In this document: piece after piece, positions 1 through 64,000 of the stretch
How positions within the stretch are numbered: the first letter of the stretch is position 1
Layout: every line of letters begins with the position of its first letter
Assembly (NCBI RefSeq): GCF_009914755.1
Contig: NC_060935.1
DNA length: 64,000 bases
Origin: the human T2T-CHM13v2.0 reference genome, Homo sapiens
Strand: one strand, 5' to 3'
Notes under the pieces: generated by a model
Database searches by the model: none
What the model saw: only the letters and a program-made list of their open reading frames with translations
What the model was told of the DNA's origin: nothing
Made by a program: the position numbers and the translations under genes

Positions 1-915
1 ACGTTTTATTGTATGTTTATACCACATATTGTTTATTCATTCATCTATTGAGGAACACTTGGGTTGCTTCCATGTTTTAGCTATTATAATTAATACTGCT
101 TTGAACATAGGTGTGCAAAGACCTCTTTGAGATTCTGCTTTTAATTCTTTTGAGTATATATCCAGAAGTAGAATTGCTGGGTCATATGGTAATTCTCATT
201 TTAATTTTTTTAGGAACTGCCATAGTGTTTTTCACAACATTTGTATTATTTCACATTCCCACCAGCAGTGCATAAGGGTTCCATTTTCTCCACATCTTTA
301 CCAATACTTATTTTCTGTTTTGTTTTGTTTTGTTTTGTTTTGTAATAGCCATCCTAATGGGTGTGCAGTGGTATCTCATTGTGGTTTTGATTTGCATTAT
401 CCTAATGATGAATGATGTTGAGCATCTTTTCATGTGCCTTTGGTCGCTTTGTATATCTTTTTTGGAGAAATGTCTATTTCAGTCCTATGCCTATGTTTGT
501 TTGTTTGTTTTGGAGACACAGTCTCACTCTGTCACCCAGGCTGGTGTACAGTAGTGCCATCAAACTCCTGCCTATGCCCACTTTTGAAATGGGTTGTTTG
601 TTTTGTTGTTGTTCAATGTCTTTTAATCTTTAGCATTTCTTATAGGGCAGGTCAACTAGTGACAAACTCTCTCAGCTTTTGTTTACGTGGGAATGTCTTC
701 ATTTCTCCTTCCTTTGTGAGGGATAGTTATGCCAGATATAGAATTCTTTCTTGACAGTTTTTTTATTCTTTCATCATTTTAAATATGCCATCCTACTGCC
801 CTCTGGCCGCCGTGGTTTCTGATGAGAAATCAGCCGAGACTCATACTAACGATTCGTTGTATAGAATGAGTCACCTCTCTGTTGCTGCTTTCAAGAGTCT
901 CTGTCTTTGCCACTT
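1..915 (-). mobile_element. Old L1 (L1M-type) fragments, with a short antisense Alu piece near 495-560
   Basis: Antisense L1 motifs (gtggtatctcattgtggttttgatttgcatt; aaactctctcagcttttg) and Alu-like gagacacagtctcactctgtcacccaggctgg. Boundaries approximate. Confidence 0.85.
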
Positions 916-1194
916 GTGGAGAAGAGGCCTATTCCTCCAGCTCAAGGGTGGTCTCAGTAGTCGTTCTGGAACCAGGCAAGGTCAGGTTCTTAGCACCTTG
1001 CAGGGTCTCCCCCAGGGGACCTCTCTTTAGCCACCAGCCGCCAGACTTACTTTACAATCTCTTCCCTCTCTCCTCTGATTCTCTGAGTTTGCTGTTCCCT
1101 CTTCCTGGGATGCCCTTTCCCCTAATGTCTGCCTAAAAAAAAAATCTTAAAACCCAGCTGTCACCCCTAACACGACTCCCTTAGTTAACCATGG

Positions 1195-1430
1195 CTGGCA
1201 CTCATATACATTTGGTCTAACAGGCACCAATCTAGGTGCATTACGCATCTTAACCTGTTAAATCCTCACGAGCACGTGGAAGCAGTGTCATTTTGTCACC
1301 TGACGGATGAGGAAAGAAAGGAACATAGAGGTTGAGGAACTTGCCCAAGGTAACACAGCTTGTGAGTGGCTGAGCTGGGATTGAAACTAAGCCATCTGAC
1401 TCCAGGGTCCAAACTCTTAGTGGCCATGCT
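1195..1430 (-). mobile_element. MIR SINE
   Basis: gatgaggaa...aggttgaggaacttgcccaaggtaacacagct...gagctgggattgaa core. Many other MIR fragments in the window are not listed. Confidence 0.75.
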
Positions 1431-2589
1431 ATCCTATGTCTCCGGGACTGATCTGCCTCTTATCTGGTGGTACCATCCTTATCTGTGCCTGGGTCTGTCC
1501 ACCACACCAGGCTGGGAGCTCTGAGGACATGTCTTGTTAACAGTGTCCTCTGTACTTTAGTCTGAACCTGTACTCAGTGAAGGTCGGTTATATGAACTCG
1601 TGGTAGAATGCCTGGAAGCTCACCACCAGCACTTCCTTGTGTCTGAGGTCTGGGTCCTGTCCCAATGTACTGCTATAGATGGGCGGGGAGAGATAGGTGT
1701 GCCTGTTTTCGGCTTGACTGGGGGAAGGACCTCTCCTGAGAGCGGTGTCCCTGAGAGGTCACAGGAAGTGAGTGGGAATCACTGATCAGTCAGCTTCGTG
1801 CTGGACAGCAGAGCCCTGGGTTCCCAAGGCTGGGACAGGGAGTGGGGTAGAACTGGGCCCATCCTGGGTGGCTCTGAGCCCTGTGTGAGGCATCACCGTC
1901 TTTTTCGTTGCCATTCCCCCCACCCAGTCCCCCGCCCCCACTCTCTGCCGTTGTTCATTCGTTGGGGAGCAGTTGGCTTCCAGGATACTAGGCAATGCAG
2001 AGAGCCACAAATGCAGACTGGAGGCCTTGAAAAGAGAAGAGGAAGAAAAAGGAGGAAAGAGGGGAGGAGGACAAAGATAGGCAGGGCAAGGCGAGAAGGA
2101 GGGAATGGGAGAGGAGTCACAGGGCCTGGGCCTTCCGGACCCTCGGGATGGGACGGTGGCCTCTGGCTCACAGCCCAGCGTGGACCGACGCCTGGTGTCC
2201 AGCCCTGTGTGGCTGCTAGGACACAGGAGGCCAGCTTGGCCCATTGCAGGGAGAGCTCTGAGCCATCGAGGTGGTTCAGCTGTCCTGGGGAGTTCAGGGG
2301 ACCCCACACCAGGCCTCCAAGGCCTCTTCTGCAGGATGGACGTGGGCTGCTATTTGACCTCGGGGGCTGCGGGAGGAGGACATAGCCTCTTCAGGGGCTT
2401 TCCCCCAAACTTACCCCAGAAGGAAACTGTATCTGCCCTCACTCCCCAGAGGCAGCCAGGGAGCCAGAAATATCTTCAATGCATCTCTCCTTTAGTCTTA
2501 AAAACCCCGGGAGTTTACCGCGTTCTAGTCCATAACATCCTCGTGTTTCCTTCCATGGAAAACATAGAAAAAAACATGACGATTTTTTC

Positions 2590-3070
2590 CAAAACTGCCG
2601 TCAGGTGCGGTGCCAGGTGCCACGTTTATCCCGGGCCTACCGCCGCGGTGCCAGTGAAGCCGCCTGGGATTCCGGGCAAAGTGGGGCTGTGGGGGGTTCG
2701 GCCGAGACGGAGGGGGCCGGGGTGGCGCGGGCGCCCCCTCGCCGTCCCGCCCGCGGGCGTCACCTAAGCCGCCGTTGCCATGGGCCCGCAGCAGATGGCC
2801 CGGTTTAGGGTTCCGGGGCGGGCGGCGCGCACGGGATTAGGTGAATTAGGGAGCCGGAGCAGTGCCGCCGTCGCCGTCGCAGCGCCATGGAGGACCCCGC
2901 CGACCCTGCCGACCCCGCGCGCATCCCGCAGCCCGGCAAGTGGGCGCTGGTGCGCAGCCTGAACCAGGCGTTCAAGACCTACGCCGTCCTGCCGGTGAGG
3001 CCCGGGCCAGGAGGGGAGAAGGGAGGGGGAGGGCGCCTCGCCCCGGGCCTCAGTTTCCCCGCCTGTTAGA
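2590..3070. promoter_or_regulatory. CpG island / probable alternative promoter in intron 2
   Basis: Very high GC and CpG density with GGGCGG-type boxes, surrounding the ATG at 2887. Confidence 0.8.
2887..2994 (+). CDS. MYO7A: Candidate alternative first coding exon (N-terminus MEDPADPADPARIPQPGKWALVRSLNQAFKTYAVLP)
   Basis: Strong Kozak gcgccATGG in a CpG island; 36 open codons end at donor CCG|GTGAGG, phase 0, matching the phase-0 start of exon 3. Confidence 0.72.
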
Positions 3071-5520
3071 AGCTGGGCGGGCCACAAACAGGGTCGCTAG
3101 GCTTCAGGGTGTGCATGGACTGCGGCCCTAGGATGCCACCTGCGGTCTCTGACCTCCCCCAGTGTGAACTTGGCCGCGGCTGCCCTTTCCTAGGAGGAGA
3201 GGTTTTGCATCTGGGAAACCCAAGCCAGGCAGGCCAGGTCTGGGCGGGGGTGTCCTGCATTTGCTGAGATCCAGAGCAGGGAGCACCTCCAGGTGCACAG
3301 AGGGACCCCCAGCCATAGTTTATGGACTGGCTGACCGCTGATGGAAGAGAAAGCTAGGCCCACTGGTCTCCTCTCCAAACTATGTTTAGCAACTAGACAC
3401 TAGCAAGATGCTTGGCTCACGTTTCCCATCTGTGAAAATGGGGTGATAAAACCGGTGTCCCAGAGTGATCATGAAGATAACGAGCGGCAAAATGTCCTGA
3501 AACAGATTCCTTTTCACTCCACAAACAGGGACTGGCCCCAGGCCTGGTCCCAGAGGAAGGAAGAGGCAGAAAGGGCTAAGGCCCTGTGGGGAATTATTAA
3601 TATTGGCTCGAGACCGGCTTGATGCCTGGGAGGAAGGAGGGTAGACAGAAAGAACAATGTGCATTTGCATGGGTCTCTCATCTTTACATGCACTGACTCC
3701 TTCCATTTCATGGCTGGTGGAAACTGAGGCCCAGAAAGATTGAGTGCCTCACCCAGAGAGACACAGCGTTAGTGGTGGAGCTGGGACTATAAGCCAGATC
3801 TCCTATGTGTTCACTGTGGATATGTGCTGGCTTTCCTGGGGGGAGGCCCCACAGGGGTTTTGGAGTACCCCTGAGAACATTCGAACAGACCCATTCTAGG
3901 AAGGCACGACTCGGGCTGGGAGCCTGCATAGCTGGCAGGGCCTGGGAAACCCTCTGCCCTGGTCATATATTTGATAGGAGAAAAGCTGGGACTTGCCCCA
4001 CGTTACACAGCCACACTGAGGCATGTGTCGTGTCACAAACGAGATCTTCCATTCAAGGTGAGTACCAAGCAAGGCGCCCCATACAGTGTGTAAAGTTGTC
4101 ACGGAACATGGTGTAGGAATGGGGCCAGATGCAGTGGTGGGGTGCCTGGGGCTAGCCATGGGGATGGGAGGGGGTGGTGGGGTCCTACCTGGAGCCTGGT
4201 TCCCCATTCTCACCTCCCTCCTGCCTCTCAATGAAGCTTCATCTTCTTTCATGGCTTCCTTCCTCCCTTCCTTCTCCCTCTGAGCCAGTGACTCCTGATC
4301 CACCCTGATTTTGGTCCTGGCTCTGTCCTCCAGATGCTAATAGTCCTGTCAGTCACTGATTTGATGAGTGACTGTGGCCAGGTTCCTTTCTCTCTTTGGC
4401 CCTCAGTTTCCTCGGCTGTAAAATGAGGATCCTTACAACCTGCCTGCCTTGCGATGCTTCAAGAACTTTCCCTAGGGCCACAGGAATATTCCCCTTCAGA
4501 AGTCCTAAGACCCCAGAATTCTCCCTGAAGCCTCTCCCCTGCCATCTGAAACTGTTTCCTCAAGTCTGGCCTAGAGCAAGATAGTTTGGTCACTGCCCTC
4601 TGTGACAGCCCTAAGTAAGAAGAGTTGTAGTCATGTCTGTTTGCTGTGTGGCCCCAAGAGCTTCACTCAGCCTCTCGGAATCTCCATTTCCTGCTCACAT
4701 GAAGTTTTTTTTATTTTGGTTATTTTATCTTCTCCCAGGGGAAACAAACATTTTCTGTGTGCCAGGCCCTGTGCTGGGTTGAGGGATACAGGTGACTCAG
4801 AGAGACCCCTGCCTTCCAGCTGCCCTCAGCCTAAGTCTCCAGCTTGCCTTCAGGGCCCTTGAGCCATCTGGGCGGGGGAGGACTCTATCAGTGTTTCCTG
4901 TTTTGCTCAGTGAGCTGCATGTGGGACTGGGCCCAGGGAATGTCAGGAAAGAGCCCTGGATTTGGGGTTTGTCAGACCTGGGCTTCAGTCCTGGCTCTGC
5001 CACAAAACAGCTGTGTGACCTTGGGCACGTTTCTTGACCTCTTTGAGGAGAGAAATTGGAGACAGTCCCCTGGCCACATGCTGTTGCCCACAAGCGAACA
5101 CGCTCCCCACCCCTTCTCTCTCACCGAGGCCCGCTCTGGGCTGGGCTCTGGGGAGCCACAGATGAGGGACTCAGACCCAGCCCCACCCTAGGGAGCTCCA
5201 GGCCAGTGGGGAAGGGGAGCAGACCCTGTGTGGGGTGGCTGTCAGGGGTAAGCCCAGGGTCAGGGAGTGCAGCTGGGGCTTGGACACAAGCAGCTGTGAG
5301 GATTATATGGGGCAGTTTACGGGATGCAGCCTGTGGAGCCCAGGCCCACAGTGAATGCTCAGTAAACAGTTCTCTTCCACGCCCAAGCCTCTCCAATTTT
5401 TCTTACTTTTTCTGGGAGGAAGTTTGGGTTTGGGACTAGCCTGACTCTATCATGTGCCAACCTCCCATTCACATGAAGAGAGGGTCCACAGGGGCAGCTG
5501 TGGCTGGAAAATAGCACATA

Positions 5521-5797
5521 GATGGCAGTGGTCCCATAAGACTATAATGCCATATTTTACTGTACCTTTTATGTGTATGTTTAGATATGTTTACATACAC
5601 AAATACACACTATGGATTATGACTGCCTATAGTATTCAGTACAGTAGCAGGTTGTACAGGTTTGTAGTGTAGGAGCAAGAGGCTACCCCATCCAGCCTAG
5701 GTGTGTAGTGGGCTGTACCATCTAGGTTTGTGAAGTACACTCGATGACTTCATATGTTTGCATAGAACTTATCTCTGACATTAACAATGCATGACTG
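5521..5797 (-). mobile_element. Tigger3/MER7-type MITE
   Basis: Matches recalled consensus (ggtcccataagactataat...ttttactgtaccttt...gcatgactg-TA). Confidence 0.8.
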
Positions 5798-6299
5798 TAG
5801 CTGGTTCTGATGGGAACAAGAGGAGGCTGAAACAGTAATGAGTTGGTCTTGGACTCACTGAGTTCAGCCTTCACTGAGAAATGTGGAAATTGAGGCTCAG
5901 AGAGGTCAGCGACTCACCCAAGGCCGGGTAGGGCCTGAAACCCAGTCTTCTGACTCCTAGCCCAGAACAGATTCTGTCAGACCATTACCACGGTTTACTT
6001 CATTGTGAATCAGTTTTATAAGTTGTTACATTTTTTTTTACTTGATATTAAGTTATATTCTTATTAGAATGTCCCAACTCCTAGGGAGTTGGAGTACCAC
6101 CCAAAAAAGAATACTTTTATTAGGATTAGAATAAAATCTAAGCTTGTATCCCAAGGCCAGCAAAGGGCCTATGTGTCCTGGACCCTGCCTACTTCTCTGA
6201 GCTCCCTCTCGCCCATCAGGTCCTACCTCCTGGCTGTTCCTTTCTGCCGCAGGGCCTTTGCATGTGCTGTTTCCTATGCTGGGATTACTGTCCCCTGCT

Positions 6300-6600
6300 T
6301 TTCCCTTGGCTGACTGCTTGTCACCCTTCAGGTGTCAGCTCAGCGATTCCCTCCATGGAGCGGCTCCATTGGCTACTGGGTCTAGGTTGGTTGGCTCTGT
6401 CATTCTCCACCATTGGCTTGTTTGTTTCCTTGACAGCACTCACCAGTATCCAAAGTGATCGTGCTGATCTATTTGCTCAGTTTTTTGTCACCACCTCTAA
6501 CTAGAACGTAGACTCCATAATCACTGCTCAACCCCCAGCATTTAGATTAATCAGTGCTTTGCACTCAGTAGGTAATCAATACATGTTTGTTGAATCCATC
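6300..6600. mobile_element. L2 3' fragment
   Basis: cagtgctttgcactcagtaggtaatcaatacatgtttgttgaat, typical L2 tail. Confidence 0.6.
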
Positions 6601-7285
6601 AGTGCTGAATGTGGTTGTTCTTAGTCCATTTCTCTGACTTGGGATTTTACGTTTGGCTCTCACGATCCCTTGCTGAATGAGTAGTGCGAGTCAGGCCCTG
6701 GGCCAGATGCCGCAGGGGACACAAAGCGACATCCTCCCCCAGGATCAGGGCTCTCTCCACATGCCAGAAGACAATGTGGCTGAACCCTTCTCTAGTGCCC
6801 AGCACGGAGTGGTGTCCCTGTGAGGAACCTGTCATAATGATGATAAAAATCAGCCCTGGAGGTGAAGGAGGCTGCAGCATTCACCCACTGTCTGGGTGTC
6901 CTGTGGTGTCATGTTAGAGAGGAAGTGGTTTGAGTGGTCTGGTGTTTCTGTCTAGACCCCAGTGAATCTGTCATACACATGTAGGGTGTAGATCCATGGG
7001 GAGAGCTGGGCTTTGAGAGGCCTTGGCTCTCTCTGAGCCTCTGCTAAGTCATCCATAAAATGGGAATATGGCTGTTCTAGAGGGGGGATTGATGAGATTG
7101 CATAAATGCCCAGCCCAGGGCCTGCACTGCTCCAGAAGGTTGCTAGTAAGTGTGAGTCCCCTTCTCTTCCCCCTTGTGTGGTTGGCTCAGAGCCTCTGAT
7201 TGTAGCAGAGGGATATAGGGCTGCCTGGAAGGGGCTCCAATCCCCCTCCCTGCTCACCTGGGCTGAGACTCTCTCTCGCCCATAG

Positions 7286-7540
<255 letters not shown>

Positions 7541-10500
7541 TGAGCTTTCCCCAGCACCCCAACAAGAGGGAACCCCTGCCTGCCTCAGGCTACTTGTTCT
7601 GTTTCCACAAGCACTTCAGTCCACTCTGCATGGTGTTAGAGATGTGTGTGTGTGTGGTGGGGTTTGAGTGCAGGGGGAGCAGGCTAGGAGCTCCTCAGAC
7701 ACAGAGGTGCTTTGGGGGCAGACTGCATTCAAATCCTATCTCGTCCATTTGTTAGCTGCGCAAACTTGGCCTAGTCTCCTTCCCTCCTGACCCTCAGTTT
7801 CCTCTTTGTAAAATGAGGATAATAATACGTATCTCACAGGGCTGTTGACCCATACATGAGATCACACGTGCAGAACACCTCAGTGAAGTTAGTGCTAGTC
7901 TGAAAGTTAAATGAACGTCCACAGCCTCACTGTGTTGGGTTACTGACATCACATGAATCCACTGTCCACCTTGACACTGCTCTGGAAATTGGTCTCACAG
8001 ATTAACCCTTTATCTGTGGCCCAGAAGGAAAGGGACCCCAGAAGTGTAAGTTTTCTAGGTAATGATAGTGGGGCCTTGGGGAGGGAAGGAGAGGTCTGAA
8101 GTCAGGGGCCTGCCCCGGAGAAGGTGGCTGGTTCACGTGAGGGCCCGGAGGGGAAGCCCTGGGGCCTCTGAGCATGCGTGCACATGTGTGTGTCACTGGG
8201 GGTATGCAGATGGGGTGCAGAGCACACAGGGGCAGCTTAGCAGGGATATGAAGAATCCAGGGAGATTCAGCTCTGCCATAATGTGGGCTGTGCCCTGCGG
8301 TGTGCCAGGGGCTGGGACACAGAATTGGACTGAGTCCCTCTTAGCCTCCTGGTCTGAGGGAGGAGAGTCAGGAGAAAGAGGGTGCAGGGACTTGAAACTG
8401 AGGCTCTGCTGGGGACGACGGGAGGGCTCAGGACCCTCGAGGCCAGGTGCTTGACAAGGAGTGGGCAGGAGCATCCCAGATATTCCTGCAGCCCTCAGGT
8501 GCATCCCCTCAGAGTTTGCAAGACCCTTTAACCCAAGTTCTGTCTTTGGACTCTCATGGCATCTGTGGAAGGCAGGGAGGGAAAGAATTGTCATCCCATG
8601 AGGAAACTGAGGCACATAGAGGGACCACACAGCCAGTCACACAGCTAGTAAGTGATGGTGCTGGGATTAGAACCCAGGACCTCTGTCTTCTATGCATGAG
8701 TTTCCCCTGTCAGCATTATCTCAGCGGCGACTTTGGAGCTCAGATTCTGCTAATCACATTTTTGGCCCTTGGGCCGTAGAACCCAAGGCCTGCAATATCA
8801 TTCCAGAGGCTCCAGTTCTAGGACCCTCTAGGAACCTACTATGAGGGTGCAGCCACAGAAGGGGAGGCACAGGCTGGGTGGCAGCATAGACGGGCCTGCT
8901 AACCTGCCCAGAGCCCCCAGGGTGGGGACCAGGGACTCTGTCTGCAGGCTTGAGTTTCACCTGGGTCATGTTGCATGTCAGATGGTGTCCCGTAACTGCG
9001 TCACCGAATCCCAAAGGTCCCCTCCCGCTTCTCCTCCACCCAGGCCCTGAGAGTGGGGGCTGCAGGAGGGGTGGGCATGACTGGCTGGCAGGGGCAGTTC
9101 GGGAGGCTGGGGTTTGCATCTGTGGCATTGGACCCCCAGGGCTTCCAGACCGCTCCTTCACAAGCCTTTCCCACCCCCATTCCATCCCCTCCCTCCCAAC
9201 TCCAGGCTGTCATCTCTTACCCCTCTGTCTGCCCACAGACTCCTAGCAACTTGAGAGCAGGGAACAGGCCAGTCCCATCTGGTTCCCCAGAGTTCATCAA
9301 GGGGTCTGCCCAGGGAAGGCTCTTGGCAAAGACTCGCTGAGTGATGAATGAAAGGTTATGGTTTCAGTCCCCACTGGAATCCCAGTGTCTTGCCTTTGTC
9401 CAAGCCATTTCTGTTGCCAGATACACCCCTCCTTCCCTTCCTCTAGGGAGCAAGCTGTCCCTGCTCAGTCCAGGCCAGCTCTTTCCCAAAGGCATCCCTG
9501 GTCCCTGGAATTGACCATGTTCCCTTCCCCCAGTTGCTGGCATTTCTTCAGGCCAGGCCTCAGCTACTGCCCTGGTTACACTTTGGCCCCCGGTAGGTAC
9601 CTGTGGACCTTGACCTGCAGGGTGCTGGCCTCTGTTGGGACTCCTCCCACGCAGGAAACAGTGGGAGCGGTGCAGCTACTGGGCAAGTCATTTTACCTCT
9701 TGAGTCCGGCTCGTCACTGTTAAATGGGGTCAGTGATTCTCTGTTAGGGATGTTAGAGAAGCAAATGTAAATCACAAGGCAGTAGAGTGACAATGCCCAG
9801 CTCTGGATGAGCATTTACCAAGCAGCAGCACTCTACAGACCTGGCAGGAGAAAGCTGTCAACAAAGATGGATGTCGTGATCACATCCATCAGTCCTCCCA
9901 AAACCCCTGGGAAGAAGGGATTCTTACTCTCATTCCCATTTCACAGCTGAGGACATGGAGGCTCAGGAGGGCAAATTGATGTGCTCAGGGGTCCGGGGTC
10001 AGGCCGTGGCTGAGCACTGTCAACCTGTGTGCTGAACTGTCATGGGGAGGGATGTGGGGACCTGAGGCTGGGGTCAAGTGGCGACAGCAGACAGCCTGCC
10101 CAGGAGCCCTCTCCCCTCCTGTCCACACTGGGGCCTGGGACAGAGGCAGGGAGCGGGGACCGCATGGGGGGATTTTCCAACAGGATCAGCTTGTATAAGA
10201 AATAGGGTGCCTGGGAGAGAGGAATGTTCCACACGGGACTGGAAAGTCCAGGCAGGTTCCCTAACAGTACCCACCCCCTCGCCCTGGGGAGGCTGCGTGA
10301 GAGCCTGCCCTGCGTTGAAGTGCTGCTGGCCCAGAAGTGCCGTGGAGTATCAGGGAAACTGGGGTGGGGGGCTCTGTCCAGCGCAGCCCCTAATCCCCCT
10401 GAGGGCCTGGGCAGGCTGCCACCCTCCTCCGAGCCTGTTTTCTCATGTGAAGTGAGGGGGCTGGAATGGGGGACTTCTGGGGTCTGTCCATGACTGACTT

Positions 10501-12279
10501 CTGCCTCTCATTCAGACCTGGTCCCCCGCAGTCACCAGCCAGCCATCTGTCCCATCAGAGGCTCCCTGCCACATCATTTGTGCCCGGCCCCTGTGTGAGG
10601 CACCGTGGCCTGAGATGTGGCCCTGGAGGCAGGGGGATGGCACAGATGGAGCATGTGAGGGTGGCCAGCACTGTCAGGGGAGGCTTCAGAAACTGGGAAA
10701 CCTCCGAGCCAAGCCTCGAAGGCTAAGGAGAAAGAAGGTAGAGGGAACAGTGGAGCGAAGTCACAGAGGCCTTTGGGGACATGAAACCCGTGTTCCCTGG
10801 CTAGGATGTACCGGGGGTAGCTGGGATGGAGGTTAGGGGTCCTTGTGTCTAGCGCATGCTGGCCCTTGATGCCAGGCTGAGGAGCCCAGGGGAGTCAGGG
10901 AAGGGCTGAGAGCCCCAGAGTGACAGGGTCAGGAGGGTGCCTCAGGAAAGGCCCAGGGGACGAGGGATTTGATGGAAGAGCTGGAGGTAAGATGGGGACA
11001 GCAAGAGGCCGGGGCCGGGCCAGTGAGAGACGGTGGTCTCAATCAGGGTATGGGCTTGAGGGTGGCAAGGAGGGTACTGCCCACTCAGCAGCCTTTTAGA
11101 GGGTTGAATGGGCAGGACTGGGTGACCTGTTGGACTGGGGTGGTGGTGGGGGGAGCTGATGTCCAGATTCCTGCTAGTGTCCAGCTGTTGGGGTTGACTA
11201 TGCCAGAAGGGACCTGGAGGAGGAGCAGGTGGGGGAGGACATGGCATGTGCATCACATCTGCTCAGCGAGTCTCAGGGCCTGAGCTGGGAGGTGGCAGAG
11301 AGGTCCCCTTTCCCCCCAGAAGGCAGGTCCTGGGGCTACTGGGTCATGGCATTTGGGGATGGGAGGGCTGACGTACTCTCAGGCAATGGCCACACTTCCC
11401 TGAGAGTCTGGGATTTTGCAAAGGTGCTGGAGACCCTCTGGGGGCGGGGAGGGCCCCAGGGCCCTGAGGAAACCAGGGCTTTGCCAGCTTGTTGAAAGAG
11501 CTGGTGCACTTCCCAAATGCTCACCCATCTGCCACCACAAGGCAGCTGGGGAATATTGCGGAGTAAGGAGAGCTGGGCAGGCAGCCTGTGTCCTCCACTT
11601 CAGCTCACACGTCCCAAGAGTTCACACCTCTTGCTCCCACAGGTCATCAGCAAGCCCCAGGAAATATCTCCTGGGTGGGTCCCCTTCTCCCCATCACCAC
11701 TGCTACTGCCCTGCCTTCCAGCTTTCCCCTGAACCTGCCAAGCCTTTGCCAGCCTGAGGAGTTGTTTTGCTGTTCCCTGGGCCTGGAGCCCTCTGCCCCC
11801 CTCCCCCTAATCTTTTTACAGTGGTCTCTTTCTCTTCCTTCATGCCTCAGCTCATATGCCACCTCCTCGGAGGGGCAGTCCCTGACCACCACATCTCAAG
11901 CAGCTCCCCCCATGACTCTCCACCACATACACCTGTTGAGGTATTCTTGGCACTATCTGAAATCACTTTTTAATGTTTTTCTTTCTTTCTTTCTTTCTTT
12001 TTTACCGGAGCCTGAATTTGAGACCAAGCTTGTCTACTTCTAATTATTACCCTTTCCACTCCATCCTGCAAAGGGCCTGAGGGAACTCTGATCCCCTTAC
12101 TGACAACAGTCAGATGGGGCCAAAATCCCTGCCCTGCCCACCTCTTAGGTCTGCGGGAAAATCCCCTAAGAGAAGGAGCGGTCCTTGAGGGGTAGAGGTG
12201 GCTGGTACCATCCTGACTGAACCCTGTTAGAACTGACAGTGTCTGGCTGCCAGAGAGGTCGAGGCCCTTACCCGGGTTG

Positions 12280-12836
<557 letters not shown>

Positions 12837-13162
12837 TGAGCGGCTTGGTGCTTTGCCCATGCACAGGAGGGCAGCTCTGCTGGGCGTTTGCTAAGGGACT
12901 AGGACCTGCCATCAGGCCGCAGGGCCAAGAGAGGATGGATAGGGATGGATGGATATCCTCAGGAGGGTGCTAAAGGAGGGAACATGCTCTGCTCCTCCAC
13001 CCCTCAAACCTTGATATTAGAAACACACACACACACCACTCTCCTCCACCTTCAAATGGGGAGGACAAATAAAGATGTCTGCCCCAGCCAGGACAGAGCA
13101 GATTCCAAGAGGCTGAGCTCAGAGAAGAGCAGAGCAATAAGGGCCCGTGGAGATCATTTACT

Positions 13163-13638
13163 CTAGAGGTTCTCACACTTTTTGGTCACAGGGACCCTTT
13201 ATGTTCTTAAAAATTATTGAGGATCCCAAAGGACTTTTGTGTACTGGGTTATATCTGTTGATATTTGCCATATTAGAAGTTAAAGCTGGGACATTTAGAA
13301 ACGTATTAATTTTTGAAAAAGTAACCATAATAAATCTATTATAAGATAATATAAATAACATTTTTACTAAAAATGACATTTCCCAAAATAATAAAAATGG
13401 TGAGAAGAGTAGCATTGTTTTTACAGATTTTTTCAAATCTCTTTAATGTCTGGCTTAATAAAGCCAACTGGATTCTCATCTCTGCTTCACGTCCAGTCTG
13501 ATGTGATATTTTGGCTGAAGTGTTTGAAGAAAATCTGGCCTCACAGATGTGTAGTTGGAAAAGAGATGGCTTTGCAGACTTCCTGCAAGGGTCTTGGACC
13601 CCCTAGGGGTCTTTGGTCCACACCCTGACAACTGCTGC
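13163..13638. mobile_element. hAT-Charlie non-autonomous element (MER119-like)
   Basis: Ends aggttctcaca.../...tgacaactgctg, flanked by ctctag target-like sites; AT-rich interior. Subfamily from memory. Confidence 0.65.
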
Positions 13639-16600
13639 TCTAGCCCAATAGCCCAGTTGCAGACAGGGAAACTGAGACTCCACAGGTTTAGCCAGGCCCA
13701 GAGCTGTGCCGTGCCCGGGTCACTGCCTGCTTCTGACCCAGCCCCATCCTCCCGCAGCCCAAGGGTAAAGGAAACCAAGGATGTGCAACCCCCAGCAGAG
13801 AGCAGGAGGGACCCCCCTGATGCAGGGCTGGCCTGATTATCTCGAGACCCAGGCCCAGGGAAGGCTGGTACTAGGGGCATTACTGGGGGAGGTGTGGGGT
13901 CTGCAGGAGTGATGTCACTCCCAGCTCAGAGGGGTGGTATTTGGGCTTCTGGAGGTGGGTGAGGTTGGCTGGTAGAGATGGCATTCAGGAGGGGGCATGG
14001 CATGAATAAATGCTGGAGGTAGGGCCATGCTGGCAAGCGATCGGCAGGCAGTGTCCCTCAGGTTGTCAGGACCATGAAGGGGTGCTAGGGCCCAGGGCTG
14101 GAAAAGTCTCAGGGAGCCCCAGGTGTTGTCACTGAAGAATCACGGCAAGGAGCTCTCAGGGCCAGGGGTCCAGTCCCTCTCAGGAGCCCTGGAATTACGG
14201 CCCTTCAGCTGCCAGAGAGGTCCTCAGCCACTGTCTGACTCTAGGTCCCTCTGCAGCTTCAGGCTCCAGAGGAGAGGCTGTGTATGGCTCCTTGCTGTCC
14301 ATTTTTTGGGCATAGGAAGTGGCTTTCGCAGGGAGCCTTCTAGCACTGACAAAGCCCCTCTCACTCTGTCCCTCAGTCAGGCCTCACCTGCACTCAGAGA
14401 GGCAGGGCATGGGGGGCTCTTCCAGATGTCATCAGCATCACCCAGCCAGCAGGGAGGAGCTAGAACTCGAGCCCAGGGCACCCACCCGCCGTATCTCACA
14501 GGGACCCGCTGGTGTCCACACCCCAGTTCTTGGCAGCCCCCTCTTCCTCTCCCTGGAGGGCAAGTGGCTACTGGTGGGTCCTGGGGTTCTCTGTGGCCAC
14601 TCACCCAGGCCTGGGCAGTCCCACCCTTAGGTGAGCAGGGAGCCTGTCCACCTGCCTGCAGGGTACTTCCAGGGCCAGTGTTTTGTCATTGTCCCTATGC
14701 TGAGGCTGGAACCCAAGGCCCACTCTCCTGTCAGGAGGAGGCGGAGGGCCCCGTCTCAGGGGAGGAGCTGGGTAAAATGGAAGTTTTCCCGCCGGGCCCC
14801 CTGCAGACCAGTGTCTCAGCATAGCTCAGGGGCATGAAGCATGTGGGTCAGCCACAGTGCAGGCAAGCCGGTCCTCATGCGAAGGAGTCGGTAGGTCAGC
14901 TGCATCAAGGAACAAAGGCAAAAACAGGATTCATAAGGGAGAGGGAGGAAAAAACTTCAGACACCATGGGCACAGTGAATCTTGTTTGTAAAATTAGGAG
15001 GGTGGTGAACTGATCCCTGGGTGGCCAGCAGAGGATAGCTTGGACATTACATCCTCCAGGAGGGTTTCAAAGAAAATAACTTCAGAGATTTATGGGTTCT
15101 CCAGAAAGGCCCCAAATCTGAACCATTTGCCTCATTTGAAGTTCTCACCATAACCTTTCTGACTTATTTTCTGGGCGAGAGGGAGGAGGCAGGGCCGTCC
15201 CCTGTGGAGGGACGGGGTGGGGGTCCAGGTAGGTGAATAAGCTGCCTTCTTGTCCAGGACCCCTGGCCGGGAAACCACGCTGTGGCACCTGGAAGGGCCT
15301 CAGCTCCAATAGTCCGCTGACCTTAGATTCTCAGTGTCTCTTGGACTGGGGATCCATGCTAAAGAACTGTGGGATTCAAAGAGGTTTCCTTGACTCGCTG
15401 AGTTCATGATTCTGTGACTTGGTGGATGAGGTAGGATTAGAGCAGGGCTTTGAAGAAGCAACTGGGCCATCGTCCCACCCGGAAACCAAACCTGTCCCTG
15501 ACCATGGCAACCCCCCGTCCCTTCATGGATTGGGTTACCCTGGGCACAACACGTGCGCTCAGGATTTCCTCCGATTACCATGGCCAGCTCACAGCCTTGG
15601 GCCGGCGGATGCTCTGCTCTTGACTGTCTTGGGCTCGCCTGCCTCCAGCTTCCCTGTCCCCAGGAGCCTGAGAGAGCATCCCAGGGCCACACATCAGCCC
15701 CAGCCACTCCAGAATGAGGAAAGGCCCTCAGAGAACACTTAGCAACCCCTCACTGCATGGTCCTAGAGAGCAAGGACTGTCCCCGCATTGTGTGGAAGGG
15801 CTGGTGGGGACCCAGGGCTCCCTAACGCTGAGCAGAGGCTGGAGCCCTGATCTGGGAGGTGGGAGGCTGGTGTCCAGTCTTGGCGTGTGCCCTTGGGGAC
15901 ATCCCTATCCCTGTCTGGTCTCAGCCTTTCCTAGGCACAACAGGGAGACTGCATGGAGTGGGCACCTTTGTGGCTGTAGGAAGACTTGTGAGTCCCAGGA
16001 TGTGTTCTTGGTCTCCATGGCCCGCTAAATGCTAACGAAGTCCCCAGAGCCGACAGGCCTGGGCACTTCCTGGAGGAGGTGAAATTGATTCCTGCTACAT
16101 CTCTGTGGCCTCAGAGAGGCCCCCTGAGCTCCGCCTGGGGACCCCTAGGGACCACACGTGCTGTATCCCTGGTTTGGGAATAGTCCTCCTCTCTCCCCAC
16201 CCAACCTGTGACTCCACAGGGCAGATTTTACTACTAGAGATTGGAACAAGAGGTCTGTGCTGGGCATTAATTCTCTGCCAACCTGAATCCTTAGAGAGAT
16301 TGGCCAGAGGGCTCAGGGAGCAGTGCTAAGACCTTGGAGGACCGATGGGCACAGAAGCCCAGAGAGGGCCAGGGCCTCATTGCCAGTGGTGGCCAGCCTC
16401 CTCTTCCGGAGACCCCAGCTGCTGGCTCTGTCAGTCCCATGAGTGTGTTCCTGGGGTTTGGGGAAGCCCAGGTGGAGAGGCCAGAGCTGGGGCTCTGGTG
16501 CCAGGGTGTCTCGTTCACCCTACCCCCCACACATCTGCTGTGTGACCTTGGCAAGTCTCCCACTTCTTGGAGGCTCGCCTCTCTCATCTGCAAAGCGGGG

Positions 16601-16967
16601 ATATGATCACACCTCCAGAGGCCTTCTGAGGAAGTAAAAGGGGTGATGGGGTGGGAGCTGCAAAGTCCTGAGCCCAACAGGGCTTGCTCTTGCCCTCTTA
16701 CTGGAGAGAATCTGCCTCACCGAGGAAAGAGGCCTCATTTCTCTTATTTGTTTTGTAGATAGATAAGTAGTTAGGTAGATACATACATACATAAAAAATT
16801 ATTCATTTTTTTCTGCACAGATGGTAGCATCCCTCCCACGCTGTTCTGTGGTTTTCCACTGGCCACATCCCGACCGCCTTTCCCGTCAGCATGGCTGGGG
16901 CTGCCTCAATGCTGCTGACAGGCCTGTCCCCTCGCTACCTTCCCTGCAGATTGCTGTGGCTGGCAGT

Positions 16968-17197
16968 GGCAAGGCTTCCTGTTGTGGCCTTGAGGCCCTG
17001 CCACAGGGGACAACAGCCTGGCCCTTCTGCCACCAGAGCAGGGTGAGGCACTCAGGGTTACTTCTCCCTCCTCCCACCCCACGTCTCAAACTTGAAAAGG
17101 TCAGGCAGGCCTAGACCATAATTGGCAGTGGATGTATTGATATCCGGGGCCTGGAGAGGCTGAAGAAAGATGTCCAGGGGAGGTGACAACCTGCCCT
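16968..17197 (+). repeat. Left arm of 230-bp inverted repeat
   Basis: Reverse complement of 19561-19790 at 229/230 positions (aligned by hand). Confidence 0.97.
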
Positions 17198-18402
17198 GTA
17201 CTTCCCCGCCCATTGATCTAGTTGCTCTTTCGGCCGCTCAGCAAACGTTGCTGAGCATCTCTTATGTGCCGTGCATGGTGCCAGGCCCTGGGGGACAGAG
17301 GCCTTGAACGGGGACTGTAGAGGAGTCAGCTGGGCATGCTGAAGGAGACCTGTGGGTATGATGATTGTACAGGAAGGTGCCTGGCTTCCTGGAGGAGGCA
17401 TCGTCTCCGCTTGAAACTGAAGGATGAGAAGGAATTATCTGGACGAAGGGGTAGGGGAAGCGTGTCCCTGGTCTGAGATGGCAGGGGATGGAGTGTGGTG
17501 CTTTTAACTGAAAGTTTCATATGAATGGAGCCTCTTGGTTGTGAGTTGAGGTTGACGAGGGTGGCAGGAGCCAGGGCTTGGGGCCTTGTGGACAGGGAGA
17601 GGATTTGGACTTTGTCCAGAAGCTGTGGGAAACAGCTGGAGGGTTTTCAGCAGGGATGATGTGGTTAGATTTTTTAAAAGCCTGCATGGCTCCGAGTGGA
17701 GGATAGATTGTTGGGGGGTTGAGTATGGAAGCCGGGAGTCCAGTGGGGAGGCACCTGCAGTGGGCTGTTGAGAAATGAGGGTGGCCTGGCCAGGGAGGCG
17801 GCATGCAGATGGAGAGTGGGAGTGGTGTGAGGGAGGGGTGTCCAGGGGCTCCCCAGTTTCCTGCCCTGGGTGAGGGATGTGATGGTGCTGTTGGTCGAGT
17901 TGGGAAGGCTGGAGAGAGCAGGGTTGGAGGGAAGGGGGAGCTCTGGTCTGGATGTGCTGGTGGCATTGAGTAGGGACATCAGGAGGCTCAGGGCTGAAGG
18001 GTTCATGTGCAGGAGGACCCTCTGGGCTGTGGGCAGAGTGGAGAAGGCCGTGGGTGCCATGGGTGGGAGAAAGCCTGGCCCCAGCCCTGGGCCAGCTTCT
18101 CACAGCGTCTCAGCATCCCCCATGTCCCTCTCTGGACTTCCCGTGCCTTGCACGTGGCCACAGAGCCTGCTCCCAGGGCCTCCCTCCATCGGGCTCTGAC
18201 TGCCTTCTGGAAGCTGGTCCATTAGGTCTGAAACGGCCTCTGCCTCCAGCCTGGGTGACCACCATTCATCCTCCACAGCTGCCGGGGTGACCTTTCACCA
18301 GCAGACCTCCTAAATGTCACGCCCTTTCACGCCTCTGTGCTTGCTACCAGCGGCTGGGCCCCCTGGCTATCCCTCCCCTACACCCCTATCTCATGAAATC
18401 TA

Positions 18403-18714
<312 letters not shown>

Positions 18715-19095
18715 TTATGTATCAGGCGCCTGGCAAAGGTTATGTCTTTGCCCTTTAGTCTTTACAACAGCCAAGGGAGGTGGGTGTTAACCTCCCCTTT
18801 TACAAATTAGCAAACTGAGGTTTGCCAAAGGGATGTTCTTTGGGGCTGGTTCCTAGTCTGATGCAGGTTTCCACCAGAATCTAGCCGGTTCCCATGGCTG
18901 GGCAGGGCTGAACTATAGGGGATGATGGCTGAGGGGTCTGAGAGCAGGGCCTGGTGGGCTGGGGGTCCACAGGTCCTGATCTGAGAATTCAGCAGCCCTG
19001 GGCCATGTGGGTGTCATTCGTGGAAAATGCTCTTGTAGCCCCTGTTCCCCACTGACCAGCTTCCTTTTCTTCTGCTCTGCACTTTGCAACCTCAG

Positions 19096-19113
19096 ACCAA
19101 CTGCGGAGGGCGG
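19096..19113 (+). CDS. MYO7A: Candidate 18-nt microexon (TNCGGR) between exons 4 and 5
   Basis: Branch point ACTGAC at 19051, long pyrimidine tract, TGC at -11, ctcag|ACCAACTGCGGAGGGCGG|gtgagt; phase 0/0, no stop. Confidence 0.8.
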
Positions 19114-19560
19114 GTGAGTGTGGCACAGAGAGCCAGCTCCAGCTGGCATCTTATTTGGCTGCCTGCCTGCTTGGCCTGGCTGCTCCCCTCCAGCCTCCCG
19201 CCCCCACCCCACCCCAGCTCTTCCTGCTTGGCTCTCGTGGTACGGTTAGTAGGTCAGCACAGTGAGGCTCAAGTGCTTCTCTCCATGGGTTGATTGGAGG
19301 AAGAGGCTTAGGTGGGAAAGGAAGGTCTTCCTGGGCCCAGGGGCCCAGAGAAGGGCAGTTTCTGGCCAGCCCTCCTGGTCCAGGCCAGCCAAGGCCAGGA
19401 CTGGAGCCTGGGTCTTGGCCCCACCTGGCCCCAGGGTGGGCATTTCCCCTGGCATGCGGTGCCTGCATCCACACTCTCCCTGCGTGGCCACAGTAGGCTG
19501 AGGCTGCTGGGGCATAGCTGCGGCTCTGCTGTGATGCACTGAGCCCTGAATGGGAGGGGG

Positions 19561-19790
19561 AGGGCAGGTTGTCACCTCCCCTGGACATCTTTCTTCAGCC
19601 TCTCCAGGCCCCGGATATCAATACATCCACTGCCAATTATGGTCTAGGCCTGCCTGACCTTTTCAAGTTTGAGACGTGGGGTGGGAGGAGGGAGAAGTAA
19701 CCCTGAGTGCCTCACCCTGCTCTGGTGGCAGAAGGGCCAGGCTGTTGTCCCCTGTGGCAGGACCTCAAGGCCACAACAGGAAGCCTTGCC
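19561..19790 (-). repeat. Right arm of 230-bp inverted repeat
   Basis: Single mismatch: A19762 opposite C16996. Confidence 0.97.
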
Positions 19791-20429
19791 TACAGACAGC
19801 TGATCTTTGCACTAACAGAGGAGCCCAAGTAGAGAACCTCCTTAAGGCTATCTGAGGTGCACCTGGCCCCTGCGCCTACGCTGCCCAGGATGGCTGGAGG
19901 TGCTCTGTCCCCTAGAGCACAGCATCTCCCTCTGTCCTGGGGCAGTGCTACAGAGAGTGGGGCCCACCCAGCCCCCAAGCCACTTACCCCAGCTCCTTCA
20001 GCTCTTTATGGCTAATTTCTCACGCCCCTCTTCCTCACCAACCTGGCCTCCCTCTGGACATGGTCCCGTTGATTAATTTCGCTCTAAAAGTTTGGGATAC
20101 AGGGCCTGGAGGCGATGGTGGGAGACAGCATTTGCAGAGTACCTAGTGTGTGCCACGAATTTTAAAAGATACCACCTCCTTTAATCTTCACAAACAGTTA
20201 CGCTCATTTTACAGATGAAGAGAAGGAAATCTAGGCTTAGAGACTCCACCTCCCTCTTCATCAAATGTCACTGAGCACTAACTCCGAGCCAGACCCAGTG
20301 CTGGACAGAAGGCCCTGCCCCAGCTCCTAAGGAGGCCCGATTCTGGCTCCAGGTCCACCCACATGACTCCAAAGCCAGGACTCTTCCCTCCAGGGTGCTG
20401 GAGCAGGGCAGAGCCCAAGAGCTTTCTAG

Positions 20430-20735
<306 letters not shown>

Positions 20736-21174
20736 TGATACCTCTAGGAATTGCCCCCGCTGTCGGAAATGCCATCAAGCTCTTCAGGAACCAGACCTAT
20801 GTACTCTGTGCTGTGTAACAATGTAGAAAATCACCTCCCCTTTCTGGGGTCTTATATCTCTGTGCTACCAAAGCTCACATTAGCTTTTGAGGCCAGCCTT
20901 GTTTACTGCTGGTTCCTGTTAAGTTATGGTCAGTTGACATCTCAGGCTCCTATTTTCTTTTGGGCAGAGGGCAAAAGACAAAGCATTGACTGAGCATCTA
21001 ATATGTGTTGTGCTCTATGACAAGTATGGATGCAGGTGTATTTGTATCTGAACGAAGGTGAAGGAGAGTGCGGTGGAGCACTGGGCCCTTGAGCCCTGCC
21101 CCAGCCCTGGAGGGTCCGTATTGTCAGCTGATATTACAGATGGGGGAGCTGGTGGATGGTGCAGCCTGGGCTGA

Positions 21175-21728
<554 letters not shown>

Positions 21729-21801
21729 TGAAACCCACCGATGGGCTTCTCCACAAGCCATTTGTTAAAATAGTAAACCATCATCCCAGGCTAGTTCCTG
21801 A

Positions 21802-21993
<192 letters not shown>

Positions 21994-22595
21994 TAGGGGG
22001 GCACCCACCCTAGGATTGTAGGGAGCTGGCTACTGCAGACTCAGCCTTGAGGTCTCACTGGTCACAGGGCTCAGGTGCCAGCTTCTTGCTGGCTTGTCTG
22101 GACACCAAGGAGAAGTGGGCTCCTGGCCATTGCTGCCACCAAGCAAAGGGTGGGGGACCTTGGGGCACGCACACGGCAGGCTGGCTTGGGAAGCACCACT
22201 CCTTTAGCCATGGGGAGAGCCCATGTCTGGTTGCCTGGGCTGGGCTGGGGTGGGCCAGGCCACATGGACGTAAGTGTGGGCTATGGCACCTGAAGCGTAT
22301 ATGTGTGTGTGCATGTGTGTGTTGTAGGTGTGACAGGTGTCCCTGGACACTTTCTGTAGCTGGCTGGCACACACGTGCACACACACACACTCTTGTAGAC
22401 ACACAGAGAATGGGGTGTGCCCACTGTTGAAACCCTGCTCGTATGCAGTTACCTCTCCTCTGTCTACACCAGGCAGTACCTGCCTAGGGGGTCGAGTCCC
22501 TGATAGTGGGTATCCCCGGGGGGCTGCAGGAGCCTAGTAGGGCCTAAGTGCTGTGACTGCCAGGTGGGCAACAGGGGCTGGCCTGGCATCAGTGA

Positions 22596-23102
<507 letters not shown>

Positions 23103-23704
23103 TAGCACGTGCCCTCTTTGGGATGGAAGCTGGGAAGAATTCGCCTGTGGGTAGATTTGAACAGGTCTGCTAGATTGAAATCAGCGGTGGGTGTGGTGTC
23201 GCTGTGCTGACAGTCCACCACGGAGAGGTACAGTTAAAGTATATTGGGAGTTGTCTATGGACACTTTAAGACTCACTTCAAATTTGGTTTCTTCTTTAAA
23301 GTCAGATGTCTTAGAGAGAGGGTAAATCTTTGAACTAATTCACTCTAAGGTGTGAGTGACTGGATAGCCATCTTTGGAAAGGGAGAAGGCTAGGGAAGGG
23401 AACGTGTTCACTCATCTAACATTCTTGGACACCCACTATGTGCCAGGCTGGGAGGTGATCCCCTGAGGCAGGTGGCAGGTCCCACTCTGCTCTTGCCCCT
23501 GATTCCCAGCATGGTCCCCAGGCAGAGTAGGAGCCCCAGGAAATGTGCCCAAGGAATGAATGATCCCAGCACTAAGGAGATCACAGTCTAGGCATCTTGA
23601 AAGACTAAGAGACACAGGGAAGGGTAAGCTGACAGAAGGAAGAGCTTGTGCAAAGGTCCTGAGAACAGAGCACATGTCGGGGAGGGGATCCAAAGCTTGT
23701 CTAA

Positions 23705-24127
<423 letters not shown>

Positions 24128-24469
24128 TGACTTCTGTCCCTCTGAAGGGTTGAGTTTAAGCTCACTGGGGGCTGGGATGTAGGAACCACATTGCTGGGAC
24201 CCTCTGGTTTGGAGAGTTCTGTTCAATATGGAGAAGCAACCATGTGCAGGTCCTGTGCTAGGCACAGGTCCTGAAGGAGCTTCTGTGGGTATGGCAGGGC
24301 AGGTGGGGGCCCTGTGATGCTCTGGGCTATGTGACCCTGGGTGAGTCATCCCTGCCCTCTGGGCCTCAGTCTCCACATCTGGGCAAAGGGCACTGGTGTC
24401 CCTGGGTCAAATGCATTGAGTCTGTCTGTCTTTTAGCAAACACTTATTAGGGTTGGAAAACTGAGATGA

Positions 24470-25003
<534 letters not shown>

Positions 25004-25366
25004 TGAGTCCCAGGTGCCCATGCTCCTCTGGGGCCTTCCCAGCTCTGGCCGCCCCAGGCCCTTGGCTTTTGGCCTGCTTTGGTCAGCCATGTTGTTCCCA
25101 GCCCAGGGATACTCTCTTTGGTCTCTTTGCAGAAGACACAGAAGAGGGGATCTAGGTCAGGTCCTGTTTCTACAACCACACGTTTGCCATTCATCGAGCC
25201 TTCACCCACCACACCAGGCCCTGGGCTGGGTTCGGGGACCTCAGAGATAAACAGGGTTGGACATAGAGATGAGAGCCCCAAGGAGGGCTCCTTCCCCTGC
25301 TGCATGGTCAGGGAAGGCTTCTCCAAGAGGAGCTGTTATCTCAACAGAGCCTTGAAAAATGTGTAG

Positions 25367-25741
<375 letters not shown>

Positions 25742-26643
25742 TAAGAAATATCACGTCTCTCCCTTGCGAAGCACATTTAGTTGGCTCCTGGCACACTCTG
25801 CCAGGCTGTTCCGTCATCACGGTGGACCCTCTCCCTTTCCTTCCCATCCCCTCGTGTCCCTCACCTCCTCAAGGTCAGCTGAGCCTGGCTGGGGTTGTCA
25901 GGAGGCTGTACGCATCCTGAACACTTGGGGAGGAAACCTCTGGTGTCCAGGACCCACTGGCCACTGCCGATCTGCCCAGATCCATGCTGCAAGGCGCCTC
26001 AAAGCAGGGAGGCCAGGCCTGTGCCACGCTTGTGTTGGGGTCTCCGCCACCCTTGGGATTCTGTGCCTTTTAGGGGCCGTGTGAGGGACTGATGGGTGGT
26101 GTCACATACAGGCGGGTCCTGGAGCCCCACTTCCTGCTGGAAAGTCAGGACCTGGCAAGTCATATCAGTTCCCTTGCTGTTTGGATGTCTCAAAGCCCTC
26201 CAGCACCAAAACACCCACACTCAACATACTGGGCTGTGTCCGTGGCTCGGCCATGTCTGCAGCCAGGGCTCTGTTTCCCAAGTCTTGTCAACCCCCTTCC
26301 CACCTCCCAAGGCCACTTTTGATGTCCCTGTATGGCCCACCAGCCAGCCTCTGGGGTCTTTCTCTCCCAGGCATCTGCCTGGGGTTTGGGTGCCCACCTG
26401 CCAATCCCCAGCCCTCCCCAGGGCTTGATCATGCCAGGGAAAGAGTCCTGAAAAGCCTTAGCTCTCCTTCTGGCTCACAGAGTGACCCTAGGCAAGTCCT
26501 TTGCCCTTGCTGGGCCTCCGTGTCCTCCTCTGCACCTGGAGGGAGGTGGACTTGACAATTCCCCTCGCCTCTGAGTTTGGAGTCCATGATGGGGATAGCT
26601 TGCTAATGGCCATGCTGCAGGTGGAGGCAGAGCCAGGCCCTGA

Positions 26644-27102
<459 letters not shown>

Positions 27103-27339
27103 TGAAGATCCATGCATGCAGTTGGCATGGAATGGGTACTCAGGACACAGCGTATATCTCAGAGTTGGGGAGGGGGAGAGGGGATTGCACCCATGATTTT
27201 AATCTTGGGAAATCGATTGTCTAAACTGGAATGCACTTTCAAAGTTGTGTAGTTCCAATTCATCCACTTAACAGATGGGGAAATGGGGTTCCAGAGAGCG
27301 CCTATGTGAGGTAGAAATAAAAGGAGGGGAAGCTCCTGA

Positions 27340-28505
<1,166 letters not shown>

Positions 28506-28942
28506 TGGATGGGCTCAATGCTTGTGTGCACATTTAGGGAAACTGAGGCTCAGAACAAGGTGGGGGGGGCTTGACTGTCCTTACCTGATACAACATAGCC
28601 CATTAGGCTCAAAGTCAGGCCTCGAACCAGCCCAGTTACCCCCTAAGACTCTCAGCAACAAGACCAAGCATGAGCTTTGAAGACCGTGCATCTTCTTTTC
28701 CCCTGGGGACAGGCAATTGGGTTCACGTTAAAGCTGGAAGTTAAGAAGAGTGGTCAGAACACAGGCTTATCTCACCTGGAATTCTTAAGGGTTTGTCAAA
28801 AGACTGCAGACTGCCCTTGCCAATCCCTCCCCACCCACCCTGGTGTAAAGGGCCAACCACAAATTGGCATTAGTTATGGGCTGTGTCTACCCTGAGCCCT
28901 GCCATACAGCCTCAAGGGGTCCCATGCATAGTCAAAGGCCAA

Positions 28943-29006
28943 TTAACCCATAAATATCTATACCTACTATGTACCACAAAAAATTAAAAATTAATTTTTT
29001 TTTAAA
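28943..29006 (+). mobile_element. Extremely 5'-truncated L1 3' end
   Basis: cccataaatatctatacctactatgtaccacaaaaaattaaaaat, flanked by direct repeat AAAGGCCAA (28934-28942 / 29007-29015). Confidence 0.55.
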
Positions 29007-30554
29007 AAAGGCCAAAGATATCCAAACATGCTATAACCCATCCGTTTCTTACTCCGTTGCTGAACTGGTCCAGAAGTCAGCAGTGTATCAGTGAGCCAGG
29101 CTGCAGTGGTAGAATCTGATGGCGGCTCAGATTCCCTTACAATATTGGACTGTGAGATCCAACCTTATTGTTGGAAGAAGGAAGCAGACATTAAGTTTGA
29201 AGGACTGTCACGCAAACAAATTGGTCTTTCATTTGGAGTAATAGAGGATTGTATTTCTCAGTTCAGTTCAACCAATATGCTCTTAGCATCTATTATGTAC
29301 CAGGCTTCATGACGTTGCTGAGGATACAGAAGTGAAAATTGAATAATCTCTATGCTGAGTTGTAAAACTATAGAACGCTAGGTCTGGAGGGAACATAAGG
29401 GTCATCTACCTTAATAGAATTGGTAACTGAAGCCCAGAAAGGGAAATGGCTTGCCTAAGGTTGTTAAACAAGACTAAATGACTGGAAAGAATTCTACCAG
29501 CATTTTCTAGTTCACAAAGAACCTTTTCAATACAGCGTCTTATTTATGATGTGGATTTATGAAGTGGGTGGTATTAGGTGTTCTGAAGAGAAGCAAGCTT
29601 GTAGGCACTATCCTTCCCATCCAACAGTTAAGGAAACTGGAGTCCCAGAATGGGGGTCTTTCTAGGATAACATAGTGAGTCTGTCAGAGCTTTAGTGAGA
29701 ACCCAATTACATCCCAACTGCAAAGCCCACCCTCCATTCCTGTGTGTCCCCTGCAACTCGCCCCTCCCCAGGTGCCAGGCGGGCAGCCTAGCACTGGATC
29801 TCTGTGCTGTCTGCCATTCATGGGCAGCCTATGTCCTGCTCTGTGCAGTGGCACTCCCCCTCTGGCATCTGCAGTCCTTGGACACCCCGTCTCTTGCCCC
29901 ACTCTACCACCCCCTCCCCATTAACCAGTTTCCAACTCCTCGGTCCCTGTGAGTGGCAGCCTCCTCTGGGGTCTGTGTGGTGCAGGGGAATCTCCCTAGG
30001 CTCCTGGGGATCCTGGGTTCTGGGTGCAGAGAATCTCCTTTGCACCAGCGTCCTGGGTTCAAGTCTTAACTCTGCCCATGGCTTACTGTGTGACATTAGA
30101 CAACTCACTTAGCTTCTCTGAACATCAGTTTTCTCCCTTTGGGGGCAGAGGAGGTAATCCCTACCTGTCCCACATAGAAGGAGCTGTGAGGGGTCTTCAT
30201 AAAACATAACACACTGTCCAACCACAAGGTGGTTTTAATGAATTCCTTTAATATTAGCTTGTACCAGATCAACATGCATTCTCTCCCAGGTGACACACTT
30301 ACTTAACAAGGCCTTTTGATATCTTAGTTCAAAAGACTCATGGTAGCTTTGGGGTGGTTGGTCAGGAAGGAGGCCTGCTTTCTCCTGGAGACTGAGACCC
30401 CCCTGCCCTTCTTGAACAGGCCTGGAAGAGGGGAGCTGTGTCACTGGGGAGATGGCCCCTCACTTTCTCTATGATCTTGGGCAAGTCTCTGTCCCCTCCA
30501 GGCCTCAGGGTCCCCCGTCATGAAATGGATGTGGTGGAACTAGGTGGATTTTGA

Positions 30555-30848
<294 letters not shown>

Positions 30849-31519
30849 TAATGGGTATGGAGCTTTGCTGTGGCTCCAGGAGGGGCCTGGAGGGGCCTCA
30901 AAGGTGTTCCCATCTGGTCCTCTTATTGTACTAACTGGGGATATGGCTGGGGTGCAAGGCCCAGAGAAGGGTCACCTGAGAGGTCACAGAGCAGAACCGG
31001 TCAGGGATCGGTTTACTGTGGGGGTCCACCCCCTGGAATCCAGCTGCTAAAGAGAGCATGGGCAGAAAGAGCACATCCAGCTTGAAGGATGTGGGGTGGG
31101 TGTGGATACTCAGAGAAGCTGGCACAGAGGGCATGTCTGTGCCAGCCCCAGACCCCATCAGACAGTGGGAGAACAGCCCCCTCCGCCTTTCCTTAGGCCC
31201 TAGGGTGAGGGTCTAGTGGATTTTTTCCTGCTGGGTTGCATGCCTTTTTATTTCATATTTTCCTCCTGTCCCATGGCTTCCTGGAGGGTGCATGAAGTCC
31301 TCACGCAGAAGACAGTCCTTGCCCCTTCCATGCCTGTCCAGGTGCCTGGCTGTCCCCTGCCCTCAGGACCACCAAGGCATCACAGAGCTTCCAGGACCCC
31401 AGACCTCTCCCTGAGGGTCCCCCTCTCTCCATGGTGGATTTTGAGTGGTTTTGTGACCCACCACATTCTCCTTGCCCCTCCTCTCCCCATCTCACCCTGC
31501 ACCGTGGTTCCTGTTGTAG

Positions 31520-31573
31520 TTTCTCTGTGGTTATTCATCGGGTACTCTGCGCCACTCAGCAGCTGCTGCGAAG
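31520..31573 (+). CDS. MYO7A: Candidate 54-nt cassette exon in motor loop 2 (FLCGYSSGTLRHSAAAAK)
   Basis: Pyrimidine tract with CTCAC branch point, gttgtag|TTT...GCG AAG|gtaaaa; phase 0/0 between exon 15 (ends ATG) and exon 16 (starts GGC); no stop. Confidence 0.68.
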
Positions 31574-33093
31574 GTAAAAGACCCCAGCCCGGGGCTGAGG
31601 ATGGCGGGAGAGGCCTCAGCGGCCTGGGTGGGGCTTGGTCCCGAGCTCCCACTGTGCTGAGACTCGGGAAAAGGGCTGGGCTTTTTCTCCTTTTTTTTGG
31701 AGTGTGTTTTTGTGTGGAGTGGTTTGTGGAGTGATTTTTGTGTTTGGTTTTTGAGTTGTGTGTGCTGCAGGCATTTCTTTCTTCAAGGAGGAAACTGAGT
31801 CCTAGGAGAGGGGCAAGGCTTGCCCAGGGTCCTCTGGGAACCGGGGACAGAGTGGGGACTCGAACGCAGGTCTCCTAAGGCCCCTTGGAGGCGTCAATCC
31901 CCGGTCCTTCCACCAGGCCCTGGTGGGCGCCTATGGCCATGCCTTGACCAGATCCTCAGATAACCTTGCAAGGCAGGAGGGACAGGTAGCATTTTCTGCA
32001 TTTTGCAGATGAGAGACTGAGGCTGAGAGAGGGGATATGACTCATTCCAGGTAACAGCATTCTGACAGGGAGCTGGGACTAGGAGACACCATTCCCCGGA
32101 CCTCCTTAGGTCTGAAACAGCAGCCCTGTTGCATCCTGAACTCTGGTTCAGGCCGTGGCTCCCACGGTGCTCTAGACCCCAAAGGTGCTGGGTACCCCTT
32201 AGCAACAGCATGGTGCTGCCAACCCCTTTGCCTCCTTTTCTCTCCTCAGCCCTCCATTTCCTCTCTGCCAAATACTGACATCCTTCCACTTTGGCCTGGT
32301 GCTGAGTCCTTCTTCCTTCCTGCCTGCCTGGCAGAGTTCTGAAACAATCCACACACCCCCAGCAGTAGACAGGGCATGTCAGGAGCAAGGAGCTTGTCTG
32401 GATGGTGGCCTCTCCCCTCTGCCCACAGATCAGCCCTGGAAGAACCTCCTGCCCCCACTCACCCTGACAGACCAACACTGTAGGCTGGCCGACTGCTGGG
32501 GTGCACACAAGGCCAACCTGAGAGAGGGGAGTCCCAGGCACTCGAAGCACTGGCACCCAGGAGAGTCCCCACCCGAAAGCCCTGTGCTGTAAGGTGGCTG
32601 TACTGCTGAGACGGGCGTAGCTCTGGCCTCTCCCACTCTTTCCTCTTCTCCTGTAGCCCTGCTGGCCCCTCGCTGGGCCCATCCATTCCTCCTGGTCTTG
32701 GGCATACTCTGGTTAAACCCCATCTTCCCCTCCTACCCGTTCTTCTCTCTCCTCTGTCTTTTCAAAGCTCCTTGAGGCATCTGGGAACACTCCATGATAT
32801 TTCCTGCTCGAGTTTCCTACTCCTGGGATTAGAACCCACTTACTGAGAAATCATGGAGAGGTCAAAGTGCAGGAGCCCAGAGTCTCCAGAAATGGCCCCC
32901 TCCAGAAGAAGTTTTAGGAACAGAGAATTAGGATACAACAGTGACCAATCTGATACCAGTTACATCTACTGGGCACCTCTTCTGAGCCAGGCTATGAGCT
33001 AAGCACTTATATTTATCACCTCATTCACTCCCCACTGCAACCTGGCGAGTAATTACTATTACTCCCACTTTACAGGTGAAGAACTGGGGCCCA

Positions 33094-33400
33094 GGCTGGG
33101 TGTGGTGGCTCACACCTATGATCCCAGCACTTTGGGAGGCCAAGGCAGGAGGATTGCTTAAGGCCAGGAGTTCAAGACCAGCCTGGGCAACATAGTGAGA
33201 CCCTGTGTCTACAAAAAAATTTAAAATTAGCTGAACATGGGGGTGAGCACTTGTAGTCACAGCTACTTGGAGTGGGGGCTGAGAAAAGACAATTCCTTGA
33301 GCCCAGGAGTTGGAGGCCGCAGTGAGTTGTGACTGTGCCACTGCACTCCAGCGTGGGTGACAGAGTGAGATCCTGTCTCTAAAATTTAAAAAAAGAAAGA
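33094..33400 (+). mobile_element. AluJ-type element inserted in a MIR
   Basis: Dimeric Alu with TSD AACTGGGGCCCA on both sides. Confidence 0.93.
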
Positions 33401-34374
33401 AACTGGGGCCCAGAGAGGCCAAGGTGCTCACTGAGGTCACATACCTTGTGACACAACAGGGATTCGAGTGCAGGCCTGCCTCAGGGACTTGTCTAAGGCC
33501 ATATACAAGCGAGGGCTAAAGTGAAGTTTTCCAAGTCCCTGCTTTTTAAAAAATAATTTTAATTTTTAAAAATTTACTGTGCTGTCTCCATAAACGTCAC
33601 ATCTTAGGAAAGAAAACATACTTCGTAACTGCTAGAAACACGATGGCTTTTTAAAAGGAAGATGAAAATCAGCTTGGTTAATTGTGAGACATTAAGTCAC
33701 AGTTTATTCAATGACAGTGTACTAGTGTGGCAATGCTCCCATCAGGATGGAAGCCCACGCCACCTCTTGCAGTGAGTGATCTGCACTCCCATCATCGGCA
33801 GATCCCCGAGCCCTGAGTTTTCAGCCTTTGACTCCTACATCTGCCTCCCTGGGGCAGCCGTGGGCAGCCCCACCACAGCCCTTGCTGGTGAAGGGCCCAG
33901 CCCAGCTGTGATAAAGGCAGCTCTTCTAGGATATTGAGTACCCCCTGATTAATGCCTAAGCCCAGTCATATGTCCTGGGGCCCTGAGCCCAAGAGACACC
34001 TATTCACTCTATGCAGGTGGCCTCCTGCCTGAGACTTCCCAGCCCCTTTCATATCACGCTCTGGGGTCTTCCTCTCAGATCCTTTCTGGGGAGCATTTGA
34101 CATTGGCCTTTGAACTTTTCACTTCCACCTTTACCCCATCCCCATCTGCAGATTATCCCAGAAAACAGCAAATACCAGGAAGGACAGCCTTTCCCCCCAA
34201 TGAAATAAAACCAAATCAGAAACCCAGATGGCTACCTACAAACCTTTATTGAGTACCTACTATATGCCAGGCATTGTCATGGGTCTTGGGGACGTAGCAG
34301 TGAATAAAACAGAAAAAGTCTCTGTCCTTATGGAACTTAAGTTCCAGCAGAAGAGTGGATAGTTAGAAAGCCAA

Positions 34375-34668
34375 GGCCAGGTGAAGTGGCTCACACCTGT
34401 AATTCCAAAACTTTGGGAGGCCGAGGTGGGCAGATTGCTTGAGCTCAGGAGTTCAAGACCAGCCTTGGCAAAATGGCAAAATCCCATCTCTACAAAAAAT
34501 ATAAAAATTAGCTAGGCACAGTGGTACACACCTGTAGTCCCAGCTATTCAGGAGGCTGAGACAGGAGGCCGAGTCTGGGAGGTCGAGGCTGCAATGAGCC
34601 AGGATCGTACCACTGTGCTCCAGCCTGGGCGACAGAGTGAGACCTTGCTTCAAAAATAATAGTAAATA
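34375..34668 (+). mobile_element. AluJ-type element inside an L2 (L2 spans about 34240-35560)
   Basis: Dimeric Alu with TSD TAGAAAGCCAA; flanks match L2 (tttattgagtacctactatatgccaggc). Confidence 0.9.
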
Positions 34669-37052
34669 GATAGAAAGCCAATAAATAAGTAAAACCTGCA
34701 GTGTATCAGATGGTGAGATGTAGTATGGGGAAAGATTAAGGAGGGAGGAATGCGGCGGTGGGACTCTGTGATTTTCAGTGGTGTGGTGGGTGCGGTCAGG
34801 AAAGGCCTGCCTGAGAAGCTGAGCAGGAGGTGAGGAAGAATGTGCCCAGCCACATTCCAGAGGAAGGGCTTTGCAGGGAGAGGGGACAGCAAGCACAGAT
34901 GCCCTGAGGTGCTTTGCAAGCCTATGCCTGCATCCCAGGTGCACCTCAGGCAGGGCAAGGAGGCTGGAGGGGCTGGAGGGGAGGGAACAGGTGTTACAAA
35001 GACCAGAGGCCCCTGGGACTAGCTCCTTTGGGGCACTGTGGGTCCCTACAAGGACCTGTGCCTTCATGCGAGTGAATCAAGGAGGCGGTGGAGGGTTCTG
35101 GGTGGGGAAAGGATGTGATTTTGTTCCTCACTTGGACTGCTGTGTTGAGAGTGTAAGGGTCCCAGGCACTCAAAGCTCCAGCACCCAGAAGAGTCCCTGT
35201 CTGAAGGCCCTGTGCTGTAGGGTGGCCACGCTGGTGAGACAGGTGTGGCTCTCGGCTGTCCCACTCTTTCCTCTTCACTAACTCCCCAGTCCCAGGGGAG
35301 GGTGGCCTGGAATGTGGGGGATGGAAGCAAAGAGACGAGTTGGGGGGTGGCTGCAGGAATTTGAGAGCAATGCTGGTGGCTGGGACCAGGCTGACGGTGG
35401 AGGAAGTGGTGAGGGGTCAGGTTCTGGAGATATTTTGAAAGTAGAGCCTGTAGGATTTGCGGATATATTAGATGTGACAGAAGAGGCACTGAGGACAGTT
35501 GCTAGATGTTTGGCTGGAGCAATGGGAAGGTGGGCAATTTCTGTGAACCCATGGATGTCACTAGGAACCAGTTCAACAGCACTTCAGTAGATCAAAGTGT
35601 TGACTGTTACTTGTGTCATGTAGGCCCTGGCCATGCAGCAATAAAGAGGCAGACGCATCCTGTCCTCATGGGGCTCCCAGCCCAGCAGGGAGGACGGGCA
35701 GAAAGCAGTCGTTTTATTGTGATGACCAAGACCAAAGAAGGGTGTGCGTGCGCGTGTGTGTACACGCGGTGGTATGCGTGTGCTCCTAGTGGCGTGTGTA
35801 TGTGCATGCTGAGGTTGTGTGTGTGTTGTGTGTGTGTGTGTGTGCATGCGTATGCGTGTACTCATGTCAGGGGCCCTAATGCAGGCTGGGTACAGCCCAA
35901 CTTGGACAGCTCCCCTCCAGTGACCGGGGTCACCCGGTGCTGCTGCTGGATCAAATTGAGGACAACGCCAGGGGCCACAGATCTGACCACCACCCTACCG
36001 CATTGCAAATACTCCCCAGCTTCTCTGGGCAAAGTCCTAGAATATATTCCAAATACAATGCAGTTGGAAAGCATTGCAGATTTCAGAATCGCAGGCACTG
36101 GCTCTTTCTCGGAAGGCCTCATCACAGTCTGGTGGCATAGTACCTAAATTGAGTATGAGCACAACACCTTTGTCCCCCCAAATACCTCACATATCTACAT
36201 CTACACCCCTGGTTTTTGATGCTACAGGATATCAGATGAAATGATGACTCTAAAAATATAAAAATCTTGCAATATTAATCAAATGAAGTCAAGTAAAATA
36301 AGAAATTCTCAACCAAATGAAAATTGCCAGGAAAACACTAATCAAGATGCTTTGGAACAAAACCTAAGCTCTGTGTCCAGTTCCCATCAGTCCTGCCATT
36401 TGGCTTCCTGTTTGTTTGCGGCTCAGGGCTTCCCCCACCTCATTTCACAGTATTCTCAGAGGGGACCCCAGTAGGGCAGGGAGGCGCAGGGGGCTCGCTG
36501 GCTGCCAGGATCGCCCAGGTGTGGCTGGTGGAGCACAGAACCCCTGGCTGCGTCGGAGCCACAGTGCGGGGGGTTAGGAGGAGGCTGCTTGTGTGCCTTC
36601 TTAGGAGGATTAGCCAGGCCTGCCCCGCCCCCAGCCTGCTGCTGCCGGCTAAGCCTGGGAGGGGAGAGGTCACCGGCAGCTCCCGCCCCTCCTCCTCGCG
36701 CTTGCCCACAGGTTTCCAGAAGGCGGCACCACCTTTCTAGGTTGCTGTTTACTGAAATATGCCCTGACCTCTGACCCTTGTCACAGCCTGGTCAGATGGA
36801 TAGATGGCATCACCTCCACTTAGGAAACTGAGGCTCTGCAACATTTAGTGACCTGCCCAAGGGCACACAGCTAGGAAGTGGTGGGCCAGGGCTTGAATCT
36901 AGGTTCGTCTAACCCCTGTCTCTAGAGATGACCTCAGTGTCCTGAGGTGACCAAGTCCGATTACTCCTTTATACAGGGAAGGGAGGGATGAGACTCAGGG
37001 GCTGCCCCTTGCTCAGAGTTATCCAGCGCACCAGGTGCAGGGGCAGGCTTGA

Positions 37053-37502
<450 letters not shown>

Positions 37503-39312
37503 TAGGGTGACGTGGAGGAGCTAGGTCAAGAATAAGGTAGGGTGGGAGTGAAGGATGTGAGACTTTGTCCCTTTGGGGAATGGGGGGCACCCCGGGAGCT
37601 TACAAAACAAGGCCCCCTATTTATTGGAGGCAGCAGGTGCCTTGGAAAGAGCCTAGTCTCTGCGGGGGGTTGCAGCAGGTTCAGATCCTGCCTCTACCAT
37701 GTACAAGTGGGCGACTGCAGACAAAGCAGTTTCTTCTCTTATGCCTCAGTTTCCTCATAGATGGAAACGGGACTGACCGTATCTACCTCCTAAGGCTATT
37801 CCATGCAGTAATGCTTGCAGATGCCCACACCCAGCAAGTGCCCAGTGATTGGCAGCTGTGGTTCTTGCTGGGGCTGCTTCTTTGAAAGTCCCCTTCTCCT
37901 TTGGCCCAGCTCAACCACCACCTCCTCCTGGAAGCCTCCCCCATCTCTTCAGCTGGTTGGGATATCCTCATTCTTGACTTTTCTGAATAACATTTGTTGG
38001 GCCCTTTCTGTGTGCCCAGCATAGGCTGGATGGTCAGTCCACAGCCTCCTTCAACCTTCTCAAACAGCCCGTGAGAAAGGGACTGTGCTGGTCCCAGGTT
38101 AGAGATGCGGGACTGGGGGCTCAGGGAGGTTAAGGGGCTCAGGCTGGGGCCACCTCGCTGCGAGCCCTCTCCTTTCGCAGCACAGGCTCTGGGAGGGTTG
38201 TTTACCCAGAGGCCTGCAGGGAGGCACAGGGGGAAGCTGGGGCCTCGGGATCTGGGGAGGGAAGGAAGGCCGGGGAAAGTGGCCCGGAGAGAGAGGAAAC
38301 AGTCTCCGGAAGCTGACAGGCTGCAAGACCGTCCCCTCCTGCTGCCTCCTGCCTGGAAAACATGTCCCAGAGTGGATGAGGCCTGTCCCCTTTAGGACTC
38401 AGGTCTGCAGGGGCCTGAGGGTCGCAGAGGGCTCCAGTGAGCTCTCCCTCTAATGCAGGGGGTGCAGGGGACTGACACCAGGGCAGTCGGGCACAGTCTT
38501 CCCTGGCTCTGAAGTGGGACCCTTCCCTCGGCCCAGTCCTCAGCATCTGTGGACTGGGCCTTGGCAATAGCCTCCTCAAGGGTCTCCTGCCTCCCTTGCC
38601 TCCTGTCCTGCCTGCCCTGGCCCCCAGTGACATTGTTCTCAAATGCAGACCTGGCCCAGTCTCTCCCTGCTCTAAAACTTCCCTGGCTTCCAGCATCCAT
38701 GGATGAGGCCCTCACAGAGCCCCACAGCCTCACAGCCCAGCACCTGCCTTCTACTCTTTCTCCCCAGCCCCTCCACCAACCAAACCCCAGGGCCCTTTGA
38801 AAAATGTGCCTCTTCCTTAAGGCAGCTAGAAAGTTGTCTGAATAACCGCAGATCTACAATACCTGCAACGTGAAAGGTCCTCCCTGGGGCTGTGCAGAGC
38901 ACCCCTCACCTGCACAGCCATAACTTGGCCTGGACCAGCCTCTCTAGCTCCCTCAAGATTCCCAGCAAAGTCCTGCGCTTTCAGGCTTCCAAACCTTTGC
39001 ACAGGCTCACCCCCTCCAGCCTTGGAATACTCCCCCTCCTGTCAGGGTTAGGGTGATAAAGACGCCTCCTCCATGAAGCTCCCCACTTGGGTGTCCCAAG
39101 GGGAATTAATCTGTCTTCTCTGTGCTCCCAAAGCACACAGCTCCACCACGACAGGCCTCACTTTATGCTCTTTTGTGGATTTGAGCTGCAGATCCCGGTG
39201 CCTGTCCCAGCTTTGCTCCTCCCATGCCGTGTGGACTTGGCCTTTCTGAGCCTTTGTCTGGGTTGGTCAAGTGCACAGCAGGGCTGCCTCCCAGCAGGAG
39301 CCTTGGCCCTGA

Positions 39313-39504
<192 letters not shown>

Positions 39505-39952
39505 TGAGTGCACAGAGGGCAGGAGGGGAGGGTCCCAGCTTTGGCTGGGCAAGGGTCCCAATTTTCTTATCAGGACCATGGGCGGGGCTTGACATCTGCT
39601 TGACCTCTCAGGTGCAGCACGGAAAATTGGGGTTCAGGTATTGGAATGCATCAGTGGGCTTCAGTTGCCATGTTCAGCTGGTGAGGACTTCACACATGGT
39701 GGTGTAAGGAACAAGACCAGGGCTGCCACGCGGGCCCTGGATGTCAGTTGTGAGAAAGGGTTTTGCAATCATACCATCCAGCTGAGCTAAGGAGAAAACT
39801 GGGGCTCAGAGAAGGCAGGACCCAGCTGAGGTCACACTTCGAGTCAGGGGCAGAGCTCGGGAAGAGCCCTGCCTCTCAGCCTCGGGGACACTCCGGAGGC
39901 CTTCCCACTGGAGAGGCTGTCCATTCCCTTGTGTTCCCCATCCTCACTCCAG

Positions 39953-40045
39953 GGCGACCTCCGCGGGACTTGCCAGCGCATGGCTGAGGCTGTGCTGGGC
40001 ACCCACGATGACTGGCAGATAGGCAAAACCAAGATCTTTCTGAAG
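39953..40045 (+). CDS. MYO7A: MYO7A exon 18 (converter)
   Basis: [31 protein letters not shown]. Confidence 0.98.
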
Positions 40046-42129
40046 GTGAGCACAGATGCCTTCCCTGGGCTGCCCTGGGGGGGCTGTAAATTCCCATGAT
40101 GTGGGCTGGGGTGCTCGGGAGAGGGAGGCAGTGCTGGGGCTTTGAGATCCTTTCTGCCGGGCTGTGGTGTGGCTGGAGGAGCAGGTGGGATCTGGCCTCT
40201 CTGGTGGGGAAGGGTAATTTGGTGTTTGAGATCATCTACAACCTGGGAGTGGAGTCAGAGCACTGACCACAGGTTACAAAGCACATGCCAGGGGCGGGCT
40301 GGCTGTTAGGCCCACAGCAGGGAGGCAGGGGTGCTGCTTGCCTTGGGGCCCTTTCTGAGCCTCATTTTCCCATCTGTAAATTGGGGTGTGCCTGTGTGGG
40401 GTCTCTTGAGTGTATCTTTAGGTTCCTTCCTGTGGTTTCCTGCCTGGCAGGGCCCATCCCGTGCTGGGGTCCGCAGCATGCCACCTGTCCGTCACTCTGT
40501 AGGGAGCTCAGCTCCCATTGCTGCCTGGGCAGCTGGGGAAGGAAGCAGGAAGCAAGGCCTGCGGGAGTCGCGGAGTCACAGCCTTGGAGACATGGCTGGG
40601 AGCTGGCAGTGGCAGGGCAGCCGCAGCAGGGACAGTGCGAGCTCCCAGTGCTGGGCTTCCCCATTTGCATTTCCGCTGTGCTAGATTTCTGGCTGTCCCG
40701 GATGACAGGGCTCCTTCCTCTGGTGTGGGGGGTGGGGCCTGGGCACTCCAAGGACAGCTGCAGGAGGGACAAGAACCAGCTCCGAACTGGAGGGAGCCTG
40801 CGGCCTCTTCTAATTCCTCTCCAGCCAAGGGGCTTCAGGCTAGGCCCTTTCTCTCCTTGCACCTGCATTTCCTCATCAGCAAGATGTGATGAATGTTCCC
40901 TGCCTGTGCCTCCCACAGCTGTCAGCCAGAAAGCACATTCCATGTGCCAGGCCCTGGGTGGGTGCTTTTCATCCATGAGCTCATTTAATCCTTGAAACAG
41001 TCCTGTGGAGAAGGAAATATTATACCCATTTCACAGGCTCAGAGAGAAGTGAGTTGCCTGAAACCAGGCAGCTAGGAAGCAGGGAGCAGGACTTCTAGTC
41101 TGGGAAGGTCTGATGCCCAGCCCCTGTGTGGGCAAAGTGGGGAAGGCAGGAATCATGATGGCATCTAGTACCAGGGAACTCGGAGGAGCTCCATCAGCCC
41201 CTGACTTACACTGCTAGGCTCTTCCGATATGGCCTTGGTTTTGAGAGGCCAAACATGCTCATTCATCCATTCATTCATTCAGAATGCCTCGGCTGAGCAT
41301 CTCCTCTGTCAGGGCCCTGTGTGTCTGTGATTATCTGATGGATTTGGCTCCCTCATGAGACTCTACCCTCCCCAAGGGCAGGGGCCATGTCTCCCTGGTT
41401 CATTGTGGCAGCCCCTCCCCTCCCCAGCATCTAGCACAGTGCCAGCACATGGAGGTGTTCAATTCATATATATTAAGTGAACCAATGAAGTTTTGTCCAA
41501 CTACAGTGAGGGTTGGGGTCTTGGATGAGGAGGAGAGAGGGCTGAAAAAGTTGGCAGACACCCTGGATCATGGGTGGCCTTGAATGCCAGGGTGAGGAAC
41601 CCAGGCTCGACGTGGGGAACCATGAGGTGTCACTGTAGGGTCACCATCCAGGTTGTGTTGAGGAGGGTCCCTCTGGCTGCTTGTGAAGGAGCGCCAGAGA
41701 GGGAGCCAGAAGGCCGCGAGACCTTTAGTTAGGAGGCTGCTACCAAGGTTCGGGAGAAGAATGGCAACAGCCCAGCCCAGGTGAGGGACTGATGTGACAG
41801 GGACATCTAGAAGCAGGGGGCTTGGGCAGATTGACGATAGGGAAGAAGCTGGTGTGTGTGCATACTGGGCCTTCCGACCCCATCCAGAGAGATTAGGCAC
41901 CTTCTGCTCCATTTGTCCTGCCTGGACCTCTGGGAAACAGCCACAACCCCTGTCTGTCCTGGTGGCTGTGGGAGGCTGCCCCAGGGGCCAGAGCCAGCTG
42001 GGAGCTCATGGGGCCCAACTGAGTTCTTGACCTGTGCTCCCAGTGAAGGAAGAGCAGCCCCCACTGGGACTGAGCAGGTGGTCCTAGAGGAGACCTTGTG
42101 GGGCGCTGCTCAGGAGCTCTGCCTCCTAG

Positions 42130-42315
<186 letters not shown>

Positions 42316-42721
42316 TAGGAAAAAAACGTGTTCACCTATGAAACAAGTGCACACATGCATGGCATGCACACATGATCATGTAAACACAGAGGAACATAGA
42401 TACATGATTTACATGGACCCATTGTGCCACGTAAGCCAAATAATGCAATACATTCACCTACATATGCACATGCACACGTAGATACATGAGACTCACATGT
42501 GGACCCACTGTTCATGTCAGATGCTGATGAAATTTTGCAAAGAGGAAATTTGAGATTTTATAAATTATTAATACAAAATGTGTCTCATATTCTATCTAAG
42601 GGATATGTGTACACATGACAATTCACAAATGTGCAGGACTGACTCCAAAGTGTGATTAAAGCTCTGCAAAAATTCCACAATGCACCCCTTTGCAGTTCAT
42701 ATGGTCACTCTCTCCCTTCTT

Positions 42722-44818
42722 CCACTCGTCCACCCACCTACCCATCCATCCGTCCGTTCACCCACCCACCTACCCATCCATCCATCCATCCATCTGCCCA
42801 CCTATTCACCCATCCATCCATCCATCCATCCATCCGCCCACCTATCCATCCATCCGTCCATCCATCCATCCGCCCACCTAGTCACTCACCCATCCACCCA
42901 TCCATTCATTCATCCATTCATCTATTCATTTACCCACTAACCCATCCAACATCCATCCATCCATCCATGCATCCATCCTCCCACCCACCCACCCACCCAT
43001 TCACTCATCCATCCACCCACCCACCCACCCATTCACTCATCCGTCCCCACACCCACCCACCCATTCACTCATCCGTCCCCCCACCCACCCGCCCATTCAC
43101 TCATCCGTCCCCCCACCCACCCGCACATTCACTCATCCGTCCCCCCACCCACCCGCCCATTCACTCATCCGTCCCCCCACCCACCCGCCCATTCACTCAT
43201 CCGTCCCCCCACCCACCCGCCCATTCACTCATCCGTCCCCCCACCCACCCACCCATTCACTCATCCATCCACCCACCCGCCCAACCACCTACCCATTCAC
43301 TCATCTATCCACCCACCCACCCATTCACTCATCCATCCACCCACCCATTCATTCCTCCATCCATCCATTCACCCACCCACCTACCCACCTGTCCATTCAC
43401 CCACCCACCTACCCACCTGTCCATCCATCCATCCACCCACCCGCCCACCTATTCACCCATCTATCCATTCATCCATCCATCCATCCATCCATCCATCCAT
43501 CCATCCATCCATCCATCTGCCCACCTATTCACCCATCTATCCATCCATCTGTCCATCCATCCATCCGTCCACCCATCCGCCCACCTATTCACCCATCCAT
43601 CCATCCATCCACCCACCCACCCACCTACCTAGCCACTCATCCATCCACCCATCCACCCACCTATTCATTCATCAATTCATCATCTATTCACCCACCAACC
43701 CATCCACCATCCATCCATCCACCCATCTACCCACCCATTCACTCATCCATCCACCCACCCACCCACCCATTCACTCATCCATCCATCCACCCACCCACCC
43801 ACCCATTCACTCATCCATCCACCCACCCACCCACCCACCCATTCACTCATCCATCCATCCACCCACCCACCCATTCACTCATCCATCCACCCACCCATTC
43901 ACTCCTCCATCCACCCACCCACTCACCCATTCACTCATCCATCCACCCACCCACCCACCCACCCATTCACTCATCCATCCACCCACCCACCCACCCACCC
44001 ATTCACTCATCCATCCACCCACCCACCCACCCACCCATTCACTCATCCATCCACCCACCCACCCACCCGCCCATTCACTCATCCATCCACCCACCCACCC
44101 GCCCATTCACTCATCCATCCACCCACCCACCCGCCCATTCACTCATCCATCCACCCACCCACCCGCCCATTCACTCATCCATCCACCCACCCACCCGCCC
44201 ATTCACTCATCCATCCACCCACCCAACCGCCCATTCACTCATCCATCCACCCATCCATCCACCTACCCATTCCTTCCTCCATCCATCCATTCACCCACCC
44301 ACCTACCCACCTGTCCATCCATCCATCCATCCATCCACCCATCCATCCATCCTTCCATCCATCCATCCACCTACCCACCCGCCTATTCACCCATCTATCC
44401 ATCCATCCATCCATCTGCCCACTTATTCACCCATCTATCCATCCATCTATCCATCCATCTGTCCATCCATACATCCATTCACCCATCCACCCACCTATTC
44501 ACCCATCCATCCATCCATCCATCCATCCATCCATCCATCCATCCGCCCACCTATTCCCCCATCTATCCATCCATCCATCCGTCCACCCATCTGCCCACCT
44601 ATTCACCCATCCATCCATCCATCCATCCACCCGCCCACACACCCACCTAGTCACTCATCCATCCACCTATCCACCCACACATTCATCCATCAATTCACCC
44701 ACCAACCCATCCACCATCCATCCATCCACCCACCCACCCATCCATTCACTCATCAGTCCACCCACCCATCCACCTACCCATTCATTCCTCCATTCATCCA
44801 TTCACCCACCCACTCCCA
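42722..44818. repeat. Complex (CCAT/CCCA)n tandem array with 32-bp units
   Basis: Unit GCCCATTCACTCATCCATCCACCCACCCACCC and a variant with ATCCGTCCC; almost no G on the + strand. Confidence 0.97.
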
Positions 44819-45315
44819 CAGTTGCTCATTTGCTTATGTGTGTCTCCAAGCATTGACTTATTGGCTCACTTGCATACTTGCACACCCATCCTTCGCTCTT
44901 CCTTTATTTATTTCTACATTCAGCAGACCCCTGCTGTCTGTGCATGGTCTCTGTCCTCTATCAGGCTGAAGATGACTGTTCTCCTATAGAAGCAGCCTGC
45001 TGTGTGCAGGGGGAACAGCACTGGGCTCACTTAGGGTCAGTCAGAAGACATGGGCTCTAGTCCCAACCTATCAAGTCTCAGTTGCCTCATGTATAAACTG
45101 AGGAAGTTAGACTGTTCAAAGCTTTTGATCTTTATATTATTTTAATTACTTATTTTTTCATACATTTATTCATTCAACAAATACCTTTTGAATGTCTACC
45201 TTCATGGGCTTATGTGACAGGCCTGTGGGGCAGGCAGGGCAGGCATTATTCTACACATTGTACGGATGAGGAAGCTGAGGCACAGAAGTTATGTGCCTTG
45301 CCCAAGGTCATATAG

Positions 45316-45957
<642 letters not shown>

Positions 45958-45977
45958 TAACGATGGGGGGGCACTAA

Positions 45978-46881
<904 letters not shown>

Positions 46882-47175
46882 TGAGAGCCTCCAGGCACCT
46901 TAGGTGTCCACTTGCTGGCTTGTCCCCTCCCCAAGGCTGGCTTCTCATCTGTCACCCGGTGCTGCAGCCTTCCTTCCATCCTTCAGAATGGCCACACTAG
47001 ACCCACTCGGCCAGCATTGCCTGAGCTCTCGCTGGGCACCTGGTCCTGTGCCATGCAAAAGGATGAAGGGCTGTGGTGGCTCCAGAGGAAGAGGCCCAGG
47101 CCCTCAGCAGCCCCTTTCTAGTTGTTGAGATAACACCCTGGTAAAAGCACAAGCCAGCTGACGGCACGAGGGTGC

Positions 47176-47473
47176 TACACTGCCCAATAGAGAGCCACCA
47201 GCCACAGTGGCAACTGAACACTTGCAGTGTGGCCTGTCCGAATGACACAGTGCTTTAAGTGTGAAATACTAGATTTTGAAGATTTGGTGGGGGAAAAATG
47301 AATATAAAATATCTCAGTATTATTTTTATAATATGGATTACATGCTAAGTTAATATTTGGGAAATATTGAGTTAAATATACTGCTAAGACTAATCCCACC
47401 TATTCCTTTTTGCTTTTTAAAACGTGGCTACTATATGGGTGGCTCACATTATATTCCTATTGGGCAACACTGG
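47176..47473. mobile_element. hAT-Charlie MITE (MER33/MER3-like)
   Basis: Terminal ctgcccaatag.../...ctattgggcaacactg followed by gtctagag. Confidence 0.7.
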
Positions 47474-47740
47474 TCTAGAGCCTCAAGCCAATGGCCGTGG
47501 GATGTCTGGGTTGGTGTGGTCCCCATAGAGCAGGCTCCTGGAGGAGGTGGCTCCCTGAGAGCCCTGAAGGACGGGCAGGATTGTTATTTGGCTTGTTGAG
47601 AGGCCTCTGAGTGGTCCAGAGGTGGGGAAGTCAGAGGCTCCATTCTTCCCAGCGGTCAGGAGGTGGGGACTGAGGCCCTGGCTGCTGCAGGGGCTCCCCA
47701 GGGAGAGCTTGTTCCGTGAGGCTGTGGCACCGGGGGCTGA

Positions 47741-47992
<252 letters not shown>

Positions 47993-48160
47993 TAGGGACA
48001 GGGGCTCCAGAGGCCCACACACACCGCTTGTGTTGATCCTCCCTCCTTCTGTGCCCTTGGCCTTAAAGCCCACCCAGTCCCTCTGAACAGTGGGGAGCAG
48101 AGATGAACTGGGTCCGGGCTGCAGGTCCCAGGTCCTGTCCCTCTCCAACGCCCTTCTCAA

Positions 48161-48316
48161 GTTTTGTTTTTTTTTGTTTTTTTTTTTTTTGAGATGGGGT
48201 CGTACCCTGTTGCTCAGGCTGGAGTGCAGTAGTGTGATCACAGCTCACTGCAGCCTTGAACTTCTGGGCTCAGGCGATCCTCCCGCCTGAGCTTCCTGAG
48301 TAGCTGGGACTCCAGG
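48161..48316 (-). mobile_element. Antisense Alu monomer (J/FRAM-like)
   Basis: Poly-T, then gagatggggtc...gctggagtgcagt...gagtagctgggact. Confidence 0.9.
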
Positions 48317-48338
48317 GCATACCTCTTGTCTCCTTCAG

Positions 48339-48542
48339 GACCTGGAGCGAGGGCGGAGGGAGATGGTGGAGGAGGACCTGGATGCAGCCCTGCCCCTGCC
48401 TGACGAGGATGAGGAGGACCTCTCTGAGTATAAATTTGCCAAGTTCGCGGCCACCTACTTCCAGGGGACAACCACGCACTCCTACACCCGGCGGCCACTC
48501 AAACAGCCACTGCTCTACCATGACGACGAGGGTGACCAGCTG
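48339..48542 (+). CDS. MYO7A: MYO7A exon 24
   Basis: [15 protein letters not shown]...[13 protein letters not shown]...DEGDQL. Confidence 0.98.
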
Positions 48543-48697
48543 GTAAGGCCTGCCTGTCACTAGGTCACTGCTGGGTGGGGCCAGGGCTGGGGCTATGGAC
48601 TCTGCTGCTGGTGGTGGCCGTAGGTGATGAGGGTGGTGGGTCCCTGGGGGCCAGGGACCAGGTCTGACTATAGTCTTCACTGCGGTGCCCAGCCTGA

Positions 48698-49258
<561 letters not shown>

Positions 49259-49438
49259 TGAGTCTCAGTTTTCCTGACTGCCAGTTGGCTAGTGGGGGTG
49301 CAAGGGTAGGGGTGAGCAGGTGGACGGTGGCAGTGTGGGGGACACCCTGTAAGCTTCACGTGGAAGCGAGACGGTTCCCCGCAAAGTCTTGCTGTCGGGG
49401 GTCTCGACATTGCTTTCTGCTCAGCCACTTGACCCTGA

Positions 49439-49591
<153 letters not shown>

Positions 49592-50976
49592 TAGGTGGCC
49601 TAGGCTGGAGCACAGCTGAGCTGGGGGCCCACGGAAGCAGGAGCAGGAGTGGACACTGTCTGTCCTCAGGGGTCTTGGCTGGCCAGGGACAGGACAACAT
49701 GAGTGGGTTGGTGGGCGATCAGGCAGACAGGAGTGTCTGAAGAGGGTGGGATCTCAGGCCGGGGGTGGGAAGGGCTTCCTAGCAGAGGGCACTGAGCAGG
49801 GGAGGCCGGTAGCGGCACAGCTGAGAGGGAATACACTTCTAGCCGGGCACAGACCCGAGGCACTTGGTCCAAGGACCTTTGAGGCATGGGAGCTTTCTGT
49901 GGAACAAGAGTGCTCATGGAGCATGAACAGGATTAATTTATTTGAATTCATTCTTCAGTCACTTTGCCTTTTCTGGGCACTGTCCCAGCCCTTGTGCTCT
50001 GGGGTTGTCCAGGCTGGTGTGTGTGTGGCAGGGGAGGATACACTGGAGAGGCAGACACAAACCAAGGCATTCACAGCCTTGGGGGCCAGGCCCCCATCCC
50101 CACATTTGCACATGCCAGTCCCTCTGCCTGAAACTCCTCCTTTCTCTGCCTGGGGTCACCTCCTCCAGGAAGCCTCCCCAGCTCCTCCACTGCAGAGTCA
50201 GGGGCTCCCACTTCACCTCTGCCCTTGTCCTGTCCCCACCTGAGGCACAAATCCAGCCTTGCAGGTGTGTGGCCTCAGATTTGAATCCCAGCCCTGCCGC
50301 TTAGTATTCAAGGGACCCAGGGAAGAAAATGCCCACTCCGTGGGGTCCTGGGAAGAAGGCAGAAATGGCAGCCGAGGGTGTTCAGTGGTGCTCCCTGTCT
50401 GCACCACCCACTCCTGCCGCTCGCCTCTCACTCACCCTACATCCTCTGGGCAGAGCTCGGGGCTTGTGCTGTGGGCTGTGTGGGATGAGAGAGGAGAAAC
50501 ATCTCATAAGAACTGGTGTGAGGCTGGTCACATCGGGGCTAAGGGTGTTGGTGACAGAGTGGTGGTGACTGGTGGTTGGAACCTGGAGTATACTCCAGGT
50601 GCCACAGTTATGTTGGGGGGGGCACCCCAGAGAGATAGGGGTCCCGCTTGGAGTCAGAGGATCATGTCCCTGTCCTGGCTGAGAGGACCTCCCTGGGGTG
50701 GGGTGTGGGGTGCAGGGTATCGAGGAGGTGGCCAGAGGAGCTCTGTCCCCAGAAGTGGGTGGCACCGGGCCAGTGTGCCCCTGCTGTGTGGGCCAGTTAT
50801 TGGCCCAGCATCTGCTGTGCACGTGGCAGGGGTAATGACAGTGATGGGGAGCCCAGTTCTTCTGCTCACTCCTTAGATTCTGTTTTCTGGGGAGCAGGCA
50901 GCCTCGGGTGCTGGTGCCCTGGCTGGCAGGGGAACACCCCTAACTTTACCTGCCCTGTCCTCTCCCTCTGGCCCAG

Positions 50977-51104
50977 GTGACCAAGAGGCTGCATGACGGG
51001 GAGTCCACAGTGCAGGGCAACAGCATGCTGGAGGACCGGCCCACCTCCAACCTGGAGAAGCTGCACTTCATCATCGGCAATGGCATCCTGCGGCCAGCAC
51101 TCCG
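50977..51104 (+). CDS. MYO7A: MYO7A exon 27
   Basis: [10 protein letters not shown]...[18 protein letters not shown]; donor CG|gtcagt. Confidence 0.98.
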
Positions 51105-51216
51105 GTCAGTGCCGGAAAGTCTTTTGGTGGCTGAGTGGTGCCTCTGTCAACCTAGCAAGAGATTAAGCCAAGCAGGCCTGGGTTTGGCTTCGCTGCTAGC
51201 TAGTTGGTGGAGTTAG
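51105..51216 (+). CDS. MYO7A: Intron-27 read-through terminal extension of a short MYO7A isoform ([15 protein letters not shown]...WWS*)
   Basis: Frame stays open past the exon-27 donor to TAG at 51214-51216, with AATAAA at 51330 and 51342. Short MYO7A isoforms ending in intron 27 are recalled from annotation. Confidence 0.6.
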
Positions 51217-51284
51217 GACCTTGGTGGAGTTATTTCATCTTTCTAAGCCTCTGATTCCTTGTCTGTAAAGGGGGAATCCTAAAA

Positions 51285-53738
<2,454 letters not shown>

Positions 53739-55711
53739 CAGTAGCTACCTCATACATAGGCTTGTGGGAAGATAAAGCTATGAAAACTGTGTAGCACCAG
53801 ACCTGGAGCATAGTAAGCGCCCCGTAGATGGTAGCTTTGATCATCATCATCCAACATGCATTTCCTGCTTTAACCCCGCTGCCGCCAGCTCACCTCCAGT
53901 CACCCACCCTAGGCCCACGGTTAAGGTTACTGTGCCTGGGAATCCTGCAAGTACCTCCTTCCCCACAGGGCCAGGAGAGGCCTTTACCCAGGTCCCTGGG
54001 GTTTTGGGGAGTTGAAGGGAAGACCCAGGAGTCACCAGGAGCCACCAAAACATCAACTCAGCTGATGAGAGGAGGGCTAGGACTTTTCTGAGAACAGTCT
54101 CTGCATAGGACAGGTCTGTTGGGAGAGCTGATGCCATGAATGTGTGCATGCTGGTTGGGAGGACAGCAGGATGAGGCAGGGACCAAGCCCCACTTTCCTG
54201 ATGGGGAAACTGAGGTCCAGAGTAGGGAAGAGATTTGCCCAGGGGTCACTAGGCCTCCTGCCTCCTATCAGGCCCCCGTTTTTATCTCCCCAAGGCTAGT
54301 CACTACCTCACCGGGGTGGCCACACTGCCCAGGGCCACCTGCCAACAGGAGGAAAAGGCAGCTGCTGCAGGCGTGTCTCAGGGGCAAGAATTTGCCTCCA
54401 AATTATCTCACCATCATACCTAAAGCTGACACTTCTAGAAAACACGGTGCCAGGAGCCCTGAACCAAGAGTCCAAAGGCTGGGGTGTCAACTCCTTGAGG
54501 GGCCTCACACGGCTAATCCCTCCCTGCTCTCAGCCTCTGTCTCCCCATCTGTAAAGTGAGTGGAGACTCCCAGCTGCAGGTGATAATGTCTCACTAGTCT
54601 GTGGCAAGGTGGGAAAAGGAGGGATGTTTCTGAAGCTAAACTTGTTTTCTTTAAAGGACTGCTCTGAGACTTTGCCCTCCTACTGTTTGGAAATTTAAAA
54701 TTACCTTTGTTTTATGAGATAATTGGGATCTAGATAGTGGGCAGGTTGTGTGTGTTATAAATGTTCTCATTTATCATGATAAAAAAATGGGTAACTTCAG
54801 AATTTTCTTTGAAATTATAAACTCTCAAAACTGTTGAGCCACTGAATTAGGTAATCCCAGCCATCCTTTGGGAGAGAAGAGCAGCAGTGAGTGCCCCCTG
54901 GCGGACACTGCATCGTCATGTGTCCTGCCCTTGTCCTTGAACAGGCAGGCTGCAGTCTTAGAGTACTCAGTTTGCAGAAGAGAAGAACAAGCCCAGCAAT
55001 AATTGCAGCTGGCATTTATGAGGGGTTCACTGTGCCTGGCACTGTGCTAGGTGCGTCATAAGCCTTGGCTCATTCATCTTCACAGCAATCTTGTAAGGAT
55101 TCCTTTAAAATGAACACCAAAAAATTACCTTAATTGTTTTCATCCCATTACAAAAGTCATACATGGCCCCTTAAGTATTCACACATTACAGAAATATACC
55201 AGAGACAAAGTCCCTACTCATTCCATCCCCCAGTGACACCCCAGGATGCTTTTCCTGTTTCCGCTTTGTCCGTTGCCATGGGTAGAAGTTGCACCTGCTG
55301 CCGTGACTATGGGCTGGGATCAGAGAGGCGAACTCACCTGCCTGGGCCACCAGCTGGTTAGGAACGAGGCAGAGGCGGGGACTGTGCTTCTCATTAGCAT
55401 AGTCACCTGTGGCTGTGGCTGCGGCTGCTGAGCCCAGAGCAGGATACGCACCACCCTGGATGGTGGGGCCCTGGCTGTGGGAACTGGATTGGAGTTGGGG
55501 AGGTGCTTTATGCCCGATGATCCTGTCTCCAAAGCCAGACCCCAGCCCTTGGCTCAGCCCTGCCACCCAGCCTCACTCTGCCTCCTCCCAGGTGGTCTTG
55601 GCAAGTTGGAGAGGACAGCTGTGTGGCGTCCCACTGGCTGCTAGGAGGAGGTGGGGACCGGGGCTGTTCCTGTGGGGTGATTCCCCCTCCCTTGCCCTGC
55701 TGCCTGCCCAG

Positions 55712-55838
55712 GGACGAGATCTACTGCCAGATCAGCAAGCAGCTGACCCACAACCCCTCCAAGAGCAGCTATGCCCGGGGCTGGATTCTCGTGTCTCTCT
55801 GCGTGGGCTGTTTCGCCCCCTCCGAGAAGTTTGTCAAG
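55712..55838 (+). CDS. MYO7A: MYO7A exon 28 (MyTH4-1)
   Basis: [42 protein letters not shown]. Confidence 0.98.
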
Positions 55839-56255
55839 GTAGGAAGGTGCCTGGCCTCCTGGAGTGGGAAGGGGAGCTAGGCCCTGTCCCAGCACTGTGG
55901 GGAGAGCAATAGCCAGGGGCTCCAAAGGGCCTGGTCACAAGGCCCACCCGGCCACTCCTTACTGAGCCCCATCTTCCTGGCACCCCCTCCTCTCAGGCAG
56001 CCACCTCTTTTCCCCACACTCCCCTCAGCCCCATTCTACTTAGGAGGGGGCTGAGTCTGACAGGAGCGTGTCCCAGGCCCTCTGCACCCTCGTCTTGGGG
56101 CAGGCCCTGGGCGCTGGGGTCAGAGTGGAGCAGGTCATGGCAGGACCGACCCGACTGGCTGGTGCTGTGAAGGGGTATGGGGAGGAGCCACTAGGCTAAG
56201 CTAGCGGGAGGTGGGGGAGGCCACAGACGTGGCTGGAAATAGATGGTGGAGCTGA

Positions 56256-56783
<528 letters not shown>

Positions 56784-57040
56784 TGAAGGTTATATGAAGT
56801 GATAGCAGAGACCCCTGGCCTGTGGCAGTGCCTGACCTCTCAGCCCCAGGCCCTGGCTCAGGGGTCCTAAAGGTCCCATTGGGGTGGGGTGCACAGCAGG
56901 GCTCCCTGGACACCTGTGACAGGGACAAGCAGTGTCCCAGTGAGGTGCTGGGGCCTGGAGCACTGGGGCCTGGGGTGCTGGGGCAGCTCCAACCCCACAG
57001 AAAGCAGAGAGCCAAAGTCCAGAGGGGCAGGCAGGTCTGA

Positions 57041-57382
<342 letters not shown>

Positions 57383-57422
57383 TAATTGGCTCTGCCTGAC
57401 TCCTCAGGACTGCCGAGAACTC

Positions 57423-57788
<366 letters not shown>

Positions 57789-58202
57789 TCAGGCCCAGTG
57801 AATCCTCTCCTGGTGCTGAAGGAAGAGCATGGCACAGGCTGATGGGAGGGCTGCGCAGCCCTTGTGTGCAGATGGGAATGGAATTCCCTCTCAGGTTGCC
57901 ACGGCATCTGATGGAGAAACTCCTCAGCAAACGGGAGTTCCTTCACACTTGCCCTGAAGCAGCTGGAGTGTGGGCGTCCCGCAGACTCACCTCGGAGGCT
58001 GGAGCCTCCTCGGCTGAGCGGGACCTGGGGCTTGGGTGATTTTGCCTCCACCCCCAGCAACGTCATGCTCAGCAGAGGGGCCCCCGCCCACAAGCCCAGG
58101 GGAGGTACCGTGTTGCTGGACACAGTTTGCCTGGATTTTTCTCACCGATGCTCTTATGTTTCCAGGTACTGTCTGTTCAGTTTCCCAAAAGGCTTCCACT
58201 AG

Positions 58203-58727
<525 letters not shown>

Positions 58728-59189
58728 TGAGTGCTCCTCTGTGAGCCATCATTAGCTCAGGCTGGGGTGAGCCTGACTGCAACCAGGCACTCTTCAGGCT
58801 CCTGGATGGACACCGCCTACTTCAGGGGGCTCGTGAGGAGAGGCGAGATGGCGGGAGCAAGGGCTTCTGAGGATGTCCTGAATTCCACCAGTGGAGGAGG
58901 CCCCCACACTGCTGTAGTGACTGTGCGTGCTACAGAGGACGTGCCGCAGGACCTGCTGCACCATTCTGAGTATATCTAGTAAGCGCTGCATTAAATGAGA
59001 AATACAGCCATTCCTTGAGATCAGAATTTGCAAATGTGTATTCTTTTTTCTCCTTCTGAGGACAGGAGTTATGTGGTTGTTTTGTTTTCGATAATGGTAA
59101 TGGTAGCTATGGTTCTGTTGGTGATTGTGATGGAGGGATGAGAAAGGAGGTGGTGGAAATGAAGAGGATAGTTGGTGGTAGTAACGTTG

Positions 59190-60072
59190 GTGGAGGTAGT
59201 GATGATGGTTGGTGGTGATGGTGGAGGTAGTGATGGTGTTGGTACTGATGATGGTGGTGATGGTGGAGGAGGTAGTGATGGTGTTGGTGATGGTGGAGGT
59301 AGTTGTTTGTGATGGTGGAGGTAGTGATGCTGTTGGTGATGGTGGAGGTAGCGATGGTGTTGTTGGTGATGGTGGAGGTGGTGATGGTGTTGATGGTGGG
59401 GAGGTAGTGATGGTGTTGGTGATGGTGGAGGTAGTGATGGTGTTGGTGATGGTGGAGGTAGTGATGGTGTTGGTGATGGTGGAGGTAGTGATGCTGTTGG
59501 TGATCGTGGAGGTAGCGATGGTGTTGGTGATGGTGGAGGTAGTGATGCTGTTGGTGATCGTGGAGGTAGTGATGGTGTTGTTGGTGATGGTGGAGGTGGT
59601 GTTGGTGTTGGTGATGGTGGAGGTAGTGATGGTGTTGGTGATGGTGGAGGTAGTGATGTTAGTGATGAGGTATTGTTGGTACTGATGACTATGGTAATAT
59701 TGGAGGTAGGGATGATGTTAGTGATGGTGGTGGTGGTGATGGTGGAGGTAGTGATGGTGTTGGTGGTGATGACAGTGTTGTGGGTAGTGATGATAGTGGT
59801 GATGGTAAAGGTAGTGATGGTGGTGTTGACAATGACAGTGTTGTTGGTAATGATGGTGATGGTGGAGGCAGTGATGGTGTTGGTGATGACAGTGTTGTTG
59901 GTAGTGATAATGATGGTGATGGTGGAGGCATAGTGTTGGTAGTGATGATGGTGGTGATGGTGGAGGCAGTAATGATGTTGGTGATAGTGTTGGCAGTGAT
60001 GGTGGTGATGGTGGAGGTAGTGGTGGTAGTTTTGTTGGTGATAGTGGTGATGATAATGGTGGTATTGGTGGT
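59190..60072. repeat. (GGT/GAT)-rich minisatellite, 27-bp unit GGTGATGGTGGAGGTAGTGATGGTGTT
   Basis: Visible periodicity that degenerates toward the 3' end. Confidence 0.95.
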
Positions 60073-60821
60073 AAGCAAATATTCAGGCGGAGTGCATTAG
60101 TATAGCCACATCAGTTGCTAAAATTCTGAAATATTTCAAACTGGTTGGAAAATATCTATTGCCTCCAAGGCCCCCAAGAGCCTTTCTCTATGCCCTTGCT
60201 GCTAGAGCCCTGGGGAGCCCTAGGTAGGCATCACTGGGGCTGCTGTGCACCAGGCCAGGCAGAGAAGGGGCAAATGCCCAGTGGCCACTTGGCTCTCTGA
60301 ACCCTCTGCAGTAGATCCTGCCAGCTGTTAACCACTTTAACTGTCCCCCAAGTGCTTAACGGTGGTAGTGGTGATGGAGGCAGTCACAGTGATGCACTTC
60401 CCTCACTCTGACCCTGCCAGCAGACCCTAGGTGTCTCCCATTCTCCAGGGCAGACACTTCCTCTTCTGCTGTTTGTCAGCTCTGGTCGCTGTCTCACAGG
60501 GCTGAGTGTGCAGTGGCTGCTCGATGGGCTGGCTTGTTTCTTTGCATCACTTCATGTGCCCCTGGGCAGAGTCCAGCTCCATGCCAGTGCCAGAGGGATC
60601 CAGGAGAAGGTGAGGGTGTGGCCCTGCCCTTGGGGAGCTCATGGTTCCTCTGAGCAGACAAGAATTCCCTGGTGAATCAGTGAGAAGCCTGGGTCCCAAA
60701 GGCCAGGCTCTGAGAGCTACAGGAGGCAGGGCCAGGAGAGGGGCCTGGAGCCTTTGGTGGTGTGGAAGGGCTTCCTGGAGGGGCCTGGGCCAATGCATGA
60801 CCGAGGCCTCCCCCCACCTAG

Positions 60822-61262
<441 letters not shown>

Positions 61263-62243
61263 TAGCTTCCAGAGCTGCAGCTCAGGAGTGGCGGTGGATG
61301 CTAGACAGAGCTTTAGGAATTGTACCTCCTTTTTCCTAAAAGAACTCCAGCCCAACTTCCCGCCTGGGGAGCTTTAGGGACAGGCCCCCTTGACCCTCTT
61401 GCTTGGAGCCCAGGCCCATGACCAGCCATGAGTGGTTCCCTCCCAAGCTAAGAGCCTGGCCAAGTAGAGCAGGGGTATCCAGATGGGGAGAAGGTGGGAG
61501 CACTGGCTGCTGGTAGGGGACCCAGGGCCGCCTCATCTCCATGGCCCTGGCTGTGCAAGAGAATTGCCCCCGTACATAAGTCGAGGGCTCCATAGTCTGA
61601 GGGCACCACAGACCTGGATCTCACCCCTCCACCTCGTGGCCTCCGTCCTCACCCGGGAGCCCTGTGCCACCCTCCACCTGACCGTGTGCCTTCTCTGGTC
61701 AGCTCCCCGCCAGCCTCTGCCTCTCCCTGAGTCCTGAGTGCTCCCTGCACCAGCCTGCTTCCCTCGAGGCCCGAACCCCCCCGAACCCCACTTCAGAGGA
61801 GGAGCGTCTCCTCCCTGCCACCCCTCTGTCCCTCAAGTGAGAGCCCTGCCCTTCATCCTCAGGCACCTCCTCTCCCTTGGCCCTCACATGCCGGCAGCCA
61901 CTGCAGCCTGTCCAGCTAACTCCCAAACAGCTGCAGCCTCCACCCCCACCTCCCTGAGGGCCTCCTCGGGGCTCACTGCCATTGTGGCATATGGTACGTC
62001 CTGGGTGGGGTGCTATTATTATGCATTCATTTTATTTTGGGCACTTGTCATGTGCTGGGCACCATACCAGGACCTGGAGACACAGCCCTTTGTGGGACAG
62101 ACATGGTTTCTGCCCTTTGGAGCCCACAGCTGAGCTGGGTCTCTCCTGGACTGGAGCTCCTCAGAGTGTCTGTCCCAGAGCCCTGGGCCAGGCCCCACAT
62201 AGAATGGACAGTTGTGAATCACAGTTTTTGTAGGGTGGGAGGG

Positions 62244-62955
<712 letters not shown>

Positions 62956-63951
62956 GGTGTTTTGAAAACATCTTATTTTGAAATAATTTCAAAGTTATGG
63001 AGAAATTGCACGTTCAAAAAAGTAGGACTGCTATGTGCACTTCACTTCCCAGATTCACTGGGTGATAGCCACACTTGCTCAGTGATTTGTCTCTCTGCCT
63101 ACATATGTATTTTCTCTGAGTCATTTGAGCTTGGGTTGGTGACATTGAGCGCTTTGCCTCTGAATTCTCACCGCTCTCAGGATGGCACCCCTCATGGGCT
63201 CTCTCATGGGTGGAGATGGGGCCGTCTGTGAGCTGGCATACACACCCACCCTTACCTATGCCTGTGTCTACATTCTATAAAAACCAGGATTTCACTCTGA
63301 CCCCTCCAATGCTACCCCAGAACCCCAGAGTTCTCACTAGGGCTTGGGGGAATATTTTTAGAGAAACACAATGCCGGTGCTTTTGTATCTTACCAAGAGC
63401 ACAGCAGCACCCCTCACGGATCACCTCACCTCCAGGCTCCAGTTCTCCCTTGACACACTGATCTTTCTAACTCCCAGATTCACCAGATCAGTTTCTTGCA
63501 GTTGTGGCTGCACTCACAGTCCCCGAGGACCTGGCTCCGCACGCTGTGTCCCCATTCCCTCTCTTCCCCGTCTGCCCTGCCCACGCCTCTGCTGCACCAG
63601 CACACGCCTCCTACTGACCCCAGGGCCTTGGGCCTCCCACATGCTCTGCCTGGAATCCTTGCTTCCCTGTCTCTGCTGAACTGGGAACTCCCTGGAGGGG
63701 CAGCTATGCTTTCTCTGACTTTGGGCCCCAGCACCTGCATAGAGGTGGCGCTCAAAAGTGCTCGCCGATGTTGACGAATGAGAAAGGTGGGGACAGGGTG
63801 GCTGCAGACAGATGGGAGCAGGGCAAGGCCACGATGCACAGGAGGTGCAGGAGCCCCAGGCTGCTCCTGGCTAGAAGGCAGCAGCAGCTGATTTTTAGAG
63901 CAAACTCACTCGTATGTTGTCTTCTGTCCCTCTGTCCCTCTCTCCTTCCAG

Positions 63952-64000
63952 GGGATTTATGCCCAGAGGAGAACTGATGCCCAGAAGGTCAAAGAGGATG
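63952..64000 (+). CDS. MYO7A: MYO7A exon 33 (5' part, truncated by window edge)
   Basis: Pyrimidine tract ttccag|GGG ATT TAT; GIYAQRRTDAQKVKED. Confidence 0.97.

What the first reader, a model, noticed from the sequence alone, without database searches (positions are those of the whole stretch)
2887..2994. Alternative CpG-island first coding exon giving myosin VIIa a different 36-aa N-terminus
Seen: in intron 2, a CpG island contains an optimal-Kozak ATG (gccATGG), 36 open codons and a consensus donor (CCG|GTGAGG) in phase 0, so it joins exon 3 in frame. It would replace the canonical 6-residue start (MVILQQ, upstream of the window) with MEDPADPADPARIPQPGKWALVRSLNQAFKTYAVLP. The C-terminal half (KWALVRSLNQAFKTY) looks like an amphipathic helix. 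Established: N-terminal extensions tune mechanochemistry in class I myosins. Recalled, to verify: mouse hair cells use several MYO7A N-terminal isoforms. Inference: this is the human exon for a cell-type-specific motor variant, which Usher 1B panels built on the canonical transcript would miss.
Basis: partly seen in the sequence, partly recalled or inferred. Interest (0 to 1): 0.85.

Follow-up and report, generated by a model that had tools for sequence, protein, structure and literature searches.

The report
Human MYO7A-N isoform first coding exon
This is the human copy of an alternative first coding exon that gives the deafness and blindness motor protein myosin VIIa a longer N-terminus (the MYO7A-N isoform); it is real and conserved in mammals, but it is already described in mouse cochlea, human retina and gene-prediction databases.

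Summary
ATG 2887 sits in GCCATGG, 36 codons stay open to 2994, GTGAGG follows, and the exon joins exon 3 (7286) in phase 0 inside a CpG island.

The ATG/ORF/donor pattern alone is not beyond chance. Conservation is:
- All 18 unnamed read-through ORFs keep the Met, the frame, a 22-residue block and a GT-compatible codon (Val) right after the exon. Identity to human falls from 87% to 34% at the donor.
- All 28 named full-length mammalian gene models splice the same junction. They include five NCBI Homo sapiens isoforms.
- PDB 9dfs_D, a myosin-VIIa chain, carries the 38-residue counterpart.

The exon is in print. Mouse MYO7A-N has 5'RACE, knockout, HA knock-in, cryo-EM and an ATPase about 8-fold slower than the canonical form (PMC13396587). 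A human retinal alternative-TSS isoform of 2245 versus 2215 residues fits this exon, since +30 = 36 − 6. Its authors already ask for it in diagnostic pipelines (PMC12047242).

Verdict: real coding exon, interpretation supported, already known.

Still open: the hub's RefSeq table starts this exon at 2898-2916, downstream of the ATG. How many human transcripts carry the ATG is therefore unsettled.

The parts
2500..3050 (.). CpG island holding the internal MYO7A promoter and exon N
   Evidence: GC 0.72-0.77 and CpG obs/exp 0.76-1.07 in 200-base windows from 2500 to 2900. Flanks are 0.13-0.54.
2780..2854 (+). Conserved non-coding block upstream of the ATG; putative MYO7A-N core promoter
   Evidence: the human reading from ATG 2780 is MGPQQMARFRVPGRAARTGLGELGS..., in frame +1 relative to exon N, and stops at 2960-2962; three ORF hits (P0007, P0014, P0016) read MGPRQMAGFRVPRRAVRTGLGELGS through the same DNA, and P0018 carries its last part (MGLGELGS). 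In all four it is in frame with the Met. The block is therefore conserved as DNA, but the frame between it and the ATG is not. The mouse repair template shows the same block by eye; the authors place a putative Myo7a-N promoter just upstream of the exon.
2833..2850 (+). 18-base motif GGGATTAGGTGAATTAGG, ending 36 bases before the ATG
   Evidence: one match in the window, with 0.01 expected. By eye it is present unchanged in the mouse repair template. Its function was not tested.
2887..2994 (+). Coding part of exon N: start codon plus 35 codons (MEDPADPADPARIPQPGKWALVRSLNQAFKTYAVLP)
   Evidence: See Best explanation.
2893..2918 (+). 9-base tandem repeat GACCCCGCC (Asp-Pro-Ala), 2.9 copies, inside the exon
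   Evidence: The unit is a multiple of three. This fits the in-frame length variation of this part among species, 36 to 56 residues for the whole exon peptide.
2995..3000 (+). Splice donor GTGAGG
   Evidence: The hub's table gives 2994 as the end of ten RefSeq first exons; all 18 read-through ORFs have Val (GTN) as the first residue after the exon.
7286..7399 (+). Shared exon (exon 3 of the canonical transcript), joined in phase 0
   Evidence: the Pfam Myosin_VII_N beta-barrel (PF24123) starts at residue 37 of P0003, the first residue of this exon.
7301..7303 (+). In-frame ATG that starts the short (MYO7A-S type) protein when ATG 2887 is not in the transcript
   Evidence: with a first exon starting at 2898, the first ATG met is 7293 (other frame, 5 codons), then 7301 in frame.

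Best explanation
Window 2887-2994 is the coding part of the human orthologue of the first exon of the MYO7A-N isoform. An internal CpG-island promoter in the intron upstream of the shared exon starts transcription a few tens of bases before ATG 2887; the position is inferred from the 31-base leader in mouse. The exon supplies 36 residues and splices at 2994 to the shared exon at 7286. The six-residue canonical start is thereby replaced by a 36-residue one.

The peptide has two parts. The first is an acidic, proline-rich low-complexity stretch of variable length, built on a 9-base repeat. The second is a conserved 22-residue block that abuts the N-terminal beta-barrel of the motor.

By analogy with the mouse protein, the extension lowers the actin-activated ATPase rate about 8-fold without changing apparent actin affinity. 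That would yield a slower motor that may hold tension longer. Shown in mouse: use in outer hair cells, graded towards the cochlear base. Reported in human: predominant use in neural retina. Inferred: that the human protein behaves like the mouse one.
For: Sequence: ATG, frame, donor and phase as described, with an in-frame stop at 2842 and no earlier in-frame ATG.

Conservation:
- One search gave 20 proteins at E<=10 among 38 candidates: one human model, one whale model and 18 unnamed ORFs that read through the donor.
- All 18 ORFs start M-E-[PT]-P, keep one frame to the block QPGKWALVRSLNQALKTYAV[LM]P, and have Val next.
- Identity to human is 345 of 396 (87%) over the last 22 exon residues and 134 of 396 (34%) over the next 22. 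Leaving out the first three residues after the donor gives 86 of 342 (25%).
- The alignment of P0001 with the 19 non-human hits has 12 invariant columns, all within W19-P36.
- One search gave 29 proteins at E<=1 among 32 candidates, all named mammalian MYO7A models. All 28 new ones splice ...P|GD[HY]VW. Five are Homo sapiens isoforms (X7, X9, X11, X17, X19).
- PDB 9dfs_D residues 6-43 align to all 36 residues, with 25 identical, one 2-residue gap and E 2.5e-9.
- the exon ends exactly where the Pfam beta-barrel begins, and the peptide itself matches no Pfam family.

Literature:
- PMC13396587: in mouse the first exon is 145 bp, with a 31-base leader and 38 codons. The paper reports 5'RACE, an exon knockout with outer hair cell loss and progressive hearing loss, and an HA knock-in after the ATG that detects the protein. 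kcat is 0.05 versus 0.38 per s. It states that the extension is conserved in human.
- PMC12047242: human retina Iso-Seq, ONT and qPCR; predicted 2245 versus 2215 residues, with a longer N-terminal tail and a low-complexity region.
- the other listed alternative first exon (3966/3978-4057) has only an out-of-frame ATG, so it cannot give +30 residues.
Against: - The hub's RefSeq table for this assembly lists first exons starting at 2898-2916, that is 11-29 bases after the ATG. As modelled, those transcripts cannot encode the peptide and would start at 7301. Five further exons of that table are not listed, and I could not see them.
- No call gave direct evidence of the human protein, or of the exact human TSS.
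- The link between the published 2245-residue retinal isoform and this exon rests on arithmetic and description. Coordinates and primers are in PDF supplements that I could not read.
- The hits are predicted ORFs and gene models. Species with a broken start or frame would be under-represented.
- One model, gray whale P0004, has no Met at the expected place. It starts at the upstream Met, with about 24 codons missing.
- No non-mammalian hit was found, so I did not verify the paper's 'across vertebrates'.
- The ATG/ORF/donor pattern alone recurs by chance in this window.
Confidence: 0.92

Rival explanations
1. In human the exon is mainly a non-coding leader. Transcription starts downstream of ATG 2887, so the promoter yields the short MYO7A-S type protein, which begins at the Met in exon 3, and little or no N-type protein.
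For: The hub's RefSeq table shows ten first-exon starts between 2898 and 2916 and none listed upstream of 2887; such transcripts have no ATG in the exon. Their first ATG is 7293 (other frame, 5 codons) and the next is the in-frame 7301.
Against: The peptide, its frame and the Met are kept in all 18 read-through ORFs, and conservation drops at the donor. A leader would not need that. PMC12047242 predicts a 2245-residue ORF from its long-read model, which requires the ATG. NCBI human models X7, X9, X11, X17 and X19 include it. In mouse the leader is 31 bases and the tagged protein is seen. Model 5' ends are often incomplete (my own knowledge). A mixture of both transcript types remains possible.
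Confidence: 0.06
2. A chance open frame in GC-rich DNA, where stop codons are rare, next to a GT.
For:: 33 ATG/phase-0 donor combinations of equal or better donor score lie elsewhere in the window, outside annotated exons; the frame stays open for 24 more codons into the intron, as expected of GC-rich sequence.
Against: All the conservation, database and literature evidence above.
Confidence: 0.01

Closest known systems
Mouse MYO7A-N (Li et al., Nat Commun 2026, PMC13396587; preprint 10.1101/2025.04.01.646665; PDB 9dfs)
   Same: Orthologous first coding exon. Its own start site lies upstream of the shared exon. The Met-Glu start, the Pro/Asp/Ala-rich stretch, the GKWALVR.LNQ..KT.AVLP block and the junction to the shared exon all match. 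The upstream 18-base motif is identical by eye.
   Different: Human has 36 codons and mouse 38. 25 of 36 residues are identical, and 5 of the last 22 differ. The functional data (knockout, tag, ATPase, cryo-EM) are all from mouse; none exist for the human peptide.
Human retinal MYO7A isoform with alternative 5' TSS (Genome Res 2025, PMC12047242; preprint 10.1101/2024.09.10.612265)
   Same: Predicted 2245 versus 2215 residues, which is +30 = 36 - 6. It has a longer N-terminal tail with a low-complexity region and is reported as the predominant isoform in neural retina. It is most likely the same exon.
   Different: I could not see its coordinates or primers (PDF supplements), so the identity is inferred. 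That paper compares it with the mouse isoforms of Li et al. 2020, not with MYO7A-N.
NCBI predicted proteins 'unconventional myosin-VIIa isoform X7/X9/X11/X17/X19 [Homo sapiens]' and counterparts in 15 other named mammals
   Different: These are computational models, not curated or experimentally shown. The hub's table for this assembly lists no first exon that reaches the ATG.
MYO7A-C (canonical) and MYO7A-S (short) isoforms
   Same: Same gene, same shared exon and same motor. The isoforms differ only in what precedes the N-terminal beta-barrel.
   Different: C has an 11-residue extension and the faster ATPase. S has none and is slow (human 0.13 versus 0.83 per s; PMC10579538). N has 41 residues in human (36 + 5) and is slow in mouse.
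N-terminal extensions of class I myosins (MYO1B, MYO1C)
   Same: It works alike: alternative N-terminal extensions ahead of the motor tune kinetics and force sensitivity. PMC13396587 and PMC10579538 both draw this comparison.
   Different: Different myosin class and no sequence relation tested. The MYO7A extensions were unresolved in cryo-EM, so a docking mechanism like that of myosin I is not shown.

Membership tests
MYO7A-N first coding exon (orthologue) | Lies upstream of the exon shared by all MYO7A isoforms and splices to it in frame | tested here: met
   2994|7286 is phase 0; the same junction appears in all 28 named models.
MYO7A-N first coding exon (orthologue) | Encoded peptide is homologous to the mouse MYO7A-N extension | tested here: met
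   PDB 9dfs_D residues 6-43, E 2.5e-9, 25 of 36 identical.
MYO7A-N first coding exon (orthologue) | Own transcription start site with the ATG inside the transcript | tested here: inconclusive
   The hub's table has first exons ending at 2994, but they start at 2898-2916, after the ATG. PMC12047242 and the NCBI models imply transcripts that include it. No 5' end data could be read.
MYO7A-N first coding exon (orthologue) | Protein made from this start codon | not testable with these tools
   Shown in mouse by HA knock-in. No human proteomic or ribosome profiling data were seen.
MYO7A-N first coding exon (orthologue) | Purifying selection on the reading frame | tested here: met
   87% versus 34% identity on either side of the donor. 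All length changes are in frame in all 18 ORFs. No orthologous DNA was available, so no dN/dS was computed.
CpG island (length over 200, GC over 0.5, obs/exp over 0.6; criteria recalled) | Composition thresholds | tested here: met
   2640-3060 is 421 bases with GC 0.75 and obs/exp 0.89.
Amphipathic helix | Helical hydrophobic moment above that of shuffled sequence; helix seen or predicted | tested here: inconclusive
   the 11-mer L21-T31 scores 0.755, reached by 0.4% of shuffles; the 18-mer scores 0.32, reached by 23% of shuffles. The extension was unresolved in cryo-EM.

The most novel reading that the evidence does not exclude
In human, the start sites of this broad CpG-island promoter may straddle ATG 2887. 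The hub's RefSeq models start 11-29 bases after the ATG, while the mouse 5'RACE start is 31 bases before it. One promoter would then give two proteins. Transcripts that include the ATG make the N-type motor with the 41-residue extension. Those that start just downstream make the S-type motor from ATG 7301, after a 5-codon out-of-frame ORF at 7293. A shift of a few tens of bases in start-site choice would set the N:S ratio, and it could differ between retina and cochlea. A variant in 2833-2916 could then change the protein made without touching any annotated coding base.
Probability: 0.2. Interest if true: 0.4.

Novelty: already known. Interest (0 to 1): 0.15.

Why it matters
MYO7A mutations cause Usher syndrome 1B and non-syndromic deafness. 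An alternative first coding exon that lies about 4.3 kb upstream of canonical exon 3, inside an intron, is easy to leave out of tests and of gene-replacement constructs built on the canonical transcript. PMC12047242 (diagnostics, retinal gene therapy) and PMC13396587 (inner ear gene therapy) have already made these points, so this report adds no new biology. What it adds is an independent check from the sequence: the human exon is intact, conserved in named species of four mammalian orders (primates, bats, carnivores, ruminants) plus one whale model that lacks the expected Met, and ends exactly at a domain boundary. It also flags that the annotated 5' ends in this assembly do not reach the start codon.

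Tried and rejected
- the 36-residue peptide was under the 40-residue minimum of the search for homologous proteins. I sent the longer in-frame window stretch 2845-2994 instead.
- Structure prediction was not accepting jobs.
- the supplements that should hold the vertebrate alignment (PMC13396587) and the MYO7A qPCR primers and coordinates (PMC12047242) are PDF or too-large files. The one readable table concerns USH2A only.
- a search for human inner-ear long-read work on this exon (23 papers held at least 4 of the 5 terms, 15 listed) gave nothing beyond the papers already used.
- this search was badly framed, because MYO7A was not required. None of the 20 listed papers mentions MYO7A.
- I found no paper reporting a patient variant in this exon. 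Searches are the only searches behind that statement.
- Chance ORF: rejected on conservation.
- Exon 3966/3978-4057 as the source of the +30-residue protein: rejected, because its only ATG (4023) is out of frame and stops after 19 codons.
- I compared the mouse repair-template DNA printed with the window by eye only.

Full report
**What is in the sequence**

Window 2887-2889 is an ATG in the context GCCATGG. The frame stays open for 36 codons to 2994 and is followed by GTGAGG. Exon 3 of the canonical transcript (7286-7399) reads GDHVWMDLR... from its first base, so a 2994|7286 junction is in frame.

The exon lies in a CpG island of roughly 2500-3050. Over 2640-3060, GC is 0.75 and CpG observed/expected is 0.89; the flanks are at 0.26 and 0.17. 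The nearest in-frame stop upstream is TGA at 2842. The only other ATGs nearby (2780, 2795) are in another frame.

**Is it more than chance?**

By pattern alone, no. I built a donor matrix from the 30 annotated donors in the window. It scores this donor 7.26 bits, above 7 of the 30 real ones and in the top 3.8% of the 3452 GT sites. The exon side, CCG, is not consensus. With that threshold, an ATG and at least 20 open codons in phase 0, this is the only ATG in 1-7285. However, 33 such combinations occur elsewhere in the window outside annotated exons. The frame also stays open for 24 codons into the intron, as GC-rich DNA tends to do. The case therefore rests on comparison with other sequences.

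**Conservation**

The 36-residue peptide was too short for the protein search, so I used the in-frame stretch 2845-2994. It returned 20 proteins at E<=10 among 38 candidates:
- a gray whale model;
- 18 unnamed ORFs from short contigs that read straight through the donor.

All 18 ORFs begin M-E-[PT]-P and keep one frame through a Pro/Asp/Ala-rich stretch of variable length. All reach the block QPGKWALVRSLNQALKTYAV[LM]P and have Val, a GT-compatible codon, as the next residue.

Identity to the human reading is 345 of 396 (87%) over the last 22 exon residues. It is 134 of 396 (34%) over the next 22, or 86 of 342 (25%) without the three donor-adjacent residues. That step at 2994/2995 is what an exon boundary looks like. 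The 12 invariant columns of alignment A1 (P0001 with the 19 non-human hits) all lie in W19-P36.

A second search used residues 1-40 of the human model. It gave 29 proteins at E<=1 among 32 candidates, all named mammalian MYO7A models. All 28 new ones carry the same junction. They include Homo sapiens isoforms X7, X9, X11 and X19, three chimpanzee isoforms, three Old World monkey species, three bats, eight cat species and a sheep hybrid.

The upstream block behaves differently. The block 2780-2854 is conserved as DNA. The human reading MGPQQMARFRVPGRAARTGLGELGS matches MGPRQMAGFRVPRRAVRTGLGELGS in three ORF hits, and P0018 carries its last part. In human that reading is out of frame with the Met and stops at 2960-2962, whereas in all four hits it is in frame. 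The sequence between the block and the ATG is therefore not under coding constraint. This supports 2887 as the start.

**Caveats on conservation**

- The hits are ORF and gene predictions, so broken copies would be under-represented.
- The whale model P0004 lacks the expected Met. It starts at the upstream one, with about 24 codons missing.
- No non-mammalian hit appeared.

**What it is**

PDB chain 9dfs_D, named unconventional myosin-VIIa, aligns at residues 6-43 to all 36 human residues. 25 are identical, there is one 2-residue gap, and E is 2.5e-9.

Its 38 residues fit the mouse MYO7A-N constructs of Li et al. (PMC13396587; I read the abstract, passages and sections 13 and 14). That paper reports:
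- a previously unannotated first coding exon of 145 bp, with a 31-base leader and 38 codons;
- confirmation by long reads and 5'RACE;
- an HA tag placed after the ATG that shows the protein mainly in outer hair cells, increasing towards the cochlear base, and at the upper tip-link density;
- a statement that the extension is conserved in humans (Supplementary Fig. 1, which I could not open).

The mouse DNA around the ATG, printed in the methods, lines up by eye with window 2805-2960. This includes the 18-base motif that is unique in the window at 2833-2850.

For human, PMC12047242 (passages and section 5) reports from Iso-Seq, ONT and qPCR that a MYO7A isoform with an alternative 5' start is the most abundant in neural retina. 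It is predicted at 2245 residues against 2215, with a longer N-terminal tail and a low-complexity region. 36 - 6 = 30 fits exactly. The other listed alternative first exon (3966/3978-4057) has only an out-of-frame ATG. The authors already recommend adding the new start site to diagnostic pipelines and gene-therapy design. Their coordinates and primers are in PDF supplements that I could not read, so this identification is inferred.

**How it most likely works**

Pfam places the Myosin_VII_N beta-barrel from residue 37 of the human model, the first residue of exon 3, and the motor at 97-759. The exon peptide itself matches no family. The exon therefore adds a free-standing extension directly ahead of the barrel.

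Its first half is a low-complexity tract built on a 9-base repeat (2893-2918, 2.9 copies). This explains why the whole exon peptide varies from 36 to 56 residues, always in frame.

Its second half is the conserved block. [quoted passage not shown]

Measured in mouse, kcat is 0.05 per s for N against 0.38 per s for C. Apparent actin affinity is similar and gliding speed is nearly equal. For human protein, removing the 11-residue canonical extension, or blocking it with GFP, also slows the ATPase to about 0.1 per s (PMC10579538, passages).

My reading, which is inference, has two parts. The N exon removes the accelerating canonical N-terminus. It also puts a conserved block next to the barrel, giving a slow motor. 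The authors suggest such a motor may hold tension longer.

**What remains open**

The hub's RefSeq table for this assembly starts this first exon at 2898-2916, which is 11-29 bases after the ATG. Such transcripts would meet a 5-codon out-of-frame ORF at 7293 and then the in-frame ATG 7301, giving the short protein.

This conflicts with the NCBI human protein models. Those sit on a contig of 135,086,622 bases, which I recall as chromosome 11 of the older reference. It also conflicts with the 2245-residue prediction. The modelled 5' ends may simply be incomplete, or human start sites may straddle the ATG. I could not decide this.

**Verdict**

It is not new: it has been in print since 2024-2026 and is present in prediction databases.

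Noticed in passing
window 2833-2850 (within conserved block 2780-2854): An 18-base motif GGGATTAGGTGAATTAGG, unique in the window and unchanged in the mouse sequence printed. It ends 36 bases before the ATG. It contains GGATTA, which I recall as the reverse of the TAATCC site of OTX/CRX-type homeodomain factors. That would fit use of this promoter in retina, but it was not tested.
   Followed up: partly
window 2898-2916 versus 2887: The ten RefSeq first-exon starts in the hub's table all lie after the start codon. NCBI human protein models X7, X9, X11, X17 and X19 nevertheless begin at that codon. This discrepancy is unresolved.
   Followed up: partly
window 7293-7310: An out-of-frame ATG (ACCATGT) in the shared exon opens a 5-codon ORF that overlaps the in-frame ATG 7301 (TGGATGG, no purine at -3). 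This arrangement should make translation of the short isoform inefficient (the inference is mine).
   Followed up: partly
window 3966-4057: An alternative first exon with a strong donor (AAGGTGAGT, 12.3 bits, equal to the best of the 30 annotated donors). Its only ATG (4023) is out of frame and stops after 19 codons. It is probably the human counterpart of the non-coding first exon of mouse Myo7a-S, but this was not tested.
   Followed up: partly
P0004 (gray whale model), residues 1-45: The model lacks the Met-Glu start and about 24 codons around it. It begins at the upstream Met, while the conserved block is intact. This could be a real deletion of the start region in a baleen whale or a model or assembly error.
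   Followed up: no
window 2971-2973 (residue 29) and 2890-2931: Phe29 is shared by human, chimpanzee, green monkey, baboon and macaque. All other hits have Leu: 0 of 18 unnamed ORFs match human here, and whale, bats, cats, sheep and the PDB chain also have Leu. Human and chimpanzee also have the shortest exon peptide: 36 residues, against 39 in Old World monkeys and 41-56 elsewhere.
   Followed up: partly
window 2105-2680, + strand: A 192-codon open frame from ATG 2105 ends at a weak phase-0 GT (5.41 bits), just upstream of the CpG island. The region has strong G over C and A over T skew at about 2000-2200. Probably chance; not examined.
   Followed up: no

What the first reader, a model, noticed from the sequence alone, without database searches (positions are those of the whole stretch)
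19051..19119. 18-nt SRRM3/SRRM4-type microexon inserting TNCGGR into the motor N-terminal subdomain
Seen: branch point ACTGAC, pyrimidine tract, TGC at -11 to -9 from the AG, an 18-nt exon and a consensus donor CGG|GTGAGT. It is frame-preserving, giving [24 protein letters not shown], just before the strand leading to the purine-binding NPY motif. Established: UGC close to the 3' splice site marks SRRM4/SRRM3 microexons; Srrm4 mutation causes deafness in Bronx waltzer mice, and SRRM3 drives photoreceptor microexons. Inference: a sensory/neural-specific insert that changes nucleotide handling. I recall a similar insert in some vertebrate Myo7a database isoforms, so it may be annotated but little studied.
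Basis: partly seen in the sequence, partly recalled or inferred. Interest (0 to 1): 0.8.

Follow-up and report, generated by a model that had tools for sequence, protein, structure and literature searches.

The report
Ancient 18-base MYO7A motor microexon
An 18-base mini-exon hidden in an intron of the human deafness and blindness gene MYO7A is real, has been kept almost letter for letter from sharks to monkeys, and adds six amino acids to the core of the motor, yet no paper I could search describes it.

Summary
Window 19096-19113 is a frame-preserving 18-nt exon (TNCGGR) with an AG acceptor and a CGG|GTGAGT donor, between MYO7A exons 4 (…DHLIY) and 5 ([13 protein letters not shown]…).

The splice motifs alone are not exceptional: 8 other open AG…GT pairs in the window's introns score as well. 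The evidence that settles it is conservation:
- The same six residues sit at the same junction in annotated MYO7A isoforms of shark, skate, teleosts, snake, lizards, crocodilians, birds and many mammals, including macaques.
- All 120 best hits of one search carry it, and 31 of 120 mammalian hits of another.
- Isoform pairs differ only by these six residues.
- A degenerate pattern (AG + TNCGGR codons + GTRAGT) occurs once in the 3.1-Gb genome, at this site.

None of 25 hominoid protein entries seen carries the insert, so use in humans is not shown.

Regulation is open. Three UGC motifs upstream fit SRRM3/4, and a GUGUG after the donor fits RBM24. RBM24 is reported to control an unnamed Myo7a exon in mouse hair cells.

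The insert splits the IYTYxG motif, which is unbroken in 107 of 107 readable myosin representatives, ten residues before the NPY loop. An effect on nucleotide handling is inference. No searchable paper describes the exon.

The parts
12375..12527 (+). MYO7A exon 4 (upstream constitutive exon), ends ...RYRDHLIY in phase 0
   Evidence: Hub annotation.
19051..19056 (+). Putative branch point ACTGAC. The branch A at 19055 lies 40 nt before the acceptor AG.
   Evidence: This is a sequence match only (the yUnAy consensus is recalled). It was not tested.
19056..19093 (+). Pyrimidine-rich tract (77% over 19056-19090). It carries three UGC motifs at its 3' end (19073-75, 19078-80, 19085-87). There is no AG from 19060 to 19093.
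   Evidence: Three or more TGC within 30 nt upstream occurs at 1.6% of 3660 intronic AGs.
19094..19095 (+). 3' splice-site AG. The acceptor is weak: 4.11 bits, below all 30 annotated acceptors of the window.
19096..19113 (+). 18-nt cassette microexon ACCAACTGCGGAGGGCGG = T-N-C-G-G-R. By my arithmetic this is c.285+6569 to c.285+6586 of NM_000260.4, and T2T chr11:77085096-77085113.
   Evidence: The identical peptide sits at the identical junction in annotated isoforms of other vertebrates.
19114..19119 (+). 5' splice site GTGAGT. With the exon end it reads CGG|GTGAGT and scores 7.14 bits, with 6 of the 30 annotated donors below it.
19118..19122 (+). GTGTG, matching the GUGUG intronic enhancer bound by RBM24/RBM38. 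It overlaps donor positions +5 to +9.
   Evidence: It is the only GTGTG in the 300 nt after the exon. The motif definition comes from passages of PMC7397384. The chance level is high: 11% of 2576 intronic GT have one within 40 nt.
20484..20668 (+). MYO7A exon 5 (downstream constitutive exon), starts [13 protein letters not shown]
   Evidence: Hub annotation.

Best explanation
Window 19096-19113 is a genuine, ancient alternative cassette microexon of MYO7A, lying in intron 4 ('exon 4A'). It dates at least to the common ancestor of jawed vertebrates and is fully intact in the human genome.

When included, it inserts T-N-C-G-G-R between Tyr95 and Thr96. This is inside the IYTYxG motif at the very start of the motor core (Pfam Myosin_head) and ten residues before the NPY purine-binding loop.

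Shown: the exon, its splice sites, its reading frame, its deep conservation, and its annotation as an optional exon in many species.

Inferred:
- (a) Inclusion is cell-type regulated, because the acceptor is weak and flanked by splicing-enhancer motifs. Three UGC upstream suggest SRRM3/4 and GUGUG downstream suggests RBM24/38. My odds are about 0.4 for SRRM3/4, about 0.4 for RBM24, and the two are not exclusive.
- (b) The insert forms a small Gly-rich loop or bulge at the helix-to-strand junction beside the purine-binding loop. This would retune ATP binding, ADP release and so the time spent strongly bound to actin. It would add a second axis of motor tuning to the N-terminal-extension isoforms already known to change kcat about 7-fold. 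My odds are about 0.4.
- (c) The exon is still used in humans. My odds are about 0.7.
For: Sequence.

Conservation:
- One search used the exon-4 peptide as query and searched proteins of 91-2000 aa. By, 5 of the 120 listed carry the peptide at the junction: Characodon TNCGGR, Liparis TNCGGK, Naja TNCGGR, Amblyraja TNCGSR, and Pleuronectes TNCGGR behind a mis-modelled stretch.
- Searches used Naja residues 67-112 as query and searched proteins of 2171-5000 aa. All 120 of 120 listed carry TNCGGR: birds, Anolis, Hemicordylus, Gavialis, Crocodylus and the shark Chiloscyllium.
- Searches used a profile built on a primate motor. 31 of 120 listed mammalian proteins carry a 6-residue insert. TNCGGR occurs in 21 (Macaca nemestrina, M. 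thibetana, Chlorocebus, cats, dog, foxes, deer, Moschus, Budorcas, horse, Acomys). TSCGGR occurs in 2 (Aotus, Ctenodactylus). TSCGRQ or TSCGRR occurs in 8 (pig).

Optional use:
- 7 of the 31 have a listed partner isoform that is identical apart from the six residues.
- The same bird species have models with and without it, for example Catharus ustulatus and Corvus moneduloides.

Transcript-level support: pig-like and chicken proteins with the insert come from contigs of only 7.3-8.8 kb that hold the whole 2183-aa frame (tables). Such contigs can only be spliced mRNA.

Specificity:
- The degenerate AG+TNCGGR+GTRAGT pattern occurs once in the 3.1-Gb genome, at this site, with 0 control hits.
- Four decoy peptides from equally good splice-site pairs occur in 0 of 240 full-length MYO7A models, against 141 of 240 for TNCGGR.

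Regulatory motifs: with definitions from passages of PMC3464207, PMC9303857 and PMC7397384.

Precedent for N-terminal tuning of the MYO7A ATPase: kcat 0.38 versus 0.05 s-1 for the C and N isoforms (PMC13396587 passages).
Against: - No hominoid model carries the insert: 0 of 25 entries (14 human, 6 Pan, 2 Gorilla, 3 Pongo), and not human isoform X17 either. The insert adds about 24 bits, so such an entry would have been listed unless it was hidden inside a cluster.
- The acceptor is weaker than all 30 annotated acceptors of the window.
- Two long-read studies describe only other MYO7A events in what I read. For human retina (PMC12047242) I read passages; its Table S1 of minor events is a PDF I could not read. 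For mouse cochlea (PMC13396587) I read section 6 and passages.
- No Myo7a exon is in the SRRM3/4 tables I could search.
- The insert interrupts a motif that is contiguous in 107 of 107 diverse myosin representatives with a readable anchor (42 of the 149 examined had no anchor). It could therefore cripple rather than tune the motor.
- Pig shows variation at the last two residues.
- The solved MYO7A motor structures 9dfv and 9dfs lack the insert, and no structural model of the insert form could be made.
Confidence: 0.8

Rival explanations
1. The exon is real and used in most vertebrates but has fallen silent in apes and humans. The human copy would then be an intact relic that is no longer spliced in.
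For: 0 of 25 hominoid entries carry it, while Old World and New World monkeys do. Human retina long-read work does not mention it in the passages read. A primate repeat 431 nt upstream is 79% complementary over 19 nt to the acceptor region.
Against: The human exon encodes the identical TNCGGR. It keeps AG, GTGAGT, all three UGC and the AG-free zone. Annotation depends on which tissues were sequenced. A clustered database can hide an isoform. The hub's list of other-transcript exons is cut off ('and 5 more'), so I could not see whether it is there.
Confidence: 0.2
2. RBM24 (with RBM38), not SRRM3/4, is the main activator. This exon would then be the cochlea-specific RBM24-dependent Myo7a cassette exon already reported in mouse.
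For: GUGUG lies at +5 to +9 of the downstream intron. RBM24/38 act through a GUGUG enhancer downstream of Cdh23 exon 68 (PMC7397384 passages). PMC13099659 passages state that an exon of Myo7a is RBM24-dependent, that its splicing is nearly abolished in Rbm24 knockouts, and that it responds to RBM24 in a minigene. PMC10018040 calls such exons cochlea-specific. I know of no other cassette exon in Myo7a (recalled).
Against: The identity of the RBM24-dependent exon was not visible. The primary papers (Zheng 2021, Wang 2023) are not held and the SI is a PDF. A GTGTG within 40 nt is common: 11% of intronic GT and 2 of 30 annotated exons.
Confidence: 0.4
3. Inclusion does not tune the motor but disables it. 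Splitting the core IYTYxG strand would give an ATPase-poor, actin-holding or regulatory form, or simply a way to lower active MYO7A.
For: The IY|TY junction is contiguous in 107 of 107 readable myosin representatives. By recalled structure knowledge it lies in the first strand of the central sheet. A passive-anchor role for MYO7A is discussed in PMC13396587 (passage).
Against: A merely disruptive insert would not need an almost invariant sequence for some 450 million years: T, C and the first G never vary across six variants. The two glycines suit a tight loop that leaves the flanking strand in register (inference).
Confidence: 0.15
4. It is a chance AG...GT decoy or an annotation artefact copied between species by homology-based pipelines.
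For: Eight other open AG..GT pairs in the window's introns score as well on both splice sites. Predicted models can borrow evidence from other species.
Against: The genomes of shark, skate, teleosts, reptiles, birds and mammals all encode the same hexapeptide with usable splice sites at the same intron. It appears in models from several sources: NCBI, UniRef/Ensembl-type entries, independent genome projects and mRNA-length contigs. The pattern occurs once in the genome, with 0 control hits.
Confidence: 0.02

Closest known systems
MYO15 micro-exon 8, a 6-nt exon that inserts 'IK' into loop 1 of the motor (PMC7948958 passages)
   Same: It is an alternatively spliced cassette microexon in the motor domain of a stereocilia MyTH4-FERM myosin. 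The authors suspect it alters access to the nucleotide pocket. It is also uncharacterised kinetically.
   Different: It sits in surface loop 1. The MYO7A exon sits about 80 residues earlier, inside the conserved IYTYxG motif, and adds six residues rather than two.
Loop-1 and loop-2 alternative inserts of class II myosins: non-muscle IIB B1/B2 and the smooth-muscle 7-residue insert (recalled, no call)
   Same: Short tissue-specific inserts near the nucleotide pocket that change ADP release and velocity. B1 is neuron-specific.
   Different: They lie in variable surface loops that differ between all myosins. The MYO7A insert interrupts a motif that is contiguous in 107 of 107 sampled myosins.
MYO7A N-terminal-extension isoforms C, S and N (PMC13396587, section 6 and passages)
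   Same: Same gene and same N-terminal part of the head. They show that small isoform differences there change kcat about 7-fold and differ between hair-cell types.
   Different: They arise from alternative first exons and disordered extensions, not from an internal cassette exon. The microexon combines with several N-termini in annotated mammalian models.
SRRM4/SRRM3-dependent neural, hair-cell and photoreceptor microexons (PMC3464207 and PMC9303857 passages)
   Same: The length is 18 nt, the exon preserves the frame, it shows deep vertebrate conservation, UGC lies at the 3' end of the pyrimidine tract, and the host gene is a sensory-cell disease gene.
   Different: Dependence on SRRM3/4 is untested, and the exon is absent from the lists I could search.
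RBM24-dependent inner-ear exons such as Cdh23 exon 68 (PMC7397384)
   Same: There is a GUGUG just downstream, the context is the hair cell, and Myo7a is named as an RBM24 target (PMC13099659).
   Different: Cdh23 exon 68 is a longer exon. The identity of the Myo7a target exon was not seen.

Membership tests
SRRM3/SRRM4 (eMIC)-dependent microexon | Very short (3-27 nt) frame-preserving cassette exon | tested here: met
   It is 18 nt and encodes TNCGGR with phase 0 on both sides.
SRRM3/SRRM4 (eMIC)-dependent microexon | [quoted passage not shown] | tested here: met
   Three TGC lie at -23 to -21, -18 to -16 and -11 to -9. Three or more in 30 nt occurs at 1.6% of 3660 intronic AGs.
SRRM3/SRRM4 (eMIC)-dependent microexon | Inclusion falls on loss of, or rises on expression of, SRRM3/SRRM4 | not testable with these tools
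   No expression data were available. No Myo7a exon appears in the searched supplementary tables of PMC9303857 (12 of 17 files), PMC12626424 (10 files) or PMC7652395 (2 files). Table S2 of PMC3464207 is an old .xls and could not be read.
SRRM3/SRRM4 (eMIC)-dependent microexon | Neural or sensory-restricted inclusion | not testable with these tools
   No RNA-seq was available here.
RBM24/RBM38-enhanced inner-ear exon | GUGUG intronic enhancer shortly downstream of the exon (PMC7397384) | tested here: inconclusive
   GTGTG lies at 19118-19122. However, 11% of 2576 intronic GT have one within 40 nt.
RBM24/RBM38-enhanced inner-ear exon | Inclusion lost in Rbm24 knockout or gained with RBM24 in a minigene | not testable with these tools
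   This is reported for 'an exon of the Myo7a gene' (PMC13099659), but which exon was not visible. The primary papers are not held.
Alternative loop-1 or loop-2 inserts of myosin motors | Insert lies in surface loop 1 (25/50 kDa junction) or loop 2 | tested here: not met
   The insert is residues 96-101, about 30 positions into Myosin_head (which spans 67-735 of P0245). It lies between IY and TY, well before the P-loop GESGAGKT (sequence). It works like these inserts at most by analogy.
MYO7A coding exon (Myosin_head, PF00063) | In frame with the flanking exons and present in orthologous proteins | tested here: met
Primate repeat-derived (Alu-type) exonisation or pseudoexon | Exon confined to primates and lying in a repeat | tested here: not met
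   The exon is not in a masked stretch (hub list). The peptide is present in sharks, fishes, reptiles and birds.

The most novel reading that the evidence does not exclude
The insert-bearing motor is the working MYO7A isoform of a particular sensory cell type, hair cells and/or photoreceptors. It is switched on by SRRM3/4 or RBM24 and has distinct ADP-release and force-holding kinetics. It is missing from every cDNA used for biochemistry, structures (9dfv, 9dfs) and Usher 1B gene therapy. It also lies outside exome and panel targets, so variants in or around c.285+6569_6586 could explain some unsolved USH1B, DFNB2 or DFNA11 cases.
Probability: 0.25. Interest if true: 0.85.

Novelty: new member of a known kind. 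Interest (0 to 1): 0.6.

Why it matters
MYO7A is the Usher 1B, DFNB2 and DFNA11 gene and a leading target for dual-vector gene therapy. Recent work shows that small N-terminal isoform differences change its ATPase about 7-fold and differ between hair-cell types.

A six-residue insert has been kept nearly unchanged for about 450 million years. It sits beside the purine-binding loop, inside a motif that no other sampled myosin interrupts. That implies a second, unstudied way of tuning this motor.

If it is used in human sensory cells, three things follow:
- Therapeutic and biochemical constructs lack it.
- Diagnostic pipelines do not read it.
- It offers a clean handle (one 18-nt exon) for testing how motor kinetics set tip-link tension.

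If apes have stopped using it, that is a lineage difference in a hearing and vision gene worth knowing.

Tried and rejected
No model exists, so the position of the insert in the fold rests on recalled myosin structure.
- The primary RBM24 papers were not held, so the RBM24-dependent Myo7a exon could not be identified. One find call failed on term syntax.
- Literature searches that found nothing on this exon:
  - 'TNCGGR': 0 papers.
  - MYO7A+microexon: 7 papers, none on it.
  - Myo7a+micro-exon: 2 papers.
  - Myo7a with mini-exon/small exon/six amino acids/18 bp: nothing relevant in 25 listed of 122.
  - Myo7a+Srrm4: 34 papers. In the two I opened, Myo7a served only as a promoter, antibody marker or transgene homology arm.
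- Supplement searches found no Myo7a splicing event.
- RNA folding of 19036-19155 gave z = -1.53, and 13 of 200 shuffles folded as well. This is not significant.
- Rfam on the whole intron gave 0 matches.
- No long ORF or repeat explains the site.
- A relaxed T-x-C-G-x-x microexon pattern gave 9 genome hits against 16 control hits, and none lay in MYO7B. No paralogous copy was found by this pattern.
- A fetch for the MYO7B intron returned only 10 kb that did not reach the exon, and I did not pursue it.
- Origin of the exon by duplication of the start of exon 5 was considered by eye only. The DNA similarity looked too low to claim.

Full report
**What is in the sequence.**
- The window's + strand reads ...cactgaccagcttccttttcttctgctctgcactttgcaacctcag|ACCAACTGCGGAGGGCGG|gtgagtgtgg....
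- The exon is 19096-19113, 18 nt, and translates to TNCGGR.
- Exon 4 (12375-12527) ends ...RYRDHLIY with a complete codon. Exon 5 (20484-) begins [13 protein letters not shown]. Inclusion therefore preserves the frame.
- I add four features. Two further TGC lie at -23 to -21 and -18 to -16. There is no AG between 19060 and 19093. The tract is 77% pyrimidine. GTGTG lies at 19118-19122, overlapping donor positions +5 to +9.

**Is it more than chance?** On splice motifs alone, barely.
- I trained position weight matrices on the window's own 30 annotated exons.
- The donor scores 7.14 bits, with 6 of the 30 annotated donors below it. 93 of 2633 intronic GT score at least as well.
- The acceptor scores 4.11 bits, below all 30 annotated acceptors. 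410 of 3691 intronic AG score at least as well.
- The introns hold 2100 frame-preserving AG..GT pairs of 3-30 nt, of which 1746 are open. Eight others match or beat the candidate on both sites.
- Only the candidate also has three TGC in the last 30 nt, a feature of 1.6% of 3660 intronic AGs.

A reader working from sequence alone could therefore not have told this from a decoy. Comparison with other species can.

**Conservation.**
- One search used the exon-4 peptide as query against proteins of 91-2000 aa. Of the 120 listed, 61 join IY directly to TYTG, 53 show no TYTG within the 45 residues scanned after IY (many run on into the intron), and one peacock model has a two-residue read-through.
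- Five of the 120 carry the peptide at the junction: Characodon (TNCGGR), Liparis (TNCGGK), Naja (TNCGGR), the skate Amblyraja (TNCGSR), and Pleuronectes (TNCGGR behind a mis-modelled stretch).
- Searches used 46 residues of the Naja protein centred on the insert against proteins of 2171-5000 aa. All 120 of 120 listed carry TNCGGR. These are many birds, Anolis, Hemicordylus, Gavialis, Crocodylus and the shark Chiloscyllium.
- To reach mammals I built a profile on a primate motor with the insert columns supplied by short natural pieces and searched proteins of 2054-5000 aa.
- 31 of the 120 listed mammalian proteins carry a six-residue insert. TNCGGR occurs in 21: Macaca nemestrina X4, M. thibetana X3, Chlorocebus X3, several cats, dog, foxes, deer, Moschus, Budorcas, Przewalski horse and Acomys. 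TSCGGR occurs in Aotus and Ctenodactylus. TSCGRQ or TSCGRR occurs in eight pig entries.
- Across all variants the pattern is T-[NS]-C-G-[GSR]-[RKQ]. T, C and the first G never change.

**It is optional, and it is transcribed.**
- Seven of the 31 mammalian insert forms have a listed partner that is identical except for the six residues.
- Birds such as Catharus ustulatus and Corvus moneduloides have models both with and without it.
- Some insert-bearing proteins come from contigs of only 7.3-8.8 kb that hold the entire 2183-aa frame. These are pig-like entries P0331-P0333 and chicken P0148 (tables). A gene of tens of kilobases cannot fit in such a contig unless it is spliced mRNA. This is transcript-level evidence in pig and chicken.

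**Specificity controls.**
- Four decoy peptides from the equally well-scoring splice-site pairs occur in 0 of 240 full-length MYO7A models. TNCGGR occurs in 141 of 240.
- The degenerate pattern AG + codons for TNCGGR + GTRAGT occurs once in the whole 3.1-Gb assembly, at this site. The reversed control gives none. My arithmetic expects about 0.006 hits.
- A looser T-x-C-G-x-x pattern gives 9 hits against 16 for the control, and none lies in MYO7B.

**The human question.**
- None of 25 hominoid entries carries the insert (14 human, 6 Pan, 2 Gorilla, 3 Pongo). Human X17 does not either.
- The insert adds about 24 bits: macaque scores 2847 with it and 2822-2823 without. A hominoid form with it would have been listed unless it was hidden in a cluster.
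- I could not see the five further 'exons of other transcripts' that the hub's table cuts off.
- The human DNA is fully intact: same peptide, AG, GTGAGT, the UGCs and the AG-free zone.
- I therefore rate continued use in humans as likely (about 0.7) but not shown.
- The human retina long-read study reports 'incidental' novel MYO7A exons only in a supplementary PDF that I could not read.

**Where the insert lies in the protein.**
- In macaque isoform X3 the Pfam Myosin_head match spans residues 67-735 and the Myosin VII N-terminal barrel spans 5-59.
- The insert is residues 96-101, about 30 positions into the head and ten residues before NPY.
- It splits the motif IY|TYxG. Among the 149 newly stored representatives (50%-identity clusters, many myosin classes), 107 had a readable anchor, and all 107 have IY (or its equivalent) directly joined to T-Y/F-x-G. 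The other 42 had no anchor.
- In the human genome the homologous exon of more than 20 myosin genes starts at the same residue. The phase-0 intron that hosts the microexon is therefore an old, shared intron.
- The two solved MYO7A motor structures (9dfv, 9dfs) show a six-column gap against an insert-bearing fish fragment.
- From recalled structure knowledge (no call), IYTYSG is the first strand of the central sheet in Dictyostelium myosin II and forms a hairpin with the strand that ends in the purine-binding loop. The start of that strand would then lie next to the adenine pocket.
- A Gly-Gly-containing six-residue loop there could bulge out and alter access to or flexibility of the pocket. This is inference.

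**Regulation.**
[quoted passage not shown] PMC9303857 says the same for SRRM3/4 and retinal microexons.
- The exon has three such motifs, a weak acceptor and a strong donor, so it looks like that class.
- No Myo7a exon appears in the SRRM3/4 tables I could search. In PMC3464207 Myo7a appears only as a promoter or marker.
- RBM24/RBM38 act through GUGUG enhancers just downstream of an exon (PMC7397384), and this exon has one.
- PMC13099659 states that 'an exon of the Myo7a gene' is an RBM24 target, that its splicing is nearly abolished in Rbm24 knockouts, and that it responds to RBM24 in a minigene. PMC10018040 describes such exons as cochlea-specific.
- Which exon that is I could not read. Since I know of no other cassette exon in Myo7a (recalled), this microexon is a good candidate, but the GTGTG itself is weak evidence (11% background).

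**Comparison with what is known.**
- The nearest analogue is MYO15 micro-exon 8, which inserts 'IK' into loop 1 and is likewise uncharacterised (PMC7948958). Next come the loop-1 and loop-2 inserts of class II myosins (recalled).
- Those lie in variable surface loops. This one lies in a core motif, so it fails that membership test while possibly working in a similar way.
- Within MYO7A, the C, S and N isoforms differ by N-terminal extensions and by kcat: 0.38 s-1 for C against 0.05 s-1 for N (PMC13396587). That study's section on the long-read survey mentions no internal cassette exon.
- In annotated mammalian models the microexon combines with several N-termini.

**Novelty and verdict.**
- The exon exists in many database models, so its existence is not new to annotation pipelines.
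- I found no paper that describes it. Solved structures and the expression constructs described in PMC13396587 lack it.
- I file it as a new member of a known kind: a conserved, probably tissue-regulated microexon in a myosin motor. It has an unusual position.
It is open on the regulator, with RBM24 a serious rival to SRRM3/4. It is untested on function and on use in humans.

Noticed in passing
window 18625-18643 and 19075-19093: A 19-nt inverted repeat, 79% complementary, with arms 431 nt apart. One arm lies in the masked repeat 18540-18711 (Alu-like by recall). The other arm is the UGC-bearing acceptor region of the microexon. It could mask the acceptor in primates, but the match is weak.
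   Followed up: no
window 57408-57428, 14559-14573, 17037-17042, 31917-31922, 37017-37034, 13925-13954, 39678-39680, 47660-47662: Eight other open, frame-preserving AG..GT pairs in MYO7A introns score at least as well as the microexon on both splice-site matrices. The four whose peptides were long enough to test are absent from 240 full-length MYO7A models, so they look like decoys.
   Followed up: partly
window 20484 (start of exon 5); G000 C2:128001870, C19:17237143, C5:16733840 and others: The homologous exon of more than 20 human myosin genes begins at the same residue (query position 1). The phase-0 intron between IY and TY is therefore shared across myosin classes. No MYO7B counterpart of the microexon was found by pattern.
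   Followed up: partly
protein P0065 (Pavo cristatus), junction IY|TY: This model has 'VS' between IY and TYTG. That is what the first six intron bases GTGAGT would give if read through, so it is probably an annotation slip.
   Followed up: no
protein P0442 (unnamed myosin representative): This is the only one of 107 readable myosin representatives with extra residues near the site. It has six more residues between RY and IY, that is upstream of the MYO7A insert position.
   Followed up: no
window 19036-19155: The minimum-energy RNA fold pairs the branch-point region with the donor region. The fold is not better than shuffles: z = -1.53, with 13 of 200 shuffles as good.
   Followed up: yes
pig MYO7A entries P0318, P0321, P0331-P0333, P0338, P0340, P0341: Pig is the only species seen with changes at the last two insert residues (TSCGRQ in four entries, TSCGRR in four). 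This suggests a polymorphism between pig assemblies or relaxed constraint there.
   Followed up: no

What the first reader, a model, noticed from the sequence alone, without database searches (positions are those of the whole stretch)
31520..31573. 54-nt in-frame cassette exon in actin-binding loop 2
Seen: a good acceptor (C/T tract, CTCAC, gttgtag), a donor AAG|GTAAAA and phase 0/0, inserting FLCGYSSGTLRHSAAAAK between ADVAM and [10 protein letters not shown]. Established: this position is loop 2, whose length and charge set actin affinity and actin-activated ATPase; nonmuscle myosin IIB/IIC have spliced loop-2 inserts (B2/C2). Inference: myosin VIIa has an analogous regulated insert absent from the canonical protein.
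Basis: partly seen in the sequence, partly recalled or inferred. Interest (0 to 1): 0.78.

Follow-up and report, generated by a model that had tools for sequence, protein, structure and literature searches.

The report
Known MYO7A loop-2 exon 15B
This is the human copy of a small optional exon of the deafness and blindness gene MYO7A, first reported in mouse hair cells in 2019, which adds 18 residues to the motor's actin-binding loop and has never been tested for function.

Summary
Window 31520-31573 is an open 54-nt AG...GT cassette, phase 0/0, between the exons ending ADVAM (M599) and starting GAETRK (G600).

It is a real exon, not a chance pseudo-exon. An insert beginning FLCG sits at exactly this junction in 121 vertebrate MYO7A gene models, from placentals, a marsupial and monotremes to birds, reptiles, a salamander and teleosts. 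The human peptide matches the sloth/anteater/bat version at 16 of 18 residues.

It is already in print. Ranum et al. 2019 (PMC6424336) describe "Myo7a exon 15B": 54 bp, in frame and conserved, with a human interval consistent with this site. They detected it in 17 of 44 outer and 13 of 31 inner hair cells of mice.

Still untested:
- whether human tissues include the exon
- what the insert does to the motor; both solved MYO7A motor structures lack it

Added here:
- conservation down to teleosts, with an invariant LCG motif
- a displaced pyrimidine tract and a 72-nt AG-free zone before the acceptor
- the most GU-rich block of the intron about 117 nt downstream

Seen in passing: a second conserved 18-nt micro-exon (TNCGGR) at 19096-19113.

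The parts
31520..31573 (+). Cassette exon, the human orthologue of Myo7a exon 15B. It is 54 nt, phase 0/0, and encodes FLCGYSSGTLRHSAAAAK. It lies at c.1797+777 to c.1797+830 by my count.
   Evidence: sequence and translation; an FLCG-type insert at the same junction in 121 vertebrate MYO7A models. Ranum 2019 exon 15B; the 201 nt around it are unique in the human assembly.
31446..31519 (+). Acceptor region. It has a 72-nt AG-free zone, a pyrimidine-rich tract displaced to -60..-21, a CTCAC branch-point candidate (its A about 26 nt before the exon), TGC at -22, and a ttgtag acceptor.
   Evidence: the AG-free zone is 72 nt, and only 1 of 30 annotated exons has a longer one. Pyrimidines are 0.82 at -60..-21 (mean of real exons 0.52) and 0.65 at -20..-4 (mean 0.71); acceptor weight-matrix score 2.6 bits.
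31574..31579 (+). Donor site, AAG|gtaaaa.
   Evidence: score 8.6 bits, mid-range among the 30 annotated donors.
31690..31772 (+). GU-rich block 117-199 nt downstream of the exon. I infer it is a candidate intronic splicing enhancer for GU-binding factors.
   Evidence: The 75-nt windows starting at 31690-31693 have the highest G+T fraction of the whole 6585-nt intron (0.92; mean 0.51, sd 0.09). All 27 of 6510 windows at 0.88 or more start at 31673-31702. The block holds 9 of the intron's 50 GTGTG/TGTGT words. Its function is not shown.
30637..30743 (+). Upstream constitutive exon (exon 15), ending ...[12 protein letters not shown] (M599).
   Evidence: this peptide is directly followed by the exon-16 peptide in both solved MYO7A motor chains.
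37329..37466 (+). Downstream constitutive exon (exon 16), starting [10 protein letters not shown] (G600). This is the actin-contacting part of loop 2, followed by the next helix.
   Evidence: PMC13396587 names G600-R606 as loop-2 residues, with 408 A2 buried on actin.

Best explanation
Window 31520-31573 is the human orthologue of the alternatively included coding exon published as Myo7a exon 15B.

When spliced in between exon 15 (ending at M599) and exon 16 (starting at G600), it adds 18 residues at the N-terminal edge of the actin-contacting segment of loop 2. The insert has an invariant hydrophobic and cysteine-containing start (F-L-C-G-Y). This is followed by a Ser/Thr/Ala/Gly/Pro-rich stretch with no acidic residue that ends in Lys, for a net charge of +1 to +2.

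Shown:
- the exon is intact in human
- it has been conserved in jawed vertebrates from teleosts to mammals
- in mouse it is included in part of the Myo7a mRNA of inner and outer hair cells, alongside the form without it

Inferred:
- the longer loop changes how the motor docks on actin (actin affinity, actin-activated ATPase), giving sensory cells a second motor variant
- inclusion is regulated through a weak acceptor with a displaced pyrimidine tract, and through the GU-rich block just downstream
For: Anatomy.

Conservation:
- In the untargeted search with the exon-16 peptide, 12 of the 69 proteins in which both flanking exons could be aligned carry an FLCG insert at the junction. A 13th, P0095, joins an alternative bird first exon directly to the insert.
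- After the targeted search, 121 of the 177 proteins in which the junction could be read carry it. Models come from NCBI, UniRef/Ensembl and EukProt sources.
- There are 23 distinct insert peptides. L2, C3 and G4 are invariant in 23 of 23, F1 in 22 of 23, Y5 in 21 of 23 and the last residue K in 21 of 23.
- The human peptide is 16/18 identical to the sloth/anteater/bat version.

Expression: PMC6424336 Fig. 4 legend and Table 1.
- The mouse exon is chr7:98,090,360-98,090,413, which is 54 bp.
- The human hg19 interval is chr11:76877917-76878106.
- The table flags it as conserved, ORF kept and coding.
- It was seen in 17/44 outer and 13/31 inner hair cells.

Coordinates: the distance between that paper's exon 2B and 15B intervals (28,659 bp) fits the distance from the annotated alternative first exon 2898-2994 to 31520 in the window.

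Position in loop 2: (G600-R606, 408 A2 buried on actin). One search confirms the numbering: ADVAM ends at residue 599 in models with the canonical N-terminus.

Regulatory anatomy.
Against: - No human transcript evidence was available to me.
- No primate, Mus/Rattus, carnivore or ungulate protein with the insert appears among the best 120 hits. The human X17, Aotus, Nomascus, cow X4 and rabbit X11 models lack it. Clustering at 90% identity may hide insert-bearing isoforms, and the hub's list of exons of other transcripts is cut off.
- The acceptor is weak by a weight matrix.
- The mouse cochlea long-read study (PMC13396587) and the human retina long-read study (PMC12047242) do not name this exon in the passages I read. 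The retina paper's Supplemental Table S1 of minor MYO7A events was not among the files held.
- No kinetic or structural data exist for the insert. Both solved motor structures lack it.
- The charge gain is small (+2), so a simple more-positive-loop model is weak.
Confidence: 0.85

Rival explanations
1. The exon is real in other vertebrates, including mouse, but is a silent relic in humans and other primates. The sequence is still intact, yet the weak acceptor is no longer used in any human tissue.
For: No primate model with the insert was seen among the best 120 hits. Human X17, Aotus and Nomascus models lack it. The acceptor scores 2.6 bits. The human retina long-read study lists no such event in the text I read.
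Against: - The reading frame, the AG and GT sites, the invariant FLCGY start and the final K are all intact in human, with 16/18 identity to xenarthran and bat versions.
- Human inner-ear RNA is rarely sampled, so missing annotation is expected for a hair-cell exon.
- The weak-acceptor, AG-free-zone architecture fits a regulated exon as well as a dead one.
Confidence: 0.11
2. The insert in the database proteins is an annotation artefact. One wrong model would have been copied between species by homology-based gene prediction, so the human stretch is only a look-alike.
For: Most insert-bearing proteins are computed models. Gene-prediction pipelines do use proteins of other species as guides (my own knowledge).
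Against: - A model can only be copied if each genome keeps an open frame with splice sites at that place, and this holds from teleosts to mammals with 23 different peptides.
- Models come from separate pipelines: NCBI, Ensembl via UniRef, and EukProt.
- Single-cell reads in mouse hair cells show real inclusion.
Confidence: 0.02
3. It is a chance pseudo-exon: an open AG...GT stretch of the kind long introns hold by the hundred.
For: The same intron has 697 in-frame open AG..GT pairs. Ten others have a summed splice score at least as high.
Against: Conservation of the peptide at exactly this junction in 121 models, and published inclusion in mouse.
Confidence: 0.02

Closest known systems
Myo7a exon 15B (Ranum et al. 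2019, Cell Rep, PMC6424336)
   Same: Same gene and same intron (between exons 15 and 16). Same length (54 bp in mouse by the printed coordinates, 54 nt here). In frame and coding. The paper describes it as a loop in the actin-binding region. The printed human interval is consistent with this site.
   Different: Nothing differs in kind; this is the human copy. The paper gave mouse single-cell reads, placental conservation and a model.
Loop-2 inserts of non-muscle myosin IIB (B2) and IIC (C2)
   Same: These are also cassette-encoded inserts in loop 2 of a myosin motor, giving tissue-restricted motor variants.
   Different: They belong to a different myosin class, and no sequence relation was tested. 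Their kinetic effects have been measured; those of the MYO7A insert have not. The MYO7A insert starts with a conserved hydrophobic FLCGY motif and adds little charge.
Constitutive long loop 2 of the paralogue MYO7B
   Same: Human MYO7B carries 20 extra residues (ETKLGHGTIRQAKAGNHLFK) at the same place. They are encoded as a run-on of the upstream exon, with the intron after the final K in phase 0. BLASTP runs through the junction.
   Different: These residues are not optional in MYO7B, and the homologous intron holds no FLCG cassette. Similarity to the cassette beats shuffles only for placental versions (5 and 7 of 5000; human 178 of 5000). It does not for marsupial, monotreme, bird, reptile, salamander or fish versions (1145-5000 of 5000). 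Common descent is therefore not supported.
MYO7A N-terminal isoforms C, S and N (Li et al. 2020 PMC7190839; Li et al. 2026 PMC13396587)
   Same: These are hair-cell isoforms of the same motor that differ in ATPase activity. The 2026 paper links their difference partly to loop-2 conformation.
   Different: They arise from alternative first exons, not an internal cassette. Neither paper mentions exon 15B.

Membership tests
Myo7a exon 15B (Ranum 2019) | Lies in the intron between exon 15 (ends ADVAM, M599) and exon 16 (starts GAETRK, G600) | tested here: met
   One search confirms the numbering (ADVAM at 595-599 in models with the canonical start).
Myo7a exon 15B (Ranum 2019) | 54 nt, keeps the reading frame, no stop | tested here: met
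   The mouse coordinates in Table 1 of PMC6424336 span 54 bp.
Myo7a exon 15B (Ranum 2019) | Falls in the printed human interval hg19 chr11:76877917-76878106 | tested here: inconclusive
   No liftover tool was available. The relative distance to the paper's exon 2B interval (28,659 bp) fits the window positions 2898-2994 and 31520, so the site is consistent but not exactly mapped (and the hub table).
Myo7a exon 15B (Ranum 2019) | Conserved coding sequence | tested here: met
   121 models and 23 distinct peptides, with LCG invariant.
Myo7a exon 15B (Ranum 2019) | Included in hair-cell mRNA | not testable with these tools
   Reported for mouse only (17/44 outer and 13/31 inner hair cells). No human RNA data were on hand.
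Loop-2 splice inserts of myosin II (B2/C2 type) | [quoted passage not shown] | tested here: met
   loop-2 residues G600-R606 contact actin; position in the solved chains.
Loop-2 splice inserts of myosin II (B2/C2 type) | Sequence relation to the B2 or C2 peptides | not tested
   No B2 or C2 sequence was fetched. The resemblance is by position only.
Loop-2 splice inserts of myosin II (B2/C2 type) | Insert changes actin-activated ATPase or its regulation | not testable with these tools
   No data exist.
SRRM3/SRRM4-type neural or sensory micro-exon | Length at most about 51 nt (usual definition, recalled) | tested here: not met
   The exon is 54 nt.
SRRM3/SRRM4-type neural or sensory micro-exon | UGC motif close to the acceptor | tested here: inconclusive
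   One TGC at -22, which is not above what chance gives.
RBM24-dependent inner-ear exons | GU-rich element in the downstream intron | tested here: met
   the most GU-rich block of the intron starts about 117 nt downstream.
RBM24-dependent inner-ear exons | Inclusion falls when RBM24 is lost | not testable with these tools
   The review PMC10018040 says a Myo7a exon is RBM24-dependent, citing Zheng 2021. That paper is not held, so I do not know which exon is meant.

The most novel reading that the evidence does not exclude
Sensory cells make a MYO7A motor that differs from the textbook protein at two conserved sites. One is the 18-residue loop-2 insert, whose invariant FLCGY start would be a docking element rather than a floppy spacer. 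The other is a six-residue TNCGGR insert from an 18-nt micro-exon that I did not find described. On this reading, inclusion of exon 15B is driven by the GU-rich block through a factor such as RBM24. The cDNAs used so far for kinetics, cryo-EM and gene therapy would then describe only one of the native motors. The two small exons would also be unscreened coding sequence for unsolved Usher 1B and DFNB2 cases.
Probability: 0.3. Interest if true: 0.6.

Novelty: already known. Interest (0 to 1): 0.35.

Why it matters
MYO7A is the Usher 1B / DFNB2 gene and a target of gene-replacement therapy.

- **Motor function:** an optional exon in the actin-binding loop means that the canonical cDNA may not reproduce the full set of motors made by hair cells.
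- **Diagnosis:** the stretch c.1797+777 to +830, usually read as deep intron, is coding sequence in at least some cells, which matters for interpreting variants.
- **A gap in the field:** the exon was reported in 2019. Yet the two main MYO7A isoform papers (2020, 2026) and both solved motor structures leave it out. The question of how MYO7A is tuned in hair cells therefore has a ready, untested variable.

Tried and rejected
- **Peptide-only protein search:** I searched with the exon peptide plus read-through, 'longer' lengths, E up to 10. It found nothing. This was a false negative: 18 residues are too short for a database of 5.8 billion, and proteins over 2000 residues were not searched.
- **Length workaround:** I tried to reach full-length proteins by giving a long raw frame of the window with a 'region'. 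It errored because the frame contains stops, and I did not pursue it.
- **Splice-signal scoring alone:** it would have led me to call this a chance pseudo-exon. Conservation overruled it.
- **Homology to MYO7B:** the cassette is not shown to be homologous to the constitutive extra loop segment of MYO7B. BLASTP aligned them, but the shuffle test holds only for placental versions.
- **Ancestral loop length:** the representatives search gave mostly single-exon fragments. The few long class-VII-like proteins include both short and long loops, so this is undecided.
- **Bird alternative first exon:** I looked in the human intron for a counterpart of the exon (MKPSLALT...) that joins exon 15B or 16 in some bird models. 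There was no convincing match.
- **Structure prediction:** a prediction of an insert-bearing motor domain (alignment A1) was not accepted, because the tool was not ready.
- **Papers and supplements not available:** Zheng 2021 on RBM24 is not held. The retina paper's supplement with minor MYO7A events is not among the files held.
- **Minus strand:** stop-to-stop frames around the exon show nothing that calls for another reading.

Full report
**What is in the sequence**

Window 31520-31573 is 54 nt and reads FLCGYSSGTLRHSAAAAK. It follows ...cctgttgtag and is followed by gtaaaa. The TAG of the acceptor is an in-frame stop, so the open frame begins exactly at the proposed exon start.

The upstream annotated exon ends ...[12 protein letters not shown]|gtaagc, and the downstream one begins cag|[10 protein letters not shown]. 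Both junctions are in phase 0.

**Is it more than chance by sequence signals alone? No**

I built acceptor and donor weight matrices from the 30 annotated exons in the window.
- The candidate acceptor scores 2.6 bits. Only 2 of 30 real acceptors score lower (leave-one-out), and 88 of 550 AG sites in the same intron score at least as high.
- The donor scores 8.6 bits. 14 of 30 real donors score lower, and 8 of 357 GT sites score at least as high.
- The 6585-nt intron holds 8241 AG..GT pairs of 27-300 nt, of which 697 are in frame and open.
- Three of those, counting this one, have both scores at least as high. Eleven have a summed score at least as high.

On this evidence I would have called it an ordinary pseudo-exon.

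**Conservation changes the verdict**

A search with the exon peptide alone found nothing. In hindsight this was a false negative: 18 residues cannot reach significance in 5.8 billion proteins, and proteins over 2000 residues were not searched.

A search with the downstream exon's 46-residue peptide returned 120 listed proteins, many of them named vertebrate MYO7A models. I located both flanking exons in each.
- In 69 proteins both could be aligned.
- 54 of these join ADVAM directly to GAETRK.
- 12 carry an insert beginning FLCG exactly at the junction.
- A 13th, P0095, joins an alternative bird first exon directly to the insert.
- Two other inserts (P0034, P0060) are unrelated and look like retained intron.

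A second search used one insert-bearing model (P0020, residues 586-631) and reached full-length proteins. Over all 233 proteins then held, the junction could be read in 177. Of these, 54 have no insert, 121 have an [F/Y]LCG insert and 2 have unrelated inserts. That set is enriched by design, so 121 of 177 is not a prevalence.

By the names the sources give, carriers include:
- sloth, anteater and pangolins
- a bat and a mole
- several rodents: kangaroo rat, marmots, ground squirrel, pocket gopher and vole
- a marsupial, and platypus and echidna
- many birds, including chicken
- crocodilians, turtles and squamates
- a salamander and teleosts

There are 23 distinct insert peptides of 18-29 residues, plus a 38-residue double copy in monotremes. 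L2, C3 and G4 are invariant in 23 of 23. F1 is kept in 22, Y5 in 21 and the final K in 21. Tetrapod versions have no acidic residue, a net charge of +1 to +2, and 4-8 Ser/Thr/Tyr.

The human peptide matches the sloth/anteater/bat version at 16 of 18 positions. The 201 nt around the exon occur once in the human assembly, and the stretch is not listed among the masked repeats in the hub table.

**It is already in print**

Ranum et al. 2019 report "Myo7a exon 15B" (PMC6424336). I read the Fig. 4 legend, Table 1 and the passages shown.
- Mouse mm10 position: chr7:98,090,360-98,090,413, which is 54 bp.
- Human hg19 interval: chr11:76877917-76878106.
- At that time it was in neither RefSeq nor Ensembl. 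The table flags it as conserved, ORF kept and coding.
- It was detected in 17 of 44 P15 outer hair cells and 13 of 31 inner hair cells, expressed together with the form lacking it.
- It was modelled as an unstructured loop whose position suggests a role in actin binding.

I could not run a liftover. However, the distance between that paper's exon 2B and exon 15B intervals (28,659 bp) fits the distance in the window. That runs from the annotated alternative first exon at 2898-2994 (hub table) to 31520. My exon count also makes the flanking exons 15 and 16.

Only this one paper in the searched library holds 'Myo7a' together with 'exon 15B'. No paper holds the peptide strings. Searches on MYO7A with loop 2, splicing or micro-exon brought up no functional study.

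The two MYO7A isoform papers never mention the exon: Li 2020, PMC7190839, and Li 2026, PMC13396587 (term look-ups). A 2024 review names only the C and S isoforms (PMC10982375, passages). The library does not cover most subscription journals.

**Where the insert sits**

ADVAM ends at residue 599 in models with the canonical N-terminus. The cryo-EM study of actin-bound MYO7A names G600-R606 as the loop-2 residues that differ between isoforms. It gives 408 A2 of loop-2 surface buried on actin for MYO7A-C (PMC13396587, passages). The insert therefore enters immediately before the actin-contacting stretch.

In both solved motor chains the exon-15 peptide is directly followed by the exon-16 peptide (9DFV_D 596|597, 9DFS_D 636|637). 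All structural and kinetic data so far therefore describe the form without the insert.

**How it most likely works**

Shown: an intact, deeply conserved, in-frame cassette at the loop-2 edge, with partial inclusion in mouse hair cells.

Inferred: inclusion gives a motor with a longer loop 2 and altered docking on actin. Two features argue against a simple added-charge model:
- the conserved part is the hydrophobic FLCGY start, not the charge
- the rest varies in sequence but keeps its Ser/Thr/Ala/Pro/Gly-rich character

A length effect plus a small docking or capping motif seems more likely. The Ser/Thr content also leaves room for phosphorylation. These are conjectures. I could not obtain a structure prediction.

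**Splicing anatomy (new here; its function is inferred)**

- The acceptor is preceded by a 72-nt AG-free zone, and only 1 of 30 annotated exons in the window has a longer one.
- The pyrimidine-rich tract is displaced upstream. Pyrimidines are 0.82 at -60..-21 (mean of real exons 0.52) and 0.65 at -20..-4 (mean 0.71). This explains the poor matrix score and fits a regulated exon.
- The 75-nt windows starting at 31690-31693, about 117 nt past the donor, are the most G+T-rich of the whole intron (0.92; mean 0.51, sd 0.09).
- All 27 of 6510 windows at 0.88 or more start at 31673-31702. The block holds 9 of the intron's 50 GTGTG/TGTGT words.

A 2023 review states that RBM24-dependent, apparently cochlea-specific exons include one in Myo7a, citing Zheng 2021 (PMC10018040, passage). 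I could not read Zheng 2021, so whether that exon is 15B is unknown.

**The paralogue**

In human MYO7B the homologous upstream exon runs on for 20 more residues (ETKLGHGTIRQAKAGNHLFK) before its intron, which also follows a K in phase 0. The intron itself is filled with a short tandem repeat and holds no FLCG-like frame. MYO7B thus has a fixed long loop 2 where MYO7A has an optional one.

BLASTP aligns the MYO7B segment with the cassette. In shuffle tests, however, the similarity holds only for placental versions:

| Cassette version | Shuffles scoring at least as high (of 5000) |
|---|---|
| Two placental versions (P0020, P0139) | 5 and 7 |
| Human | 178 |
| Marsupial, monotreme, bird, reptile, salamander, fish | 1145 to 5000 |

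I therefore do not claim common descent. Other class-VII-like representatives show both short and long loops.

**What speaks against human use**

I saw no primate, mouse or rat, carnivore or ungulate model with the insert among the best 120 hits. The human X17, Aotus, Nomascus, cow and rabbit models lack it. Clustering may hide isoforms, and the hub's table of exons of other transcripts is truncated, so I cannot say whether RefSeq annotates it in human.

The human retina long-read paper reports only 'incidental' novel exons for MYO7A, in a supplementary table I could not see (PMC12047242). I put about 11% on the reading that the exon is intact but unused in humans.

**Verdict**

The thing itself is already known as Myo7a exon 15B and is now present in many automated gene models. 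Its function remains untested.

Interest is modest (0.35). It is a neglected variable in a medically important motor rather than a discovery.

Noticed in passing
window 19096-19113 (+), in the intron 12528-20483: A second conserved optional micro-exon of MYO7A. It is 18 nt and encodes TNCGGR, between ...HLIY and [13 protein letters not shown] in the core of the motor. The acceptor is ...ttcttctgctctgcactttgcaacctcag, with three TGC within 25 nt, and the donor is gtgagtgt. 50 of the 125 database models in which this junction could be read carry it, as TNCGGR, TNCGGQ, TSCGGR or a 9-residue variant. Carriers are birds, ground squirrel, mole, crocodilians and lizards. All 50 also carry exon 15B, but that set was selected for 15B. 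It is not in Table 1 of Ranum 2019, and no paper holds the peptide strings..
   Followed up: partly
P0156, P0157 (echidna and platypus MYO7A models): Monotreme models carry two tandem copies of the exon-15B peptide, 38 residues in all, with the two copies slightly different. Another platypus model (P0163) has one copy. This suggests a duplicated cassette, possibly used alternatively.
   Followed up: no
L002 (G000:C2:128023500-128025600): Human MYO7B encodes a fixed 20-residue extension of loop 2 at the same site. Its following intron is almost wholly a GGTGGATGG-like tandem repeat.
   Followed up: partly
L003 513-530 (G000:C2, MYO7B intron homologous to the one holding the 18-nt micro-exon): An 18-nt open AG..GT candidate (ACCRDR) with a strong pyrimidine tract but a weak donor (gtcact). 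It might be the MYO7B counterpart of the TNCGGR micro-exon. There is no supporting evidence.
   Followed up: no
P0088, P0090, P0095, P0097 (bird MYO7A models): Some bird models start with a short alternative first exon (MKPSLALT...TKQK) spliced to exon 16 or, in P0095, to exon 15B. These would encode proteins that lack most of the motor. No convincing human counterpart was found in the intron.
   Followed up: partly
P0001-P0017 and many hits: Dozens of short 'proteins' from metagenome sources are single-exon read-throughs of vertebrate MYO7A exon 16 with intron sequence on either side. They come from animal DNA in metagenome assemblies read by a prokaryotic gene caller.
   Followed up: no
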